Below are positions 1 to 64,000 of a stretch of DNA of 64,000 nucleotides, piece after piece. The stretch spans positions 64,001 to 128,000 of the forward strand of contig CBFIDD010000002.1 in the NCBI GenBank assembly GCA_965661285.1, read 5' to 3'. Under the pieces are notes generated by a model. The model ran no database searches, was not told the DNA's origin, and was given only the letters and a program-made list of their open reading frames with translations. The translations under genes and the position numbers were made by a program. Positions within the stretch are counted from its first letter, which is position 1, and each line of letters begins with the position of its first letter. Source of the stretch: Poseidonia sp. (GTDB lineage Archaea > Thermoplasmatota > Poseidoniia > Poseidoniales > Poseidoniaceae).

Positions 1-94
1 CTACCTGGGGCCATGGGTGCTGTGGGGATTCGGGATGGAGGAAGCTTGCGGATTTGGCCTTGCGAAGCGCACGTCCACCCTTGGCACTCCCACC

Positions 95-589
95 TCAAAT
101 GTCGAAGACAACATCAGCGTACCAGCCCGGGCCTTCGAAATCAGGAACATCTTCCCAGCGACTGACAACCTGTTCGCCACCGCTGACTTCAGCTACAACA
201 AGGTTGTGGGTTGTCACGGCTTTGATTTCTATTTCCCGTTCAATATGGTTGGCTTCAACCCATGAGACATGGGCCACAGCAAGGAGGCCGTGATCATCGT
301 GTTCAATCCTTACAAGACCGTCAACATACCACTCCGCATGCACTTCTGCGCGATACAGAATCTCATCCAACCATGCCAAGTAGAGAAAATGCGGGTCTGT
401 TGGATGGTGTTGCGAACGGACACGCCATTCTCCTGAGTGGCGCACATGTCGATTGATACTTTTGGCGGCGTTCTCGCTCATAAGGTAGGTTTGCACACCG
501 TGAGCCGCTTCGCTTAACAAACTTGCAAGGTCTTTGGCGTACACACGCATGCCGATATCGGCGGTGGTCGGCCATAACCATGCACTCAT
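95..589 (-). CDS. Archease (RtcB tRNA ligase activator) family protein
   Basis: N-terminal TTADIG, EIKAVTTHNL and C-terminal VVFDI match the archease motifs (HTAD, KAVTYH, FDI); 164 aa. Confidence 0.85.
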   Translation of the reverse strand: MSAWLWPTTADIGMRVYAKDLASLLSEAAHGVQTYLMSENAAKSINRHVRHSGEWRVRSQHHPTDPHFLYLAWLDEILYRAEVHAEWYVDGLVRIEHDDHGLLAVAHVSWVEANHIEREIEIKAVTTHNLVVAEVSGGEQVVSRWEDVPDFEGPGWYADVVFDI

Positions 590-598
590 GGATTCACC

Positions 599-1669
599 TT
601 ATCGTTTGGAGACTTGGAGATTCCATACATGCTCACCGACGCGATGAACCAAATCATCTCGGCTCAAGACAAAGGCATCTGTTCGCTCTGCTGCGAGGAT
701 GCATTCGCAGGCTGCATTGGCAAGCAGAGCCGTGGAATGGACATCCAAGTTTCGAGATAAAGAAAAGGCGATGGCTACGGCGGCGGCGTCAATCAAACCG
801 ATCATCTGGCGCAGGTCGACCAAACCACACGGTGCATGAACGGTTTCTTCTTCAGCGGAATAGATGGTGACGCCTGCTTCACCTGACAGCACCACAAGAT
901 GATTCCACTTGTATTGGGCAATCAATTTCTCTGCAGCCTCTGCGCCGGTGCTTGCTCCTACTCTTCGCCTCATCAACTCGAGGCCTTGTGATTGGAATAA
1001 AATCCAGTCCACGCCTTCCGTGCGGTGGAGGCCGGTTAATTTTGGGTCGGCGATGACCGGTATTCCCTGCTCTCTTGCGGCAGCGAACAATACTGCAGCT
1101 CCTTTGTCGGTGATGACGCCCTGACCGTAATCTGATGCGATGAGGGCGGAGGCGCCCTCCAAATCATCGATCGCTTGTTCATACAAGGCTTCGGAGGCTT
1201 CCAAGGGGACGGGGTCGTCCTCTTCGATGTCCCACCGAAGCAAGAGTTGTTCATCGCGAATGAGGCTTTCACGTGATGCGAGCATGCGGGTTTTGACCGT
1301 GGTTGTGCGCTCTTCAACGATGGCGATGCCGTGGGTGGTGACGCCCTCGTTTTCAAGCGATTCAATGATGCTTAACCCCGCTCCATCGTCGCCAACCACG
1401 CCGAAGAGGTGGCTTTCTAACCCCATAGACCTCAACCCTCTGGCAACGTGCGCTGCTGCTCCGACATCTTCCTCCCGTGATGTCTCACGAAGCACCGGGA
1501 CAGGAGCACGGGAATTCAGGTTGTTCGCGTAGCCGTGAATGTAGCAATCCATCATGACATCGCCGATCAAGACAATTTTCGCCGTATCCTCGGAGCGGAG
1601 GTGTCGTTTCAAATCAGAGAGTGTGTCGTGCAATGTTGCTTCTTCATCGGTCATTCCCATGTGCTTCAC
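599..1669 (-). CDS. PfkB-family sugar kinase related to RfaE/HldE domain I, with a degenerate active-site motif
   Basis: IVLIGDVMMDCYIHG..SRAPVPV, TTVKTR, ASDYGQGV and IADPK resemble the HldE kinase; the canonical GAGD reads GLID. Confidence 0.8.
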   Translation of the reverse strand: MKHMGMTDEEATLHDTLSDLKRHLRSEDTAKIVLIGDVMMDCYIHGYANNLNSRAPVPVLRETSREEDVGAAAHVARGLRSMGLESHLFGVVGDDGAGLSIIESLENEGVTTHGIAIVEERTTTVKTRMLASRESLIRDEQLLLRWDIEEDDPVPLEASEALYEQAIDDLEGASALIASDYGQGVITDKGAAVLFAAAREQGIPVIADPKLTGLHRTEGVDWILFQSQGLELMRRRVGASTGAEAAEKLIAQYKWNHLVVLSGEAGVTIYSAEEETVHAPCGLVDLRQMIGLIDAAAVAIAFSLSRNLDVHSTALLANAACECILAAERTDAFVLSRDDLVHRVGEHVWNLQVSKR

Positions 1670-2628
1670 CTCTGGTGTTCGTCTCTCAAATCTTCCATGA
1701 TTCGTTCGTGCTCTGCTTCGGAAATTCCCAACGTTCCACGCAGTGTTCGCAAGATGGCGTGTTCATCTGCCGTAATGACTCGGTCTTGCATGGCTGTGCG
1801 AACAGCGGCAGCGTAGGTGTGGTATTGTTCGGAAACTACCGGGGTGTTGCGTGCCCGCTCAAGGAGGGTGTTATGGGTAAACTGGTCAATGCCGAAATGA
1901 ACCCGAAAAGTGTTGAGCAGGTCAATTTCCTCTTGGACGATCTCACCATCATCCAGGGCTTGGAGGATCATATCGTAATACACCTCCTCTGGCGGGGGTA
2001 TTTTGAGCGCCTTTCGCGCTTCTGTGGACAAACGGCGCACACGTTCCGGGTGCATGCCGAGGAATTCAACGACCTCGTTGAGCAGGGACTGTTCATCTCT
2101 TGTGATCTTCCCATCCTCCCATGCCCTCGCAAACATTCTCTGAACCAGCTGCTCGCCGTACTGTGCATCGAGGGACGCTACGCCTTCCGGATTTGACACC
2201 GGAGAGACCAGGGCGGATGAATGGAAGTTCATGCCCTCATCAACATGCGACAACAGCTCAAGAATCGGTTGGGGAGATGTCCACAGCGATTGCAATTTGA
2301 CCGTCGTGTCGATATGCTGAACCTGCTTTGCTAGAATCCCGTCCTTGAGGGATTCTGCTCGCTCACGACCGATGGCTGTGAGCGTGTAGACTCGTTTTCG
2401 TTGCTTTCCACCGGGTATGTGCCGTTGGGCCACATCGAGCAGACCGTTTCTTTCCATTCGCTTCAGTGTACGAGGAATGTGTTTGCGTTGAACGTGGACT
2501 GCAGCCGATATCCCGGCTTGCGTCAAAATGGCGGGGGCTTCCCACCCGCCGCTAGGCAATTGTTGGTTGATGAGGTGGAGAAGCGTACGCTCCTCGGTGG
2601 TGAGTGTACCGAGAAACCCATCCACCAT
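1666..2628 (-). CDS. Winged-helix protein with three C-terminal TerB-like helical repeats
   Basis: N-terminal LTQAGISAAVHVQRKHIPRTLKRME..RKRVYTLTAIG (wHTH); repeats AWEDGKITRDE, ALDDGEIVQEE, AMQDRVITADE; start moved to ATG 2628. Confidence 0.65.
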   Translation of the reverse strand: MVDGFLGTLTTEERTLLHLINQQLPSGGWEAPAILTQAGISAAVHVQRKHIPRTLKRMERNGLLDVAQRHIPGGKQRKRVYTLTAIGRERAESLKDGILAKQVQHIDTTVKLQSLWTSPQPILELLSHVDEGMNFHSSALVSPVSNPEGVASLDAQYGEQLVQRMFARAWEDGKITRDEQSLLNEVVEFLGMHPERVRRLSTEARKALKIPPPEEVYYDMILQALDDGEIVQEEIDLLNTFRVHFGIDQFTHNTLLERARNTPVVSEQYHTYAAAVRTAMQDRVITADEHAILRTLRGTLGISEAEHERIMEDLRDEHQR

Positions 2629-2709
2629 GATGCTGGGGCTGAGAAGGTAGCACATAGGACAATCGGTTTCGTGCGACGGAATCAAAAGCGCAGGAGCCGT
2701 GGGGAAACC

Positions 2710-3792
2710 ATGGCAGGTCGAGAGCGTAACTACACGCCTCGAGCACGCACGACGCGTCCGATTGGTGAGCCTCGAACGTCCAACACCCCTCCGGGAATAC
2801 CTCTCGACTCTCCCACAGAGAAGGATGGATTTTGGTTTATCAGTGAGCCACTTTCGCATCGCTTACACGAGAAAAGTGCACTCGGGCAGCAAACCAAAGG
2901 CGGTATTCTTCTCAGCCCCGAGGAGGTCATGTTTTGCCACTGGTATCGCCACGTACCACTCCCAGGAGGGTCGGCGTGGTTTCATGGTCAACTGATGGAA
3001 GATGACCAAATTGCCAAACGTATCATTGCACTGGATGTTTTGCGAAACGGCGGTGAACGCGTGGTGCCCGTCGTTCATTTGCAACATCGGTTTCCGTCGC
3101 TTCCCAAGAGCACGTGGGCCATTCGCTGGGAGCGGCACGAGCGTTGGATGTCACACGAAGGGTACAGTCAGGTTCGACTGCAACGCACGCACGACCAGCT
3201 GGATTGGAATGAACTCCGTACGTGGGTATTGGACGTTCAAGCCTCTGGCCATGTTGCTGAACTCTGTGTGATTGATGAGGAATTTGACACGACGATTTAC
3301 CATCTTTCCATGGTAGAGCCGTCTGGCTCGCATCACGTTCGGGAGGATTTGGACGAACACGCCCTTTCTCAATTGACCGATTCGTGTCGGCAAGCAACGT
3401 CCGTTGAGGGTGGATATTTTGTTTCACACGATGGTTCTTGGCCGCTACCTGCTATCGGCTTGCCCCATTTTTCCGGTCGCTATCTGCGTGGCGAAGAGTA
3501 CCGGGTGCTCATGGACAGTACAATGCCTGATGACGCTCTCTACCAGGAGTTGGTCGCCCTTGGTCTTCTGCTCCGTCCAGGTTTCAAGTACGGCTGTCGT
3601 TGGCGGGCCTATGAAGATGGCATTGACGTGGCTCACGCCCCTTGGTTGGTTCAACCCTTGAGTGAAGCACCGCAGAACTGGGAAGAGGTCTGCTTAGCGA
3701 TTCGGTTAGCTGAAGGCGTGAACAAGCAGTGGATTTGTGCCCTTGAAAATCAGGCCTCACATTCCTTCATCAACATCCGGCGTTACGGATAA
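2710..3792 (+). CDS. endA: tRNA-intron (splicing) endonuclease, two-unit homodimeric type
   Basis: LLLRPGFKYGCRWRAY..AHAPWLV..RLAEGVNK contains the Tyr/His/Lys triad; N-terminal LSPEEV; 360 aa from ATG 2710. Confidence 0.8.
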   Translation: MAGRERNYTPRARTTRPIGEPRTSNTPPGIPLDSPTEKDGFWFISEPLSHRLHEKSALGQQTKGGILLSPEEVMFCHWYRHVPLPGGSAWFHGQLMEDDQIAKRIIALDVLRNGGERVVPVVHLQHRFPSLPKSTWAIRWERHERWMSHEGYSQVRLQRTHDQLDWNELRTWVLDVQASGHVAELCVIDEEFDTTIYHLSMVEPSGSHHVREDLDEHALSQLTDSCRQATSVEGGYFVSHDGSWPLPAIGLPHFSGRYLRGEEYRVLMDSTMPDDALYQELVALGLLLRPGFKYGCRWRAYEDGIDVAHAPWLVQPLSEAPQNWEEVCLAIRLAEGVNKQWICALENQASHSFINIRRYG

Positions 3793-5877
3793 CGAAGATG
3801 CATCAATGGGTCGCCCCCAAGCATCTGTTTCCACCGGCTTTGCCTCCATTTGCGGAGCTGGAGAGGTCGAATGTTCCCCTGCCTTTTTTGCTGCGGAAGT
3901 CGTACGGGTGAAGACGGACATAAACGCTGACAAGCCTACGATGGTCAGCATCAATCCAACGATTCTGCCGGGTTCAGTCCAGGGTGTCAACCATGTTTCG
4001 TCCGTGCTGGTTGCTTCCAAGGCCACATCAATGGTCCAGACCATGCCCTCCTCTGTCATCAACTTCAGACTGCCATAGACCAACATGTTCTCGGTGAGCA
4101 AACCGTTTGGTTCAATGTCGAGTATGTAGGCCGAATCATCGGCCAACACGATGAACTCATCTCCGGAAGCTACTCTTGAAAGCGGCCCGTCAGTCAAAAC
4201 AGACAAGCGTTGTTCACCGGATCCAACAGAGGAAATCGGAATCTCAAGACGTGTTGGGGTGGAAGGGTGAACCTGGGCCTCAAAGGATGTGGGTTCGGGT
4301 ATTCGCTGCATGATATGAATGTCATAAAGGAGGTCAACGGTACGACCATCACACGAAATGGAGCCTTTAACGGTGACGAAGGAGTTGGCCACGCCTTCTC
4401 GAGAGAACTCCAGCCGATGTCCAGATGCATCGCTCACGAGAAAGACACCCCGTCCATCCGATGAGAGAAGTGAACTTGAGCAATTGTCAACCTTTCCACG
4501 AAGCGTCACGTTCAAACTTTGGTCGAAGAGCAACGTGGCTCCATGGTCGGGCAGGTCCACGTCAAAGGATGGCGTGCATTCCGTAGCGGTGAAGGAGACG
4601 GTGAGATTTTCATCTCCCGATACCGATGCGACCCACGGAACGAGGAAACCATCGTGTGTACGGATCTCCACGCCTTGTGCGCCAAACGTGGTACCGTTGA
4701 GGAAGAGGTCACTTTGCTCGCCTTGATTCGAACCGCGCACGAGGTCGTCTCTCATGTCCGCTTCAATGACCTTCAACCAGGGTTGATTTGGGTTCGTGTT
4801 GACTTCATTACGTTCAAAATCACCAACGCTGAGGTCTTGATACGTCACAAGAAGCCCATGACCGGGCAGCCGACTGTCATAGCCCGAGTCGGCCCGATGT
4901 TCAATGAACACCGATTCTTCGTCAGTGAGGGGAATTTTCAGGATGGTTCCGCCTTGTGTAACGCCATCGAGTTGAATCGATGGACCGATACAAGGAGCGC
5001 TTGCCGTAGCTGGCCATACCAATTCCAGGGTTTCAATCCGTTCGGCCCGCACCAGTTCTGTATTGGCGCCTGTAGGCATGGCAGGCCAGCGTCCGCCGCC
5101 GTTCCAATTTCCGCTGGCCATGATGTCCCAATCCCCGGGACCCTTCCATGGTTGCGAACTGACCTCGTCGTGAACTGGATAAAGGTCAACGGCACCCATC
5201 TGATGCAGCATTTCGTGGATCATGGTTCCGACGCCGCTGGAACCGGTTTGCAAACTCGCCATCGTATAGTGTTCAATCACCAGTCCATCCGGTAAATCGA
5301 GCGGACGTTCAAACTGTGTGAAATGGCTCCATATACGATTCACAATGCCGGGATTCTCCTCCTGTCCTTTCGTACTGTGGAGAACGAGGAAACGGTCAAC
5401 ATGTTGGTCATTGTTGAGGTCAAACATGCTCCAGTTTACTTCACTTCGCACTGCAGCAACGGCCTCCTCTGCGAGCTGTGCTGGTAGAAAACGACCGTCT
5501 GCATCCGTGTCTTTTCCAGCGGCATCTCGCCCGTAATCCTCCATGGCGCTACTGGCCCTTACCACCGTTGGATGAACGGTGACCTGGAGCGACGAAGTGT
5601 TTCCTGACAGTTGCTCAACATAGGGAACAATCGCTTGGTTCAGCAGGTTCTCGGCTTCATCGACCCCCCACCCGTTTCCGGCAGGAGCAGATTCGAAGTC
5701 AACCACAACGATGAGCCACTGCTCGTTGTCTTGAAGCGGCACGAGGGAGATGCTGTCCTCTTGTTCGGTGACAAGTTGCCCCCTCAACCAAGATTCTACG
5801 GTCGCTTCGTTCATGAATGTCCAGGCTGCGGAGGCCAAGAAGACCAGTGCGATGAGCCCCGCAACCGTCCGCCTCAT
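3757..5877 (-). CDS. M6 family (immune inhibitor A-like) membrane-anchored metalloprotease
   Basis: HEMLHQMG (HExxH), WDIMASGNWNG, IWSH, FIEHR..GYD; N-terminal signal/TM and C-terminal TM; start ATG 5877. Confidence 0.85.
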   Translation of the reverse strand: MRRTVAGLIALVFLASAAWTFMNEATVESWLRGQLVTEQEDSISLVPLQDNEQWLIVVVDFESAPAGNGWGVDEAENLLNQAIVPYVEQLSGNTSSLQVTVHPTVVRASSAMEDYGRDAAGKDTDADGRFLPAQLAEEAVAAVRSEVNWSMFDLNNDQHVDRFLVLHSTKGQEENPGIVNRIWSHFTQFERPLDLPDGLVIEHYTMASLQTGSSGVGTMIHEMLHQMGAVDLYPVHDEVSSQPWKGPGDWDIMASGNWNGGGRWPAMPTGANTELVRAERIETLELVWPATASAPCIGPSIQLDGVTQGGTILKIPLTDEESVFIEHRADSGYDSRLPGHGLLVTYQDLSVGDFERNEVNTNPNQPWLKVIEADMRDDLVRGSNQGEQSDLFLNGTTFGAQGVEIRTHDGFLVPWVASVSGDENLTVSFTATECTPSFDVDLPDHGATLLFDQSLNVTLRGKVDNCSSSLLSSDGRGVFLVSDASGHRLEFSREGVANSFVTVKGSISCDGRTVDLLYDIHIMQRIPEPTSFEAQVHPSTPTRLEIPISSVGSGEQRLSVLTDGPLSRVASGDEFIVLADDSAYILDIEPNGLLTENMLVYGSLKLMTEEGMVWTIDVALEATSTDETWLTPWTEPGRIVGLMLTIVGLSAFMSVFTRTTSAAKKAGEHSTSPAPQMEAKPVETDAWGRPIDASSLSVTPDVDEGM

Positions 5878-5901
5878 ACCGTGTTCTCGTTGTTTCACCG
5901 T

Positions 5902-5906
5902 TTGAA
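5902..5906 (-). promoter_or_regulatory. TTCAA element at the TATA-box position of the M6 protease gene
   Basis: TTCAA begins 29 nt upstream of ATG 5877; the same spacing occurs at several other genes. Confidence 0.5.
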
Positions 5907-5941
5907 CCTTGGCCGCTTGTGTTGGGCAACACGGATGTTGT

Positions 5942-7216
5942 TCACAGGGCCGTCGTTTGTACGGGGGGGAGCACGAGCCCTTCCGTAGAATGATTGGTAC
6001 TCCATGTCGGTGGTGTCTCATGCTTGACCACAGGGAGTGTTCGGTGCAGCCACGCCTTCTTCTCGATCAGATTCCTTAACATGTTCTCGTGTAGATGTTG
6101 CGGAAAAAGGGTTGGGAGGGTGAGAAAAGCCGCATGGACATCAAGGTCAGGATGAGGGGAATCGACCCGTATATTTTGGAGGCTCATGAGGTTCAATCCG
6201 TGGACGGTAATGTTGAGGTTCTTCATGTTCCCAAGAAATTGCGATGGGCAGGCCTTGGTGTCGCACCCGGTGATGACGACGTCCGTGATGGCAGACTGCA
6301 GTGCATGTTCAATGAGTCTTGTCCGACTTTCACCATCCGTGCACAAACTCCTCACATCGACGGTTGAACATCCCGGCACGAGGGCGTGTCCATGATGTGT
6401 ATTGGCGCCTTCACAAGAGCAATCGACCATCGCAACTTTTCTGCGGCGTCCTTCGCCGTCCAGACGAACCGATGGCGAGCCGAAAACAGCGACCTCTCGC
6501 AGGTACCAGCGCTGTCCGATGAGTTCACTCGTGGTCCAATACGTGGCCAAAAGTGGCAACAGCAGGGAGGCTGCATGTTCGGGAATGCTCAAGACAAGAA
6601 GGAGGCTTCCAAGGCCATAAATCCTTAACCGCCAGTAATCGGCGGTGTCGGCATTGAGGATGTTGAAAAAACCGAGCAACGCGATGGCGTTCCATGTGGC
6701 AATGAAGACAAAAAAACCCCAAATGCAGAAGGCTGCCACCAACAACATGTCTACAGCGCTGTACTGGGCGGACAATCCTGCCGCTCGATGTTGCTGGAAC
6801 CCGAATTCATACAGCATCGGTAGCCCATCGGCGATGAGCAAGAAGGTCCCACCGCCAAGCACAAAGGTCGTGATGGTGAGCCACCTTTTGAATGCGGTAT
6901 ACTCTGATGGCAGCATGCCGGGCTTTGAAAATTTCAGGAGTTGAACAAGCACCAACGGAAGTGCCGAAAACACGCCGAGGATCACGCACGTAAGCCATCG
7001 AACAGCACTCCACTGAGCAGGGTCGTAGACATTCAAGCAATCACCAACACAAGGTTGGAGCGTTGTGAGAAGAGTGTTCAGTACTTCATCAACGTACATT
7101 GACCAGACCAGTGTGAAGACGGCGACCGTAGCAAAGATGAGGGTCGTGCGCCACGTGAGTTCGTCAAGATGCGACTGGAGCGTTCGTGTGCTGTCGTGCT
7201 CAAGCAGAACCGACAT
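5942..7216 (-). CDS. TatC-like twin-arginine translocase subunit with a fused Cys-rich C-terminal domain
   Basis: LQSHLDEL..R, YDP.Q and QLLKFSKPGMLPSE are TatC motifs, with about 6 TM helices; the soluble tail has DCSC..LCT..VVITGC..ACP. Confidence 0.7.
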   Translation of the reverse strand: MSVLLEHDSTRTLQSHLDELTWRTTLIFATVAVFTLVWSMYVDEVLNTLLTTLQPCVGDCLNVYDPAQWSAVRWLTCVILGVFSALPLVLVQLLKFSKPGMLPSEYTAFKRWLTITTFVLGGGTFLLIADGLPMLYEFGFQQHRAAGLSAQYSAVDMLLVAAFCIWGFFVFIATWNAIALLGFFNILNADTADYWRLRIYGLGSLLLVLSIPEHAASLLLPLLATYWTTSELIGQRWYLREVAVFGSPSVRLDGEGRRRKVAMVDCSCEGANTHHGHALVPGCSTVDVRSLCTDGESRTRLIEHALQSAITDVVITGCDTKACPSQFLGNMKNLNITVHGLNLMSLQNIRVDSPHPDLDVHAAFLTLPTLFPQHLHENMLRNLIEKKAWLHRTLPVVKHETPPTWSTNHSTEGLVLPPVQTTAL

Positions 7217-7226
7217 GCCGCTTCAC

Positions 7227-8183
7227 TCACACGAGGTCAGTGTATTGCTTTGGAGCACGTGCTTGGACGATGGTTCGGTAAACGCCGTATATTGCCCAGA
7301 GCGTGAGCATACCGGTGACCAAGGCGTATCCCCATGGTTGGCCGCTGTCAACCATGTAGGCAAAGAGAACCGCCAAACCTGCGGCGAGGACACCACGGCG
7401 TAGGCCTTGAGGAACGGCGAGGCTCTTGTCGAGGTGGGTGGGGCCACCACCAAACCGTCGTTCGTAGAATTCTCCCTGGATGACGGCTGCGACGATGATG
7501 AGCGACAACGTTGTCCAGTAGTAGAGGTTCCCGTTGGTGAAGAAATCGTCTGCAATTCCTTCTTGACGCTCGGCTTCAATCGCTTCGGGGTCTTCTTCTG
7601 CTACGAAGAGGGACTCATAATCGCCAACGCTGATGGTTCGCAGTGATACATCCTCATCCGTAGCGATTTCTGTTGCGCCGGGTGCGCTCACGGTGAAGGT
7701 GAGGATGTTCCATTTGTCGCCCTCGTCGAAATTGCCGTTGCCGTTCACGGCGTTGCCAACGAGTTGGAAGTTTGCCGGTCCAGCATCCTCATCGGGGGCC
7801 GTCCACTGAACGACCCAGTCGTTGCCGGGTTCCGATTGTGAAAGCGCTCCTGGCTTGTCGGGAACGGTCTGACTCCCTTCACCGGCAATGAGCGTGCCGA
7901 TGTCCCCGTCCCAGAACAGGAATCCACCGCCGTCGTTTGATGCGTGTTGCAGACTGATCACGAATTCATATGTCTCGCTAAGGTTGTAAGCACGAGGAAC
8001 GCCGGATACCGAAACCACAACTTCGGTTGATGGCGCACCACCGCCGTGGCAGGTACATCCTGTTTCGATGACCAGGTTTCCACCGTTGTCCCAAGGTGGA
8101 CCGTTGGGGTTCCCAAGGACGGGAGCGACCAGCATCAAAGAGAGAACAACCATCAACGAAAAGTTACGGAAGTTGCGTCGCAT
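7227..8183 (-). CDS. Reeler / choice-of-anchor V-like exported protein with C-terminal TM helices
   Basis: Signal MRRNFRNFSLMVVLSLMLVAPVLG; GCTCHGG; WVVQWTAP..AG..NFQLVGNAVNGNG..GD; GGTGA RBS upstream of ATG 8183. Confidence 0.7.
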   Translation of the reverse strand: MRRNFRNFSLMVVLSLMLVAPVLGNPNGPPWDNGGNLVIETGCTCHGGGAPSTEVVVSVSGVPRAYNLSETYEFVISLQHASNDGGGFLFWDGDIGTLIAGEGSQTVPDKPGALSQSEPGNDWVVQWTAPDEDAGPANFQLVGNAVNGNGNFDEGDKWNILTFTVSAPGATEIATDEDVSLRTISVGDYESLFVAEEDPEAIEAERQEGIADDFFTNGNLYYWTTLSLIIVAAVIQGEFYERRFGGGPTHLDKSLAVPQGLRRGVLAAGLAVLFAYMVDSGQPWGYALVTGMLTLWAIYGVYRTIVQARAPKQYTDLV

Positions 8184-8255
8184 GAACTCACCTGTCTTTT
8201 TCCACCAGCCCCCGCTCTTTGAATGTTGCTTCAAATTGCGGAATCAAGGCCTGGT

Positions 8256-9674
8256 TCAAATTTCCTTGATGGCGTTGTTCAAGCCGGTCATCATGGCCTT
8301 ACCGTCTCCGAACAGCATCATGGTCTTGTCCTCGTAGAAGAGGTCGTTGTCCACTCCAGCGTACCCTACGGAGAGGGAGCGCTTGATGATGACGACCGTT
8401 CGGGCTTGGTCGGCGTCAATGATGGGCATGCCGGCAAGCGGCCCCTCACCAGAACGAGCGGCAGGATTGCAGGTGTCGTTTGCACCGATGACGACGGCGA
8501 CATCGCACTCTGGGAATTCTGGATTGATTTCGTCCATCTCGATGAGTTGCTCATAAGGCACATTGGCTTCAGCGAGAAGCACGTTCATGTGTCCGGGCAT
8601 CCGTCCTGCGACCGGGTGGATGGCATACTTGACTTCCGTGCCGAATTTTTCTTCGAGCAGGTCTCCAAATTCCTTGACTTGGTGTTGACACTGGGAGACG
8701 GCCATGCCGTATCCAGGGACGATGATGACCTTTTGAGCCCCATCCACCATCATGGCGACCTCGTCTGGATCCGACCCGACCTTGGTGCGTGTGACGGTTT
8801 CCTTGGTGGAGCCACCGAAGGACTTGAACAACACATCGGGGAGGGTTCGGTTCATCGCTTTGCACATGATGAAGGTAAGGATGAGACCCGAGGCACCAAC
8901 AAGCGAACCGGCCACAATAAGGACAGGATTGCTGATGATGAAGCCGGTGAATGCAGCTGCGATCCCTGAAAGCGAATTGAGCAAGGAAACAACCACAGGC
9001 ATGTCTGCACCTCCGATTGGCAGGACCAGCACAATACCCAGCAAGCAGGATATGCCAATGATGGCCCACAAGTAGCCGGTGTTGGTGGGCTCGTTGATCG
9101 ACACCACGATGAGCCCTAGAACGCTGATGGTCAACAGCACCTTCACGGGGTTGAGCCACGTAGGGCCCCATGTGGGCGTGCTGAACCACTTTCCGAAAAT
9201 CTCCACACCGCCCTTCAGTTTGAACATGGCGAGAATGGACCCGGTGAGCGTCATCCAGCCGACCAGTGCAGAAAGACCGGCGGCGAGCATGATCACCTGC
9301 AAGGTCAGTCCCGTAGGCACCGTAGCGGAGCCTTCGATGTACTTCCATGTCTCCGAAAGGGCCACAAGGGCTGATGCTGCTCCGCCAAATCCGTTGAAGA
9401 GTGCGACAAGTTCCGGCATTCCCGTCATTTCGACCTTTACAGCCATGATGATGCCGATGATGGAACCAACGATGAGGCCCGCCACGATCAACTCAAGGTT
9501 GAGTCCCCCTGAGGAGAGCTGCATGTCAACCACGGTTGTGATGACGGCAACCAGCATACCCATGGCACCGTATTGGTTTCCACGAGGAGCGGTCCTTGGA
9601 TGTCCGAGTTTCTTCAACCCGAAAATAAAGAGAGCGGCCGAGAGCAAATATCCGAGCGGAATCCACGCTTCCAT
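8256..9674 (-). CDS. pntB: NAD(P) transhydrogenase subunit beta
   Basis: MPELVALFNGFGG, IGGADMPVVVSLLNS, VPGYGMAVSQ, IHPVAGRMPGHMNVLLAEA. Confidence 0.97.
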   Translation of the reverse strand: MEAWIPLGYLLSAALFIFGLKKLGHPRTAPRGNQYGAMGMLVAVITTVVDMQLSSGGLNLELIVAGLIVGSIIGIIMAVKVEMTGMPELVALFNGFGGAASALVALSETWKYIEGSATVPTGLTLQVIMLAAGLSALVGWMTLTGSILAMFKLKGGVEIFGKWFSTPTWGPTWLNPVKVLLTISVLGLIVVSINEPTNTGYLWAIIGISCLLGIVLVLPIGGADMPVVVSLLNSLSGIAAAFTGFIISNPVLIVAGSLVGASGLILTFIMCKAMNRTLPDVLFKSFGGSTKETVTRTKVGSDPDEVAMMVDGAQKVIIVPGYGMAVSQCQHQVKEFGDLLEEKFGTEVKYAIHPVAGRMPGHMNVLLAEANVPYEQLIEMDEINPEFPECDVAVVIGANDTCNPAARSGEGPLAGMPIIDADQARTVVIIKRSLSVGYAGVDNDLFYEDKTMMLFGDGKAMMTGLNNAIKEI

Positions 9675-9675
9675 C

Positions 9676-9987
9676 TCAAGCCCTCCTGTTCTTGCCTGCA
9701 ATCATGTTGAGCATGCGATTGGTGACGGCAAAACCACCAACGACGTTGATCATGGCCAACACCAGAGCGACGAACGCCAACAATCCTGAAACCAGTGTTT
9801 CACCACCAGCGTAGGCAACATTTGCACCAAGGAGGGCACCTACGACACTGATGCCTGAAATCGCATTTGCACCGCTCATCAGCGGCGTGTGCAGTGTTGC
9901 TGGGACCTTGGTAATGAGTTCAAACCCGAGGAAAATAGCCAACATAAAGAGCGTCAAGTTTGCAATAAGTGATGTTTCCGTAATCAT
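9676..9987 (-). CDS. pntAb: NAD(P) transhydrogenase subunit alpha, part 2 (membrane)
   Basis: VPATLHTPLMSGANAISG, INVVGGFAVTNRML. Confidence 0.95.
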   Translation of the reverse strand: MITETSLIANLTLFMLAIFLGFELITKVPATLHTPLMSGANAISGISVVGALLGANVAYAGGETLVSGLLAFVALVLAMINVVGGFAVTNRMLNMIAGKNRRA

Positions 9988-11153
9988 TCGACCACCCCTG
10001 CGAGTCGGGTTTGTTTTGGATGAATGGCGCCGTCTTTGCATATGAGCACGCCGCCCATGCCGTTGACGTAGAAATCAGAGCCTTCGGGGGCACCGACCAG
10101 GATATCGTCATCGTCGGAGATGATGACCGCCTTGGTCTCTTTGTCCACCAGCGAGGTGAAGAACGTCGTCAGGTTGTTGGAGTACAGCATCGAAGCCGTG
10201 TTGGCAAGTGTGCCTGGAAGGTTGGATGTTCCCACGATGATCACGCCGTTTTCGGTCGTGGTGATTTCTCCTTGAACCGTATCTTCACAGTTTCCTCCGA
10301 CGTCAGCGTTCATGTCAACAACAACGGCTCCGGATTTGAAATTGGCTACCGCAGACGAAGGCACCGTGATGGGTGCGGGTCGTCCGAAAATACGGGCGGT
10401 GGTCACGATGATGTCGGCATCGGCGGCCACACCGCACACCGTATCGTTTACTTTTTGGATAAATTCAGGCGTGAGCGGTTTGGCATATCCCGATTCGTCT
10501 TCGAAATCGTCCATGCCGTCCACCTCGATGAAGCGACCGCCAACGGATTCGATTTGTTCTGCAGCTGATTTTCGCACGTCAGAAGCGAATACGATGGCTC
10601 CGAGGCGTTTGGCCGTCGCAATCGCTTGCAGACCCGCAACACCGCTGCCCATGATCACAACTTTTGCTGGACGAATTGTACCGGCAGATGTCGTCATCAT
10701 CGGTATGCCTTTGGGTACATGAGCCGCACCGAGCAGGACGGCTTTGTAGCCTGCAAGGTTGTCTTGGCTGGAGTTGACGTCCATCGACTGTGCGCGTGAG
10801 AGTCGGCGGGGAATCATGTCCATTGAAAGCAAGGTGATGTTCGCATCCATGCAGGCTTTCACGTAATCGGGATGTCGAAACGGGTCAGAGACACAAGCCA
10901 AGTTGGTGCCTTCCGCAATGCCCTCAACCCCCGGGAATCGAATGCAAACAATGTTCTCACATGCAAGCGCTTCTTCTCTGGATACGATGGTTGCGCCGGC
11001 TTCCTCATACGCTGCGTCGTGATAATTCGCGGCGAGGCCTGCACCGGCTTCGATGTGGACTTCAAATCCAGCTTTTGCGAGTTTCTTCATGCTGGACGGC
11101 ACGATGCCAACCCTCGTCTCACCTTCTGGCTCTTTTGGGACACCTAATTTCAT
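9984..11153 (-). CDS. pntAa: NAD(P) transhydrogenase subunit alpha, part 1 (NAD(H)-binding)
   Basis: LGVPKE..ETRV, RAQSMDV.SSQ.NLAGY, GSGVAGLQAIATAKRLGA; GGTGA RBS. Confidence 0.95.
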   Translation of the reverse strand: MKLGVPKEPEGETRVGIVPSSMKKLAKAGFEVHIEAGAGLAANYHDAAYEEAGATIVSREEALACENIVCIRFPGVEGIAEGTNLACVSDPFRHPDYVKACMDANITLLSMDMIPRRLSRAQSMDVNSSQDNLAGYKAVLLGAAHVPKGIPMMTTSAGTIRPAKVVIMGSGVAGLQAIATAKRLGAIVFASDVRKSAAEQIESVGGRFIEVDGMDDFEDESGYAKPLTPEFIQKVNDTVCGVAADADIIVTTARIFGRPAPITVPSSAVANFKSGAVVVDMNADVGGNCEDTVQGEITTTENGVIIVGTSNLPGTLANTASMLYSNNLTTFFTSLVDKETKAVIISDDDDILVGAPEGSDFYVNGMGGVLICKDGAIHPKQTRLAGVVE

Positions 11154-11339
11154 GCGTTCACCTGCCGAATGCACCACCGAAAGGGTAGGTGCAATTTGCC
11201 CACTTGAAGGAGGTTTTTAGACTCCACGCCCCGAACCATTGCGGGCTTCTGTCCGGTTTTTGACCGCAATGAGTAGAAAGGACCTCACCATCGGACTTAT
11301 GGACTGGCCGCATCAGGTTCAGAATGAAAGGTGAACACC

Positions 11340-12278
11340 ATGGCAAGCGGTCGTCGAAAAATTGCGGTAATTGGAGCAGGGAATGTTGGAGCAACGTGTG
11401 CTTTTGTCCTCGCACAAATGAAAATCGCTGATATTTTTCTCCTCGACATCTATGAGGGTTTCGCGAAAGGTAAGGCCCTTGACATGTCCCAGAACGCCAA
11501 TGTCTTGAACTACAACGGTACCATCACGGGGACGTCGGATTACCAAGACATTGCGGGAGCAGAAGTTGTTGTTGTCACATCGGGTTTCCCTCGCCAACCG
11601 GGTATGACCCGAGAAGACCTGATCGGCAAAAATGCCGATATTGTCTCTCAGGTTGGAACAGGTATCAAGGACCACGCACCCGATGCCGTGGTCATCGTGG
11701 TCACCAACCCGCTTGACTTGATGACGTACCACATGCAGCAAGTAACGGGTTTTCCGCCTGAACGCGTCATCGGACAAGCAGGTGTTCTCGACAGTGCACG
11801 AATGGCTCACTTCATTGCGTTGGAGTTGAATTGTGCAGAGGAGGATGTTTCTCCTATGGTCTTGGGTGGGCACGGCGATACCATGGTGCCGCTGCCAAGG
11901 TACACCACCGTTGGTGGGATTCCAATTACGCAGTTGATGGACCAAGACCGAATTGATGCCATCAGTGCCAGAACGGCGAGCGGTGGTGGAGAAATCGTCA
12001 AGCTCCTTGAGCGAGGTTCAGCGTTCTACGCACCCGGTTCGGCGGCTGCCATCATGGCGGAATCGGTGTTAAACGACCGCCGTCGCCTCATACCCGCCTC
12101 CTGTCTTCTCACGGGACAGTACGGACTCAGCGATGTCTACATCGGTGTTCCGTGCATCATAGGTGCGAACGGTGTCGAACAAATCTTTGAATTGGAGTTG
12201 ACCGATGATGAACTTCAATCGCTGCAGGGCTCCGGTGAATTCTACAAAGGTCAACTCAAGGATGTCCTCGGCTACTGA
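11340..12278 (+). CDS. mdh: Malate dehydrogenase (LDH-like)
   Basis: IGAGNVG, SGFPRQPGMTREDL (Arg in the specificity loop indicates MDH), LDSAR, LGGHGD. Confidence 0.95.
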   Translation: MASGRRKIAVIGAGNVGATCAFVLAQMKIADIFLLDIYEGFAKGKALDMSQNANVLNYNGTITGTSDYQDIAGAEVVVVTSGFPRQPGMTREDLIGKNADIVSQVGTGIKDHAPDAVVIVVTNPLDLMTYHMQQVTGFPPERVIGQAGVLDSARMAHFIALELNCAEEDVSPMVLGGHGDTMVPLPRYTTVGGIPITQLMDQDRIDAISARTASGGGEIVKLLERGSAFYAPGSAAAIMAESVLNDRRRLIPASCLLTGQYGLSDVYIGVPCIIGANGVEQIFELELTDDELQSLQGSGEFYKGQLKDVLGY

Positions 12279-12925
12279 GCCCTGACGATGCAAAGGCTTC
12301 GGTCTTTGCCTCGGGTGGTGGCGTCTTCGACAGGATTATCCTGAACGACGAGTTTGTGCCCTTGCTTTCCTCGGCTTCGCATTCGTGTGAGGACTTCCTG
12401 ACCGATATAGCAGCCTTTCTGCGGATGGACCAGTTCATCAAGTCCACACGCAAGTGGGTGCCATTTGGCTGTGATTTCGTGGCCGTAATACGGAATGGAA
12501 CGGTCAATACGGTACTCATCCCACACTGCCTTGTCCACCGTGGGCTCGATGTTGTGTTTCACCGGTACGACGTACATGGTGCCGAAAAAGGAGGGATGGA
12601 TCGTTGCGTCGGGCGGTTGAATTTCATCACCAAGCCCGATAAAAACGTCGTTGAGTTCGCTGATATCGCTGATCGTGATGGATTGGCCAAGGATGCGCTC
12701 GGTGAGGTGAGCGATGAGGTCGGATTTGTTTTCCTCATGTCCGACCAGAGCGATTCGTTCGCCAACAGGTATGACATCACAGACATCGATGATCTTTGCG
12801 GCTCTCGTTGTAAATACGGTAGTACAGGGGCCGTTGACATGATTGGTGGATAGTCCGTCGAGGAACGGAAGGAGTTGTTCACCTTGCAACAAGAGAACGG
12901 AGGCCTCGTGGCGCACCAGCCCCAT
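12272..12925 (-). CDS. Short YgfZ/GcvT-like folate-binding Fe-S maintenance protein
   Basis: KGCYIGQEVLTRM signature; FLDGLSTN at the N-terminus. Confidence 0.85.
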   Translation of the reverse strand: MGLVRHEASVLLLQGEQLLPFLDGLSTNHVNGPCTTVFTTRAAKIIDVCDVIPVGERIALVGHEENKSDLIAHLTERILGQSITISDISELNDVFIGLGDEIQPPDATIHPSFFGTMYVVPVKHNIEPTVDKAVWDEYRIDRSIPYYGHEITAKWHPLACGLDELVHPQKGCYIGQEVLTRMRSRGKQGHKLVVQDNPVEDATTRGKDRSLCIVRAQ

Positions 12926-12934
12926 AAAGCGACC

Positions 12935-13315
12935 TCAAGAGAACGATTCGCCGCATCCGCACGAGGAACTTGCGTTTGGGTTGTTGATTTTGAAGCCGCC
13001 ACCCATGAGGCGGTCAACGTAGTCAATTTCAATGCCGTCGAGAAGATGGCTCGAGGCTGAAGGGACCAGTACTCGGAAACCGTTGATGTTGAGTTCCTGA
13101 CATGGGGTTTCGGTTGATTCCACGATTTGCAGGTCGTACATGTATCCCGAGCAACCACCGCTCAGTACCCCGACCAAGAGCGCATGACTTCGGTCATCGC
13201 CAAAAGCATCCTCAAGCATGGATGTTGCCTTGTCCGTGAGCGTGAGGTTCACGTCAACCTCTTCGGGTCGGTGCACCTCAAGGGGTGTTGCAGATTCGCA
13301 GGTACCGCAGTCCAT
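12935..13315 (-). CDS. IscA/HesB family A-type Fe-S carrier
   Basis: GGCSGYMY, GFKINNPNASSSCGCGESF. Confidence 0.95.
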   Translation of the reverse strand: MDCGTCESATPLEVHRPEEVDVNLTLTDKATSMLEDAFGDDRSHALLVGVLSGGCSGYMYDLQIVESTETPCQELNINGFRVLVPSASSHLLDGIEIDYVDRLMGGGFKINNPNASSSCGCGESFS

Positions 13316-13339
13316 GGTACCCCCAATCCTCCACCGTTT

Positions 13340-13344
13340 TTGAA
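13340..13344 (-). promoter_or_regulatory. TTCAA element at the TATA-box position of the IscA gene
   Basis: TTCAA begins 29 nt upstream of ATG 13315. Confidence 0.5.
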
Positions 13345-13366
13345 CTTGACCGCGTTTGGGTGGCCG

Positions 13367-15676
13367 TCATCGCTTCTTACGTTTCTTGTCCAACGCTTTT
13401 TGGAGGATGTTGCACCGGCGAATTTGGTCCTTTGCACGGCGCTTGGCTTCGTCATTTAATCCTCTCGGCATCGCCTGTTGGAAGCATTTGATAGCATCGT
13501 TGTATCGCTCCATTTCGGCGTAAGCTGTCCCCATGTTGTACAACGTTTCCCCGCGAACTTCTGTCGGACGAATCAACATCGCTTGATGGTAGGATTCTAC
13601 GCACTTGGGATAGTCTTCGAGAAAATAATAGGCGTTCCCTCTGTTGTTCAGGATACGAATGATCATAGCATCATCACCGGCAAATGCAGGGAGTGCTCGG
13701 TCAAAACACGACAGTGCCTCTCTGTATTTTTTGTCCTCAATCAATTGCACACCTTGGTTGAACCAAGCGACATCTTGGTTTGAGATGGCATTGCTGGTGG
13801 TGGATTGCGGGGTGTTGACAGCAACGGTTTGAACTGCATCCAGGGCAGCTTTCGCCAAGTCAACTTGTGGCTGTGGCGTGGATTCAACGGCCTTTGGTTT
13901 TGGTTCGACAGGGGTCAACAGCATGGCCGCATCCATGGTTGCTGCTTGCGTTTCTTGCGCCTGCAGTGTGGGCACTGGTTCGCTGACCGCAGGTTGCGGT
14001 GTGAGAAGAACATCTGCCTGAGCGACCGTTTCATGGACGGGTTCTTCCACCATCTGTGAAGCGGGTGTTGGTGCTACAGATGACGGCGTAGCCGCTCCCA
14101 TACTCGCAGCCTTCGCATGACATTTCTGTGCGGTGTCATAATCTCCTGCCTGTTCGAGGGAGCGAGCCAAGCCGGTCCAGTGCGACGGGTCCGATGGCTC
14201 CTGTTGAATCAGGGTTTTCCACATCAGGACAGCATCGCTGTGTTGTTGACTCAACGAGAGCGCCGTGGCGCGTTGAGGAGAAGGACCATCGTCCATCAAG
14301 GACAATGCTTCTTTGGCCATTTCCGGTCCGGCAGGGAGGGTCGGTGGGAGGCCAGCAACGTTGTCCATGACGGCGGTCTCACCTTGCGCGAGTTGGATGA
14401 GCATGGAGGTGAATTCGCCCTTTATCGGATGGGTGCTGCTCATCGCGATGAGGGCTCGTGCTGCCTCCATGAACGATTCCATCATGCCTTCAGATTTGGC
14501 AAGTTCTGCCCATTTTTCAGCCGCTTTTTCGTAGCCATCATCGGCTTCAATCGCCCGTTGATAACTGTTGATCGCTTCATTTGTCATGCCGCTTCGTTGC
14601 TGAACCGAACCAAGGTTAAACCAGCCAGGAGCATGCGATGGCTCAAGATTTTGGGCGTGCGTCATCGCTGCGATGGCGTGGTTGTCCAAGTCCAATCGGG
14701 CCATGGCACCGCCGGCAATTCGCCATGCACCAGCGTGCTGGGCTCCGATGGTTTTGAGGTGCGGTTTTAGCATGGCAAGGGCATCTTTTGGGTTCCCTTC
14801 TTTGATGAGCGCCGTTGCTTCCTCGACGAGACGGTCAAGGTCAATGCTCGGTTCGGGTTTCGGTTCGTCAACGACCACCGTTTCCGGTTCAGGTGCGACC
14901 TCATCCAACACCACTTGCTGAGCCACGACCACTTCAGCAGCGCTCTGCAATTCTTCAACGCTAAGGGTTGCATCTTCATCGTGGTCGTGATGAACGGCTT
15001 CTTGAAGCAGCATGGCTGGGTCTTCGATACCGGCTTCTTCGGCGATTTCCTCCACCACTTTCATGTCCACGTCTTGGGTGACTTCAAGCGATGGCTGCAT
15101 CGATTCCATGGCGACCGAAAGCCCACTGTCTTTGCACCGTTCTCTGAGTTGAATCAGGGCTGGATGTCCGGGGAAGAAGCCCAATGCCTTCTCTGCAGTG
15201 GTGTAGGCGCCCTCAAGGTCGCCAATCCGCTCGAGCAGGATGGCAAGATTGGCCGTAGCTGGTGCATGGTTTTCATTCAAATCCAAGCAGATCTGGAAGG
15301 ATTGCCGGGCGCCACGTGCGTCCTGTTGGGCTTCCAGCAGTACGCCGCGATTGAACCAAGCCATATCGCAAGACGGGTCCAAAGCAATGGCTTTGTTGAA
15401 GGCCGCAAGTGCACCTTTGACATCGTTTCGACGACTACGCTCTTCTCCCACGGTCAAGAGGACATCAATCATCTCTTGTGGGTCCTCAACATCATCCAGT
15501 TCTGGAATGATATTTCGGGGTGGTTGTGGAGGTGGTGTGGTCGGGGTGTCGGATACTTCAGTTTCTTCGTTTTCAACCGCATCGAGCGCATCGTTGACGG
15601 AGGCTAAGGCAACATCATCGAGTCCGTCCGATGCTTCTTGCGGCGCGTCGCTGGATTCGTCATCGCCGCTTGGCAT
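13367..15676 (-). CDS. Tetratricopeptide-repeat protein (769 aa)
   Basis: Several TPR blocks (AWFNRGVLL, GWFNLGSV, AWFNQGV, LNNRGNAYY, LYNMGTAY) separated by acidic or Pro-rich linkers. Confidence 0.88.
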   Translation of the reverse strand: MPSGDDESSDAPQEASDGLDDVALASVNDALDAVENEETEVSDTPTTPPPQPPRNIIPELDDVEDPQEMIDVLLTVGEERSRRNDVKGALAAFNKAIALDPSCDMAWFNRGVLLEAQQDARGARQSFQICLDLNENHAPATANLAILLERIGDLEGAYTTAEKALGFFPGHPALIQLRERCKDSGLSVAMESMQPSLEVTQDVDMKVVEEIAEEAGIEDPAMLLQEAVHHDHDEDATLSVEELQSAAEVVVAQQVVLDEVAPEPETVVVDEPKPEPSIDLDRLVEEATALIKEGNPKDALAMLKPHLKTIGAQHAGAWRIAGGAMARLDLDNHAIAAMTHAQNLEPSHAPGWFNLGSVQQRSGMTNEAINSYQRAIEADDGYEKAAEKWAELAKSEGMMESFMEAARALIAMSSTHPIKGEFTSMLIQLAQGETAVMDNVAGLPPTLPAGPEMAKEALSLMDDGPSPQRATALSLSQQHSDAVLMWKTLIQQEPSDPSHWTGLARSLEQAGDYDTAQKCHAKAASMGAATPSSVAPTPASQMVEEPVHETVAQADVLLTPQPAVSEPVPTLQAQETQAATMDAAMLLTPVEPKPKAVESTPQPQVDLAKAALDAVQTVAVNTPQSTTSNAISNQDVAWFNQGVQLIEDKKYREALSCFDRALPAFAGDDAMIIRILNNRGNAYYFLEDYPKCVESYHQAMLIRPTEVRGETLYNMGTAYAEMERYNDAIKCFQQAMPRGLNDEAKRRAKDQIRRCNILQKALDKKRKKR

Positions 15677-15752
15677 ATCGTCACCGGATTGTTACCAAAC
15701 ACGGTGCATGAATAAGCATTGCTTCTCTGTGTCTATCGGACGAATCCCTACA

Positions 15753-15757
15753 TTCAA
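15753..15757 (+). promoter_or_regulatory. TTCAA element at the TATA-box position of the FMN reductase gene
   Basis: TTCAA begins 29 nt upstream of ATG 15782. Confidence 0.5.
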
Positions 15758-15781
15758 GGGCCGGTGCATGGTGGGGAGTGC

Positions 15782-16330
15782 ATGGGAGATGCTCCACTCA
15801 AGATTATGGGCCTTGCCGGCGAATACCGTTCATCATCGAAGTCAGGCATGCTCGTCAATGCAGCCTTGGACATCGCCTCGAAAAACGGTGCAGATGTTGT
15901 GTTCTGGGATCTTGCCGAACAACCACTTCCGTTGGTCGGTGAAGAGGGATGTTGGTCGCACCCCAATGTGAAGGCGTTCCAGGCACTTCTTGAAGAATCG
16001 GACGCCTTCTTTCTCGCCTCTCCCGAGTACCACGGAACCATGTCCGGCGTGATGAAGAACACCATGGATTGGATGTACGACAAACATGTTGGCGGCAAAG
16101 TCTTCGGTCTCATGTCCACCCTTGGTGGTGTGACCAATGCAAACACGCTCAATCACATGCGGATTGCGCTTCGGTGGCTGCACGGATGGCCTGTTCCGGA
16201 ACAACTCGCCGTCGGACACGTAAAGGAAGCCTTTGACGAGAACGGGCAACTTGTGGAAGCATCGTTGCAAGAACGTCTTGAGAAGTTGGTGAAAGCCGTC
16301 CTCTCTGCGTCGTCAAAATTGAGTGCATGA
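15782..16330 (+). CDS. NADPH-dependent FMN reductase (flavodoxin-like fold)
   Basis: LAGEYRSSSKS, ASPEYHGTMSGVMKNTMDW. Confidence 0.9.
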   Translation: MGDAPLKIMGLAGEYRSSSKSGMLVNAALDIASKNGADVVFWDLAEQPLPLVGEEGCWSHPNVKAFQALLEESDAFFLASPEYHGTMSGVMKNTMDWMYDKHVGGKVFGLMSTLGGVTNANTLNHMRIALRWLHGWPVPEQLAVGHVKEAFDENGQLVEASLQERLEKLVKAVLSASSKLSA

Positions 16331-17136
16331 CCATGGATGCTGGCTCAGAAACCCCCTCGTTTGCCGATGCATACGGGTCGACATACCGACTCGTATCTCC
16401 AGGCCACTTTGTGTTGGGTGACGAACACAAAACAGGAAATCCGAACGAACAGCCAGCATGTCCTGTGGACATTACACAGCCGTTCTTCCTCGGTGAACGC
16501 CACGTCACACAGGCGTTTTGGACGGACGTCATGGGTGAGAATCCCTCAAAATTCCAAGAGGGTTGGAGTGCTGGTCTCCGCCCGGTTGAGCAAATCAACA
16601 TGGACGATATCGAGGTCTTTCTCACTCGGCTCAACCGGCGAGATGCAGATGTCATGTATCTGGGCTTGGTAGGCGAATGGCGTCTTCCTTCGGAGGCTGA
16701 ATGGGAGTATGCTGCCAGGGCCGGTACACGAGGCCGGTGGTTCTTTGGAGACAAAGATATTGATCTGGATGAATATGGATGGCACGCAGGCAATTCCGGA
16801 GGAACCACACGAGAGGTGGGATTGAAAAAAGCAAATCCGTGGGGTTTTTTCGACATGCACGGTCTTGTCCAAGAATGGTGTGCTGACCACTACGAGAGAA
16901 CCTACGGCGACGCTCGGCATCAGACGCCACTGCATCGCCAAGACGGTGAGAAGCACGTTGTTCGCGGTGGCGCATGGTTCACCGAGAGTGACTCAACACG
17001 GTCCAGTGCTCGGTCCTTTGCCGACCGGAAGAAAAGAAGTGATGGATTGGGCGTACGACTCGTCTGGGCTCCACTCGACGAGCAACCGCCCCCATCCAGT
17101 CAGGGAGCCTCACCCTCCAACATGGACCAGTCATAG
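16327..17136 (+). CDS. Formylglycine-generating enzyme family (FGE-sulfatase domain) protein, probably non-catalytic
   Basis: RLPSEAEWEYAARAG, ANPWGFFDMHGLVQEW, VRGGAW, GVRL; ATGA overlap with the upstream gene. Confidence 0.9.
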   Translation: MTMDAGSETPSFADAYGSTYRLVSPGHFVLGDEHKTGNPNEQPACPVDITQPFFLGERHVTQAFWTDVMGENPSKFQEGWSAGLRPVEQINMDDIEVFLTRLNRRDADVMYLGLVGEWRLPSEAEWEYAARAGTRGRWFFGDKDIDLDEYGWHAGNSGGTTREVGLKKANPWGFFDMHGLVQEWCADHYERTYGDARHQTPLHRQDGEKHVVRGGAWFTESDSTRSSARSFADRKKRSDGLGVRLVWAPLDEQPPPSSQGASPSNMDQS

Positions 17137-17804
17137 ATGCGGTCGTCGGGCAAATCTTCGAGCGTTTGGTGTTCGGGTGTTTTGCCCGGGCCGATGAACC
17201 AACGAGCATTCAGCGGTTCTTCAAGCACCAGCATCAAGTTGTTGTTTTTCAGTTGTTGAATCGCGGCCGCGGTGCGCTGCATGACAGGGGCGATGTCTTC
17301 TCTGAACACGTCGTTCATCACCTTGCAGAGTTCACCAAATGTTCGACTCCCGTCTGCCAACTCCCAAAGCAGGCTGTTCATGTCATCAAGCGGTCGCTTG
17401 AGTTCGGTTGGTGCTCTGAGAAAGGCGGCGATTTTCCCTTCGATTCGACCAAATTGCTTCGGTATTCTCAACACCACACGACGACCACTGACACCACGAA
17501 GGCCCGGGTCTTTGCGGACTTCGCCCGTTCGTGCCCACCACACTGGCGTGCGGCACGGATACTGGTCAACAAGGGGATGATGGTCAATACCAGCGATTTC
17601 CTCCACAACGATTCCTCCTAGAATTCCATCCATGTCCACACAAGCAAGGTGAGCATCGACGCCGTTCCGACCAACGCCATCGTCCGTGTCGCTTGTACGC
17701 GCTCGGTAAAATTCCGAAGGTACCACGTTCCAACGCCGCATGCCGCAACCATAAACCAAAGCGCATACCATGCCGAGGGATAGGTCTCCACGCCTCTTGG
17801 TCAT
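17100..17804 (-). CDS. Protein with a C-terminal PqqD-like (RiPP recognition element) domain
   Basis: LDDMNSLLWELADGSRTFGELCKVMNDVF..AAIQQLKNNNLM; start uncertain (ATG 17804 overlaps the upstream stop; ATG 17741 is an alternative). Confidence 0.6.
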   Translation of the reverse strand: MTKRRGDLSLGMVCALVYGCGMRRWNVVPSEFYRARTSDTDDGVGRNGVDAHLACVDMDGILGGIVVEEIAGIDHHPLVDQYPCRTPVWWARTGEVRKDPGLRGVSGRRVVLRIPKQFGRIEGKIAAFLRAPTELKRPLDDMNSLLWELADGSRTFGELCKVMNDVFREDIAPVMQRTAAAIQQLKNNNLMLVLEEPLNARWFIGPGKTPEHQTLEDLPDDRIYDWSMLEGEAP

Positions 17805-20800
17805 CAAAGGGTTCCATCAAGGTATTGCTGACCGTAGTATTCCCACTGCTCTTGCGTCCAACCGGGCGGAAGTCCACCTTCAGGAAGGGGCGGGCCCCGA
17901 TTGGATGGCGGCGCATTCGATGCTGGTGATCCTGGATTAACCGATGATGCTGGTTCGACCTCGGGAACGACCTTTTCATGTCCTTCATCGCTGATGGGGG
18001 GTCCAGCATGGATCATCTCGGTGGCGTCAATCTCATCTGGTCCCGCAGGACGTCTTCTCATGAACACCACGAGGGCTGCGACCAGGACCAATCCACCAAA
18101 TCCGGTTCCGAGGAGGGCTTTCGTGGACATCGTTGAATCCGACGGCGGTGAGGCAAACGTGAGGTTGAGCGTCTCTGTTGTTTGAAGGAAGCCGTCGGTT
18201 GTTTTCGTTGCAATACGCAACTCACCTTCAAGCGGACCCGACATTCGGAGGACCTCGCAGCGAAGTTGAATGGATTGTGGCGTGATGTGGCCAGGTGAGA
18301 GCAGGCTTTCTACTCCTGATTCGTTGACCAATCGTTTGTTGCATGTGATCTGCCATCCTTCCGCACCCGTCAGGGTCGTCACAAGGGGTTCATTTGTGGT
18401 TGACGTCGATGTAAGGTTAATGGCGACCGGTGCAGAAGTTCCGTGAGGAATTGGGGCCTTCTGCATCACTCCTGTTTCCATTTCCACATTGCGCTGCTGA
18501 TTGAGCATGACGAGTGCTTCTGTGTTGAGCGTTCTTGGCAATCCTTCATCGTCCACGGCACCCATAACATCGAAACGAAGTACAAAACGTGTATTGAGCG
18601 GCGCCTCCTCTGGCACGAGAACATCCAGACGAAGCGTGAGTTCCCCACCCGCTGGGACCATAACGGGGACTTCACTTCCAGCGGTCCTGTCACCTCCATC
18701 CACGGTGAAGAATACCAAGAGACCAGGGACCGGTGGCGATGAGGAAACGGAGGCCTCGACGGCCAACCGGTTTTCGACAGCATTGCCCGTATTGATGAGG
18801 CGAGCCTCTGCAAACATGCTGCCCCCCGCCATGGTGGCCTCGGACTGACTGGAGAGTTCAATGGATGATATCCGAATTGAATCCGTGGCCATGACGAGTT
18901 CAATGGAATTATCCTCCGGCTTGAGGTCGTCTCCGCCCCCCTGATGCGCGGCCGTGATGTGGACGGTGTGCAGCTCACCGGCCGCTTCAGTCATCGGGAG
19001 CAACACCCACATGCTGATGTCTTCTTGATGCTCAAGATCGTACGAAACACTGAGGCTTATGGGTCCGGTGATGTTGCCTTCGTCCGAAGAAAGCCACCAA
19101 TCCCATGTTTCTGGGAAGTCCATGGGAGCCATGTCAACATCGGTGGGTCCATTGCCGTTATTGGTGATGCGCAATACGATCTCATTGGGGATACCGGGCG
19201 TCAATTTTGTCGGCGATGAGACGGCCTCAAGTTGAACATCGTGCGTGGTACTGACGCGCAATCCGTTGTAGGGTTCGCCTTGAATTTCCATGAGGCTGCG
19301 TTTTGATTCAATGACCGGTGTAATCGTTGGCCCTCTATCGTTGGCTTGTGCGTTGGCGGGCACATCCACCACGATTTCAAAGGTGGAACTGGTGCCTGCA
19401 TTCAAAACAGCATCCGGCCTTGTGGGTTGATGAACCGTCCATGTCCCTTCATTTTCAACATCAGCCCGCATCGAAAAGATGTCCTGACGCGTGGCGTTGT
19501 TCCATATTGTATACTTCAGGACAACTTGTGACCCCGCCTCTACATATTGATTCTGTGCGGCATCATGATTGGACAGGGCAACGTTCGCATTGCTGACCAT
19601 GGATGCGGAAACAGCCAATGTTTTCCGGTCAATTCTGTCTGAATCGTTTTGTGCTTGAAGAGTGAGGTCGAACTCTACCACAGCGTCTGGGGCTTCGTTG
19701 TTGGGCACGGTCATGGTGAACAGAGCCTGTACGGTTTCATTTGGACGAATCAACACGGAGGACGGTTGTGTCCATGCAAGACCTATTGTCCAGTCGCTGG
19801 GAACGGTTGACATGTCCATCTCGATGTCAAAGACATCGGTCGCTCCGCCTTGATTGGACAAACCAACCTCGAAAGTGCAGGTGTAGGACGGGGGGCAACT
19901 TGGGCGAACCGGTGCGGGAAGAATAACCGGTATACGGTCAGCTTTGACGAGGAATTGAACCGGAAGTACGGTGAAAATATCGGGGTATTGACTTGAAGTG
20001 ATGTTCACACTCATTTGTTGAAACCCAATCGAGGCATTTTGGTCGGGTTGGATGTTGATGGTGAATCCTGCAGGACTGCCAGGAAGCGCCACCAAGCCGG
20101 AGAGCGGGTCAAAACTCGTTCCGGACGGTCTTGAATAATACGCATTCCATGAAGCAGGCAGCCCTTCCAGTGTTGGAATGAATGTCTCGGAGATGTTCCC
20201 GGTGTTGATGATCTCTAGAGACACGCTGCCCCACGCTCCTGGTGTTGCCCCGTTGGTTGAGATGCCTTGAGCGGACACATTGTATTCCTCAGGTCGGACC
20301 TTTTGGTCGTAGACGATAACGATATCATCAATGTAGAATCCAATGTCGGTTCCCGAAGCGTCGGATGTGAATTCAAACTTGAACTGAGAGGTGCTGTGGA
20401 ACAAATCATCCGCGACTGGGATAAGCGGTGAATTGTGACCTTTGTTTGAAACACTGAATGTCTGCCAGTTCGCGCCGTCGGTGAAGACGTTGTCGATGGT
20501 TCCTGATATGGAACCAACTTCACTCCAAGCACCAAAGGCATTCCTGCCGTAAATGGTGAGTTTGTCGTTGGCAGCGGTGCTCCCTGTGTAAAAGAACGAC
20601 AGGCCACTCGTGCGACTGGGGTTCTTTACCGCATCTGAGAGATCCATGACCGGCGTGGTCAAAATGGACAGGGCATTGTTGTTGTAGTTGGAGGACTGTC
20701 CGTTCCCGGCGTGGCAGCTGCGACCTTGTGAAATTGATGTATCTGTGGAAACCTGCCACCCACTACCGAAACTCCAGACGTTTGACGCATCGCAGTTGAA

Positions 20801-21340
20801 GTATTCGTAACCAACCGTAAACGGTTGATTGCGCCGGTCGTTGCTGGGATTATCATCGGCAACCGTCGATGTGGCCTCAATTCGAAGCGTGTGGTTTCCT
20901 GCATAACTCGGTACGAGATTGACGTTGACGGTGTTTGAGGCTCCGCCGGCCAGCGAAGCCATCTGCACGGTTGAATTGCTGAACTCGAAATAGGTGTATT
21001 CGTCGTGAAGAAGGAGGACATTGACGTCAATAACGCCGGAGGGATTCGTACCGAGGTTCTCAACCGTGATGGTCAACGTGGCCGATATGTTCACCATCGC
21101 ATCGATGACAAAGAGTTCTGCAGGTCGATTAAATCCAAAGATTGGATGGTTTGATGAGAACATTTTGAAGGTGTTTTCATCGGCACTGTTGGTGTATTTG
21201 ACGCCCGTATCTACAACGCTCACGTCAACCCCGGTTGTCGGGCTGTGGCGCACAGTTGTCTCCTCAAGGGTTGTCGGCACGAGTGGCACAAGGGTTCCCA
21301 AAAGGAACAACACAACAAGGCCGGTTGCAGCGTACCTCAT
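17804..21340 (-). CDS. Large cell-surface protein with CARDB/NEW3-type Ig-like repeats, a C-terminal TM and a Pro/Trp-rich cytoplasmic tail
   Basis: Signal peptide; repeated N.G...D/E motifs (VENLGT, INTGNISE, SNQGGATD, TNNGNGPT); TM near the C-terminus; ends PPLPEGGLPPGWTQEQWEYYGQQYL. Confidence 0.8.
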   Translation of the reverse strand: MRYAATGLVVLFLLGTLVPLVPTTLEETTVRHSPTTGVDVSVVDTGVKYTNSADENTFKMFSSNHPIFGFNRPAELFVIDAMVNISATLTITVENLGTNPSGVIDVNVLLLHDEYTYFEFSNSTVQMASLAGGASNTVNVNLVPSYAGNHTLRIEATSTVADDNPSNDRRNQPFTVGYEYFNCDASNVWSFGSGWQVSTDTSISQGRSCHAGNGQSSNYNNNALSILTTPVMDLSDAVKNPSRTSGLSFFYTGSTAANDKLTIYGRNAFGAWSEVGSISGTIDNVFTDGANWQTFSVSNKGHNSPLIPVADDLFHSTSQFKFEFTSDASGTDIGFYIDDIVIVYDQKVRPEEYNVSAQGISTNGATPGAWGSVSLEIINTGNISETFIPTLEGLPASWNAYYSRPSGTSFDPLSGLVALPGSPAGFTINIQPDQNASIGFQQMSVNITSSQYPDIFTVLPVQFLVKADRIPVILPAPVRPSCPPSYTCTFEVGLSNQGGATDVFDIEMDMSTVPSDWTIGLAWTQPSSVLIRPNETVQALFTMTVPNNEAPDAVVEFDLTLQAQNDSDRIDRKTLAVSASMVSNANVALSNHDAAQNQYVEAGSQVVLKYTIWNNATRQDIFSMRADVENEGTWTVHQPTRPDAVLNAGTSSTFEIVVDVPANAQANDRGPTITPVIESKRSLMEIQGEPYNGLRVSTTHDVQLEAVSSPTKLTPGIPNEIVLRITNNGNGPTDVDMAPMDFPETWDWWLSSDEGNITGPISLSVSYDLEHQEDISMWVLLPMTEAAGELHTVHITAAHQGGGDDLKPEDNSIELVMATDSIRISSIELSSQSEATMAGGSMFAEARLINTGNAVENRLAVEASVSSSPPVPGLLVFFTVDGGDRTAGSEVPVMVPAGGELTLRLDVLVPEEAPLNTRFVLRFDVMGAVDDEGLPRTLNTEALVMLNQQRNVEMETGVMQKAPIPHGTSAPVAINLTSTSTTNEPLVTTLTGAEGWQITCNKRLVNESGVESLLSPGHITPQSIQLRCEVLRMSGPLEGELRIATKTTDGFLQTTETLNLTFASPPSDSTMSTKALLGTGFGGLVLVAALVVFMRRRPAGPDEIDATEMIHAGPPISDEGHEKVVPEVEPASSVNPGSPASNAPPSNRGPPLPEGGLPPGWTQEQWEYYGQQYLDGTL

Positions 21341-21369
21341 ATCCCTCAAACGAGGCAAGATTCGGCTAT

Positions 21370-22251
21370 CTATTTAGTGGCAATGTCGCCTTCAGACGGT
21401 GTATCGTTGGTCTGAAGATGCACTTCGACTTCCTTTTGTGCAAGGGATAACTTTGCTTCGTCCCTCTTTTCTTTGGCCCTCGCTGCAAAATACACGGTGA
21501 ACGACGGGATAAGCACCATGGAAAAACATCCAACGACGGCAGCGAGCGCCCACAGAAACTCGGTCGTAGCATCGACGGAAAAGACGGCAATGCTACCGAA
21601 GGCTTCGTTGGTGGTCTCCACCGAGATGCTCGGCTCGGTGGTTCGGTTTCCGCTCTCGATGATTTCAATTCTCAGGATAGACGGCGTGTGCGTGTATTGG
21701 ATAGCGGCTCGCGCTTTCTCTTCAGCCTCAACAATGTCGCTTGCAAATACTGAACCGTTTGATCTTCGTGCCGGGTCCACGGACGTAAGGGCGTAGAATT
21801 CGACGGTACCTCCGTCCTCACTGATGCGCTCATGGGTTTCGGTGTGGTCGCACAAGTCGGCGCAGGAGAATTCTTCCTCCAGTGGATTCTCGAGCGTGTA
21901 GGTTGAACCGAGGAGTTCATGGCTGTACAATTTCGCTACGCTGGTCACCTTGAGAACGGCCCCGCTGGAGAGTTCGGTGGCGGTCACGTTGACCCAAGTG
22001 AGGTTTGCGTCGTCAGCGATGACCTGCCAAGCCCAAGTTGTGGTGTTGTCATCTGCGTCGTAGGAGCGTTGGACTTCCTCGTCAGCTGAAGAAGCGCTGT
22101 ATTCGTTCACGCTCGGCTCGGTTTGGTAGATGTAAACCGATGGCGAGACCGTGGCGCCGTAGACCGCGTAGGAGAGCATGAAAATGAGGGTCAAAGAGAG
22201 TCCGATGAGGGTCCGCAGAAGGTTGGGATTCTGGGCCAAGGCTTTCTTCAT
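21370..22251 (-). CDS. Hypothetical membrane protein (two TM helices flanking an extracytoplasmic domain)
   Basis: Hydrophobic segments LIGLSLTLIFMLSYAVYG and FLWALAAVVGCFSMVLIPSFTVYF; basic C-terminal tail. Confidence 0.7.
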   Translation of the reverse strand: MKKALAQNPNLLRTLIGLSLTLIFMLSYAVYGATVSPSVYIYQTEPSVNEYSASSADEEVQRSYDADDNTTTWAWQVIADDANLTWVNVTATELSSGAVLKVTSVAKLYSHELLGSTYTLENPLEEEFSCADLCDHTETHERISEDGGTVEFYALTSVDPARRSNGSVFASDIVEAEEKARAAIQYTHTPSILRIEIIESGNRTTEPSISVETTNEAFGSIAVFSVDATTEFLWALAAVVGCFSMVLIPSFTVYFAARAKEKRDEAKLSLAQKEVEVHLQTNDTPSEGDIATK

Positions 22252-22391
22252 CAGCCACACCACCCGAGCGCTCTTCAAGAAGGCTTGTATTCAGCGTCTT
22301 GGCAGACAAATTTTGAGACCTCCTGAACGGGTGCTTGACCCGCTGTTTTCATATAGGGGCGGACGGTCGGCATCATGCTTGGTGCATCACG

Positions 22392-22883
22392 ATGACGACC
22401 GTCTATGACATCCCTGCTGACATTTTCAACCCTGCACTTGCTGCAGCAATGGAAGACCAAACGGCTGTTTCCACGCCTGATTGGGGCGAATACGTCAAGA
22501 CCGGCGTCGACCGAGAGCGACCCCCCACGCAAGAAAATTGGTGGTACCTGCGAACGGCTGCCATCTTGCGCAAGGTCGCTCGAAACGGGCCGATCGGTGT
22601 CACTCATCTCGCTCAAGCATTCGGTGGCAAGAAAGACAACGGCGCCATGCCAAACACACCTGGTGTGGCCTCCCGCCACATCATCCGCACCGCTCTTCAG
22701 CAACTCGAAGATGCAGGTCTCGTCGAGAAAGTCCCCACCAAGGAAGTGGAAACAGAAGACGGAAAGGTGCAACTCTACGCCGGTCGCCGCATTACCGCAG
22801 CCGGCCAGAAATTGGTTGACAACATCGCTCATTCGGTTCGTGAAGAAGCCGAAGCCCAGTACCCCGGTCTGGAAAAGTATTGA
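22392..22883 (+). CDS. rps19e: 30S ribosomal protein S19e
   Basis: MTTVYDIP, VKTGVDRERPP..WWYLRTAAILRK, IIRTALQQLE.AGLV. Confidence 0.97.
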   Translation: MTTVYDIPADIFNPALAAAMEDQTAVSTPDWGEYVKTGVDRERPPTQENWWYLRTAAILRKVARNGPIGVTHLAQAFGGKKDNGAMPNTPGVASRHIIRTALQQLEDAGLVEKVPTKEVETEDGKVQLYAGRRITAAGQKLVDNIAHSVREEAEAQYPGLEKY

Positions 22884-22909
22884 TTCGGGGATGTGTGAGA
22901 GTGTCAACC

Positions 22910-23269
22910 ATGAGCGCCAACCACGATGATGAGTTGGCCGCTCTACGTGCACAGCGCCTCAAGCAACTCCAAGACCAACTTCAACAGCAAGCATCCCAGC
23001 AATTACAAGCTGAAGAGCAAGCTCAGCAACAAGCGATCGAATCCGCAAACGTTGACGCAGTTCTCCGTCGCCACCTTTCACCCGATGCTCGAGCAAGACT
23101 CACACGAATTGGCCTGGTTGACCCAAAGCGGTCGAACGCCATCAAAGCCGACCTCGCTGCTATGCTTGAGCAAGGTTCCATTCCATCCCCCATGAGTGAT
23201 GTTGCCCTGAAGCAAGTCCTCGCCCAACTGTCCAAGAGCCGCAAAAATGCGTCCGTTAGGAGAATCTGA
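22910..23269 (+). CDS. PDCD5-family DNA-binding protein
   Basis: [31 protein letters not shown]-terminal RRI; usual position after rps19e. Confidence 0.88.
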
Positions 23270-23282
23270 GAAGGTGCTCGAA

Positions 23283-23438
23283 ATGTCAAAAAATAAACCA
23301 GCAGCAAAGAAAATACGCCTCTTGAAGGCAGGAAAGCAGAACCGGCGTGTCCCCGTTTGGGTCATGCTCAAGACCGACCGAAACACGGTGTCTCACCCAA
23401 AGCGACACCAATGGCGACGTAGCAAGTTGCAACGATAA
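23283..23438 (+). CDS. rpl39e: 50S ribosomal protein L39e
   Basis: [43 protein letters not shown] (51 aa). Confidence 0.97.
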
Positions 23439-23448
23439 GGTGATTGAG

Positions 23449-23724
23449 ATGGCACGACCGAATGAATCTGAACTGATCGTTCCTCTGCGTAATGCATGGA
23501 ACATCACACGCTACAAGCGAGCCCCCCGAGCCATGCAAATCATCCGTGAACAGGTGATTCGCCACCTCAAGGTCCGAGAGGATGAAGAACTCTACATTGA
23601 CCCCGAGGTCAATGAACACATCTGGAAGCGAGGTATTGAAAACCCGCCCCGCAAAGTCCGTTTGCTGTGCATTCGCCACGATGAACCTGACTTCCCTGTT
23701 GAAGTAAAACTGATGAAGGAGTGA
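23449..23724 (+). CDS. rpl31e: 50S ribosomal protein L31e
   Basis: [31 protein letters not shown]. Confidence 0.96.
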
Positions 23725-23729
23725 AATGT

Positions 23730-23921
23730 ATGGGAAATATTCGTCCAAGTTTTATCAAAATCCGAGCCATCCGTCTCTGTGAGGAGCACGGTGAAAAATT
23801 CACCGAGGACTTCGACCACAACAAGCACATGGTCGCTGAACTGACCGACGTCAGTTCAAAGAAACTCCGCAACTGGATTGCGGGGTATGTCACTCGATAC
23901 CGACAACGTCGAACCGACTGA
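23730..23921 (+). CDS. rps17e: 30S ribosomal protein S17e
   Basis: [33 protein letters not shown]. Confidence 0.97.
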
Positions 23922-23931
23922 TGGTGTTTCT

Positions 23932-24150
23932 GTGCCGCTGTGGGTCGATTGGGATCGACAACCGGTGAGTGTTCACAGCGACGACCAGGAGCAACTTGAG
24001 GGCCTGATTCGCCACCTGAAATCCCAGCATAACGTGCGCAAGCGCTCGTTGGTGATGGCTGACCGAGAGAACGGCGGTTTCCTCTTTTTTCTGTATCAGT
24101 CATGCGATCCGCGATGGATAGCGGCCTTTGTGAACAACGACGGAGCGTGA
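23932..24150 (+). CDS. Small hypothetical protein (72 aa)
   Basis: Fills the gap between rps17e and the SPOUT gene; GTG 23932 follows GGTG; sequence MPLWVDWDRQPVSVH..; start uncertain. Confidence 0.55.
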   Translation: MPLWVDWDRQPVSVHSDDQEQLEGLIRHLKSQHNVRKRSLVMADRENGGFLFFLYQSCDPRWIAAFVNNDGA

Positions 24151-24154
24151 TTCC

Positions 24155-24979
24155 TTGGGTGAACGACAAGACCTCCCTCTGCCTCGTGGTCGGTTTGACA
24201 TCGTCGTTGTATTGGTTGGCGTCAGCCACCCGGGCAATCTCGGTGCCATTTGTAGAAGCATGCTGAATTTTGGTTTTGATGACCTGCGCCTTGTTGACCC
24301 AAAATGCTCACCCGATGATGGCGAAACCCGTGCACGGGCCAAACACGCCTCCAGGCTTTTGGACTGCGTCCAAACCTATGGCAGTATATCGGAAGCTGCT
24401 CATGATTGTTCCACGGTTATCGGCACCTCGGGGAAACGTGAGGTCGGGGAGAAGACATTGTTCCGGCACTACCTCTACCCTTGGGGCATGGTCGAACGAT
24501 TGAATGAGAGCCGTGGAAAAGCCGCTCTTGTGTTCGGGGAGGAAGGAACGGGACTCTCTGCTGACGATCTCGGTGAATGCGATTATTTTGTGACGCTGCC
24601 GACATGGGAAGGGTATCCTATTGCGAACCTCAGCCACGCCGTCAGTTCTTTGCTCTATGAAGTCCAGCGCCATCGTGTTCAGTCCAGTCAGGGTGAAGAT
24701 CCTGGCCTGCCGGATATTGTCCCCCTTGAGTCCACGCTGGACCCGGCCGTGCGCGGAGCGCTCATCAAAGCCATTGAGCAATTCGCTCAACAAATTTCCT
24801 CGAATGCCGAGCGCCGTCAATCCATTGAACAAACGCTGCGGAGAACGTTGCTGAAGGGGACGCCTTCCACGGAGGAATCAACCCGTCTCATCGGAGCGTT
24901 CGTTGAGGCAACATCAGCGATGGAATTCGCTTCGGGCGATGATGCGTGGATGAAAGACCATCGGCGTAAACTACGCTGA
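24155..24979 (+). CDS. SPOUT RNA 2'-O-methyltransferase, TrmJ/TrmH family
   Basis: HPGNLGAICRSMLNFG, ALVFGEEGTGLS, YPIANLSHAV. Confidence 0.9.
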   Translation: MGERQDLPLPRGRFDIVVVLVGVSHPGNLGAICRSMLNFGFDDLRLVDPKCSPDDGETRARAKHASRLLDCVQTYGSISEAAHDCSTVIGTSGKREVGEKTLFRHYLYPWGMVERLNESRGKAALVFGEEGTGLSADDLGECDYFVTLPTWEGYPIANLSHAVSSLLYEVQRHRVQSSQGEDPGLPDIVPLESTLDPAVRGALIKAIEQFAQQISSNAERRQSIEQTLRRTLLKGTPSTEESTRLIGAFVEATSAMEFASGDDAWMKDHRRKLR

Positions 24980-25429
24980 TCAAGGTCGCCATGTGGCGAC
25001 AGATTTCGGTGTTTCTCGACAGTGCATGGCCACAAGGCGAAGACGGTTGCCATAGGTTGAGGAGATGTGCGGCGCCACTGCATCAAACGCCCATTTCGCA
25101 AGATTTTCTGCCGTCGGGATGAAGGTTACAATCACGGTTCTGTGCCCTTCGCCCATGCACATGCACGCTTTTTTCCCTTCTTCGTCGCCTTCGTAGATGA
25201 CGAACGCATGGTCAATGACATCGTGAACATGTTCCATCAACACCTTGCTGATATCAGAGAAATCCATCAACATCCCTTCGTCAGAAACACCAGAGACCTC
25301 AACCACGTCGCCTTCGATTTCTGCTTCAAACCTGTAACGATGTCCGTGAAGGTGCCTGCATTTTGACTTATGATTTGGCACCCTGTGGCCCGTGTCGGTC
25401 TCTACATAGCGTCGTATTGTGGTCGTCAA
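24980..25429 (-). CDS. queD: 6-carboxy-5,6,7,8-tetrahydropterin synthase
   Basis: GHRV..KCRHLHGHRY, GMLMDF, DHAF, PTAENLA, ETP. Confidence 0.93.
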   Translation of the reverse strand: MTTTIRRYVETDTGHRVPNHKSKCRHLHGHRYRFEAEIEGDVVEVSGVSDEGMLMDFSDISKVLMEHVHDVIDHAFVIYEGDEEGKKACMCMGEGHRTVIVTFIPTAENLAKWAFDAVAPHISSTYGNRLRLVAMHCRETPKSVATWRP

Positions 25430-26586
25430 TGTTCTTCCTCCTCGTCCAATTCAAACGAAAGTGAAGCGGAGTTGATGCAATAGCGCTCTCCGCCATAAGC
25501 TGCAGGGCCATCGTTGAACACGTGTCCAAGATGGGCATCACAAACACTGCACCTAACCTCAACACGAACCATCCCGTGCGTATAGTCGTCAATTCTGACA
25601 ATATTGGCTTCCCTATGTTCAGTATGGAACGATGGCCAACCGCACCCGGAATCAAATTTCATGGTCGAGGTGAACAAAAGCGTTGAACAGCATATACATC
25701 GATAATCTCCCGCTCGTTTCTCATTCCAATATTCGCCCGTAAATGCACGCTCTGTTCCCGATTGTCTCGTGACATGGTACTGAAGGTCAGTAAGGCGCTC
25801 TTTGTAATCCTCCTCTCGATGACGTCGTTGCGTTTCCAGGGCATCCTCAAGCACCTCGCGCCAGGGTTTGATGTAGTCAATGGGGTCCTGTCTTCCGATG
25901 GCGTGAAAGGCCAATATTCGTTCAACATCCGAGCCTGTACCACCGTGGGAACGCCCATCTGCATCTGGTGCATAGGAGGTAAGCGTCCTCGAAAAGACCT
26001 CATCGAAATCAAGACCTAGGGCGGCGATCGATGTTTCAGCATCTCGCAGAATACCGATTTTATCGCTCTCCAGATAGGGCAGGGTGAACGAAACGCGCTC
26101 ACTCTCCCAATTGCCGATGGCAAAAGCATGCTCCAGGGCCGTGTAAAATTCAGGGCGACAGTCGGGATAGATGGCGTGGTCGCCGCTGTGAACGCCGAGA
26201 ACAATTTCCGCCGTTGTATCGTGTTTGGTGGCCTGTGAGAGTGCAACGCCGTACAAAAGGGAGGAGAACAGGGCATTCCGGTTTGGCACAATGGTTGCTT
26301 TCATGTTCTCCTCTTCATAGTGTCCTTCTGGGACATCTTCGCCACCCTCAAGAAGATGGCTCTCAAACAGAGCAGTGGCCGACGAGAGGTCGGCAACGTG
26401 ATGATTGACATTAAACCCGTTTTCGGCCAAATAGGCCACCAGTGATGTTGCTCTTTCCAGTTCAATCGCGTGTTTTTGCCCGTAATTGAAGGAAATGGCG
26501 GTCACGGTGTAGTTTTCCCGTAGTAAGTGAAGAAGCAAGGAGGAAGAATCCATTCCCCCACTTAAGGCCATGACTGCGAGTTTCAT
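25426..26586 (-). CDS. queC: 7-cyano-7-deazaguanine synthase QueC fused to methionine-R-sulfoxide reductase MsrB
   Basis: N-terminal SGGMDS, FNYGQKH, VPNRN, HSGDHAIYPDCRPEF; C-terminal GTERAF, RCICC, KFDSGCGWPSF, RCSVCDAHLGHVFNDGP, RYCINSASL; one uninterrupted ORF. Confidence 0.93.
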   Translation of the reverse strand: MKLAVMALSGGMDSSSLLLHLLRENYTVTAISFNYGQKHAIELERATSLVAYLAENGFNVNHHVADLSSATALFESHLLEGGEDVPEGHYEEENMKATIVPNRNALFSSLLYGVALSQATKHDTTAEIVLGVHSGDHAIYPDCRPEFYTALEHAFAIGNWESERVSFTLPYLESDKIGILRDAETSIAALGLDFDEVFSRTLTSYAPDADGRSHGGTGSDVERILAFHAIGRQDPIDYIKPWREVLEDALETQRRHREEDYKERLTDLQYHVTRQSGTERAFTGEYWNEKRAGDYRCICCSTLLFTSTMKFDSGCGWPSFHTEHREANIVRIDDYTHGMVRVEVRCSVCDAHLGHVFNDGPAAYGGERYCINSASLSFELDEEEEH

Positions 26587-26598
26587 TGTATCATCTCC

Positions 26599-27258
26599 TT
26601 ACAGTATGCCCATCCATTTGTGGGTTTGTAATGACAATCGCCACGCCGGATTGTCCTTTACGACGGCCTCGGTAAGAGCAAAACCCCGCCCGTTTTCCTC
26701 TACTGTGGCTCCTTCATCGTAGCAGGGTTGAAGGAAAAGATGTGAAAAACCGTCCTTAAGGTCATCATACATTGAGAGCGATTGTCCAACATAAACGCAT
26801 TTGAGTTCGTCTCCCACACGTTGTTTAATTGAGACATTGGGGTACATCTGGTCTTTCGGTGAAATGCAAATCCAATCCAATAACCCATCGGGGATGGCTA
26901 CAGTACCGTTTGATTCCACTGAGAGATGGTAATTTTGCAGTTTCAGCATTCGAGCCAACGGCCAGAGGTCGTTGAGCATGGGCTCACCTCCCGTGAAAAT
27001 GATGTTTTTGCACGGGTACTCGTTCACCTTCTCCATGATCTGTTGAGCCGTCATGGCTTCGTATTCATCGAAATTGGTATCGCACCACTCGCAGCGTAGA
27101 TTGCATTTGCCAAACCGAATGAACACATGGGGTATGCCGCTTCGGAACCCTTCGCCTTGAACGGAATGAAAAATCTCGACGATATTGTAAACATAGGAAG
27201 GGTCGCTCTCCCGCACCTCAAGGCGGGGCCGCAGCACAACTTCACTCCTCTCCGGCAC
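26599..27258 (-). CDS. queE: 7-carboxy-7-deazaguanine synthase (radical SAM)
   Basis: EIFHSVQGEG, CNLRCEWCDT, TGGEP, ISPK, LQP, RLSLQTHK. Confidence 0.95.
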   Translation of the reverse strand: MPERSEVVLRPRLEVRESDPSYVYNIVEIFHSVQGEGFRSGIPHVFIRFGKCNLRCEWCDTNFDEYEAMTAQQIMEKVNEYPCKNIIFTGGEPMLNDLWPLARMLKLQNYHLSVESNGTVAIPDGLLDWICISPKDQMYPNVSIKQRVGDELKCVYVGQSLSMYDDLKDGFSHLFLQPCYDEGATVEENGRGFALTEAVVKDNPAWRLSLQTHKWMGIL

Positions 27259-27267
27259 GTTCTCACC

Positions 27268-27843
27268 TCAAAGGGGCGGTTGGTGAATCAATTGCATGAG
27301 CTCTTGTCGAGCTTCGGGGCGTTCAAAGAAGACACCGCGCATCGCAGATGTGGTCATAACAGCCTGTTGCTTTGCCACGCCGCGACATTGCATGCATCCG
27401 TGCGAAGCCTCGAGGATGACGGCTGCACCAAGGGGTTCCAGTTCGCGTTCGAGGTCGTCAGCGATGCCCTTCGTGATTCGTTCCTGATTTTGCAGTCGCC
27501 TGGCGTGCAATTCGAGGATTCGGGCCAATTTGCTAATGCCAACGATCCGCTCAACAGGTATGTAGGCAACGTGAGCGCGCCCTCGGAACGGCTGGAGATG
27601 GTGTTCGCAGGTTGAAGTGAATTCGATGTTGCGAAGCAAGACGATGCCATCATACCCCTCGCCGTTGAAGGTGGCTTGCAGAAGTTCACTGGCGTCCATG
27701 TCGTAGCCAGCGAATATCTCGCTCCACGACTCCACCACTCGCTTAGGGGTGTTTTTCAACCCTTCACGCTCGACATTGTCCGTGCCTTCGATGTAGCCCA
27801 ACAGCACGCGTACTGCCTCATGCGCTTCGTCTTCTGTTACCAT
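27268..27843 (-). CDS. folE: GTP cyclohydrolase I
   Basis: REGLKNTPKRV, STCEHHLQPF, GISKLAR, LQNQER, HGCMQCRG; start ATG 27843. Confidence 0.95.
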   Translation of the reverse strand: MVTEDEAHEAVRVLLGYIEGTDNVEREGLKNTPKRVVESWSEIFAGYDMDASELLQATFNGEGYDGIVLLRNIEFTSTCEHHLQPFRGRAHVAYIPVERIVGISKLARILELHARRLQNQERITKGIADDLERELEPLGAAVILEASHGCMQCRGVAKQQAVMTTSAMRGVFFERPEARQELMQLIHQPPL

Positions 27844-27844
27844 C

Positions 27845-28012
27845 TCAAATCCTCCTCCCGTGCATCTTGTCAATGGTGTCCAACTGGTCCAACAACTTTC
27901 GACACGCCGTTCGAATGGCATCTGCAAGACTGACAAACTTGTGGTCATCACCGACATGCAGTTTGAGGTCGTCGACCAATTCTTGTGGCATATCAAGTGA
28001 AACCTTGGGCAT
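27845..28012 (-). CDS. Ribbon-helix-helix (CopG/Arc/MetJ-fold) transcriptional regulator, 55 aa, absent from the ORF track
   Basis: Manual translation MPKVSLDMPQELVDDLKLHVGDDHKFVSLADAIRTACRKLLDQLDTIDKMHGRRI*; KVSLDMP beta-strand and S..DAIR helix; one nt separates its stop from the folE ATG. Confidence 0.85.
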   Translation of the reverse strand: MPKVSLDMPQELVDDLKLHVGDDHKFVSLADAIRTACRKLLDQLDTIDKMHGRRI

Positions 28013-28035
28013 GATGAGCGCTCACTGAGCATTGG

Positions 28036-28041
28036 ATATAA
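28036..28041 (-). promoter_or_regulatory. TATA box (TTATAT) of the RHH-folE-queE-queC::msrB-queD operon
   Basis: TTATAT lies 24-29 nt upstream of ATG 28012, consistent with a leaderless transcript. Confidence 0.55.
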
Positions 28042-28070
28042 GTATTCTTATAGTAATACTATAGGAATAC
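28042..28070. promoter_or_regulatory. 29-bp palindrome, putative operator of the RHH regulator
   Basis: GTATTCTTATAGTA-A-TACTATAGGAATAC: 14-bp arms with one mismatch, directly upstream of the TATA box. Confidence 0.7.
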
Positions 28071-28113
28071 CTCAGTCATTTTTCATGTGCTATGTTCACG
28101 GCATGGGCCAATG

Positions 28114-28118
28114 TTCAA
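28114..28118 (+). promoter_or_regulatory. TTCAA element at the TATA-box position of the aminotransferase gene
   Basis: TTCAA begins 30 nt upstream of ATG 28144. Confidence 0.5.
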
Positions 28119-28143
28119 AGGATACCTCGGCAGAAGGCGAACC

Positions 28144-29643
28144 ATGCAGACGGGAGTCACCAAGGACCATGTAGCCCTTCTTCACGAAATCCGTTCCAGT
28201 GTTGGGGACATCACCACACCCGGTCTCCACGACGAAGAGATTCGAGCCTTCCTCGCCCACGACCCCACGCTCGGTCAAGCCATTGACGAGGCATCGAAGC
28301 GCTTTCAAGCGATGGCGCAGGAATATCCCGACTTGTACTTGGATTCCAACGAATTGGAACTGATCACCAAACTCCAAGAAGGATTTGTCAATTTTTACAA
28401 CCCCGCAACGATCAATCCCTACATCGCCCTCGCGGCCCGAGGCCCATGGATCGTCTCCTCCCACGGCGCTGTTATCCACGACAACGGCGGCTACGGTATG
28501 TTGGGGGCCGGACACGGACCAACCGATGTTATTCGGTCCATGTCGGATAACTGGGTGATGGCCAATGTCATGACGGCCTCGTTTTCACAAAAGCGATTGG
28601 AAGAACGTCTTCGAGCCGAACTCGGCCACACACGCGGCTCGTGTCCTTTTGACAAGTTTATCTGCATGAACAGCGGTTCTGAATCGGTTACTGTAAGTCT
28701 GCGAATTGCTGACGTCAATGCGAAACTGATGACGCAGAAAGGCGGCAAACACGAAGGTAAGGACATCAAAATCATGGCTGTCGAGAAAGGTTTCCACGGC
28801 CGAACCGACCGTCCAGCACAAATGTCCCACTCCTGCAAAGGAAAGTATGACAAACACTTGGCGAGCTTCCAAAATCGGGACAACCTCATCCTTGTGCCCG
28901 CAAACGATGTTGAAGCGCTTCAACACGCGTTCACGCAGGCTGAACAGGACAACGTGTTCATTGAACTCCTCGCCATTGAACCCGTGCAAGGCGAAGGCAA
29001 TCCAGGCCAGTGCGTCTCCCGTGAATTTTACGATGCAGCCCGCCGTCTGACCTTGGAACATGACAGCATGCTTCTCGTCGATTCTATTCAAGCCGGTATT
29101 CGCGGCCAAGGCACGCTTTCTGTGGTTGACTACGCTGGGTTTCAGGATTGCGAGGCCCCAGATCTTGAGACATGGTCGAAAGCCATGAATGCAGGACAGT
29201 ATCCTCTCTCTGTGCTCGGGATGAACGAACGGGCATCGAACCTCTACGTCACGGGCATTTACGGAAACACGATGACGACAAACCCGCGAGCGCTTGAAAC
29301 GGCTGTTGCTGTTTTGGACGGCATCACACCTGAGTTGCGGCAAAATATACGAGACCGTGGCGAAGAGTTTGTTGAGAAATTCTCGGCACTCCAACAAGAA
29401 TTCCCTCATGTGATCACAAAAGTTCAGGGAACAGGATTACTCTGCAGCGCCGAACTGGAACCCACACAATTCCCTGTGGTCGGTATGGAGGCCGTAGAAC
29501 CCTGGTGCAGGCGGAGAGGCCTCGGTGTGATTCATGGAGGAGAAAATGCCCTTCGTTTCACGCCCCACTTCAACATCACATCCAAAGAGATCGACCTCCT
29601 TGTGGACATCGTCCGTGAGGCCATCATTGCATTTGGTGCCTAG
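28144..29643 (+). CDS. Class III PLP-dependent aminotransferase
   Basis: MNSGSES, GFHGRT, EPVQGEG, VDSIQAG, WSKAM (PLP lysine), GNTM, LRFTP. Confidence 0.9.
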   Translation: MQTGVTKDHVALLHEIRSSVGDITTPGLHDEEIRAFLAHDPTLGQAIDEASKRFQAMAQEYPDLYLDSNELELITKLQEGFVNFYNPATINPYIALAARGPWIVSSHGAVIHDNGGYGMLGAGHGPTDVIRSMSDNWVMANVMTASFSQKRLEERLRAELGHTRGSCPFDKFICMNSGSESVTVSLRIADVNAKLMTQKGGKHEGKDIKIMAVEKGFHGRTDRPAQMSHSCKGKYDKHLASFQNRDNLILVPANDVEALQHAFTQAEQDNVFIELLAIEPVQGEGNPGQCVSREFYDAARRLTLEHDSMLLVDSIQAGIRGQGTLSVVDYAGFQDCEAPDLETWSKAMNAGQYPLSVLGMNERASNLYVTGIYGNTMTTNPRALETAVAVLDGITPELRQNIRDRGEEFVEKFSALQQEFPHVITKVQGTGLLCSAELEPTQFPVVGMEAVEPWCRRRGLGVIHGGENALRFTPHFNITSKEIDLLVDIVREAIIAFGA

Positions 29644-30857
29644 GAAAGACTCGTCACGATGTCTTCTCGCTTGAATTGGCGGGCTGCATAGTAGGCCGCA
29701 GCGAGCGCATACAGACTTGAAGAAACCAGCCATATGGCAACATGGCCGTACACAATTCTGTTCATCAGCAATTCCCTGAGGGCCAACAAGACATTGACCA
29801 CCGGGATGGCAAACCAGAAGGCCTCAATACCGTCGAGGTTGATGACCTGTGTGAACAATGCAGGAAACAAAATGATGAGGACGGCGGGGCCAAGTATCGA
29901 GCCAGCCTCCTTCACGCTATGAGATCGCATGGCAAGGGCAAGTTCGAACGCCACCACCATGATGGCGAATAACAAGACGGCCAAACACAGGAGCATGAGT
30001 GCCTGCAGCGATACGCTCGGCGTTGAAATGACATCGGATGTTGCCAAATAACCAATGGCAAAAAGCAAACCAGCCACTTGCAAGAGCACACCAACACCTG
30101 TAATGGTCGCCACAGCAAGCCATTTTCCGAGCAGCAACTCCATGCGCGTGCATGGGAGGCCCAGCAACGCCTCCAGTGTTCCCCGCTCCCGTTCCCCCGC
30201 TGTCATGTCAATCGAGGGCTGGATAGCGGATGAAAACGTCCAGACCGAAAGAACCAGTGGAATGAACAACGACAGGGCCATGCCAGCCTGCTCCCCTGAT
30301 GTTGCTGTATCGCTTTGTGAAACATCTCCGTCCCATTGGAGCGGGTCGAGTGTATCTTCCGGGTCAAGCCCTGCCGCTTCTATGCGACGCACGGTTTCGT
30401 TTTCCTCCCAAGTTGACAAAATATCGAATGTTCGGCTACGCGCTTCTATGCTCTGTTCGGACGTCGATAGATAGAGGACAGCGTATTCCAGTATGCTTTC
30501 GTTCATCCGCAACCGAAGAATGACGTCCGTTGACCCGTTCCTTAATCGGTCTTCATCCCCTCCAGATGCCGAGAGTGGGTCCACGGCAGGGAGCGGCTCA
30601 TACGTGATTTCTAACGTCGAATTGTTGAGCAGGAGACCGAGATCTTCCGGAATTTCATCTGCTTGAACCACGACCTCAACCGTGAGTGCATCCAGCTCTG
30701 CCGCCTCTGATGCAAGCAGTAACGGAAACAGAATGAACAGCAGTGGGAACATGAGGAGCGGAATCACCAGAATCGCCAAAATGGTGCGCCAATCGCGTAC
30801 GAACTCAACCAGTTCCTTCTTCGCAATGGCGCGAATTCGAAGGCTGGATTTACTCAT
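29640..30857 (-). CDS. ABC-2 transporter permease (NatB-like)
   Basis: AKKELVEFVRDWRT, AGERERGTLEALL.LP..ELLLGK, multiple TM helices. Confidence 0.9.
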   Translation of the reverse strand: MSKSSLRIRAIAKKELVEFVRDWRTILAILVIPLLMFPLLFILFPLLLASEAAELDALTVEVVVQADEIPEDLGLLLNNSTLEITYEPLPAVDPLSASGGDEDRLRNGSTDVILRLRMNESILEYAVLYLSTSEQSIEARSRTFDILSTWEENETVRRIEAAGLDPEDTLDPLQWDGDVSQSDTATSGEQAGMALSLFIPLVLSVWTFSSAIQPSIDMTAGERERGTLEALLGLPCTRMELLLGKWLAVATITGVGVLLQVAGLLFAIGYLATSDVISTPSVSLQALMLLCLAVLLFAIMVVAFELALAMRSHSVKEAGSILGPAVLIILFPALFTQVINLDGIEAFWFAIPVVNVLLALRELLMNRIVYGHVAIWLVSSSLYALAAAYYAARQFKREDIVTSLS

Positions 30858-31674
30858 CCTCGCCCACCTCCTTCGGGGTCTTTGGTGTAAACAGTCCCCG
30901 CCACCATGACGACCATCGAGACAGCGGTTTGTCGTCTTCATGACGCGGTCGTGCTTCGTCCCCCGTCAGAGCCACATAGGCCTCTTCGAGATGTTGAGTT
31001 TGTGTGAGGGCAAGGAGTTCATCCGGGGTTCCATCTGCACGAACTTGCCCGTTGTGTATGATGACAATTCTATTGCAGACGCGTTGTGCTTCCTCCAGTT
31101 GGTGGGTTGAATAGATCACAGTGCCACCCTCTTCGCCGAGTTGATGGACGAGTTGGCGTACCGTTCTTGCACTCGTCACATCCAAACCTGCGGTTGGTTC
31201 GTCAAGCAGCAGTACTCTTGGAGCATGCACCAGCGCTCGGAGCAACGCTGTTTTTTGCCGCATACCGCGAGAAAATCCCTTGGTGTGTCGGCCCAATACA
31301 TCCGCCATGCCCAAATGCTGAGCGAAATACATGGTTCGCCTCCAAGCTTCATCATCGGCAATACCATGGATTCGAGCGTGATAGCGAATATTTTCCCATG
31401 CAGTGAGCCGCGAATACAGTCCTGTATTTTCCGGTACAACACCGAGTTGACTCCTCGCACGCTCAACCTCTGTCCCATCAGAGAGACGAACATCACCCGT
31501 TGTTGGTCGGTAAACCCCTGAAAGCAGTCGCAATAACGTGGTCTTGCCCGCACCGTTTGAACCTACCAGCCCGATGATTTCCCCTTCATGTATGTCCAAG
31601 TCAATGCTTTCCAGTGCTACGACGTCACCGAAGCGCTTGGAGGCACTCCGAACGGAGAGCAGTGCTGGCCTCAT
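30850..31674 (-). CDS. ABC transporter ATP-binding protein (NatA-like)
   Basis: GSNGAGKTT (Walker A), FSRGM signature, LLLDEPT, STH. Confidence 0.93.
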   Translation of the reverse strand: MRPALLSVRSASKRFGDVVALESIDLDIHEGEIIGLVGSNGAGKTTLLRLLSGVYRPTTGDVRLSDGTEVERARSQLGVVPENTGLYSRLTAWENIRYHARIHGIADDEAWRRTMYFAQHLGMADVLGRHTKGFSRGMRQKTALLRALVHAPRVLLLDEPTAGLDVTSARTVRQLVHQLGEEGGTVIYSTHQLEEAQRVCNRIVIIHNGQVRADGTPDELLALTQTQHLEEAYVALTGDEARPRHEDDKPLSRWSSWWRGLFTPKTPKEVGEDE

Positions 31675-31681
31675 CGCCAGC

Positions 31682-31990
31682 TCAACTCGCACGACCTGAT
31701 TCAACAGCCCAGTTTAGTCCCGGGTGTTTTGATTCTATTCGATTCGCTCGCATCAGTGTTGAGCGCAAGTGCTCTTGAATCTCGGCTTGGGGTACGCCCA
31801 TGTCGATCATGTTGGCGACCAGCTCAATCGCACCTTGAATCGCCCCTGCATCCAAGTAAGCTTCGTTGGAGATGGAGCGTTGAACTCGGAGTTCCTCCAA
31901 TCGACCAGCAAGGTAGTGAACTTCACCCTTCAGTTTTGGTGCATCAATGTAAGGCAGGGCTAGCAATTGGTCAATGCAGGTCCTCATCAT
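31682..31990 (-). CDS. Hypothetical helical protein
   Basis: Fills the gap between mce and the ABC ATPase on the same strand; no motif recognised. Confidence 0.6.
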   Translation of the reverse strand: MMRTCIDQLLALPYIDAPKLKGEVHYLAGRLEELRVQRSISNEAYLDAGAIQGAIELVANMIDMGVPQAEIQEHLRSTLMRANRIESKHPGLNWAVESGRAS

Positions 31991-32029
31991 CCTACTTATG
32001 ACCAAGGCCGATTATAGGTATTGGCATTG

Positions 32030-32464
32030 TCATGGACTGGACCGCTCACACAATTCAACAAGGACACCGCCGGTGGATGCGGGATGAACAAAGGCGATCA
32101 TTTTTCCACCAGCTCCTTTTCGAGGGACCTCATCGATAAGCCGCACCCCGTGACTTGACAGGTGAGCCAGCAAACCGGTCAGGTCTCCAACCGAAAAACA
32201 GACCTGCTGCACACCAGGGCCTCGCTTGTCCAGAAATTTTCCAATGGGCGTGTCGGGCCCGGTTGGCTCAAGCAATTCCACCTTTGGAACGGGTGCGTGG
32301 TCATCCATTTCGGATGTTGAGAAAAAACGGGTGATGACGCCTTGGTCGGCCACTTCTTCATCATCACCCTGCTTCAAACCGATAAGACGCCAAAAGTCGC
32401 TGTTGTCGTCCAGATGATTGGCGGCAATGCCGATGTGGTCGATGTATACGGGTCCAAAACTCAT
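32030..32464 (-). CDS. mce: Methylmalonyl-CoA epimerase (VOC family)
   Basis: IDHIGIA, ELLEP..PIGKFL..RGPG, FVHPASTGGVLVEL; follows the mutase. Confidence 0.9.
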   Translation of the reverse strand: MSFGPVYIDHIGIAANHLDDNSDFWRLIGLKQGDDEEVADQGVITRFFSTSEMDDHAPVPKVELLEPTGPDTPIGKFLDKRGPGVQQVCFSVGDLTGLLAHLSSHGVRLIDEVPRKGAGGKMIAFVHPASTGGVLVELCERSSP

Positions 32465-32473
32465 TATTTCACC

Positions 32474-34057
32474 TCAAAATCCACTTGGTGCCATGTACGT
32501 GCCGAACTCATCTTTCATTGCATTCATGATCTCACCAAGCGTGGCGCGAGAACGAACGGCATTGATGACATGTGGGAAGAGATTTTCACCACTTGCGGCG
32601 GCTGACTTGACCGACAGAAGTATCGCCGATACAGCATCATTGTCTCGTGTCGAACGCAACTCGTTGAGCCGTTCTGTCTGTCGCTCACCCAGGGATGCGT
32701 CGGTCTTCATGATGGGGATGCCTTCGGTTTCATCCATTTCCCCGTAGTTAACACCGACAATGTTACGCTTCTTGTGCTCAATTTCATTGAGATACTGATA
32801 GGCCGAGAGATGAATTTCTTGTTGCTGCCATCCTTGTTCAATGGCGGCGAGTGCGCCGCCTTTTTGTTCAATGGCCTCAATGAGCGCCATGGATTCGTCG
32901 TAGATGGACTTCGTCAGGTGCTCGACATGCCAAGAACCCGCCATTGGATCGACCGAATCAGCGACGCCCGACTCCTCCGCAATGATTTGTTGCGTTCGTA
33001 GTGCAACCGTCGCTGATGCTTCTGTTGGCAGGCCGAGGGCTTCGTCGAAGGAATTTGTGTGCAGACTTTGTGTGCCACCGAGCACCGCGGCCAACGCTTG
33101 GATGGTGACTCGGGCAACATTGTTGAGAGGTTGTTGGGCGGTGAGGCTCACACCGGCGACCTGTGTGTGGAAGCGGAGCATGGTGGATTTTGGGTTCTGT
33201 GGGCTATATCGCGACGTCATCAAATCGTGCCAAAGGGTTCTCGCTGCTCTAAATTTGGCTATTTCTTCGAAAAAATCATTATGGCAGTTAAAGAAAAACG
33301 ACAGCCGAGGAGCAAACGTGTCGACTTCGAGTCCTGTTTTAACCGCTGCTTCAACATAAGCCAAGGCGTTAGCAAGGGTGAACGCCAATTCCTGAATTGC
33401 GGTTGAACCGGCTTCCCGTATATGGTAGCCTGAAATGGAGATGGTGTTCCATTTTGGAACATGTTGGGCGCAGTATTCGAAAATATCCGTGATCAGGCGC
33501 ATGCTCTGTTTTGGGGGGAAAACATAGGTGCCCCTCGCAATGTATTCTTTGAGAATGTCGTTTTGAATGGTCCCTTTGAGATCACGCATTGACGCCCCTT
33601 GCTCTTCTGCTGCGACGATGTACATGGCCAAGAGGATCATGGCAGGTGCGTTGATGGTCATGGATGTACTGACAGCGTCCAAAGGAATCCCATCAAACAA
33701 AATTTTCATGTCTTCAACTGAGGAGATGGATACCCCCACCTTGCCGACCTCCCCGTACGACAATTCATCATCGGCATCGAGTCCAAGTTGGGTGGGCAAA
33801 TCAAACGCAACCGAGAGACCCATTTGGCCACGTTCAAGCAGCAACTTGAACCGTTCATTGGTGGCTTCGGCACTGGAGAACCCAGCGTATTGACGCATGG
33901 TCCACAATCGTGAACGGTACATCGTCTCATGGATGCCTCGCGTGTACGGCGGTTGTCCTGCCGGCGAGAGATTTGCACCGTCGGTCTTTCCTGTGTGCGT
34001 GAGAGGTAGCGGCAAACCACTCAGCGTGCGCCAATCCGGTTTGCGCTCTTTGGCCAT
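32474..34057 (-). CDS. Methylmalonyl-CoA mutase, substrate-binding (large) subunit
   Basis: TMRQYAGF, GLSVAFDLPT, QNDILKEYIARGTY, GYHIREAG, HTNSFDEA; the Tyr and Arg specificity residues indicate methylmalonyl-CoA; no B12-binding domain. Confidence 0.93.
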   Translation of the reverse strand: MAKERKPDWRTLSGLPLPLTHTGKTDGANLSPAGQPPYTRGIHETMYRSRLWTMRQYAGFSSAEATNERFKLLLERGQMGLSVAFDLPTQLGLDADDELSYGEVGKVGVSISSVEDMKILFDGIPLDAVSTSMTINAPAMILLAMYIVAAEEQGASMRDLKGTIQNDILKEYIARGTYVFPPKQSMRLITDIFEYCAQHVPKWNTISISGYHIREAGSTAIQELAFTLANALAYVEAAVKTGLEVDTFAPRLSFFFNCHNDFFEEIAKFRAARTLWHDLMTSRYSPQNPKSTMLRFHTQVAGVSLTAQQPLNNVARVTIQALAAVLGGTQSLHTNSFDEALGLPTEASATVALRTQQIIAEESGVADSVDPMAGSWHVEHLTKSIYDESMALIEAIEQKGGALAAIEQGWQQQEIHLSAYQYLNEIEHKKRNIVGVNYGEMDETEGIPIMKTDASLGERQTERLNELRSTRDNDAVSAILLSVKSAAASGENLFPHVINAVRSRATLGEIMNAMKDEFGTYMAPSGF

Positions 34058-34099
34058 GTCAACGACATGGCAAGCCACTTCATCAAGACTCGCCTTGAG

Positions 34100-34609
34100 T
34101 CAGTGGTGATGTCCGCCTGGACCGTGTGCATGGCCGTGAGCCAACTCTTCTTCCGATGCTTCACGAACATCGACCACTTCAACTGAAAATTTCAGTGTCT
34201 TCCCAGCCATTGGTGGATTGAAATCGGCGGTTACGGTTTCATCGGTGAGCGCGACCACGATGAATTGCGAAGGACCATGAGGCATCTGAGCAACCAAGGG
34301 CATGCCAACCTCTAGCGAAGCCCCTTCCATTGCCTCCAATTGAGCAAAATTTGCCCGAGGAATCTCAAGCACGGCTTCTTCATCTCGTGGTCCGTATGCG
34401 CGGTCGGGTTCAAGGGTGAACTCACGTCGCTCGCCCTTGGTGGCTCCCATCAATTCTTCCTCAAATCCGGGGATCATTTGGCGGTGACCGACCAAGAATG
34501 TGAGGGGGTCTCGTCCTTCGCTGCTGTCAAAGACCTCCCCGTTATCAGGCAATGTTCCCGTGTAGTGGACGCTGGCTACGATATTCTCTGCAATGGTAAG
34601 TTCTGTCAT
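34100..34609 (-). CDS. slyD: FKBP-type peptidyl-prolyl isomerase, SlyD-like
   Basis: VHYTG..FDSS..MIPGFEE..AYG..DFNPPMAGKTL; His-rich tail HGHAHGPGGHHH. Confidence 0.9.
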   Translation of the reverse strand: MTELTIAENIVASVHYTGTLPDNGEVFDSSEGRDPLTFLVGHRQMIPGFEEELMGATKGERREFTLEPDRAYGPRDEEAVLEIPRANFAQLEAMEGASLEVGMPLVAQMPHGPSQFIVVALTDETVTADFNPPMAGKTLKFSVEVVDVREASEEELAHGHAHGPGGHHH

Positions 34610-34614
34610 GGTGT

Positions 34615-35472
34615 TCATCTCCTTGTTGTCATTCGTTTGACTAGATTTTTGAGTTCAGACCCAACATCCTCTGGAAGGATGAGTTCTGCCTCTTTTTGTT
34701 CGATGTAGGCAAGGCAATCCTCAATGCCGAGGCGTTCTCCTTTGGCCCAAACCTGGCCCAGCACATTCGAACGGTGTTCCTCGGGCACGTTGGGATTGTC
34801 AAGAATATCCTTTGCTGCGTATTTGTATTCCAAATACTTCTGGCGGTTCAGCTTTTTCTCTTGCTTTTGGCGACCGCCACCCTTCTTGTCCCACCGACGA
34901 CGACTTCGCCGACGATCCTTCTTTGCCTCAATTTTCGTTTCAATGGTAGCGAATACATTTTTTGCCTTCTTCATCGATATTGATGCGGCGCCGTCTGACT
35001 CGACGAAATCGGCGGCGGGCTGAACGTGCTGTGTTTGAGCCTCAGATACAATGGTGTCCGGTTCCTGAACTGCAGAGGTGAGTTCGGGTGCTGCTTCAAT
35101 TCTCGACGCACTCATTTTGGCTGCCTCGGACTTTCGTCGAAGTTCAGCGAGGCGGTCTTCGTGAGATTGTACGAGCGGTTTTTCCTCCTTCACTTTTGGA
35201 GTCTCGACCGGCACGGGTGCGGGGGCGACGGCGGGGGCGGAGACGTCACCTTTTTGCTCAAGTTTTTCCATCGCTTCACGCTGTTTGCGCTCAAATTCAG
35301 CCTTGATGTCTCGTGGCTGAGGTGTGGGTACCTCTGGGGGAGGTGTCGGTCGACGTGGATTTTGCCGCTCTCGGTCTTCACGACGTCGACGATGCTGCTG
35401 TGAAGCATCTTTGGCGAAGGGATTGAACTCTTCTTTTCTGCCTCTGCGTCGATTGATTTCTAAGGCCCCCAA
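34615..35472 (-). CDS. Hypothetical protein (disordered N-terminus, helical C-terminal domain)
   Basis: Long ORF with a TTG start and TTTAAA about 26 nt upstream; C-terminal NVLGQVWAKGER helical segment. Confidence 0.7.
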   Translation of the reverse strand: MGALEINRRRGRKEEFNPFAKDASQQHRRRREDRERQNPRRPTPPPEVPTPQPRDIKAEFERKQREAMEKLEQKGDVSAPAVAPAPVPVETPKVKEEKPLVQSHEDRLAELRRKSEAAKMSASRIEAAPELTSAVQEPDTIVSEAQTQHVQPAADFVESDGAASISMKKAKNVFATIETKIEAKKDRRRSRRRWDKKGGGRQKQEKKLNRQKYLEYKYAAKDILDNPNVPEEHRSNVLGQVWAKGERLGIEDCLAYIEQKEAELILPEDVGSELKNLVKRMTTRR

Positions 35473-35518
35473 ATTGATTCTGCTCGCTACCCTTTAAAAA
35501 CCGTATTCATTGAATTGT

Positions 35519-36526
35519 CTACGACCAGACGATTGGCGTTTGGTCGGTTCTGAGATATTGGTCAATGCCGCTCTGTTCCAATGAGGTGGTTCGCTTCTTC
35601 AATTCGAGCCACCCCAACAGTGCAATCATGGTGCCGTTGTCAATGCAATACATCCGCGGCGGGGCAAACGAAGCACCTTCTCGGTCGCTGGACATTTCTT
35701 CACACATGGTACGAATACGTTGATTGCAAGCAACACCTCCTCCCAGGAGCAACTCAGATTTTCCTGTGTGGGCCATGGCCCTCTCCGCAACTTCTACGCA
35801 GGAAGCAAAGGCGTGTTCCTGAAGTGACCAGCACACAGCGTTCAGGGGTGCACCGTTGTCAATCAATCGCTGCGCTGCGGTGAGCAATCCGGAGAAGGCC
35901 AAGTCCATGCCGCGAACGGCGTAGGGGAGCTGAAGTCCTTCCATATCGGGATTGGGATTCTCTCGCAGATATTCCTGTGCCAACTGTTCAATTTTTGGCC
36001 CGCCGGGAAATGGGATGCCTTGGTTTCGGGCGAATTTATCGAGCATGTTTCCGATGCCGATGTCAAGGGTTTCGCCCAGTACACGGTACCGGCCGTTGAG
36101 TCGGGCGATCACCTGCGTGTTCCCTCCAGAAACATAGAGCAAGACAGGGTCATCACATCCGCATTGTTGCCGGCCAATTTCAATGTGCGCGACGCAGTGG
36201 TTGACGCCGATAAGGGGGACATCTATTCGAGTCGCAAGGCCACGGGCAATGGCAGCGCCAACCCTCAGGCATGGACCGAGTCCGGGGCCTTGGGAGTACG
36301 CCACGGCACCGATATCGTCGATGGAAAGTTTGTGTTGGTCAAGGACCTTGGTAAAGAGGTCTGCCGCCACGTCTTTGTGGTGGTCGGCGGCTTCACGTGG
36401 GTGAATTCCACCTTCATCGGGTCGTAGCGTATCGCTTGCTGCTGGATATGGAATGCCGTCGGCATCAACCAATCCAAACGATAGCGTGTGGGCCGTCGTC
36501 TCGATGCCCAGCGTCCATGCTCCCAT
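35519..36526 (-). CDS. kae1: KEOPS t6A threonylcarbamoyltransferase Kae1/TsaD
   Basis: GIETTAH, GGIHPREAADHH, GPGLGPCL, VNHCVAHIE, YVSGGNTQ, IDNGTMIA. Confidence 0.96.
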   Translation of the reverse strand: MGAWTLGIETTAHTLSFGLVDADGIPYPAASDTLRPDEGGIHPREAADHHKDVAADLFTKVLDQHKLSIDDIGAVAYSQGPGLGPCLRVGAAIARGLATRIDVPLIGVNHCVAHIEIGRQQCGCDDPVLLYVSGGNTQVIARLNGRYRVLGETLDIGIGNMLDKFARNQGIPFPGGPKIEQLAQEYLRENPNPDMEGLQLPYAVRGMDLAFSGLLTAAQRLIDNGAPLNAVCWSLQEHAFASCVEVAERAMAHTGKSELLLGGGVACNQRIRTMCEEMSSDREGASFAPPRMYCIDNGTMIALLGWLELKKRTTSLEQSGIDQYLRTDQTPIVWS

Positions 36527-36549
36527 GGCGTTTCCACAAACCTATTGTT

Positions 36550-36555
36550 CTTCAA
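36550..36555. promoter_or_regulatory. CTTCAA/TTGAAG element shared by the divergent kae1 and hutI genes
   Basis: Reads TTGAAG at -29 from kae1 ATG 36526 and TTCAA at -27 from hutI ATG 36578. Confidence 0.45.
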
Positions 36556-36577
36556 CCCTCTTCTCAGTCATATGCCC

Positions 36578-37834
36578 ATGAGGAGCGTCTACGTCAATCT
36601 CGGACCGCTGGTTTCGTTTCGCAATACGCGCTCTCTCAAAAATGAATCTCCAGTAGAAGTTGCTGGGAAGGGATTTGTTGTAGTCGATGGTATAATCGAA
36701 TCAATCCAAGATTCAGCGTCCTTGATTGAGGAATATTCGATTTCTGGAGACGTCTCACCGAGCAATGGCGAAACCACATTTGTTGACCTTCAACACCAAG
36801 CCGTAGTTCCAGGACTCATTGATACACATACGCATCTCCTATGGGCAGGCGATCGCTCTCGAGAAATATCTTGGCGTCGCGAAGGGAAAACATATGCAGA
36901 GATTGCAAAATTGGGCGGTGGCATTCAGTATACGGTCAAACATACGAGGAACGCCTCGGCCGAACAGTTGCACCTTCTTGGTTGCAAGCGCTTGCGGGAG
37001 GCACTCTCTACGGGAACAACGCATCTTGAAGCCAAAAGCGGATACGGACTGAACGTCGAATCGGAGTTGCGACTTCTTGAGGTTGCTGACCGTCTGAACA
37101 ACATCGAACACACGCCGACCATTGATAGCACTTGGATGGGTGCTCATGACATCCCTAAGGGTGTACATCCCGAGGCGTATGTTGAGGAACTTATTTGCGA
37201 ACAACTACCGGCGGTTCGAGAGCAGGCGATCGCTCGTTCCGCTGATGTCTTCTGTGAACCTGGCTGGTTTTCCATTGAGCAGAGCGAACGAATTCTGTGT
37301 GCCTCTTCGGAGGCAGGGTTGGCGTTGCGCATGCATGTCGACGAGTTCGCGAATGGTGGGGGTGGAGCGTTAGCTGCCGACCTTGGTGTTGAGACCGCCG
37401 ACCATGCTTACCACACACCGCATGAGGTTCGTCTTCGAATGAAGGGCGCAGGCGTGAACACAGGCTTTCTGCCCGGCACACCGTATGCCATGGGCGATGC
37501 ATGGCCAAACATGGATGAAATTGTGGATGCCGACATCCCGTTCACCCTTGCAACAGATTTCAACCCCAACTGCCGAACACTCAGTCTTCCGTTCATGTGC
37601 TCGCTCATGGTGCAACGGTGCGGCATGCATCCGCTGCATGCTCTTGCCGCCGTCACTGTTCATGCTGCTGAGACCACGCCCCACCCTCTGGGAGTTCCAC
37701 ACGGCGTGCTTTGCGAAGGTGCCGCTGCAAATTTCAACGTCGTTGATGGCCCCCACTGGGAGTCGATGGTGCTCCGGCCTTCGTCCTCACCGTTTTCTTC
37801 GACCGTGCTCAACGGACATTTCATCGCTCATTGA
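36578..37834 (+). CDS. hutI: Imidazolonepropionase
   Basis: PGLIDTHTH, GGGI..TV..TR, EAKSGYGL, GAH, DVFCE, LATDFNP; start may be 36572. Confidence 0.93.
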   Translation: MRSVYVNLGPLVSFRNTRSLKNESPVEVAGKGFVVVDGIIESIQDSASLIEEYSISGDVSPSNGETTFVDLQHQAVVPGLIDTHTHLLWAGDRSREISWRREGKTYAEIAKLGGGIQYTVKHTRNASAEQLHLLGCKRLREALSTGTTHLEAKSGYGLNVESELRLLEVADRLNNIEHTPTIDSTWMGAHDIPKGVHPEAYVEELICEQLPAVREQAIARSADVFCEPGWFSIEQSERILCASSEAGLALRMHVDEFANGGGGALAADLGVETADHAYHTPHEVRLRMKGAGVNTGFLPGTPYAMGDAWPNMDEIVDADIPFTLATDFNPNCRTLSLPFMCSLMVQRCGMHPLHALAAVTVHAAETTPHPLGVPHGVLCEGAAANFNVVDGPHWESMVLRPSSSPFSSTVLNGHFIAH

Positions 37835-37903
37835 AATATTGAATTGACTGCATTAAATGCTGATTAAACTAAATCTTATTCAGGTGGCATCTAAGGTGAT
37901 TTC

Positions 37904-38236
37904 ATGGCATGGGTAGAAACGATCGTGTGTTCCGGAAAAAAGAACGTGAATGCGAGGGTTCGCCGAATGCTCAAAGCACGCCAGGAATACAAACGACGCC
38001 AACCGGGCTGCATTGGTGCATGGCTTGGTCTGGCAGCCGAAGACCCTTCGATGATGCTGGTTCAGTCCGCCTATGCATCCAAGGAAGATTGGCAACGAAT
38101 TTCGTCAGAGATTCAATCCACGCTTGACCGCGATGATGGCGGGATTGAGGGGCTTTTGCTCGGTCCTCCTCTGGTCGGTGTCTTTGAAATTCCCGATGAT
38201 GAACTCCAACATCTCACGTTTGGAGACTCTGATTGA
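37904..38236 (+). CDS. Hypothetical protein, possibly an ABM-like dimeric alpha/beta barrel
   Basis: 110 aa; RQPGCIGAWL..DPSMMLVQSAYASKEDW pattern resembles antibiotic biosynthesis monooxygenase proteins. Confidence 0.55.
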   Translation: MAWVETIVCSGKKNVNARVRRMLKARQEYKRRQPGCIGAWLGLAAEDPSMMLVQSAYASKEDWQRISSEIQSTLDRDDGGIEGLLLGPPLVGVFEIPDDELQHLTFGDSD

Positions 38237-38488
38237 TTTCTCGTGCTACGTAGCGTCGCATAATGTGAGTTATGCGACATTGGATTGGAATGCCGAGGGG
38301 GTCGGGGAATTTGGGGTATGAAAATTGTCTTGCAGTGAAGCGTTTTCATCACAGAAGTTTTCCATGAAACCCAATAAATCCAGAATATCGGCCTTTGACC
38401 CCCCACTTGAAGCGTGAAAACGACGGATTTTCGCGAATAGCCATGGAAAGGATTCAATATCCCCCTAGGCTCGCCAAGGATGAGTATC

Positions 38489-38641
38489 ATGTCAGCTGTC
38501 GAGGGCTACTGTATGAAGTGCAAAACCTACGGCCCGATAAGGGATGGAAAAAAGATTGTCATGTCAAACGGACGCACGCGTATGGCAGGCTTCTGTTCCC
38601 AGCCAGGTTGTATTGGCAAGATCTCAAAGATCATCGGTTGA
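38489..38641 (+). CDS. Small basic zinc-ribbon protein, DUF5679-like (50 aa), absent from the ORF track
   Basis: Manual translation MSAVEGYCMKCKTYGPIRDGKKIVMSNGRTRMAGFCSQPGCIGKISKIIG*; YCxKC..M.NGR..G.C..C; alternative in-frame ATG at 38480. Confidence 0.8.
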   Translation: MSAVEGYCMKCKTYGPIRDGKKIVMSNGRTRMAGFCSQPGCIGKISKIIG

Positions 38642-38668
38642 TTGTTGGACGAGAACTCACCGAATTGG

Positions 38669-38675
38669 TTTAATA
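38669..38675 (+). promoter_or_regulatory. Canonical TATA box (TTTAATA) of tRNA-Val
   Basis: 28-34 nt upstream of the tRNA 5' end. Confidence 0.55.
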
Positions 38676-38702
38676 GAAATGGCCGGTGGGTCAGTCTACC
38701 TA

Positions 38703-38779
38703 GGGCTCGTGGTCTAGGGGTTTATGACGTTGCCTTGACATGGCAAAGATCGAGAGTTCGATTCTCTCCGAGCCCACCA
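38703..38779 (+). tRNA. tRNA-Val(GAC), intronless, with encoded CCA
   Basis: Acceptor stem GGGCTCG/CGAGCCC; anticodon arm TTGCC-TTGACAT-GGCAA; T arm GAGAG-TTCGATT-CTCTC; ends ACCA; G at position 15. Confidence 0.96.
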
Positions 38780-38862
38780 ATCCATTTCATGGACACTAGT
38801 GAATAGCGTTCAATTATTTCTCAAAAAAGAAATAGTGTTAATTCCCTTGAAATGAGAATTGC

Positions 38863-39231
38863 TTAATTTTCATCATCTTCCAAGATTTCGGGTTCAGGCA
38901 ATTCAAGTGTGGTCACGGGAGGTTCATCCTCCTCGTCAAAACTGAAATCCGTGGATCCGCCATCCCAGGTCCGAACGTCCTCGGATTCGTCAAATTTCTC
39001 ATCGGGAATGGTCGCGTTCGGGCCAACTGAGTATATCCTGGGATCAATGGATTGCGTGGTGATGGTTTCCTGGATTTCCGCAGGCGTTGGCGCCTCTCGT
39101 TCTTCCATGATGCCGCCGGCGTGAAACGTTCCACACTCCGAGCACCTGTACATCCCCTTCCTGTCAAAACAGCCACATACGGGGCAAACGGCATAGCCGA
39201 ACAACTGTTCGAGAGGATCCTTCGTTGTCAT
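38863..39231 (-). CDS. Zinc-finger protein with an acidic tail
   Basis: CPVC..RCSEC, then an Asp/Glu-rich C-terminus; starts a few nt after the stop of the EF-hand gene. Confidence 0.7.
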   Translation of the reverse strand: MTTKDPLEQLFGYAVCPVCGCFDRKGMYRCSECGTFHAGGIMEEREAPTPAEIQETITTQSIDPRIYSVGPNATIPDEKFDESEDVRTWDGGSTDFSFDEEDEPPVTTLELPEPEILEDDEN

Positions 39232-39235
39232 GGAC

Positions 39236-41062
39236 TCACTCAACGAACATGTCCTCTTGATATCCGGTGACCAAGTCGCCAGTGCCGTCTTCCTCGATGG
39301 TCACCGTGCCTTCGTCATCATCAAATTCAACAATCGTCCCAAAGACTTCCTCGTCATCAAACACAATGCCAATGTGCGAACCGATGTCGATTTCGTCATC
39401 ATCGTCTTGTTCGTCTTCCTCGTCTTCGTCCCCGTAGTCCTCTTCGCTGTCTTCGTCATCGTACATGTCATCGTCATCAGCAGCCTCTTCCGTTGATCCG
39501 TCCTCATCGTCGTCAACGGATTCCTCATCATCTTCGGCATCATCCTTGGTGTGAGCAGAGCCCGCTGCTTCAGATTTGTCTTCTTCAAATTCTTTCATGG
39601 CCTTAGCCCTTGCCCTCCACCCCGGTGCTTTCACCAAGTGCAGGAACAAGGTCGTCCCTAAACCTATGACGGATATGAGAATGAAGAGGATGCCATCCCA
39701 GTAGAATCCAGTTGGCATGGACAAAGAACCATTGTCGCCCGAAAGTGGTGTCAGTGAGTTCTGGCAACCATCTTTCTGGAACTTTTCATCACAAGGATAG
39801 ATGTCACCTTCTGCGATGTTGCCGCTGGGAATGAGGCCGGAATCGTTTGGTTCATAGGCAATGTTTCCGCCAGAACCGTCCACAAACCCGAACATTCCGT
39901 TGGCGATGAAAATGACCATGAGGATGCCGAAGCCAACATGAAGAATTGGCCAAACTGAATCGTTCCATGTCTTCGACATCATTCGCTTTTGCCAAGGGGA
40001 CGGGAAGACCTTTTCCTCAACCAATTCCTCGATGGTTTCGTAATCCTCCATGGATGCGATGAATTCGGTGACATCAATCATGTCATCGCCATCGACGTCA
40101 ATGCTTCGCATGATCGCATCAACCTCGTCTCCATCAAGCGTTTCTCCGTATTTCTCTGCGAGCTCATTTCGTAGTTCTGCCAAGGAAATCATGCCGTTTC
40201 CATCAGCATCAAGTTCGTTGAAAAGCCGCTGAGCTGATATGTCGTGGTCGTCCATGAGGTTCGCAAGGGCCGAAAGTGGGTGGTACGCGTTTGGAGCATC
40301 AACTTCATTGGAGGTTTCTTCTGTCGATTCTTCATCCGCGAGGTCGATTTCCTCATCTTCATCAATTTCAAACGTTTCGCCCTCAATGTCATGTTCATCT
40401 TCGTCGGATACATCGTCAACATGCTCGTGAACTTCTGCATCCTCGTGAACGTCAGCATCGCTCAGGTCTCCCAAAACCACGCTTTCAGACGCTGCTTCTT
40501 CCTCATCAGGGGCGTCCACGGATTCTTCTTCTGCTTCTGGTTCTTCGGTATCCACCGATGCCGTTTCATCGCCCTCGTTCTCTGAATCATCGGCTGCAGG
40601 AGGTACATCATCACCCATCAAAATCTGGTCAAATTCGTCAAGGTCGATCAAGCCGTTTCCGTCAGCGTCAATCTCGGAGACCAGACGGTCGACTTGTGAT
40701 GGCGGCAAATCGGCAAGATTGAGGCTAAGAAGGCCGGCTCGCAATTCATCAGAATCAATGGTGCCGTCACTGTTATCGTCAAATTTATCGAACAGTTTCC
40801 GGATGTTTATGCCCGTTTCAGCAACCCATTTACGGAGGATATCAACAACATCGTCTGCGACGAAGAGAACGCCACACTCGGGGCATTGCGTCGAGTCCAA
40901 CGGAACCAATGAATTGCATGCGCCACACTCTCCGAGAGCTTCATCTGAAAGGCCTGAAAAATTGGTGCCACATTCTGGACATTCGGTTGAATCGATTGGG
41001 ATGACCGCTCGACATGCACCACATTCAGCCATGGAGGCTGCATCGTTTTCTTCGTCCGCCAT
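39236..41062 (-). CDS. Membrane protein with a double zinc ribbon, four EF-hands, two TM helices and an SH3/KOW-like C-terminus
   Basis: CGAC..CPEC and CGAC..CPEC; EF loops DDNSDGTIDSDE, DADGNGLIDLDE, DADGNGMISLAE, DVDGDDMIDVTE; two hydrophobic helices; alternative ATG at 41074. Confidence 0.85.
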   Translation of the reverse strand: MADEENDAASMAECGACRAVIPIDSTECPECGTNFSGLSDEALGECGACNSLVPLDSTQCPECGVLFVADDVVDILRKWVAETGINIRKLFDKFDDNSDGTIDSDELRAGLLSLNLADLPPSQVDRLVSEIDADGNGLIDLDEFDQILMGDDVPPAADDSENEGDETASVDTEEPEAEEESVDAPDEEEAASESVVLGDLSDADVHEDAEVHEHVDDVSDEDEHDIEGETFEIDEDEEIDLADEESTEETSNEVDAPNAYHPLSALANLMDDHDISAQRLFNELDADGNGMISLAELRNELAEKYGETLDGDEVDAIMRSIDVDGDDMIDVTEFIASMEDYETIEELVEEKVFPSPWQKRMMSKTWNDSVWPILHVGFGILMVIFIANGMFGFVDGSGGNIAYEPNDSGLIPSGNIAEGDIYPCDEKFQKDGCQNSLTPLSGDNGSLSMPTGFYWDGILFILISVIGLGTTLFLHLVKAPGWRARAKAMKEFEEDKSEAAGSAHTKDDAEDDEESVDDDEDGSTEEAADDDDMYDDEDSEEDYGDEDEEDEQDDDDEIDIGSHIGIVFDDEEVFGTIVEFDDDEGTVTIEEDGTGDLVTGYQEDMFVE

Positions 41063-41177
41063 CTTTCCACCCATTCTCACCACGGGAAGTGGCAATATAA
41101 TAATTGATGGAGATTATCAAGGCCGAGCAGTAATTCCTTAGGACCCCTCATCCTCGTCAAGAACCGGGAGGCGTTGA

Positions 41178-42044
41178 ATGGCTGGTATGCAAACGTTTGA
41201 CGCCTCACGTCCAGAGGATGTCTATCTTCATCTTGACGATGAGATTGAGGATGCTGAACGCGCAGTGTATTGTTACAGTCGTTTGCCCATGCGCCAACTG
41301 CTTCGCTTCATCCCGACCAACCGCTCAGAAATGTGGTGGCTTTCCGACCATGACACGCCGCGTTCCATCCTGCCTCACCCGGATGTGGTGTACGAACACA
41401 TCAACGATAACACGCGAAATCCGACGTCTCTGGTGATCCTTGAGGGATTGGATTGGTTTGTGCGTCGGACAGACGAGGGTGCGACCTTGGCCATGCTTCA
41501 GGCCCTCGACGCCATTTCAAGGGAACGTGATTTTCGCCTCATACTTGCATGCGACTCACTCACACTGAACACAACGTTTTGGGCCAGAGTGTGCAGTTTA
41601 GCTCCGAGGATAGCCATTTCTCCGACCACGCCAGCATCCGGTGTGCCAAGCCCTGAGACCGTTGAGGCCGAGGATGAATCCGAATTATCTCATGCGCAGA
41701 ACCCTGCCCCCGAAGACACCGTGCTCGCTCATCTTGTCCAACTTCCGCGCCACGGGTTTACCCATGCTGTCCTGGCCCGACGAATGCTGCAGTGGAAGCG
41801 AATGGGATTTGATCTCGCCGCACTCGAGCCGGCCATGGCGGCAACAAACATGGACAAAGCACACATGATTTACGCCACTGTTGAGTCTGATATCACGACT
41901 GCCATCGATTCGGTTCGTTTAATTGAGGACCATCGTGCAGACCTCAGTGTAAGCGAACGCGAACGATTCAATTATCGGCTGATGGCACTTACTGACGTGG
42001 CGGAAACATCAGCGGAACTTACCAACTTGCTGTCATCGAGGTAA
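41178..42044 (+). CDS. DUF835-like (degenerate RecA/KaiC-fold) protein
   Basis: SRLP..WLS..LVILEGLDWF..LILACD pattern; no Walker A; helical C-terminus with QWKRMGFDL. Confidence 0.55.
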   Translation: MAGMQTFDASRPEDVYLHLDDEIEDAERAVYCYSRLPMRQLLRFIPTNRSEMWWLSDHDTPRSILPHPDVVYEHINDNTRNPTSLVILEGLDWFVRRTDEGATLAMLQALDAISRERDFRLILACDSLTLNTTFWARVCSLAPRIAISPTTPASGVPSPETVEAEDESELSHAQNPAPEDTVLAHLVQLPRHGFTHAVLARRMLQWKRMGFDLAALEPAMAATNMDKAHMIYATVESDITTAIDSVRLIEDHRADLSVSERERFNYRLMALTDVAETSAELTNLLSSR

Positions 42045-43586
42045 TCGACCGTGCTCTGCTTCAATCCGAGCGAGCCAGCCACCGGTTCGAAGGGCAGATG
42101 CGAGTTGTTGCAGTTCCGCAGAGGTCGAACGATCTGCTACCAGTGGGCCAGAGATTGTACGGACGCGTTCCACCAATCCTCGAACATGGGTCGATGTTGA
42201 CGCCGTAGCGTGCTCCAAGGCCTCCACGGCAATCAGAAGTTCGCAGGCGAGGACTTCTGACAAGCGAGTGACGGCACATCGAAGATTCCAAGCAGCTGTG
42301 GCCCCCATGCTGACGTGGTCTTCCTGTCCCGCCGATGTTGTTGTGGAAAATGCACTTCTCGGGGACGCATGTCCGTGAAGTTCAGCAAGGGACGAACCTG
42401 CGACGTATTGGACGATCATCAGGCCGGATTCAAGACCCGAATTTTTCGCAAGGAAAGCAGGAAGTCCACTTCGAGCGGGATCCAACATTTGGTCCATTCT
42501 CCGTTCAGAAATCGAACCCAATTCAAACGCTGCCAAACTCATGGCATCGCAGGTGAGGGCGATAATTTCTCCATGGAAATTCCCCTGAGATACAACTTCG
42601 TGGGCGCCGGGGTTCGCAGGCTCTGGGAAAATGAGTGGATTGTCTGTAGCGCTGTTCAGTTCAATGTTCAGCACCTCACCGAGGCGCTGGTAGGTTTCGT
42701 ACACGGCACCGTGGACTTGCGGGGCACAACGGAATGAATAGGCATCCTGAACCCGGTCACAATCTTTGTGTTCGTGCATAATTTGAGAATCCGACAACAT
42801 CGTTCGGAGGCGATTGGCGACGACTGTCTGTCCCGGGTGGGCTCTGGCATCGTGTACTTCTGGTCTTGACGGCGTGAGGCTGCATGACCGAGCATCCATC
42901 GACGTGCTGAGAATCAAATCAGACAGAATAAGGAGGTCGCTCAGTTCTTGATACGCCATCGTTGCATAGGCTGTCATTTGACTGGTTCCATTGATGAGGG
43001 AAAGACCATCTTTCGCTGTCAGTTCAACGGCGATCAGCCCGCTGTCAAACAACACCTGATCTGTTGGTACGGCCTTCCCTTCGACGAGGACCTCGCCTTC
43101 GCCGATAAGTGCAAGCGCAAGATGAGAAAGAGGGGCCAAATCACCGCTCGCTCCAAGACTACCGATGCGCGGCACGGCGGGGTGTATGTTGTTGTTGAGG
43201 TACAGGACGAGTTGTCGAATGCAGTCAGGGTGGATGCCTGAATGGCCCTTGCACAAACTGTTGAGGCGGACGACCATCATTGCACGAACGGCCTCAACGC
43301 TCATCAAATCGCCAAGAGCCGTGGCATGGGAGCGTACCAAATTAAGCTGCAACTCAGCCAGGTCCTCGTTTGAAATGCGCTGGTGGACAAGTGCACCAAA
43401 GCCTGTGTTGATCCCATAAACCGTTTCGCCCGTGGCAACAATCCGGTCGACAACACCACGTGCCGCATGTATTCTAGGCCATGCATCCTCAGACACCTCA
43501 ACCAAAGCCTGTTGTCGGGCCACCATCATGACTTCTTGCGTCGAGAGTGTGTTGCCGTCAGCGTAAATTACAGGGCGTTCAATCAT
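42033..43586 (-). CDS. hutH: Histidine ammonia-lyase
   Basis: VYGINTGFG, GSLGASGDLAPL (MIO), QDAYSFRC.PQ, NSATDNP, GNFHG, QEDHVSMG; start ATG 43586. Confidence 0.96.
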   Translation of the reverse strand: MIERPVIYADGNTLSTQEVMMVARQQALVEVSEDAWPRIHAARGVVDRIVATGETVYGINTGFGALVHQRISNEDLAELQLNLVRSHATALGDLMSVEAVRAMMVVRLNSLCKGHSGIHPDCIRQLVLYLNNNIHPAVPRIGSLGASGDLAPLSHLALALIGEGEVLVEGKAVPTDQVLFDSGLIAVELTAKDGLSLINGTSQMTAYATMAYQELSDLLILSDLILSTSMDARSCSLTPSRPEVHDARAHPGQTVVANRLRTMLSDSQIMHEHKDCDRVQDAYSFRCAPQVHGAVYETYQRLGEVLNIELNSATDNPLIFPEPANPGAHEVVSQGNFHGEIIALTCDAMSLAAFELGSISERRMDQMLDPARSGLPAFLAKNSGLESGLMIVQYVAGSSLAELHGHASPRSAFSTTTSAGQEDHVSMGATAAWNLRCAVTRLSEVLACELLIAVEALEHATASTSTHVRGLVERVRTISGPLVADRSTSAELQQLASALRTGGWLARIEAEHGRLPR

Positions 43587-45615
43587 TCTCCCAACCTCCG
43601 AGTGTATCGAGAACATCGGTTGAAACCTCATTGGGCAACGTGACCCGCAATTTTGGTTCGTCCTCCATCGCCCGTTGAATGGCAGATACAGCGCCGTGAT
43701 TTCGGGCCCAAGCTCTTCGAGCGACACCGTTGTTGACATCCCAATGAAGCATGCTTTCCAAGCGACGGCCGGCTTCCTTAGAACCGTCCAAGAGCATACC
43801 AAAACCACCGTTGATGACCTCGCCCCAACCAACGCCGCCGCCGTTATGCAAACTCACCCACGTGGCGCCGCGAAACGCATCTCCAATGGCATTTTGGACG
43901 GCCATGTCGGCGGTAAACATGGAACCGTCCCGTATGTTCGCCGTTTCACGATAGGGGCTGTCCGTACCCGATACGTCGTGATGGTCTCGTCCGAGAACGA
44001 CAGGTGCGGAAAGAATACCACTGGCAATGGCCTCGTTCATGGCCATGGCGATTCTTCGCCGGCCGACGTCGTCTGCGTAGAGAATGCGTGCTTGACTGCC
44101 GACGACCAGATTATTTTCTTCGGCTTGTTCAATCCAACGTATGTTGTCGTTGATTTGTTGTCGAACGTCATCGGTGGCATGCGGAAGCATCGACCGAAGG
44201 ACATCGGCAGCGATCTCATCGGTCATGGCAAGGTCGCGTGGGTCACCGCTCGTGCACACCCAACGGTAGGGGCCAAAGCCGTAATCAAAACACATTGGTC
44301 CCATGATATCTTCAACATACGAAGGATAAACGAACGATCCGTCCGGCTTCAGTACATCTGCACCTACACGGGAGGCTTCGAGCAAAAATGCATTACCGTA
44401 GTCCCAGAAATACATGCCGCGCTCAGCCATGGTGTTGATGGCAGCCGCATGACGGCGAAGCGTGGCTTGAACTTCGGATTTGAACCGTTCTGGCTCTTCT
44501 GAGAGCATGGTTGAACTTTCTTCATAGGTTCTGTCCGCTGGGAAATAACCGCCTTGGTAGGGGTTGTGGAGGCTCGTCTGATCGCTTCCAAGGTCGACGT
44601 TGATGTTTCGCTCCACACAACGTTCCCACAATTCTACGATGTTTCCGATGAGTCCGATGGATATCGTTTCCTTGGCTTCGGCAGCGCTCACCATTTGGTC
44701 AATGGCTTCATCAATGGAATCGGTGACCGAGGTCAGCCAACCTTGTTCGTGGCGTTTGTGTGCTGCATGGGCGTTGGTTTCTGCAATGATGCATGCAGCT
44801 CCTGCAATGGTGGCGGCTTTTGCCTGAGCACCCGACATGCCTCCTAGGCCACTCGTGACGAAGGTGATCCCTGAGAGGTCGGCATCTTCGTCAAGACCGA
44901 GATGCAAGCGCGCTGCGTTGAGCAACGTAATGGTCGTACCGTGGACAATACCTTGCGGTCCAATGTACATGTAAGACCCTGCCGTCATTTGTCCATATTG
45001 GGTGACGCCAAGAGCATTCATGCGTTCATATTCATCTTGGGATGAATAATTTGGTATGACCATACCGTTGGTGACCACGACTCGAGGTGCCTCGGAATTG
45101 GAGGGGAACAAGCCCAACGGATGGCCCGAATACATGACCAAGGTTTGGTCGTCCTCCATTTCACAGAGATACTTCATCACCAGCCGATATTGAGCCCAGT
45201 TCTGAAACACTGAGCCATTGCCGCCGTAGGTGATGAGTTCGTGCGGGAATTGCGCAACGGCCGGATCCAGGTTGTTGTGTATCATGAGCATAATTGCGGC
45301 AGCTTGTTTTGATTTGGCGGGATAAGCATCAAGCGGGTAGGCCTTCATCGCGTGAGATGTGGGTCGGTATCTACGCATCAGCACCCTTCCGTAGGTGTTG
45401 AGTTCTTCGAGGAATTCTTCTGCGAGCACACCGTGGTGTTGTGGTGGGATATATCTCAGTGCGTTTCGTATGGCTAATTTTTTATCAGTGGGCGTGAGGA
45501 TTTGTCGTCGGTTGGGTGCGTGGTCAACGTTGGAATCTAGCCCAGGGTGTGGAGGCAACTCGTCGGGAATCCCTTCCCGTACCGATGCTTGCATGCGAAG
45601 AACTTCTTCCTCCAT
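43579..45615 (-). CDS. hutU: Urocanate hydratase, long form
   Basis: ELITYGG, YGQMTAGS..YIGPQGIVHGT, GLGGMSGAQ, DQTSLHN, GRDHHD, HNGGGVG; about 678 aa. Confidence 0.96.
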   Translation of the reverse strand: MEEEVLRMQASVREGIPDELPPHPGLDSNVDHAPNRRQILTPTDKKLAIRNALRYIPPQHHGVLAEEFLEELNTYGRVLMRRYRPTSHAMKAYPLDAYPAKSKQAAAIMLMIHNNLDPAVAQFPHELITYGGNGSVFQNWAQYRLVMKYLCEMEDDQTLVMYSGHPLGLFPSNSEAPRVVVTNGMVIPNYSSQDEYERMNALGVTQYGQMTAGSYMYIGPQGIVHGTTITLLNAARLHLGLDEDADLSGITFVTSGLGGMSGAQAKAATIAGAACIIAETNAHAAHKRHEQGWLTSVTDSIDEAIDQMVSAAEAKETISIGLIGNIVELWERCVERNINVDLGSDQTSLHNPYQGGYFPADRTYEESSTMLSEEPERFKSEVQATLRRHAAAINTMAERGMYFWDYGNAFLLEASRVGADVLKPDGSFVYPSYVEDIMGPMCFDYGFGPYRWVCTSGDPRDLAMTDEIAADVLRSMLPHATDDVRQQINDNIRWIEQAEENNLVVGSQARILYADDVGRRRIAMAMNEAIASGILSAPVVLGRDHHDVSGTDSPYRETANIRDGSMFTADMAVQNAIGDAFRGATWVSLHNGGGVGWGEVINGGFGMLLDGSKEAGRRLESMLHWDVNNGVARRAWARNHGAVSAIQRAMEDEPKLRVTLPNEVSTDVLDTLGGWEND

Positions 45616-45721
45616 GAACAACCTACGAGGAGGGATGTCCTTGAGGCTTGTTCTTTTTCTTGATGGAACGGCCCATGCATAACATCAAAAACAGGTTCCA
45701 ATGACCTTGTTTTGAGTCGCC

Positions 45722-47611
45722 ATGCCTTCGGAGGATGCCATTCCCGCCACGTTGGTTGAGTCCAGCCGCACATCCGTTTCGCGAGACTTCAATCTTGTCC
45801 TGGGTTCAACCCTTGCTGTCGCTTTGATTTTCCTATTTGTTTCCGCCGTTTTTGGCGATGCGCTGGTCAACATGGTTGTTGACGATGACGAGGCCACAGG
45901 GGTTCGTGTTCCGGTATGGGAGCGATACACATTACCCTACGAGACCAGTGGGGATTTCGGCGTTGCTCTTGAGGTAGGAGCTTACGAAATCCTCCCAACA
46001 GAAAACGCCTGGAATTCAACCCATCATTTTGTTGAGTACACGCTTCCAATCGAGGAGGGCGGCGCTGCACCAAACGGTCTCATCAGCCTCGCTGTATGGA
46101 GGCCGAATGTTCCCGATGGCGTCAAAGTCCCCGTTATCGCAGAAAGCGGCCCGTATTTCCAAGAGGCCAGTGTAGAAACGCCCTCTATTGAGGTCCCCGG
46201 AAGTTGGCTCGGCCAGATGTTCATTGACCAAATCCTGCCGCACGGCTATGCCTTCGCCCAAATATCGGTATCCGGAACTGGACGTAGCAACCACTGCATG
46301 GATTTGATGGGCAACGCAGAACAACTTGGGAACGATGCTGCAGTACGATGGCTTGGAGAGCAAAGTTGGTCAAACGGTGCCGTGGCTCTGATCGGAAAAT
46401 CCTACGACGGGAGCACGCCTTGGCAAGCCGCCATGTTTGGCTCCGAACACGATTATCTAAAGACCATCGTCCCTATTTCCGGCCTCATCGGTGTCAAGGA
46501 ATTGATGTGGAAAAACGGCTCGTCCGAAGCCAGAGCCCCCATCATGCACAACGGCGTGTACGGATCCTACGGCATCGATGGCGATGAGGAGGATTATCAG
46601 AACGCCTGTCCAGATTACATCATTGGGCCGGGCACCGGTGTCAGCGCCTACATGTTTGGCTCAGAAGTGGCAGGAACCTATTGGGAAGAGCGCTACTTCC
46701 TTGACCGCGTGCTTGAGAATTACAAGGGAAGCGTGTACCTCATTCAGGGCATGCACGACTGGAACGTCGACCCACACATGGCTGTTCCAACCATCAATCG
46801 GCTCATCGATGCTGGCATTGATGCGCGAGGATTGTTTGGCCAGTGGGACCACGATTATCCGGACCGTCCGGTTCAGCTTGACGACCGTTCCGACTTGGGC
46901 GGGAGAGGGGGCGAGGCTTTTCCTGAGATGATACGATTTGATTGGATGCAAGACATGCTCGAATGGTTTGACTACTACCTCAAGGGCGAAGGCGAACAAC
47001 CCGGGCAATGGATCGAGATTCAATCAAACCAGGGTTCTTGGCGTATTGAAGAGCGTTACCCCGCATCCGATGTTGTCGCTCAGTCCTTTGAATTGGGTGC
47101 AGATATGGCTAACATCGGTGGGTCGACCACGGTGTTGCCCGACGCATCATCCGGTCCAGTCTGGGAAACACCCCCGCTGGAAAACGACCTCTACTTTGGC
47201 GGCCTGCCCCGTCTCCACGTTGACGTCACGACGGCGACCGTTGGCGGTCAACTCTATGCTCTGTTGGAAGATTGCGACGACCAGAGCAATTGTATCCACC
47301 TCGGCCACGCCATCATGGACCTTCGATACCATGCAGGCGGTGATGAAATCCAAACGTGGACACCTGTCCTTGAAACCATCAACGCCAAGATGGAATTCTT
47401 TGCGATGGATGCCGAGGTGCAAGCGGGCCATACCCTGCGCCTTTCGCTTCGCTCAACGGGCGAGGACTACCTGCCAGCAAGCACCTCTTCGATGGTCTTT
47501 ATCCAAGAGGGTACCAGTTCGACGCTCCAAATCGACACGTTTGACCCTGCGGAACGACGTTATTTCACGCCCCCTGTTTGCACCCACGAACGCTGTCTTC
47601 AGGCAGCATAG
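45722..47611 (+). CDS. CocE/NonD / X-Pro dipeptidyl-peptidase (S15) family hydrolase, membrane-anchored
   Basis: GKSYDG nucleophile motif, QGMHDWNV, GQWDH; N-terminal TM. Confidence 0.88.
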   Translation: MPSEDAIPATLVESSRTSVSRDFNLVLGSTLAVALIFLFVSAVFGDALVNMVVDDDEATGVRVPVWERYTLPYETSGDFGVALEVGAYEILPTENAWNSTHHFVEYTLPIEEGGAAPNGLISLAVWRPNVPDGVKVPVIAESGPYFQEASVETPSIEVPGSWLGQMFIDQILPHGYAFAQISVSGTGRSNHCMDLMGNAEQLGNDAAVRWLGEQSWSNGAVALIGKSYDGSTPWQAAMFGSEHDYLKTIVPISGLIGVKELMWKNGSSEARAPIMHNGVYGSYGIDGDEEDYQNACPDYIIGPGTGVSAYMFGSEVAGTYWEERYFLDRVLENYKGSVYLIQGMHDWNVDPHMAVPTINRLIDAGIDARGLFGQWDHDYPDRPVQLDDRSDLGGRGGEAFPEMIRFDWMQDMLEWFDYYLKGEGEQPGQWIEIQSNQGSWRIEERYPASDVVAQSFELGADMANIGGSTTVLPDASSGPVWETPPLENDLYFGGLPRLHVDVTTATVGGQLYALLEDCDDQSNCIHLGHAIMDLRYHAGGDEIQTWTPVLETINAKMEFFAMDAEVQAGHTLRLSLRSTGEDYLPASTSSMVFIQEGTSSTLQIDTFDPAERRYFTPPVCTHERCLQAA

Positions 47612-48855
47612 GGCATCAGTCGAGGGGTTTCTGGCTTCCAAAGTGAAAACATGAGGCCTGAAACCATCATGATGCTCGAAAAGAGCAAGATGCCGTTTCG
47701 AATGCCCAGGTCCGTATTTTCCATGAGGTAACCAGCCACGCTTGTCGACGTTGAAAACGCCACGGAGAGAATGAGCATGTCGACCGAAAAGACGCGGCCG
47801 CGGACTTCGTCTTCGACCCACTGCTGCATCATCACCGTTGACAGAACCCAGTTCGCTCCGCTTGCACAATGAGCGAGGACGACCAAAACAACCGTTATCC
47901 ATAATGCGTAGGGGACACTCAGTCCCACGCAGAAGTAGATGGCGCCAGAAAGCATGACGAGGTAGCCAACAAGGCTGGGCCATAAGGCTTCATTTTGGAA
48001 AAAGGCGCGAGCGGCAATGGGTCCAAGGCCGGTCCCCACGCCACGGGCGAAGAAAAACAAGCCAAACCCGAAAGCAGCTCCAAATCCTTGGACATCGGCT
48101 CCCATCAGCACCAAATACACGCCAGCGAGGCCGCCACCAGCGACATTCCACGATGCTTTGGCAAAGACAATCCGGAACAGGGAAGGTTGGCTTCTGATCC
48201 GTACCCAGCCTCGTTTGATGTTGGCGATGGCCGTGGAAAACCAGGGACCCTTCATCGATTCCTCAATGGTCTGGGGCAAATCGAGTTTGATGAGGAAGAG
48301 CGTGCCAAACAGGAACGTGATGGAATCAACGATGAACGCTGCATTAGTCCCCCAAATAGAAACAACAACGCCGCCCAGCATGGCGCCGATGCACAATGCG
48401 GTGGACCATGAAGCCGCATCAAGTGCATTGGCGGTCGCCAAATCTTCCTCGGACACCACGTTGGGAAGGGATGCTCGTTCGGCCGTCATGTAGACGCCAT
48501 GCAGGGCCATCATTACGCCCGACAGGCCAATCATCCAGACAATATCACTCGAATCGTTGACCAGAAGGAAGAGAAGGGCGAAGCCCGCTTGGAGAAGATT
48601 TGAGACGATCATCAGCATCTTTCGATTGAACCGGTCGGCCATCAAGCCGATGAAGGGTTGAAGAATAGCAAAACCGGCCATTCGCACAGTAAACAGGAGA
48701 CCGAGGAGAAATTCACTACCCGTATACTCCAGGATGAGAAAAAACAAGGCGATGGTGTTGAACCATTCACCCAACATCGAGATGACGGCGGCGATCCACA
48801 ACCGTCGAAATTCACGGTTCTCACGCACGAGTTGCACGTAGGTGCGCGAGGCCAT
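47599..48855 (-). CDS. MFS transporter
   Basis: FRRLW, GLMADRFNRK (motif A), VRGRVFS, about 12 TM helices; TGATG coupling with the FdhF-family gene. Confidence 0.92.
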   Translation of the reverse strand: MASRTYVQLVRENREFRRLWIAAVISMLGEWFNTIALFFLILEYTGSEFLLGLLFTVRMAGFAILQPFIGLMADRFNRKMLMIVSNLLQAGFALLFLLVNDSSDIVWMIGLSGVMMALHGVYMTAERASLPNVVSEEDLATANALDAASWSTALCIGAMLGGVVVSIWGTNAAFIVDSITFLFGTLFLIKLDLPQTIEESMKGPWFSTAIANIKRGWVRIRSQPSLFRIVFAKASWNVAGGGLAGVYLVLMGADVQGFGAAFGFGLFFFARGVGTGLGPIAARAFFQNEALWPSLVGYLVMLSGAIYFCVGLSVPYALWITVVLVVLAHCASGANWVLSTVMMQQWVEDEVRGRVFSVDMLILSVAFSTSTSVAGYLMENTDLGIRNGILLFSSIMMVSGLMFSLWKPETPRLMPYAA

Positions 48856-51161
48856 CACTCCTCCTCCGCGGTCGTTGATGTGTCGTGGAGTGTACAAACA
48901 ATCCACTTTGATGTTGGCGTGTTGGAGACCGCAGCGGTTGAGGTGAGAGGAACCAGGCTGTTGGCTTCCGGGAAGTATGCAGCAAGATTTCCTCGTGGAA
49001 TCTCATAGGGGACGAGAAGCCAATCCTCTGAATGGCGTTGTTCGCCGTTGAAATGACTGGTGATGGATACCGATTGCCTTGACTTCCAACCGCGTTCCAC
49101 CATGTCGTCTGCATTCATGAACAGAACACGACGGTGTCCCCGAACCCCACGATATCGGTCGTTGAGGCCGTAGATGGTGGTGTTGTACTGGTCATGACTT
49201 CGCAGGGTCATCAACACATACTGGTCGCTTCCAACGTGAACATCCGGCAGAAGATGGGTTGTGAACTGGGCTTTTCCACTTGGTGTATCGAAGGATTGCG
49301 TGTCTTTGGGAGGGTTCGGCAAGGCAAACCCACCCGGCACGCGGACACGTTCGTTGTAATCCTCAAATCCAATGAGAGACCGCTCCATCAAGGCACGAAT
49401 GTGGTCGTAGTTCTCAACCATCAGACTCCAATCCAAATGTTGGTCGCCAAGGGTTGCCATGGCGAGTTGTCCGACAATCCATGGTTCACTTCTCAAATGC
49501 GGGGATGCGGGCGTCAAACCGCCCCGAGAAAGGTGCACCTGGCCCATCGAATTTTCAACGCTCACAACTTGCTCACCCGATGATTGCATGTCCAACTCTG
49601 TTCTTCCAAGGCACGGTAGAATGAGGGCTTCTTTGCCGGTCACCAAGTGAGAACGGTTGAGTTTGGTGGATACCTGGACGGTGAGGTCCACGGATTCAAT
49701 GGCCTTCGCCGTTCGGTCAGTATCGGGAGTTGCGGATAGAAAATTACCTCCCATGCAGAAAAACACACGAACGTCACCTGCAAGCATCGCTTGGATAGCA
49801 TGCACCACATCATAGCCGTGTTGACGCGGCAATTCAAACCCAAGCCCGACCTCCATTTTGTCGAGGAAGCCTTTACTCGGGGCCTCCCAAATGCCAACGG
49901 TTCGGTCGCCTTGGACATTGGAATGGCCACGAACAGGACACAAACCTGCACCTTTTCGACCAATGTGGCCGTTAAGGAGCAGGAGATTGACGACCTCCTG
50001 AATGACCGCAACACCGTTTCGATGTTGGGTGAGTCCCATGGCCCAGCACGCAATCGTGGCCTTTGAGGATGCCAACATGTTAGCCGCTTGATGAATGTCA
50101 TCTTTTGATAGCCCAGAATCGCGCACAATGGCATCCCATGATACGCTTTGAGCTGCCTCTTTCATTGACTCAAACCCTTCGGTTTTCTCATCGATGAACG
50201 ACTTGTCAATGGCGCCGGCTTGAATTTGGAGTTTGATCAGGCCCTTCATGAGCGCCGCATCACCGCCAATGCGGACTGGAAGGTGAAGGTCGGCGAGTTT
50301 GGTCGTTTTGAGATTCGCTTTCATGTAATCCTGGGGATGTTTAAATCGATTGAGCCCAGCCTCTGGAAGGGGGTTCACGTGGATAATGCGGGCTCCCTTT
50401 TCCTTTGCATCTCGCAGCGCCGTCAGCATACGCGGGTGATTCGTACCCGGATTTTGACCAATGACAAGAATCACATCGGCGTGGTTGAAGTCCTCAAGAG
50501 ATACCGTGCCTTTCCCGATACCGATGGTTTGACCAAGGCCCTTACCGCTGGATTCATGGCACATGTTTGAACAATCAGGCAGATTATTCGTTCCAAATGC
50601 ACGAACAAACGCCTGGTAGAGGAAGGCGGCTTCATTGCTTGTGCGTCCGGACGTATAGAAGACAGCATCGTGGGGCGAATCGCATGCATGAAGAGCGGTT
50701 GCGATCCGTTCAAACGCCGCTTCCCAAGAAATGGACGTGTAGTTTGAAGCATGCGGTGCAAGATAGACTGGGTGAGATATTCTACCAAGGTTATTGAGTT
50801 GAAAATCACTCATCTCGGCAAGGTCTTGAACAGTATGTTGACGAAGAAATTCGGGTGTCACCCTCGCTTTCATGGCCTCATCGGCCACAGCCTTGGCACC
50901 GTTCTCGCAAAATTCGAAGGTCGTTCGGTGGGCCGGGTCTGGCCATGCACACCCAGGGCAATCAAATCCGGCCTTTTGATTCACCATCGTGAGGGTCTTC
51001 ACCGTTTTCACAGGCCCCATTTTTTTCAAACCGTGAAGGGCAGAAGATGTCACTGCGGGTAAGCCAGCCGCCTTTTTTTTCGGTTTTGACAGCTTCAAAG
51101 CAACCCGGTCGGGAGGCGTCCGTGCACGTGGGCTTGGCCGAATGATAACGCCTCCAACCAT
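48855..51161 (-). CDS. FdhF/YdeP family molybdopterin oxidoreductase
   Basis: GFDCPGCAWPD, EFCENGAKA, YTSGRTSNE, PDCSNMCHE, RGHSNVQGDR, RSHDQYNTT; start uncertain. Confidence 0.92.
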   Translation of the reverse strand: MVGGVIIRPSPRARTPPDRVALKLSKPKKKAAGLPAVTSSALHGLKKMGPVKTVKTLTMVNQKAGFDCPGCAWPDPAHRTTFEFCENGAKAVADEAMKARVTPEFLRQHTVQDLAEMSDFQLNNLGRISHPVYLAPHASNYTSISWEAAFERIATALHACDSPHDAVFYTSGRTSNEAAFLYQAFVRAFGTNNLPDCSNMCHESSGKGLGQTIGIGKGTVSLEDFNHADVILVIGQNPGTNHPRMLTALRDAKEKGARIIHVNPLPEAGLNRFKHPQDYMKANLKTTKLADLHLPVRIGGDAALMKGLIKLQIQAGAIDKSFIDEKTEGFESMKEAAQSVSWDAIVRDSGLSKDDIHQAANMLASSKATIACWAMGLTQHRNGVAVIQEVVNLLLLNGHIGRKGAGLCPVRGHSNVQGDRTVGIWEAPSKGFLDKMEVGLGFELPRQHGYDVVHAIQAMLAGDVRVFFCMGGNFLSATPDTDRTAKAIESVDLTVQVSTKLNRSHLVTGKEALILPCLGRTELDMQSSGEQVVSVENSMGQVHLSRGGLTPASPHLRSEPWIVGQLAMATLGDQHLDWSLMVENYDHIRALMERSLIGFEDYNERVRVPGGFALPNPPKDTQSFDTPSGKAQFTTHLLPDVHVGSDQYVLMTLRSHDQYNTTIYGLNDRYRGVRGHRRVLFMNADDMVERGWKSRQSVSITSHFNGEQRHSEDWLLVPYEIPRGNLAAYFPEANSLVPLTSTAAVSNTPTSKWIVCTLHDTSTTAEEE

Positions 51162-51180
51162 GTGGCGGGCACTGCCCTTC

Positions 51181-51975
51181 TCAATGGTTCCGATGCAATC
51201 GGCCGTCAACAGCACCAATTACGACCGCTCGACCGTCTTTGGCGAAGGCCACCAGCGTCATGTTCGATGCCCTTGCGGTGGTAGCAGCTAAACTCGATGC
51301 TGCACCGATTGAGGCGATGATTGGGATGTTCATGCTGGCAGCTTTTGCAACGATGTCCCAACCACATCGACCCGACAAAAGAAGTGCAGCAGGGCGCACA
51401 TCTGTGTCTGACATGAGCATGGAGCCAATCGTTTTGTCGACGGCGTTGTGGCGCCCAATATCCTCTTTGACCAAAAACAGGGATGAATCTGCAAAAAGAA
51501 GACCTGCAGCATGCATACCACCCGTGAGGCGAAAGCCAGGCTGTTGTTCGCGCATGCGCTCAAGCCCATCGATCAGTTCATCAACGGAGAGAGATGGCTC
51601 GCTTTTCGAAACGATGGGCGTTTGTTCGACGAGGGTACTGAGTTGATGTTGCTCACAGCCTCCGCAAGAGGTGGTGACGACGGTGTTCCGTGAGGATAAA
51701 TGATCGACATGTTCCAACTCCACATGAATCGTGAATTCCTCCCCTGCAGTTGAAATCTGGATTTGGTGGCCACCTTGAGGAGGATTGATGTTGTATTCTG
51801 TCCGCAAGTGGCCTGTAGCTAATTCGGAGAGATCTTCTGGTGATGCCAGTAAACTCGTCAGGTGTGCATCGTTGACGTGAATGTGGATGAGGCATTCGGA
51901 TGCGACGGTTTCTCCCGCAAGGTCGATGGCCCCGTTCTCAAACCGATGAACCGGCGCATTGGATGTATTGTTCAC
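51181..51975 (-). CDS. fdhD: Formate dehydrogenase accessory sulfurtransferase FdhD
   Basis: TSCGGC, TGGMHAA, EDIGRHNAVDK, SGR. Confidence 0.93.
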   Translation of the reverse strand: MNNTSNAPVHRFENGAIDLAGETVASECLIHIHVNDAHLTSLLASPEDLSELATGHLRTEYNINPPQGGHQIQISTAGEEFTIHVELEHVDHLSSRNTVVTTSCGGCEQHQLSTLVEQTPIVSKSEPSLSVDELIDGLERMREQQPGFRLTGGMHAAGLLFADSSLFLVKEDIGRHNAVDKTIGSMLMSDTDVRPAALLLSGRCGWDIVAKAASMNIPIIASIGAASSLAATTARASNMTLVAFAKDGRAVVIGAVDGRLHRNH

Positions 51976-52532
51976 GCATCATCACCGTCCTCAAGAAGAT
52001 GGTCAAGGTCAAAAAATTCAAATTGCAGTCCAACCAACTCTCCGCTTGTCGACGCTCCAGCATAGGCGTCAAGCGGCTCCTGATTCAACTCCAAAAAACG
52101 CTGACCCCAGCGAAACGCTCCGAGCAGTTCTTTCGCCTGGTCTTGACGGCCCATCAGGTAGAGCACGGCCGCCAGCGCTTCAGCGGTGGTTAATTTACCA
52201 GGTTTCCCCCAATTGACGGGGTTTGCCGCAAGAAGTAAAGGAAGCATGCGAGGCTGGAGGCGAGTACGTTTCATCACCGTCTCAACCGAGGATTCAATCT
52301 GGGCCCAACTGCAGTCAAGGCCAACCAACGCACCGTGTTGTTCTTTGAGAAGAGCGTGGTCTTCCGGGCCAAACACTTTCCCGCAGAGCGGTTCGAGAAT
52401 GATGCCTTTTTTGGGCAGGGATTTTATGGATTTGTGCAGCCGTAAATCTCCGCGTTTTGAGGCGAGAACGGCCGTGTTTTTTTTCGGGTCGTCCTGAGCC
52501 AGCCAAAGGGCGTGTACGGCGATGGGGCGCAC
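51972..52532 (-). CDS. tsr3: rRNA aminocarboxypropyltransferase Tsr3 (DUF367)
   Basis: QDDPKKNTA, LDCSW, RMLPLLLAANPVNWGKP.KL..AEA, F.WG..FL.LN. Confidence 0.92.
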   Translation of the reverse strand: MRPIAVHALWLAQDDPKKNTAVLASKRGDLRLHKSIKSLPKKGIILEPLCGKVFGPEDHALLKEQHGALVGLDCSWAQIESSVETVMKRTRLQPRMLPLLLAANPVNWGKPGKLTTAEALAAVLYLMGRQDQAKELLGAFRWGQRFLELNQEPLDAYAGASTSGELVGLQFEFFDLDHLLEDGDDA

Positions 52533-52536
52533 GCCA

Positions 52537-53019
52537 TCACCTCAGGTCGTTGAAGTAATCACCAAAGGTCATGCCTCGGGAAGGGCCGGCATTCACGTGC
52601 CGGGATTCCTCGGCTGTTCGCTCAACCATGAGCTTGATATTGAGAACACGTTCAAATTTCTTTACGACGGCGTCTGTCGGTTGCTTCCCAGATTCTGCTG
52701 CTTTGACGACGTTGACCGTCTCAGCCATTTTCTTGGCCAGTTGTTGCTGCGACCATTGCCGGCTACTGCGGGCGTTGGCGATTCGCTTGTGAAAATCACC
52801 AGCCAGTTCCGTTTCACCACGGGCCATGATGCTGTTTTTTCTCTTGCGCACCGAGGGTGCTGAGGCAAAGGAGCGAGAGCGTTTGATGCCGGGTGCTTCC
52901 GTCTTTGGTGCGAGGTTCATTTTTTCAACACAGCGTGCGCAAGCAGCCACTTCTGTTTTGCCGGTTCGAACACGCTTGACACCGACTTTTACTGCGCCAC
53001 AGAGTTCACATTCGCCCAT
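52537..53019 (-). CDS. Archaeal multiprotein bridging factor aMBF1
   Basis: N-terminal CELCG..CARC zinc ribbon, Cro-like HTH (WSQQQLAKK), TFGD; divergent from PAN. Confidence 0.9.
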   Translation of the reverse strand: MGECELCGAVKVGVKRVRTGKTEVAACARCVEKMNLAPKTEAPGIKRSRSFASAPSVRKRKNSIMARGETELAGDFHKRIANARSSRQWSQQQLAKKMAETVNVVKAAESGKQPTDAVVKKFERVLNIKLMVERTAEESRHVNAGPSRGMTFGDYFNDLR

Positions 53020-53044
53020 GATACCAAACCTCCGGTCACGCTAA

Positions 53045-53049
53045 TTGAA
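53045..53049 (-). promoter_or_regulatory. TTCAA element at the TATA-box position of the aMBF1 operon
   Basis: TTCAA begins 30 nt upstream of ATG 53019. Confidence 0.5.
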
Positions 53050-53126
53050 CCCTTTGTTGTGTGAAACAAAGACCTGTGGCCCACATAGACCTTATACACA
53101 GTCGCCTCTTGGTTAACGTGATACTC

Positions 53127-54347
53127 ATGGGGACAGAGGTTGAACGTAACGACACCGACCTGCCCAACACGACGGAGGATGAACTCCGTTCCCTTGAGGA
53201 AGCCTACACTGACCTTCGGGAAGAAACGCAACAACTCATCAATGAGCGCACGACGCTCGAGGCGGAAATGCGCCAATTAAGGAAGCGAATTGAGCGCCTC
53301 GACGAGAACGTCAATTTGCTCAAAATGCCTCCACTCATCGTCGGCCATATTCAGGATATTCTCGACCATGAACGAGCGATCGTCCGGTCGTCCAACGGGA
53401 CCGTGTTTCAGGTCTCACTCAACCAACGCCTCGAACCTGACAAACTCAAGCCGGGTACGCGTGTCGCCTTGAACCAAGACAGCCTTTCGGTCGTTGAGGT
53501 TCTCCACGAGGCATGGGACCCAATGGTCAGCGGTGCAGAAATGGTCGAGAAACCGACCATCACCTATGCCGATGTCGCAGGTCTTGACGAACAGGTTGAA
53601 TCTGTTCGCGAAGCGATTGAATTGCCCCTTGTCAAGCCCGAACTCTTCGAAAAAGTCGGCATTGTACCTCCAAAAGGGGTGCTCTTGGTCGGCCCACCGG
53701 GCTGTGGAAAGACCTTGCTTGCCAAAGCCGTGGCAAACCACACAGAGGCTACGTTCATTCGGATGGTCGGGAGTGAACTTGCCCAGAAATACATTGGCGA
53801 AGGCGGCAGAATGGTGAGGGAATTGTTTTCTCTGGCAAAAGAAAAGGCACCCAGTGTGATTTTCTTGGATGAAATTGATGCCATCGGTGCCAAACGGCTG
53901 GACGGGTCAACGAGCGGTGATAGGGAAGTTCAACGAACCCTGATGCAATTGCTCGCAGAACTTGACGGATTTGACGCGCTTCAAGATGTCAAAATCATTG
54001 CAGCCACCAATCGCCCAGACATTCTCGACGATGCCCTCCTGCGACCCGGTAGATTTGACCGGGTCATCGAAATTCCAATTCCTGACGATGCATCTCGAAA
54101 GGCCATATTGAAAGTCCACCTTGACAGCATGAGCACAAAGAAAGTCACCCTTGGACGTATCGTGGACCGCACCAAAGGTTACTCCGGAGCCGAACTCAAT
54201 GCAACATGTGTCGAGGCTGGTATGATTGCGATTCGGGACGGGCGCTCGGCCGTAACCCACCAAGATATGGTGGAAGCCATTTCACGACTTGACAAGAAGC
54301 GGTCGCAGGGCACACAGGTTCGGTCGCCCGAAGCCCTGTATTCATGA
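53127..54347 (+). CDS. pan: Proteasome-activating nucleotidase
   Basis: Coiled coil, OB domain, GPPGCGKT, KYIGEG, FLDEID, DREVQRT, RPGRFDR, C-terminal HbYX (Leu-Tyr-Ser). Confidence 0.96.
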   Translation: MGTEVERNDTDLPNTTEDELRSLEEAYTDLREETQQLINERTTLEAEMRQLRKRIERLDENVNLLKMPPLIVGHIQDILDHERAIVRSSNGTVFQVSLNQRLEPDKLKPGTRVALNQDSLSVVEVLHEAWDPMVSGAEMVEKPTITYADVAGLDEQVESVREAIELPLVKPELFEKVGIVPPKGVLLVGPPGCGKTLLAKAVANHTEATFIRMVGSELAQKYIGEGGRMVRELFSLAKEKAPSVIFLDEIDAIGAKRLDGSTSGDREVQRTLMQLLAELDGFDALQDVKIIAATNRPDILDDALLRPGRFDRVIEIPIPDDASRKAILKVHLDSMSTKKVTLGRIVDRTKGYSGAELNATCVEAGMIAIRDGRSAVTHQDMVEAISRLDKKRSQGTQVRSPEALYS

Positions 54348-54363
54348 TGTTAAACAAAGAACA

Positions 54364-54368
54364 TTCAA
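54364..54368 (+). promoter_or_regulatory. TTCAA element at the TATA-box position of the formiminotransferase gene
   Basis: TTCAA begins 29 nt upstream of ATG 54393. Confidence 0.5.
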
Positions 54369-54392
54369 AGACCCAATGCAAAGGCACTGGGC

Positions 54393-55439
54393 ATGGTTTC
54401 CAAACTTGTAGAATGTGTCCCGAATATCTCCGAGGGTCGAGACCAAGAAAAAATCGCCCTCATCGTCGACGCTGTTCGAAACACCCCCGGGTGCACCGTC
54501 TTGGGTGTTGAACCAGACCATGATTATCATCGAACCGTGATCACCTTTGCTGGCGCGCCTGATGATGTTGCTGCTGGTGCCGTGGCGCTCATCGAAGCAA
54601 GCATTGAACACCTCGACATGCAAAGGCACCATGGTGAACATCCTCGCCTCGGCGTCGTTGATGTGTGTCCTTTCGTCCCGCTACAAAATGTATCAATGGA
54701 AGAATGCGCGGATATTGCTCGAGACGTTGTGAACACGATTGCGCAGCGACACGATGTGCCTCTGTTCCTCTATGGAGCAGCTGCCGAAACAACGCAACGT
54801 CGAATGTTATCCGACCTGCGTCGAGGCGAGTACGAAGGTCTTGAGGCAAGACTTACAGATGGCGAAACAATGCACTTGGATGCCACCCGCTACCCCGATG
54901 CTGGGGGGCGACAGTGGACGCCTCTGGTGGCGCGGAGTGGAGGCATCACGGTTGGCGCACGACCCATTCTTGTGGCCTACAACGTGAATGTTGAGGAAAA
55001 GGACGCCACGGTTGCAAAGAAAATAGGTTCCATCGTACGCACAAGTGGACGTCTTCTCAAATCACCACAGGGCGGGAAAATTCGTTCCGGTGGGATGCTT
55101 CCCAAGGTCCAAGGCATGGGTGTGCCCGTAGAGGAACTCGGTATTTCTCAGGTGTCCATGAATCTCCTCGATGTTGACCTCTGCCCACTCCATTTGGCCT
55201 TCAAAACATGCGAGAGTTTGGCCTCAGACCACAACACCGCACTCTGCGGCAGTGAAATTGTCGGCCTTGTCCCCCTCTCCGCTATGCTCAACGCGGGTCA
55301 ATTCTTCATGCCGGATGAAGAGGACGAGGACGAGCTTGTCGCAGCAGCGGTCCAATCACTTGGTTTGAACGCACATCATGATTTTGACCCGCAGCGCCAT
55401 ATCATTGAATGGGCGCTTGCCAACGGGGTGAGCCAATGA
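54393..55439 (+). CDS. ftcD: Glutamate formimidoyltransferase
   Basis: VECVPNISEGR, DYHRTV, GEHPRLG..DVCPF, GAR..LVAYNVN, QVSMNL, GSEIVGL. Confidence 0.93.
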   Translation: MVSKLVECVPNISEGRDQEKIALIVDAVRNTPGCTVLGVEPDHDYHRTVITFAGAPDDVAAGAVALIEASIEHLDMQRHHGEHPRLGVVDVCPFVPLQNVSMEECADIARDVVNTIAQRHDVPLFLYGAAAETTQRRMLSDLRRGEYEGLEARLTDGETMHLDATRYPDAGGRQWTPLVARSGGITVGARPILVAYNVNVEEKDATVAKKIGSIVRTSGRLLKSPQGGKIRSGGMLPKVQGMGVPVEELGISQVSMNLLDVDLCPLHLAFKTCESLASDHNTALCGSEIVGLVPLSAMLNAGQFFMPDEEDEDELVAAAVQSLGLNAHHDFDPQRHIIEWALANGVSQ

Positions 55440-56065
55440 ATTGGATGGACATGACATTGCGGGAATTTCAGGCGGCTTTGGCCTCATCTTCGCCCACGCC
55501 TGGCGGCGGAACCGCAGCGGCAGTGGCCTTGGGACAAGCAGCCTCCCTCGCCGTCATGGTATGTGATTTAACACTCGGTAAGGAAAAATGGTCGAGTGGA
55601 TGGGGCCATGCTCATGCAACCCAATCCGTAGCCATACCGATGTTGAACCGTGCTGGAGAACTTGCAACAGAGGACAGTGATGCCTTTGATGCGGTGATGG
55701 ATGGATTTGCGAGTCCCAAAGAAACGGAAGAAGAAAAAGCATCACGTCGAACAGCCATTCGTTCGGCAACCTTGCGAGCTGCTGAAGTACCGTTTGAGAC
55801 CGCCATGCTCGCACAATCCCTGCTCAACCATCTTCCTGAATTGGCTCGGACAGGAAATGCGAATGCTGTCTCCGATGTTGGCGTAGCGGGCTTGCTCGCA
55901 AGCGCCGCGGGGAAAGGAGCCATCTTCAACGTGGAAATCAACCTCAGCGCCCTACCGGACGATCACGGCGTTGAACTACGGGGTCAATTGGATGCTCTCA
56001 AGGAAAACATCCGGCTCGCATCCCGGGCGGTCATGGATGCCGTTCGCAACCGCATGGAAGCGTAA
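55436..56065 (+). CDS. Formiminotetrahydrofolate cyclodeaminase / cyclohydrolase
   Basis: SPTPGGG, D..AF, GNANAVSD, NVEINL; ATGA overlap with ftcD. Confidence 0.92.
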   Translation: MNWMDMTLREFQAALASSSPTPGGGTAAAVALGQAASLAVMVCDLTLGKEKWSSGWGHAHATQSVAIPMLNRAGELATEDSDAFDAVMDGFASPKETEEEKASRRTAIRSATLRAAEVPFETAMLAQSLLNHLPELARTGNANAVSDVGVAGLLASAAGKGAIFNVEINLSALPDDHGVELRGQLDALKENIRLASRAVMDAVRNRMEA

Positions 56066-58318
56066 TCACCGGACCCGACTTCCGGGCTCGATTTCACCGT
56101 CGATGGTGACCAATCGAACGACACCGTCCCCGTTATCGGCCGCCAGCATCATGCCTTCTGAGGTCACACCTCGAAGCGGTCGCGGTTTGAGATTCTTCAC
56201 AAACACCACCGACTTGCCTTCGATTTCTTCAGGAGTGTAGAATCCCTTCAAGCCAGCACATATGGTTCGGCCGTCATCCGTGCCGTCGTCAAGGCGAACA
56301 ACATACAATTTGTCAGCGTTGGGATGGTCTTCAACACTCAAGATTCGACCTACGCGCAAATTCACTTCCATGAATGTTTCAAAATCAAGGTATGCGATGC
56401 CTTCTGTTTCGTTCTTCATTTTCATTCCTCCTTTTGATTTCTTTCCACCTTTGATGCTTGAGGTCGTGGACGATTCCTCTCCTGATTCGGCCAATCCTTG
56501 TTCTGCTGTGAGGATTTCGTTGAGGTCGAGCCGTTCAAACAACGGTTCGGGCGTGCCATCGTTCCAAACGAGGTCAGCACTCCAATCAATCGCAGACGAC
56601 CAAGGTTCTTCTGCGACCTTTGACCCGTATCCGAGATTTTGCCATAGCCGTTGGGCGCTCGTGGGCATGAAGGGTTGGGTTGTGATACTCAAAAACCGGG
56701 CAATACGCCAACAAAAGGCAAGATGTGCGAAACTCTCTTCGTGGCCCTCCTGCGGTTCTTTGAGGTGTTTCCATGGTGCTGCATTCTGAATGGTTTGATT
56801 GCCGAATTGTGACACGCCCATGATGGCATTCAAGGCGTCTTTGTATCGGTGCTGTTTCAAGTGTTCAGTGATCTCAACAAAGGCTTCCTCAACAGCGGCT
56901 TGAAGGGCCGAAACAGAAGCGTGTTGGTCGTGGTCGAGGAAGGGCGAATGCCCTTGTTCGTGCGGAAGTCTTGCGCCGAGCGTGAGCACCCGGTGGACAA
57001 AATTTCCAAAGTTTGCATTCAACACATTGTTGACTTTGGCAACGAATTCATCCCACGTAAAGTCGGAGTCCTTTTCCTCGGGCATTTGTGCACTCAAGTA
57101 GTACCTCAGCGTGTCTGCAGGATATCGTTCGAGGAACGATGGGAGCCAAATAGCATGTTTTCTCGATTTCGAAAACTGACCCCCGGCGAGCATCAAGTAT
57201 TCCATAGCAGGTACGTTGTGTTCCAGTGCGAATTCTCCAGGCCCGGGGAGCGAGACGGGGGTATCGGCGGTGAGCCCCTTGTTGACATGATTGAGTCCAA
57301 GAATGAGCGCAGGCCAGATGACCGTGTGGAACGGGATGTTGTCTTTGCCCAAGAAATACAAGTGGCGTGGTGTTGTTCCGTCCTCTTCTATGTTCCACCA
57401 GCGCTTCCATGTGTCAGCTCCGTCTGGCAAAGATGTTGCATGATTCTGAGCCCAAATTCTCGCACATGTTGAGTATCCTTGGACGGCTTCAAACCAAACG
57501 TAAACGCATTTGCCCTCCCACGTATCGCCATCAAGGGGAACGGGAATGCCCCATTCAAGATCTCGAGTGACGGCTCTTGGTCGCAGGCCCATGTCAAGCC
57601 ATTGTTTTGTCATCGCCTTGACGTTCGATTTCCATCGGGATTGTTGATGCTGAGCATGTTGTTCGAGCGCATCCTGGAACAAATCAAGTCTGTAAAACAA
57701 ATGGTCGGTTTCTCGAATCTCAATCCGCGCTGAGGGATTCATCTTCGAGATTGGATTCTGAAGTTCAACGGCCTCGTAGGTGGCACCACACGCATCGCAC
57801 TGGTCACCGCGAGCACCGTCTTCACCGCAAGCAGGACACGATCCCTCAACATAACGGTCCGGCAAGAACCGTCCTGAACCATCGTCATGTACTTCGTAGT
57901 ATTGTTCTGTGGTTTTCCGTTCAAAGAATCCACCCGCTTCCAATGCTGCAAAGTTCTCTTGAACCATTCGCTTGTGCTCGGGATCGCTTGTCCGGTTGAA
58001 CAGAGCGCCACCGTATGACGGGCCACGGCTGTCCAAGTCCCCTGCCCAACTGCAACCCAGGTCAATGAGGGCTTTTTTGTTCAAAGCATGGAATTCGTCA
58101 ACAACCTTCTGCGGGGGGATACCTTGTGTTTCAGCCGTCACCGTGATGGGCGTCCCGTGTTCATCGGAACCGGACACCATCAGAACCTTGTTTCCTAATG
58201 CACGTTCAAATCGAAACTGGATGTCAGGGGGAAGGTAGCACCCAGCGACATGACCGAGGTGAAGTGGGCCGTTGGCATATGGCCAAGCAACACAAATCAG
58301 TACGTGTTCACCGGTCAA
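56066..58318 (-). CDS. metG: Methionine--tRNA ligase with a C-terminal tRNA-binding domain
   Basis: PYANGPLHLGH, GSDEHG, zinc knuckle CPAC..CDAC, YVWFEA, GKDNIPFH, QFSKS, OB domain HPNADKL. Confidence 0.97.
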   Translation of the reverse strand: MTGEHVLICVAWPYANGPLHLGHVAGCYLPPDIQFRFERALGNKVLMVSGSDEHGTPITVTAETQGIPPQKVVDEFHALNKKALIDLGCSWAGDLDSRGPSYGGALFNRTSDPEHKRMVQENFAALEAGGFFERKTTEQYYEVHDDGSGRFLPDRYVEGSCPACGEDGARGDQCDACGATYEAVELQNPISKMNPSARIEIRETDHLFYRLDLFQDALEQHAQHQQSRWKSNVKAMTKQWLDMGLRPRAVTRDLEWGIPVPLDGDTWEGKCVYVWFEAVQGYSTCARIWAQNHATSLPDGADTWKRWWNIEEDGTTPRHLYFLGKDNIPFHTVIWPALILGLNHVNKGLTADTPVSLPGPGEFALEHNVPAMEYLMLAGGQFSKSRKHAIWLPSFLERYPADTLRYYLSAQMPEEKDSDFTWDEFVAKVNNVLNANFGNFVHRVLTLGARLPHEQGHSPFLDHDQHASVSALQAAVEEAFVEITEHLKQHRYKDALNAIMGVSQFGNQTIQNAAPWKHLKEPQEGHEESFAHLAFCWRIARFLSITTQPFMPTSAQRLWQNLGYGSKVAEEPWSSAIDWSADLVWNDGTPEPLFERLDLNEILTAEQGLAESGEESSTTSSIKGGKKSKGGMKMKNETEGIAYLDFETFMEVNLRVGRILSVEDHPNADKLYVVRLDDGTDDGRTICAGLKGFYTPEEIEGKSVVFVKNLKPRPLRGVTSEGMMLAADNGDGVVRLVTIDGEIEPGSRVR

Positions 58319-58476
58319 AATGGCTCACCACAAACCACCGAGGGAATGATGCTTCTTGAGGTTCACCCATGTCTTTTCAAACACAGGTCCGTGTTCTGCA
58401 TATGAAGCGTCATTTTGAAGAACCCTACGCTCGTCGGTAGAACCACGCCCCAAGGGGCAGGAGTCTGCGAGACCTC

Positions 58477-59562
58477 ATGGCAAATGACATCATCGCTGCG
58501 GCCACCGTTGCCGTTAACGCCACAGGTGATGGCGACATGACGCTTCTCATATTCTACATTACGCTGGCCCTTGGCGTCTCGTTTTTATGTTCAATTCTCG
58601 AAGCCGTCGTGTTGTCAACGCCACAAACCTATGTCAACATCCTCGAGAATGAAGGAAAACGTACGGCGGAGATGTGGGCTCATCTCAAGGATGATGATTC
58701 GGTTCGCCCCCTCACAGCCATCCTGACCTTGAACACCATTGCGCACACGATGGGGGCGGCCGGTGTCGGTTCACAAGTTCAGCAAATATGGGGCGTAGAG
58801 GTTCTCACCGCAGCCTCTGCCATTCTTACGCTTGCTGTGCTCTTCCTCTCTGAAATCATCCCGAAAACGCTTGGAGCCGCCTACTGGAAACGTCTTTCCA
58901 CACCTTCCGCATATCTCTTGACGTGGTTTACAAAGTCCCTGTTTTTCCTGATCGGCCCCATTCAAGCCATCAAGAACATCCTCCCGAAATCGAGCAGCTC
59001 AAACGTAACACGGGACGATGTTGCAGCCATGGCTGACCTCGGTGAGATTGAGGGCGCACTTGCGGAGGCTGAAGAGACCATCATCCACAACCTGCTTGAA
59101 TTGCGCAACGTCATGGTTGAGGATGAGATGACGCCTCGTACCGTCGTTTCTGCCTTTGATATGAATCAGACCATCGCTGAAGTGCTTGACAACAACACCA
59201 TTCTGCGGTTTTCACGCATCCCTGTTTACGAAGACAACATCGACCACATCCGAGGTCTTGTTATCCGTTCAGATATTCTCATGGCAGCCAGTAGAGATGA
59301 GTGGGAAGTACAACTCAAAGATCTCATGAAACCCATTCTGAAAATTGAACTCGGTTCGACCATCGAGCAGGCTCTCGACGTCTTTTTGAGCAACCGGCAA
59401 CAATTTGCCCTCGTACGCGATGAATTTGGCGGGACATCTGGTATTTTGACGATGGAAGACGTCATGGAGAATCTGCTTGGTAAGGAAATCGTTGATGAAC
59501 TGGACCCTGTTGAAGACATGCGTGAACTTGCCCGGGAACAAGCCGCTCAAGAAGACGAATGA
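58477..59562 (+). CDS. CNNM (DUF21) plus CBS-pair membrane protein
   Basis: SFLCSILEA, ILTLNT, SEIIPKT, MTPR, FSRIPVY, DEFGG..T.ED..E.L.G.EI.DE. Confidence 0.92.
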   Translation: MANDIIAAATVAVNATGDGDMTLLIFYITLALGVSFLCSILEAVVLSTPQTYVNILENEGKRTAEMWAHLKDDDSVRPLTAILTLNTIAHTMGAAGVGSQVQQIWGVEVLTAASAILTLAVLFLSEIIPKTLGAAYWKRLSTPSAYLLTWFTKSLFFLIGPIQAIKNILPKSSSSNVTRDDVAAMADLGEIEGALAEAEETIIHNLLELRNVMVEDEMTPRTVVSAFDMNQTIAEVLDNNTILRFSRIPVYEDNIDHIRGLVIRSDILMAASRDEWEVQLKDLMKPILKIELGSTIEQALDVFLSNRQQFALVRDEFGGTSGILTMEDVMENLLGKEIVDELDPVEDMRELAREQAAQEDE

Positions 59563-60554
59563 GTCGGAAACAACTCGTCCAACCAAGCATCGACCACGGC
59601 CTTTCTCGATGAAGAGTTGTGAGAGCCCGAATGGGTCAGGTCGTCAAGCAGCGCGGTGGTCAGGAGAGATTCATCATTTCCACCGGTCATCAGCGCAATG
59701 AGTCGTTCATGATGGACGGCGCCAAGGCGTTCATCGGGATTCGCTTGGACCAACAATGAGGATTCTTGCGGCATGCCCCATTTTGGAACGTCCGCTTCAT
59801 CGAGATGCAAAAAATTGGCCGTATTTTGATTGATGGCATTGAAATGGCGTAGTGTTTTTTTGAGCACTGTAGGGCGGAAAATCTTCGGAATTTTGAGAAG
59901 AGTGCACGTCTCATCAAAAATTTCGGTATACCCAGTCATGGGTGATTCCAAGATCCAACCGAGCATGGAGACAGCTTCGTGAAGTTCATCTCTGCGGTGG
60001 CTGATTCGCAATCCGATGAATGCGCCGATGCTGTGGCCGTAATGAACCACGCCGGAAGTGAACAACTCCGGCTTTTGTTGAACGAGTTGATTCACGGACT
60101 GAATCAACAACGTGCAGGATTCCTCCGCAGACCATTTGGTCAATGAATCCGAGACACCATGACCGGGGAGGTCAACAAGCACAACGCTCCAACCGCGTTC
60201 AAGGAATGATTCCGCCCTGTATGTCATGCGACAGGCCCCGCCTGTCCAGCCGTGAAAAATCCAAGCAAGAGGGGCGCCTTCCCTCCCTTTTGCGATATAG
60301 TGTGCAACCTCCTGGCCGTTGACAGCCTGCATCGACCTCGAAAAACGTTCATCCTCAACTGGAGGCTTTCGCTTCGGTGGCGCACGGAATGACAGTTGCG
60401 TGACGATCTCGAGATAGACCAACACGACCGAGAAGAAGGCAACGATGGTGCCCCACCAAGGGTGGAGAGACAACGCAAGTGATGTTGAAAGGATGCCAAG
60501 GAACAGAACCAAAGCCGGAAGGATATGGTTTTCTCGCCGTAGAGCGTTTAGCAA
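59547..60554 (-). CDS. Membrane-anchored alpha/beta hydrolase
   Basis: FHGWTG, DLPGHG, GHSIG nucleophile, C-terminal Asp and His; two N-terminal TM helices. Confidence 0.82.
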   Translation of the reverse strand: MLNALRRENHILPALVLFLGILSTSLALSLHPWWGTIVAFFSVVLVYLEIVTQLSFRAPPKRKPPVEDERFSRSMQAVNGQEVAHYIAKGREGAPLAWIFHGWTGGACRMTYRAESFLERGWSVVLVDLPGHGVSDSLTKWSAEESCTLLIQSVNQLVQQKPELFTSGVVHYGHSIGAFIGLRISHRRDELHEAVSMLGWILESPMTGYTEIFDETCTLLKIPKIFRPTVLKKTLRHFNAINQNTANFLHLDEADVPKWGMPQESSLLVQANPDERLGAVHHERLIALMTGGNDESLLTTALLDDLTHSGSHNSSSRKAVVDAWLDELFPTHSSS

Positions 60555-60581
60555 ACGAGGCCCTCACGGAAACGGAACCGC

Positions 60582-61430
60582 TTAATCCTCTTTAGCGTTG
60601 GTTTCGTCTGAAGCCTCTTTGGCCTTGTCGGATTCCGCGTCTTTTTGCTCCTTCTTGGCCTTGCGCTCTTCCTGGCGCTTGAGAAGTTGGTCGCCGAAGT
60701 TGCCCATGTTCTCAAGCCGTGCCCAAATACCGGTAGCCTTCTCCTCCTCAGAGGGTACATACTTCACGAGGTAAGCGCCAAAGAGCAAATCGTACAATCC
60801 CTGTCCCATCTCGCTTCCATTGCGAAGGAAGCGGTCAACGAACCAGACGATGATGAAGATCGTGCCGAGGGAGAAGATGATGATGGCACCGGTGTTATCG
60901 GCCTCCGACAGCTTCTGGAATTGGGTAGCGACCGAGATCACACCAATGAGTGCACCAAGTCCTTTCGTGTTCTCGAGGATTCCGTGCAGAAACAGCGGGT
61001 TGGCACCGTTGCCTCGGATAAATTTCGTGCGAGATACAAATTGACCGAGGTTTCGGCTGAACTTCATCGGAATGAAGATGGCATTCAGGATGATGATGCC
61101 GCCGCTGGTCGCGAAGAGGATGGTGGTGATGATGCCTGTGTCGGATGACGCGATGAAGAGCGCAGCAAAGAGGACACCGAAGTTGATGATGAAATTCACG
61201 AGCCATGAAATCCGGCGGTTCATGTTGGTCGCCAGTTCGTAATCATCCGCAAGACCAACGGGGCGTGCTCGAGGCGTACGCACCTTCTTGGTCTTGGCCG
61301 CCTTTTGAGCTTTCACGGGTTTGGCTTTAGCCGCCTTGGCTACCGGCTTGGCTTTGGCAACTGGTTTTGCCTTCGCTACCGGTTTTTTATCGTCCCCGCC
61401 AGATGCTGCTGCCTTGTCAAGTAGTCCCAT
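60582..61430 (-). CDS. RDD-like membrane protein with a Lys/Ala/Pro-rich N-terminus
   Basis: LATNMNRRISWLVN..GQ..GQGLYDLLFGAYLVK resembles RDD; about 4 TM helices. Confidence 0.6.
   Translation of the reverse strand: MGLLDKAAASGGDDKKPVAKAKPVAKAKPVAKAAKAKPVKAQKAAKTKKVRTPRARPVGLADDYELATNMNRRISWLVNFIINFGVLFAALFIASSDTGIITTILFATSGGIIILNAIFIPMKFSRNLGQFVSRTKFIRGNGANPLFLHGILENTKGLGALIGVISVATQFQKLSEADNTGAIIIFSLGTIFIIVWFVDRFLRNGSEMGQGLYDLLFGAYLVKYVPSEEEKATGIWARLENMGNFGDQLLKRQEERKAKKEQKDAESDKAKEASDETNAKED
61308..61385 (-). repeat. Degenerate 18-bp coding tandem repeat (KPVAKA x3 plus a partial copy)
   Basis: Translation KPVAKAKPVAKAKPVAKAAKAKPVKA, with synonymous differences between units. Confidence 0.75.
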
Positions 61431-61435
61431 GTTGT

Positions 61436-62443
61436 TCACGCTTCCTTGTAGAGTTCACCGATTTGGCGATAGATTTCAAAGTCAGGGGATGCCACGAAGG
61501 TCTCGATTGAGGCAGCAGCCATGTTCCCAAGTTGGTCATCAACCATCATGTAGAATTCAGCCCGTGTATCTTCATCAGTGGTCTCGGGTGAACCCAGCAC
61601 GGCCCGATAGGTTTCGAAGTCCGGGCTCGCAACGAATGCATTGACGATGGCTTCCGGGAGATGTTCACCCAGGAGGTCGTCCACGATGGCAACGAACTGA
61701 CTGAACAATTCCTGTTCGCCTTCATCTGCAGCCTCTGCCGTTGATGGGGTTTCTTGCACAGGCGCATCGCCTTGCTTGAGCGCCTTACGTCGTGCCATCA
61801 ATTCTTGAAGGAGAGGGGTGAGTTCAGCAAGTGCCTCTTTGTCGCCCACCGCCTTAGCGTCTTGATAGAGCGGTTTGAGCGAACGCAGTTCATCTTCAAC
61901 TCGTTTGAGTTCATCTTCGGGAAGAGCAGGTTCGTCTTCAATGAGTTCAACGACGGGTGCATCCCGAATCTCTGCGACCTTTTCCTCGACCGCAGCCTTT
62001 CGCATCACGATGATTTCTCGGTCAAGGGAATGACCGAATCGGTCGGCATACCGGTCAAGAAGAGAGCCGGCTTCTTTGTTGCTGATTCGGTCGATGTGCC
62101 CGTAAATCTGCTGGAGAGGTTTCTCCGACCGCTTGGCCCAGAGATCGTTGTAGCCTTTTTCTTCAGTGATTCCCGAAAGGGTCGTCTCGGGGTTGTTCAC
62201 GGCCGGAGGCAACGGCGTGGAGTTGGAAATAGGGACAGGAGCGGGTGCCGCAGGTGCTGCTGGCGCAGGAGCAGGAACGGGTGCAGGCAAAGGTGCAGGC
62301 ACCCCGGGAAGAGGAGGAAGTTCACCGCCAGGAGGGAGCGGGAGGGGTGCCGGCAATCCAGCAGGCGGAGGCAAATCAGATGTTGGTGGTGTTGCCTCCT
62401 TTTTCTTGGATTTCTTTCCTCTGCGCAGACCCAACAGACTCAC
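61436..62443 (-). CDS. Hypothetical Pro-rich / coiled-coil protein with a duplicated C-terminal motif
   Basis: Basic N-terminus, Pro-rich linker, and two similar motifs FVASPDFETYRAV and FVASPDFEIYRQI. Confidence 0.75.
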   Translation of the reverse strand: MSLLGLRRGKKSKKKEATPPTSDLPPPAGLPAPLPLPPGGELPPLPGVPAPLPAPVPAPAPAAPAAPAPVPISNSTPLPPAVNNPETTLSGITEEKGYNDLWAKRSEKPLQQIYGHIDRISNKEAGSLLDRYADRFGHSLDREIIVMRKAAVEEKVAEIRDAPVVELIEDEPALPEDELKRVEDELRSLKPLYQDAKAVGDKEALAELTPLLQELMARRKALKQGDAPVQETPSTAEAADEGEQELFSQFVAIVDDLLGEHLPEAIVNAFVASPDFETYRAVLGSPETTDEDTRAEFYMMVDDQLGNMAAASIETFVASPDFEIYRQIGELYKEA

Positions 62444-62530
62444 CTCGTCCCAAGGGATGGGAAACCACCCTTGAACCTTACCGCATGTTGAACCATGGAT
62501 AACGCCGTTATCGGCGCCATCATTTTTCCT

Positions 62531-63730
62531 TCATACGAGCTTCGCCCAGCCTTTGAGCACAAGGAAGGTGGCTCCGGATTCATGAATTTGAAATCGCTCA
62601 CCAGCGGTGCTTTCTATGCGACGCTCACCAAACTGGGCTACAGCGTCATCAACAAGCCACTCCACCTCATGTGTTTCATCTATGCCGAAAACAAAGGCCT
62701 CCATCAGCGGATTGTAGCTTTGACTGCCGTCAGGGTCAAGCCGTGAAAGCGGAAATTCAGTCACCCGCATGCCCGATTTCCCATGAAGCGAGGTCGGCCA
62801 TCGAATCTGCCTGCGCACATCGATGGTCACCACCTCATCGGTTTCACCAGCAGAGCCCAATACGACGGAAGCATCGGCTTTGAGAAGGTTGAGAAACAGA
62901 GCCTGATAGTTCCCCAAGAGTTCAAATTTGCCTTCTTTGAGACGCTGTACCCTGCTCTCGTGGTCCATGAGTTCAGCAAGGCGCTTAATCGCGGCAGAAG
63001 ATCGTTGGGAGGTGTTTCCTTCACGGTCCTGGAGCGACTGGAGGGCAGCCTCCAAACGTCGAAGTTCAATGTTGCTGTTTTCGACCCCTCGATGGATGCC
63101 TTGGAGGGTCTGAATCATCGAATCCATGCCTTGGCGAATTCGTTGCGTCCAGCCCTTTGCCTCGTGGTCGTGGTATCGAGCGAGGCCACCCTGAACATCC
63201 ACGCCTTCGCCCCGGATGTGCGACACCAACTCTCGCCTTGCTTCAGAATCCAGATGAAATAATCGAGGATCGCGATAGTGCAAATGAAATCCCCGATGGC
63301 CTGAAAAGGTGACTTGGAGGTGTTCTTCGGAAAAACCGAACTCGGGTTCAAGAAAGTCGTTCCAAAGCGACCACGCCTGTTCTTGGATCACAGCCAACAT
63401 ACCGGGAAAGTCTCGGTCCGTTACACCCGGAAGGTGGTCGCCGTCCAAGTCAAAAATGAGGTCGGCCCCCTGCCAGAGTTTGTCAGCCATTTTCAACTCG
63501 TACGGACGGCGCCAGTATGCAGTTGAGTAAAAACAGGAATGCATGGCACGTTGGGAGAGGAAGGATTGGACCTGGCCGACGTCTGAGAAGGATTTGTGCC
63601 GCAACGGCGGTGCTCCTCCGAATGGAATGAACATCCACTCCCGCGTTTTTATTCGTGGAGGCGACCACAACGCAGCGTTTTGATAGTATTGACCAAAACG
63701 GTGTGCAAACCTCGCCCAACCGTCTGACAT
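62531..63730 (-). CDS. priS: DNA primase small (catalytic) subunit
   Basis: REWMF, YSTAY, ADLIFDLDGD, FSGHRGFH, DEVVTIDVRRQIR.P.SLHGK. Confidence 0.95.
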   Translation of the reverse strand: MSDGWARFAHRFGQYYQNAALWSPPRIKTREWMFIPFGGAPPLRHKSFSDVGQVQSFLSQRAMHSCFYSTAYWRRPYELKMADKLWQGADLIFDLDGDHLPGVTDRDFPGMLAVIQEQAWSLWNDFLEPEFGFSEEHLQVTFSGHRGFHLHYRDPRLFHLDSEARRELVSHIRGEGVDVQGGLARYHDHEAKGWTQRIRQGMDSMIQTLQGIHRGVENSNIELRRLEAALQSLQDREGNTSQRSSAAIKRLAELMDHESRVQRLKEGKFELLGNYQALFLNLLKADASVVLGSAGETDEVVTIDVRRQIRWPTSLHGKSGMRVTEFPLSRLDPDGSQSYNPLMEAFVFGIDETHEVEWLVDDAVAQFGERRIESTAGERFQIHESGATFLVLKGWAKLV

Positions 63731-63780
63731 GGTCTCCCTCGTTCACCACGAAAGGTTGAGGGTTCTTGAAGAACGCCGTT

Positions 63781-63990
63781 TCAATCCTGCTTCATCCAGA
63801 AACGCTCGTCAGCGTCGCTGACCTCGGTCGCCGTATCAGCGCCGGTGGCTTCGACATAATGTTCCCAGCACATGTAGTACTTGTCCACAACCATGGCGTT
63901 TCCGAACGTCAGTCTCATGCCACAGGAATGGCAGCGCGGGCCGAGTTCACCGTTGGGTGCTTGAGCGAGTTGAATGTGGTCGTGAGGCAT
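63781..63990 (-). CDS. Small zinc-finger-like hypothetical protein
   Basis: RCHSCG..YMCWEH; upstream GGAG RBS; same strand as priS. Confidence 0.65.
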   Translation of the reverse strand: MPHDHIQLAQAPNGELGPRCHSCGMRLTFGNAMVVDKYYMCWEHYVEATGADTATEVSDADERFWMKQD

Positions 63991-64000
63991 GATGCTCCTT

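Follow-up and report, generated by a model that had tools for sequence, protein, structure and literature searches.

A QueC domain without its zinc cysteines, joined in frame to MsrB in the preQ0 operon of Poseidoniales

In a 64,000-nucleotide stretch of the Poseidonia sp. assembly GCA_965661285.1 (contig CBFIDD010000002.1, positions 64,001 to 128,000; hereafter the window), one gene of the preQ0 operon encodes both a QueC domain lacking all four zinc-binding cysteines and an intact MsrB domain. This join of QueC and MsrB in one frame is genuine and common. The gene product is probably a two-enzyme polypeptide formed from merged operon neighbours, in which the two domains would be independent of each other; the loss of the zinc site is a prior and unrelated event.

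The fused gene and the preQ0 operon

The fused gene is located on the reverse strand at 25426..26586, starts with ATG, and encodes a protein of 386 amino acids, as follows from the list of open reading frames and from the Pfam matches to QueC (residues 4–227, E = 2.7e-38) and SelR (residues 265–379, E = 5.7e-49). Judging from the match to PF06508, the motifs, and the fold, the QueC domain comprises residues 1–252 (25831..26586, reverse strand). The MsrB domain, recognized by both Pfam SelR and TIGR00357, comprises residues 265–379 (25450..25794, reverse strand). According to the secondary structure of the AF2 model, the junction is a single predicted helix of residues 242–264 leading from the C-terminus of QueC into the linker (25795..25863, reverse strand). 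In split relatives, the stop codon sits in the region of this helix. The protein contains eight cysteines (residues 143, 297, 299, 300, 315, 346, 349, and 370), among them the YPDC cysteine of QueC, two CxxC pairs, the resolving cysteine (GCGWPSF), and the catalytic cysteine (RYCINS). In this genome of 93% completeness, neither QueC nor SelR had a match other than the fused gene.

The order of genes at the locus is folE-queE-queC/msrB-queD, all on one strand. The queD gene for 6-carboxytetrahydropterin synthase (24980..25429, reverse strand; Pfam PTPS, TIGR03367) shares 4 nt with the end of the fused gene. The queE gene for radical-SAM CDG synthase (26599..27258, reverse strand) was recognized by Pfam Radical_SAM, and its best NCBIfam matches were QueE models. 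The folE gene for GTP cyclohydrolase I (27268..28032, reverse strand; Pfam GTP_cyclohydroI, E = 1.6e-63) probably has its true start inside the ORF, since the domain starts only at residue 72. Candidate users of preQ0, ArcTGT (TGT+PUA) and a DUF5591/ArcS-like gene, are also present in the genome. The initial annotation had described one 386-aa ORF joining QueC to a complete MsrB in a preQ0 operon. Both parts of this description were supported: the first by the ORF and by the scan with Pfam and NCBIfam models, which matched QueC and SelR/MsrB alike, and the second by the QueD, QueE, and FolE neighbours on the same strand.

We regard as negligible the probability that two genes were joined into the single ORF by an error of assembly or sequencing. 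Contigs from four runs of four studies crossed the junction without indels, and three of these four contigs covered all of 25300–26700. The sequence across 25790–25850, singled out in the initial annotation for checking, contained neither a stop nor a frameshift in these contigs. A total of 13 substitutions were found within the ORF among the contigs, 9 of them synonymous and none creating a stop. Both Pfam domains were present in all of at least 120 protein clusters at 90% identity, and the fusion is seen in many Poseidoniales genomes. An artefactual join was therefore excluded. The present data also correct the annotation of such proteins, many of which are named only 'MsrB' at NCBI and only 'QueC' at JGI.

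Earlier description of the architecture

The fusion had initially been considered undescribed, which proved wrong. Maupin-Furlow (2018; Antioxidants 7:124, PMC6211008) lists an archaeal 'AANH-MSRB' architecture with UniProt entry A0A2D6JNB0 as the example, and the legend of its Figure 4B gives cysteines 162, 334, and 389. These positions match the 404/405-aa gene calls of the QueC-MsrB family exactly (11 of 11 checked) and equal C143, C315, and C370 of the window protein plus 19. The QueC-MsrB fusion itself is, thus, not new. Neither QueC nor the preQ0 operon is mentioned in the available text of PMC6211008, nor is the absence of the zinc site. Literature joining QueC (7-cyano-7-deazaguanine synthase) with MsrB (methionine sulfoxide reductase) contained no fusion under those names, and nothing relevant was found in literature joining QueC with Poseidoniales.

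Identity of the N-terminal domain

The canonical QueC signature was taken from a family study (PF06508 Cluster 1; PMC13329287). Four of the five published signature motifs were kept, and the zinc motif C(x)8CxxCxxC was the one missing. In the translation, the QueC motifs read SGGMDS (residues 9–14), YGQKHAIE (35–42), VPNRN (100–104), and YPDC (140–143). Conservation was assessed in two alignments, one with Cys-bearing QueC relatives (A1) and the other of 49 fused proteins (A2). The SGGxDS pyrophosphate loop was present and invariant in both, while Y35, Q37, H39, E42, R103, N104, Y140, D142, and C143 were invariant in the 49 fused proteins. Y205, which stands right after the first ligand position, was invariant in A1 and A2. 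By its motif position, it would be the counterpart of Y189 of E. coli, given in PMC13329287 as the essential tyrosine within the QueC zinc region.

The domain scored 132 with PF06508 (cut-off 22) and 131 with the NCBIfam equivalog TIGR00364, which is below the cut-off of 150.3. A Foldseek search with the QueC domain retrieved the structures 3BL5 and 2PG3, with TM values of 0.77 and 0.71, respectively, both on the target. Sequence identity was 28–41% to QueCs elsewhere in its own phylum, among the matches listed, and 54–62% to planctomycete QueCs.

It is very unlikely that the N-terminal domain has a different adenylating activity, as a ThiI-like AANH protein acting on a substrate X or as a protein conjugator similar to Cap9/QatC. 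Such an assignment would agree with the TIGR00364 score below the cut-off, with the absence of the zinc motif that is a hallmark of the family, with the fold likeness to the Cap9 structure 9NTO (TM 0.75), and with the 2018 review, which assigns IPR020536 and gives substrate X as unknown (PMC6211008). However, the YxQxHxxE, VPxRN, and YPDC motifs are kept, and the 2026 family study (PMC13329287) reports them as absent from the QatC cluster. Moreover, the domain is the sole full-length QueC-family match over the Pfam cut-off in a genome that also carries folE, queD, queE, ArcTGT, and the ArcS-like gene, and the operon order is conserved in all 52 Poseidoniales loci. The 2018 review left the substrate of the N-terminal domain open; the operon points to CDG. 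As a QueC, the domain would be the preQ0 synthase of the cell, converting CDG, ATP, and NH3 to preQ0.

The MsrB domain

The MsrB domain has the zinc pairs C297/C300 and C346/C349, the resolving C315, and the catalytic C370, and all six of these cysteines were invariant in the 49 fused proteins. The motifs were thus as intact as the initial annotation had stated (both CxxC pairs, GCGWPSF, and RYCINS). The scores were 170.6 with TIGR00357 (cut-off 113.05) and 165.3 with PF01641 (cut-off 24.9). Foldseek matched the domain to 6Q9V, 3CEZ, and 6SYM with an E value of 2e-17, an rmsd of 1.0–1.1 Å, and TM values of 0.81–0.91 on the targets. We expect this domain to be a typical MsrB of the zinc-containing, two-cysteine type, reducing methionine-R-sulfoxide in proteins.

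Fused, split, and msrB-less loci

Among 201 genomes of the order, 102 had one match that extended over QueC and MsrB in one and the same frame; the fusion is, therefore, not confined to this assembly, a case for which the initial annotation had allowed. Four of these 102 both-domain rows carry stops at the junction (three were checked). A further 15 both-domain rows have a single stop; in the two that were checked, this stop simply terminates the gene. An in-frame TGA in genus g2 was considered as a junction stop or a selenocysteine codon and rejected, since it was the gene's own stop in both cases checked.

In 45 of the 52 Poseidoniales loci, from both main families, msrB follows queC and precedes queD, being fused to queC in 26 loci and separate in 19. 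In the remaining 7 loci, queC is directly followed by queD. No SelR domain was found in any of five genomes lacking the operon msrB (87–98% complete). Among 31 bacterial-titled loci without the archaeal operon, none had msrB beside queC.

In 3 of the 19 separate loci, a single in-frame stop was located 12–33 nt before the MsrB match. Such one-stop, in-frame split forms indicate that fusion or fission could take place through alteration of just one stop codon. Forms with a short junction left some 10–12 residues at the start of the MsrB query segment unmatched. The fused or split state flips inside genera g3, g7, g14, and g23. On the tree of the MsrB domain, which groups cleanly by junction type, two state changes suffice. 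The tree of the operon backbone requires at least seven, and each junction type as one clade was rejected on it (AU test, p = 5e-4 and 7e-6). The occurrence of fused, split, and absent msrB states within one order provides a natural series for studying the effect of fusion between neighbours.

Loss of the zinc site

The former zinc loop of QueC occupies residues 203–223, TSYAPDADGRSHGGTGSDVER (25918..25980, reverse strand). Alignment with Cys-bearing QueC relatives placed S204, H214, T217, and D220 at the four ligand positions without any change in length, and residues 144–296 contain no cysteine at all. All four zinc cysteines are thus lost, as the initial annotation had noticed. S204 and D220 were invariant in the 49 fused proteins; elsewhere in the zinc-free lineage, the ligand positions are mostly Ser/Ser/Ser/Asp. 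In the AF2 model, the loop had a pLDDT of 80–86, and it may well fold without metal.

The loss of the cysteines is independent of the fusion. The loop was cysteine-free in 52 of 52 Poseidoniales loci (the 26 fused, the 19 split, and the 7 without msrB) and likewise in all 80 related loci, 31 of which are bacterial-titled and have no msrB adjoining queC. Zinc-free QueC without msrB was found in Planctomycetota, Verrucomicrobiota, Neomarinimicrobiota, and a Flavobacterium phage, the QueC of the latter having a longer cysteine-free loop. In a tree built with the loop columns left out, 48 cysteine-free rows and 2 Cys4 rows formed one group with 95% support, and the other 17 Cys4 rows fell outside. 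The cysteine-free QueCs thus appear to be essentially one lineage, and by these sequence comparisons the zinc loss is older and wider than the fusion and unrelated to it.

The initial annotation had also proposed that MsrB supplies structural zinc. It is exceedingly improbable that the MsrB domain replaces the lost site, whether with a structural zinc or as a buttress for the cysteine-free loop. A zinc-free QueC and a zinc-bearing MsrB do share one chain here, but the loop is equally cysteine-free in archaea with split genes or without MsrB, in bacteria without an adjoining msrB, and in the phage protein. The single lineage to which the loss maps also reaches far beyond the fusion. This distribution shows that MsrB does not make up for the absent zinc and that QueC can do without MsrB.

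According to PMC13639016, mutating the four zinc cysteines of QatC, a relative of QueC, abolishes its function, and PMC13329287 treats the zinc motif as a hallmark of the QueC family. That these cysteines are essential in QatC speaks against an active zinc-free QueC, whose activity we infer from the conservation of its operon. Literature on QueC and zinc did not contain a description of a zinc-free QueC in the available parts of PMC13639016 or PMC13329287, and we have not found this lineage in print. It is a rather speculative idea, and one to which we attach little weight, that a natural, catalytically competent QueC lineage, common to marine Poseidoniales, Planctomycetota, Verrucomicrobiota, Neomarinimicrobiota, and phages and hence transferred between domains, dispensed with its structural zinc, maybe for economy in zinc-poor surface waters, and that the metal-free enzyme or its pathway may depend on methionine repair, as the sole msrB is kept in the operon across the order and has repeatedly merged with queC. 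A large natural lineage that has the other signature motifs and the pathway context, and lacks the four ligands, offers a ready test of the purpose of zinc in QueC.

Origin and function of the fusion

The fusion probably exists because msrB directly follows queC in the folE-queE-queC-msrB-queD operon. In the long-junction forms, the two frames would have been merged by a change of the stop codon between queC and msrB; in the short-junction forms, by a short deletion across the stop codon. We infer the direction of change, fusion as opposed to fission. Within the merged polypeptide, the QueC and MsrB domains would each work independently. Prediction of a complex between QueC (residues 1–252) and MsrB (residues 258–386), both taken from A2, gave a score of 0.00 against a mark of 0.32, which neither supports nor refutes a contact between them. 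The AF2 model of the fused protein had a pTM of 0.78, which is fairly high for two domains and compatible with a fixed domain arrangement.

The initial annotation had suggested that the fusion couples deazaguanine synthesis to oxidative repair; nothing beyond gene order supports such coupling. In a functional link of this kind, MsrB would repair oxidized methionines of QueC, QueE, or other proteins of the pathway in a sunlit oxidizing habitat, or would tie archaeosine synthesis to the redox state. This is unlikely, although several observations agree with it: the intermediate place of msrB, after queC and before queD, in 45 of 52 loci from both main families, its being the only MsrB of this genome, the fused state in about half of the 201 genomes, the invariance, across all 49 fused proteins, of M95 and of the PP-loop residue M12, and the pTM value. 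The retention of msrB in the preQ0 operon in both main families, as the sole MsrB of the genome, might be due to a functional link and not to chance. On the other hand, queC is followed by queD in 7 of the 52 loci, and five of five such genomes had no MsrB whatsoever; the state flips within four genera; and bacteria with the same type of QueC never place msrB beside it (0 of 31). We, therefore, prefer the explanation that two operon neighbours merged into a two-enzyme polypeptide.

Comparison with known systems

The AANH-MSRB proteins of the 2018 review have a PP-loop adenylation domain at the N-terminus and MsrB behind it, as in the window protein; that domain is read there as ThiI-like with an unknown substrate, whereas we read it as QueC (PMC6211008). 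The QueC-family protein modifiers Cap9 and QatC belong to the same fold class as the window QueC. Unlike the window QueC, they have kept their zinc site and depend on it for function, and the QatC cluster, as given in the family study, is without the canonical QueC substrate motifs that the window protein keeps (PMC13329287).

Canonical QueC (3BL5 of B. subtilis and 2PG3 of Pectobacterium) shares with the window protein the SGGxDS, YxQxHxxE, VPxRN, and YPDC motifs, the tyrosine adjacent to the first zinc ligand, the fold, and the operon with queD, queE, and folE. Unlike canonical QueC, the window protein has S...H..T..D in place of C(x)8CxxCxxC and a longer C-terminal helix, and it scores under the NCBIfam equivalog cut-off.

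Stand-alone MsrB proteins of the zinc type (E. coli 6SYM, human MSRB3 6Q9V, and Burkholderia 3CEZ) are 53–56% identical to the window MsrB, superimpose on it with an rmsd of 1.0–1.1 Å over about 122 columns, and have the same CxxC pairs and the catalytic and resolving cysteines; unlike them, the window MsrB is fused behind QueC. To our knowledge, QueC has no link to methionine repair. In the known MsrB fusions (MsrA-MsrB 3E0M, 7E43, and 5FA9; Trx-MsrAB), MsrB is likewise joined to a second enzyme, but the MsrA and Trx partners act in the same repair pathway, unlike QueC, the partner in the window fusion.

Fused gene, operon, and genomic setting

The fused queC-msrB ORF (25426-26586, minus strand) encodes 386 aa, with a QueC domain at residues 4-227 and a SelR/MsrB domain at residues 265-379 (Pfam). 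The NCBIfam MsrB equivalog-domain model scored 170.6, above its cut-off of 113, and the QueC equivalog model scored 131, below its cut-off of 150.3. The protein contains eight Cys in all (143, 297, 299, 300, 315, 346, 349, and 370), which include the QueC YPDC Cys, two CxxC pairs, and the resolving (GCGWPSF) and catalytic (RYCINS) Cys. Ligand columns were read from an alignment of the window protein with 22 relatives. At the zinc columns, Cys-bearing QueC relatives have T-C-Y ... C-G-x-C-G-x-C-x-E-R, and the window protein has T-S-Y ... H-G-G-T-G-S-D-V-E-R with unchanged length; thus, the four QueC ligands are replaced by S204, H214, T217, and D220. All sequence observations of the initial annotation (the ORF, both domains, Cys motifs, lost QueC ligands, and operon neighbours) were recovered.

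An AF2 model based on 49 fused sequences (mean pLDDT 87.1, pTM 0.78) predicted a single helix, residues 242-264, spanning the junction, with pLDDT 80-86 in the former zinc loop (QueC residues 203-223). In Foldseek searches, the C-terminal domain matched solved MsrBs at an rmsd of 1.0-1.1 Å, and the N-terminal domain matched QueC 3BL5, QueC 2PG3, and the QueC-family protein modifier Cap9 (9NTO).

The neighbouring genes, identified by Pfam/NCBIfam, lie on the same minus strand: queD (24980-25429), overlapping the fused gene by 4 nt, queE (26599-27258), and folE (27268-28032). In the FolE ORF, about 70 residues precede the GTP cyclohydrolase I domain; the gene probably begins further downstream than annotated. 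No second QueC or SelR domain was found in the genome (1.98 Mb, 93% complete). It encodes ArcTGT (TGT + PUA, 742 aa) and a DUF5591/ArcS-like gene, so the usual archaeal sink for preQ0, archaeosine in tRNA, is available (pathway summarised in the available part of PMC13329287). The sole MsrA (PMSR) match is a 32-residue fragment (G000:C2:450422-450517, locus L039); since it is truncated by the contig end, MsrA is probably present yet unassembled.

The remaining window genes are of ordinary archaeal housekeeping and histidine utilisation. A 619-aa protein (39236-41095, minus) combines several EF-hand pairs with a weak, sub-cut-off double zinc ribbon match, a mix unusual in an archaeon. For a 1184-aa predicted surface protein (17804-21358, minus), the matches to CARDB and NPCBM_assoc are weak, and a stretch at its C-terminus resembles a membrane anchor.

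Authenticity and distribution of the fusion

The junction was covered by contigs of four runs from four studies, three of which span the whole of 25300-26700. These independent contigs had no indels over the junction, and among 13 substitutions within the ORF nine were synonymous and none created a stop. The stop or frameshift for which the initial annotation had proposed a check is absent from these contigs, the ORF is intact, and it is confirmed that the fused ORF is no artefact. Both Pfam domains were present in all of the 120 best 90%-identity clusters listed, named 'MsrB' (NCBI, Poseidonia/Poseidoniales MAGs) or 'QueC' (JGI) by their sources. Among 1.84 billion 50%-identity representatives, one further fused cluster (P0121) was detected, which limits the fusion to this lineage.

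The same architecture does occur in other genomes, as a survey proposed at the outset revealed. The window protein was matched in 180 of the 201 Poseidoniales genomes, and 102 of the 201 had one match across both domains in a single frame. Junction stops occurred in four of these 102 rows (G018, G072, G062, and G100; three checked). A single stop in 14 rows of genus g2 and in G110 was the gene's own end in both cases checked.

Fused genes were found at 26 of 52 loci (18 long-junction, 378-386 aa; 8 short-junction, 360-366 aa), separate adjacent queC and msrB at 19, and no msrB at 7; because these loci (51 fetched to represent genera and states, plus the window) were picked by genus and state, the counts are not prevalences. 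The order folE-queE-queC was constant (52/52), with msrB next or absent; queD was downstream at 48 loci, and the other four had no queD match within the stretch available. The state varied inside genera g3, g7, g14, and g23. In five of five genomes searched (87-98% complete) that lack the operon msrB, no SelR match was found elsewhere.

Origin of the fusion

Three of the 19 split loci had one stop codon in the same frame, 12-33 nt upstream of the MsrB match. In-frame split forms are a single substitution away from the long-junction fusion, and in short-junction forms about 20 residues of the joint are missing; merger would be accompanied by a stop-codon substitution between queC and msrB in the former type and by this loss in the latter.

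The operon backbone tree (FolE+QueE+QueC 1-250+QueD) required at least seven changes between fused and not-fused states, and a single clade for either junction type was rejected (AU p 5e-4 and 7e-6). FolE+QueE and QueD required six changes each. The phylogeny of each domain, called for by the initial annotation, gave a divided answer: QueC alone required five changes, and MsrB sorted by junction type with just two, all eight short forms (98%) and all 18 long forms (85%) each forming one group. The disagreement between MsrB and backbone trees suggests that operon or msrB alleles may have been exchanged among Poseidoniales, or that fused MsrB domains converged. Fusion and fission are indistinguishable in direction, since the trees are unrooted. 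The backbone of loci L007-L059 intermixes both main families of Poseidoniales.

A zinc-free QueC lineage

No Cys was present at the four ligand positions in any of the 52 Poseidoniales loci, whatever their state. A wider scan with one genome per species yielded 80 related loci, likewise Cys-free at these positions (80/80). Bacterial titles were borne by 33 of them (Pirellulaceae, Mariniblastus, Planctomycetaceae, Verrucomicrobiota/Pedosphaera, Neomarinimicrobiota, Alphaproteobacteria, Entotheonella, and others), and 31 of the 33 had no msrB within 3 kb of queC. The other two, L137 and L168 (record titles Salinimicrobium and Rhodobiaceae), carry a complete Poseidoniales-type folE-queE-queC-msrB-queD operon and are probably mis-binned or mislabelled contigs.

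The S/H/T/D loop of the window also occurs in several planctomycete QueCs. The best cultured-phage match, a Flavobacterium phage QueC (48% identity), has a longer loop, likewise Cys-free. Identity to the window QueC was 55-71% within the order and 59% in one same-class genome. Planctomycete QueCs (54-62%) are closer than the rest of the window's own phylum (28-41% among the matches listed), which points to transfer of the Poseidoniales queC between domains, as judged from sequence identity.

In the QueC tree, built with loop columns excluded, 48 Cys-free and two four-Cys rows formed one group (SH-aLRT 95%), the 17 remaining four-Cys rows fell outside it, and three state changes were enough. 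Together with the bacterial and archaeal spread, this tree indicates that the zinc-free type is one domain-crossing lineage, within which the fusion is later and local. Zinc loss in QueC is independent of the fusion and an older trait of the wider lineage. At the base of this lineage, P0136 (456 aa) has an HNH endonuclease domain N-terminal to a four-Cys QueC. Three close QueC relatives, P0123 (658 aa), P0126 (734 aa), and P0149 (651 aa), contain inteins (Intein_splicing/Hint between the QueC halves after about residue 140; LAGLIDADG in one).

The Cys-free loop at all 52 order and 80 related loci contradicts the earlier proposal that MsrB supplies zinc to QueC. The suggested coupling of preQ0 synthesis to oxidative repair is unsupported, and any functional coupling of QueC and MsrB appears improbable. 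We consider it likely that the fused protein is bifunctional and arose by merger of two operon neighbours acting independently.

Comparison with known systems

The initial annotation was not aware of any description of the fusion. According to the accessible text of PMC6211008, Maupin-Furlow (2018) had catalogued it as the archaea-specific AANH-MSRB (UniProt A0A2D6JNB0), with Cys162, CysR334, and CysA389 and with an N-domain taken as ThiI-like, of unknown substrate, and not recognised there as QueC. Cys occur at exactly 162, 334, and 389 in 11 of 11 gene calls of 404/405 aa from the window's fusion family; Cys 143, 315, and 370 of the window protein are these positions minus 19.

The portion of PMC13329287 (2026, PF06508) available to us gives the canonical QueC motifs as SGGxDS, YxQxHxxE, VPxRN, YPDC, and C(x)8CxxCxxC and places an essential Tyr within the zinc-binding region. 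Four of the five motifs and this Tyr are present in the window protein. MsrB or SelR does not occur in the main text of that paper, and no mention of a zinc-free canonical QueC was found in the same portion. Literature searches for a fusion named as QueC-MsrB and for zinc-free QueC returned none. In QatC, another QueC-family protein modifier, mutation of the four Cys abolished function, as stated in the accessible part of PMC13639016. The fusion is already known; as far as these searches go, the zinc-free QueC lineage is a previously unreported version of an established enzyme, and it offers the better lead.

Follow-up and report, generated by a model that had tools for sequence, protein, structure and literature searches.

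The que operon of Poseidonia sp. is headed by a small gene whose 55-residue ribbon-helix-helix (RHH) product is very probably a dedicated repressor of the preQ0 regulon, predicted to bind a set of phased GTAWTAC boxes beside the TATA box. We are similarly confident that a preQ0 regulon with an RHH protein of its own is real and previously undescribed. A full-text literature search, mostly without subscription papers and supplements, returned no described archaeal regulator of archaeosine-precursor synthesis, and the available part of the main text of a 2026 survey of QueC-family neighbourhoods contains neither 'regulator' nor 'CopG', while its supplementary table may list the gene (PMC13329287).

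A small gene at the head of the que operon

The RHH gene lies at 27845–28012 on the minus strand of the window (the whole stretch of 64,000 nucleotides that was analysed) and is recognised from its open reading frame, its relatives, its codon pattern and a structural model. It is followed on the same strand by folE (GTP cyclohydrolase I, 27268–27843, with its true start at 27843), queE (radical-SAM CDG synthase, 26599–27258), an in-frame queC::msrB fusion (25426–26586, with QueC at 4–227 and SelR/MsrB at 265–379) and queD (CPH4 synthase, 24980–25429); all four identities, that of the fusion included, are supported by Pfam and NCBIfam. The initial annotation had placed a 55-aa frame at this position, as the first gene of the operon and masked by a false extension of folE, and both points are borne out by the relatives. 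First, 57 of 61 Poseidoniales genomes (the host's own counted) contain the gene, each in one copy, and the family has matches in 67 of 301 genomes evenly drawn from the phylum, nearly all of them Poseidoniales. Second, folE-queE-queC lies directly behind the RHH gene in all 52 Poseidoniales loci, and the RHH gene is always first. Third, the frame contains no stop in any of the 52 relatives and has entropies of 0.53, 0.20 and 1.40 at codon positions 1, 2 and 3, the third positions varying most; on this alignment it has a coding pattern and the 55-aa frame is a real gene. Finally, the folE frame remains open across the RHH gene in only two of the 52 relatives, and the 63-aa N-terminal extension of folE (start 28032) is therefore considered spurious.

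The stop of the RHH frame lies 1 nt ahead of the folE ATG at 27843, and a Shine-Dalgarno-like sequence for folE, GGAGGAGG (27858–27851, minus strand), is located within the 3′ end of the RHH gene, through which the two genes are likely to be translationally coupled. The position of msrB is variable: of 20 Poseidoniales relatives, seven have it fused to queC and eight have it as a separate gene, in both cases ahead of queD, and five lack it.

A single tRNA-guanine transglycosylase is encoded in the host genome, and it belongs to the archaeal TgtA type, scoring 430.7 bits where the cut-off is 350. YhhQ, which transports preQ0 in E. coli and in some bacteria is reported to be governed by preQ1 riboswitches (PMC5372724), has zero matches in the host genome, which is 93% complete. 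Because the host has TgtA, the que operon most likely supplies preQ0 for archaeosine, feeding it through TgtA, and not for queuosine; in H. volcanii archaeosine is reported to be lost when queE or queC is deleted (PMC3017900). The host TgtA is 742 aa long against a 441-position model, and carries a PUA-like domain at its C-terminus along with a stretch that weakly resembles ArcS.

The RHH protein is predicted to consist of a ribbon (K3-V-S5-L-D7) and two helices (about 10–17 and 29–50), and its conserved parts include an HVG..K loop and a D..ID..HGR tail. Pfam RHH_1 misses the host protein when it is searched alone, and PF01402 (RHH_1) matches 16 of 35 aligned family members at E up to 0.1, the best at 3.5e-6. 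The AlphaFold2 model (pLDDT 89) is extended at residues 1–9 with helices at 10–17 and 29–50, which is the strand-then-two-helices layout of the RHH superfamily. A four-copy self-association model scores 0.69 (best control 0.00), with at least 91% of contacts agreeing between runs and partner pLDDT of at least 80; the mark used for such models is attained by 20 of 30 solved homodimers and by 1 of 23 single chains. The modelled interface includes residues 1–10, the N-terminal strands, with residue 8 facing residue 4 of the partner, and the confident interface in the four-copy model is solely within one dimer. The protein is thus predicted to be an intertwined homodimer with an antiparallel ribbon, and the self-association result may owe something to likeness to solved RHH dimers. 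The RHH identity originally given to the frame agrees with the RHH_1 matches of its relatives, with the modelled layout and with the predicted dimer; the RHH fold rests on profiles and models. A sequence search of solved structures gives PDB 2k9i (ORF56) as the sole match (E 0.093), and the ESM Atlas clusters are unnamed or CopG-labelled only. The protein is without a separate effector domain, as judged from its 55 aa and from the model. Cys37 is invariant in the 52 Poseidoniales loci and is not conserved beyond that order. Another RHH-containing protein of the host, about 138 aa long, resembles it in helix-loop pattern but differs in the ribbon (hhalign probability 56%).

Phased boxes beside the TATA box

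The predicted TATA box of the RHH gene, TTATATCC (28041–28034, minus strand), begins 29 nt before the start codon, and three related 7-mers lie upstream of it. Box 1 is at 28064–28070, box 2 (28053–28059) has the full consensus GTAWTAC, and box 3 (28042–28048, for which the consensus of the relatives is CGAATAC) is directly upstream of the TATA box on the minus strand, in the position of the BRE. The box starts at 28042, 28053 and 28064 give a period of 11 bp, the exact spacing that had been described before, and it is kept in the relatives: motif analysis of the leaders upstream of orthologues recovers three boxes from 52 anchored Poseidoniales loci, with the consensus GTAWTAC (R-GTAWTAC-Y) and variable 4-bp spacers. 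The 7-mer cores carry 1.6–2.0 bits across the relatives and the centres of the spacers 0.03–0.47 bits. Three boxes each score at least 3.9 in 45 of the 52 loci, which are the same loci that trained the matrix; among 13 held-out genomes, three boxes are found in ten and two strong adjacent boxes in the other three.

The initial annotation had centred on a 29-bp palindrome with 14-bp arms and one mismatch. It is present at 28042–28070 (arms 28042–28055 and 28057–28070) and is the sole inverted repeat of its quality in the 1.98-Mb host genome when searched with arms of 14, at most one mismatch and a gap of 0–1. As a conserved element it does not stand, however; the perfect long form is strain-specific and the relatives keep only the 7-mer cores. 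Because the spacers vary between relatives, the long palindrome is best seen as a local coincidence of spacers, and its interpretation as a hairpin or a single long site is rejected for the same reason. Judged from the leader alignments, the conserved unit is two to four GTAWTAC-like boxes at an 11-bp period. The box array scores 24.6 in the host genome and the next triple, which is inside coding sequence, scores 12.6; no intergenic double box is present elsewhere in the host genome, where the five other doubles are all inside ORFs. The array being unique, there is no sign of a wider regulon in the host.

The boxes lie 38 bp upstream of the predicted promoter of a divergent class-III aminotransferase gene (CCAATG-TTCAAAGG, 28108–28121, plus strand, outside the operator; ATG at 28144), which neighbours the RHH locus in most family-level relatives, and it could be supposed that the operator controls this gene instead of the que operon. 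We give this next to no credence, as the boxes persist where the neighbour differs (L026–L029, L049, L051 and L052) and are also found in all other archaeal lineages examined. The promoter-like stretch at 28108–28121 (plus strand) is almost invariant across the genus, and the DNA between it and the operator varies.

The placement of the boxes bears on the direction of control. The leaders of haloarchaea and methanogens have two to four boxes, mostly between a TATA-like element and the start codon, and repression is inferred because this is the placement from which the Sulfolobales RHH regulator aCcr1 is reported to repress (PMC9976878). A specific mechanism, blocking of the BRE, had been suggested earlier for the host, and the host geometry is in keeping with it, since box 3 touches the TATA box; elsewhere it does not apply in that form, as the boxes flank the TATA box or cover the start region. 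With TATA-anchored leaders numbering 23 of 1188 in the host genome, no genome-wide BRE consensus is derivable and the equation of box 3 with the BRE rests on position. It could alternatively be argued that in Poseidoniales the RHH protein is an activator, which would recruit TFB or TBP from a site immediately ahead of the promoter. The host boxes are indeed upstream of the TATA box, and for CdrS, a related RHH protein with a possible activating role, binding is reported at 41–110 nt ahead of start sites (PMC8406309). Nonetheless, we consider activation improbable: box 3 touches the TATA box and occupies the BRE position, the array is shifted by 10–22 nt towards the start codon in five of 20 Poseidoniales relatives such that the boxes flank or overlap the TATA position, and the haloarchaeal and methanogen boxes are mostly downstream of the TATA element, reaching up to the ATG.

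For repression, we propose that one RHH dimer would bind each palindromic 7-mer through the K3/S5/D7 ribbon, and that the three dimers would lie on one face of the helix and bind cooperatively. In the host the bound dimers would occlude the TFB/BRE site, and in haloarchaea and methanogens they would block the region between the TATA element and the start. Six haloarchaeal loci have a third box that takes in the start codon of the RHH gene (GT-ATG-CC) and keeps the phase of the first two.

The candidate regulator and the boxes in other archaea

A scan of GTDB genomes for relatives of the RHH protein gave 426 candidate stretches, and 80 loci were kept, from Halobacteria, Methanosarcinales, Methanothrix, Archaeoglobaceae, Nanohaloarchaea and Methanohalarchaeum. 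The family offers a candidate regulator with a defined operator, carried by most members of a marine order that is abundant and, among Halobacteriota, by 80 of 201 genomes (all matches at least 97 bits; 79 genomes with one copy). The holders include cultured Halorubrum, Natrinema, Methanosarcina and Methanococcoides, and whether and when archaea tune the archaeosine modification of tRNA becomes directly testable.

The 80 loci were split by hand, by titles and shared neighbours, into 46 non-Methanosarcinaceae and 34 Methanosarcinaceae-type loci. A preQ0 gene is directly behind the RHH gene in 25 of the 46 (yhhQ in 21, queD in two, queC in one and folE in one), and yhhQ or a que gene is somewhere in the locus for 35 of them. 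This verifies the statement in the initial annotation that similar small RHH genes lie beside queC in other archaea. There is no que or yhhQ gene within 4 kb of the RHH gene in any of the 34 Methanosarcinaceae-type loci, so that their link to the pathway rests on distant boxes only.

Several individual loci have unusual arrangements. One Halorubrum genome has the RHH gene in triplicate and yhhQ in duplicate, and in several Halorubrum loci yhhQ is divergent from queD-queE-queC with the RHH gene downstream; this may represent a mobile preQ0 module. Two RHH-yhhQ-queC clusters with boxes are found in Nanohaloarchaea, and in one of them queC is followed by a gene with an MrcB-like N-terminal domain, which may point to modification of DNA rather than tRNA. 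A contig titled Saprospiraceae bacterium carries an RHH gene with Methanococcoides-type neighbours and is likely to be mis-binned.

The association of boxes with que genes was scored with a matrix trained on Poseidoniales alone, que leaders being scored for two boxes 11 bp apart. A double box is present in 14 of 20 que-operon leaders for which the RHH gene is outside the fetched locus (a count that leaves out L154 and L155, which are second queC matches) versus 3 of 419 control leaders; the other six leaders are below the double-box threshold. When other periods are applied to the same 20 leaders, there are none at 9, 10, 12 or 13 bp, four at 8 and one at 14. The RHH gene is a few kb from the que genes in some Halorubrum and more than 0.7 Mb from the que leader in Natrinema, Methanococcoides and two Methanosarcina chromosomes. 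In a blind Halobacteriota set, with genomes picked by RHH status alone, boxes are present in all 14 que leaders where the RHH gene is adjacent and heads the operon, in 10 of 14 where it is outside the locus (four miss the threshold, and L249, whose leader is beyond the locus, is left out), and in one of 29 where no RHH gene was found. Among Thermoplasmatota with QueC and without the RHH gene, boxes are found in none of 30 leaders (the best 30 of 67 QueC matches). The boxes thus track the RHH family, with 24 of 28 leaders in its presence versus 1 of 59 in its absence (the blind set and the best 30 of 67 Thermoplasmatota matches), although the genomes are related and these counts are neither independent trials nor probabilities. 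The sole RHH-negative positive comes from a fragmented assembly, in which three boxes precede queC, and the absence of the RHH gene there is probably an assembly gap. Only one of ten stand-alone yhhQ leaders is at the double-box threshold.

This tracking also bears on whether the small gene is a mere neighbour of the boxes, these being sites for a global RHH protein of the CdrS or aCcr1 kind or plain promoter elements. Such an explanation is very unlikely even though the box is nearly equal to that of aCcr1, the CdrS motif is called similar in the available part of the same account (PMC9976878), and the host genome has two further RHH_1 matches. Along with the tracking, there is no second intergenic double box in the host genome, a box directly before the TATA box is seen in none of the 23 other anchored leaders (a small control), and of the 18 ChIP sites reported for CdrS in H. 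volcanii none is at HVO_1716 or HVO_1717 (PMC8406309; PMC3017900).

In Methanosarcinaceae the stand-alone RHH leader is without phased boxes and the distant queC leader has them. Because the boxes sit at the distant queC and none at the RHH gene itself, the comparison supports a role for the RHH protein as regulator of a regulon and not only as an autorepressor. The autorepression of deazaguanine synthesis proposed at the outset consequently survives in its link to the pathway and to repression, for which the comparative tests argue, and not as autoregulation only. A Methanosarcina queC leader has five in-phase boxes, 110–160 bp upstream of the gene.

A possible signal, and comparison with known systems

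Repression could follow the supply of preQ0, either by direct binding or via a partner, a part of the proposal that is weaker than the rest and that we put at somewhat short of an even chance. No QueC match is found in 10 of 30 RHH-bearing genomes, and the five of these that were checked all have TgtA and an RHH gene directly before yhhQ, with a PTPS-family gene in three. A signal linked to preQ0 is suggested because the RHH gene is kept both in synthesis-only genomes such as the host and in genomes with yhhQ and TgtA where QueC was not found; what both kinds of genome share is preQ0 and a TgtA that uses it, an argument for preQ0 rather than for a metal or the pterin intermediates. Among these three classes of ligand, preQ0 gives the best fit to the gene context, pterin and metal fitting less well. 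A role in metal homeostasis is disfavoured, as the host genome offers no other target and several members have Arg in place of His51. As phased boxes are lacking in Methanosarcinaceae RHH leaders, the protein is likely to respond to something besides its own concentration. The loop H19-V-G21..K25 and the tail residues D45, D48, G52 and R53, which are outside the ribbon, are candidate surfaces for sensing or for dimer–dimer contact.

A serious rival, itself tentative, has the same protein acting on the same boxes with no pathway metabolite, giving constant expression by negative autoregulation or following some general condition of the cell, for instance its growth rate, temperature or redox state; it differs from our explanation in the signal only. 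The absence of an effector domain suits it, and msrB in the operon (15 of 20 Poseidoniales) together with the invariant Cys37 (52 of 52) hints at redox. Cys37 is not conserved beyond Poseidoniales, however, and the targets found are only genes for preQ0 synthesis or uptake. Moreover, phased boxes at distant queC leaders and not at the RHH leader in Methanosarcinaceae mean that autoregulation alone cannot be the point of the protein. The fuller explanation that we put forward, also tentatively and as something less than probable, is that the RHH protein, lacking a sensor domain, uses its HVG..K loop and D..ID..HGR tail to bind preQ0, or to read tRNA archaeosine status via a partner, and turns off both synthesis and uptake in Poseidoniales, haloarchaea and Methanosarcinales as an archaeal protein counterpart of the preQ1 riboswitch.

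Arc, CopG, MetJ and NikR are RHH proteins whose dimers bind phased subsites cooperatively and occlude promoters, and MetJ uses a product of its pathway as co-repressor. The RHH family described here differs from all four in ribbon, box and pathway. NikR models match weakly, with the host protein aligning to roughly positions 1–57 of a 141-position profile, and the C-terminal metal-binding domain of NikR is absent from the 55-aa protein. By analogy, the RHH protein appears to work like a repressor of the Arc/CopG/aCcr1 type and yet to belong to a separate family.

Two archaeal regulators are closer. CdrS (HVO_0582; NF058555) is, as reported, likewise a small euryarchaeal RHH protein with a symmetric motif, and is the best NCBIfam match, but its gene adjoins ftsZ2, it is essential and acts globally, and its binding sites precede promoters (PMC8406309); que genes are missing from its reported ChIP targets (PMC8406309). 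The CdrS model, with a cut-off of 100, gives 16.4 bits for the host protein and 25.7–36 for four relatives, and the ftsZ2 synteny is absent, the next gene being folE in 52 of 52 loci and elsewhere yhhQ, a que gene or none of these. aCcr1 (SiRe_0197 / SiL_0190 / SIRV2 gp21; NF053762) is also a small stand-alone RHH protein and is reported to bind AGTATTA by EMSA, within a 9-bp palindromic aCcr1 box (PMC9976878, PMC9976892); this sequence is nearly equal to the RHH-family consensus R-GTAWTAC-Y (PMC9976892). Its overexpression reportedly lowered SiRe_0018/0019, annotated as queuine/archaeosine tRNA-ribosyltransferase genes (PMC9976878, PMC9976892). As described, aCcr1 is a cell-cycle regulator of Sulfolobales that has numerous targets, each promoter bearing one or two boxes, in contrast to the two to four boxes at a fixed 11-bp period and the preQ0-gene targets of the RHH family. 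The aCcr1 model (cut-off 60) gives no match for the host protein and 16.8–25.5 bits for three relatives. The likeness suggests that a box of the cell-cycle type is apparently used here for a metabolic regulon.

Finally, preQ1 riboswitches are reported to have the same targets, namely genes for preQ0/preQ1 synthesis and the YhhQ transporter (PMC5372724). They are RNA sensors, whereas RHH control appears to be exerted by a DNA-binding protein, and Rfam elements including the preQ1 riboswitch have no match at E up to 1 in seven loci. The RHH protein is likely to be a dedicated off-switch, made of protein, for a pathway that in bacteria is under RNA switches and, should the binding of preQ0 prove true, a minimal protein sensor for 7-deazaguanines.
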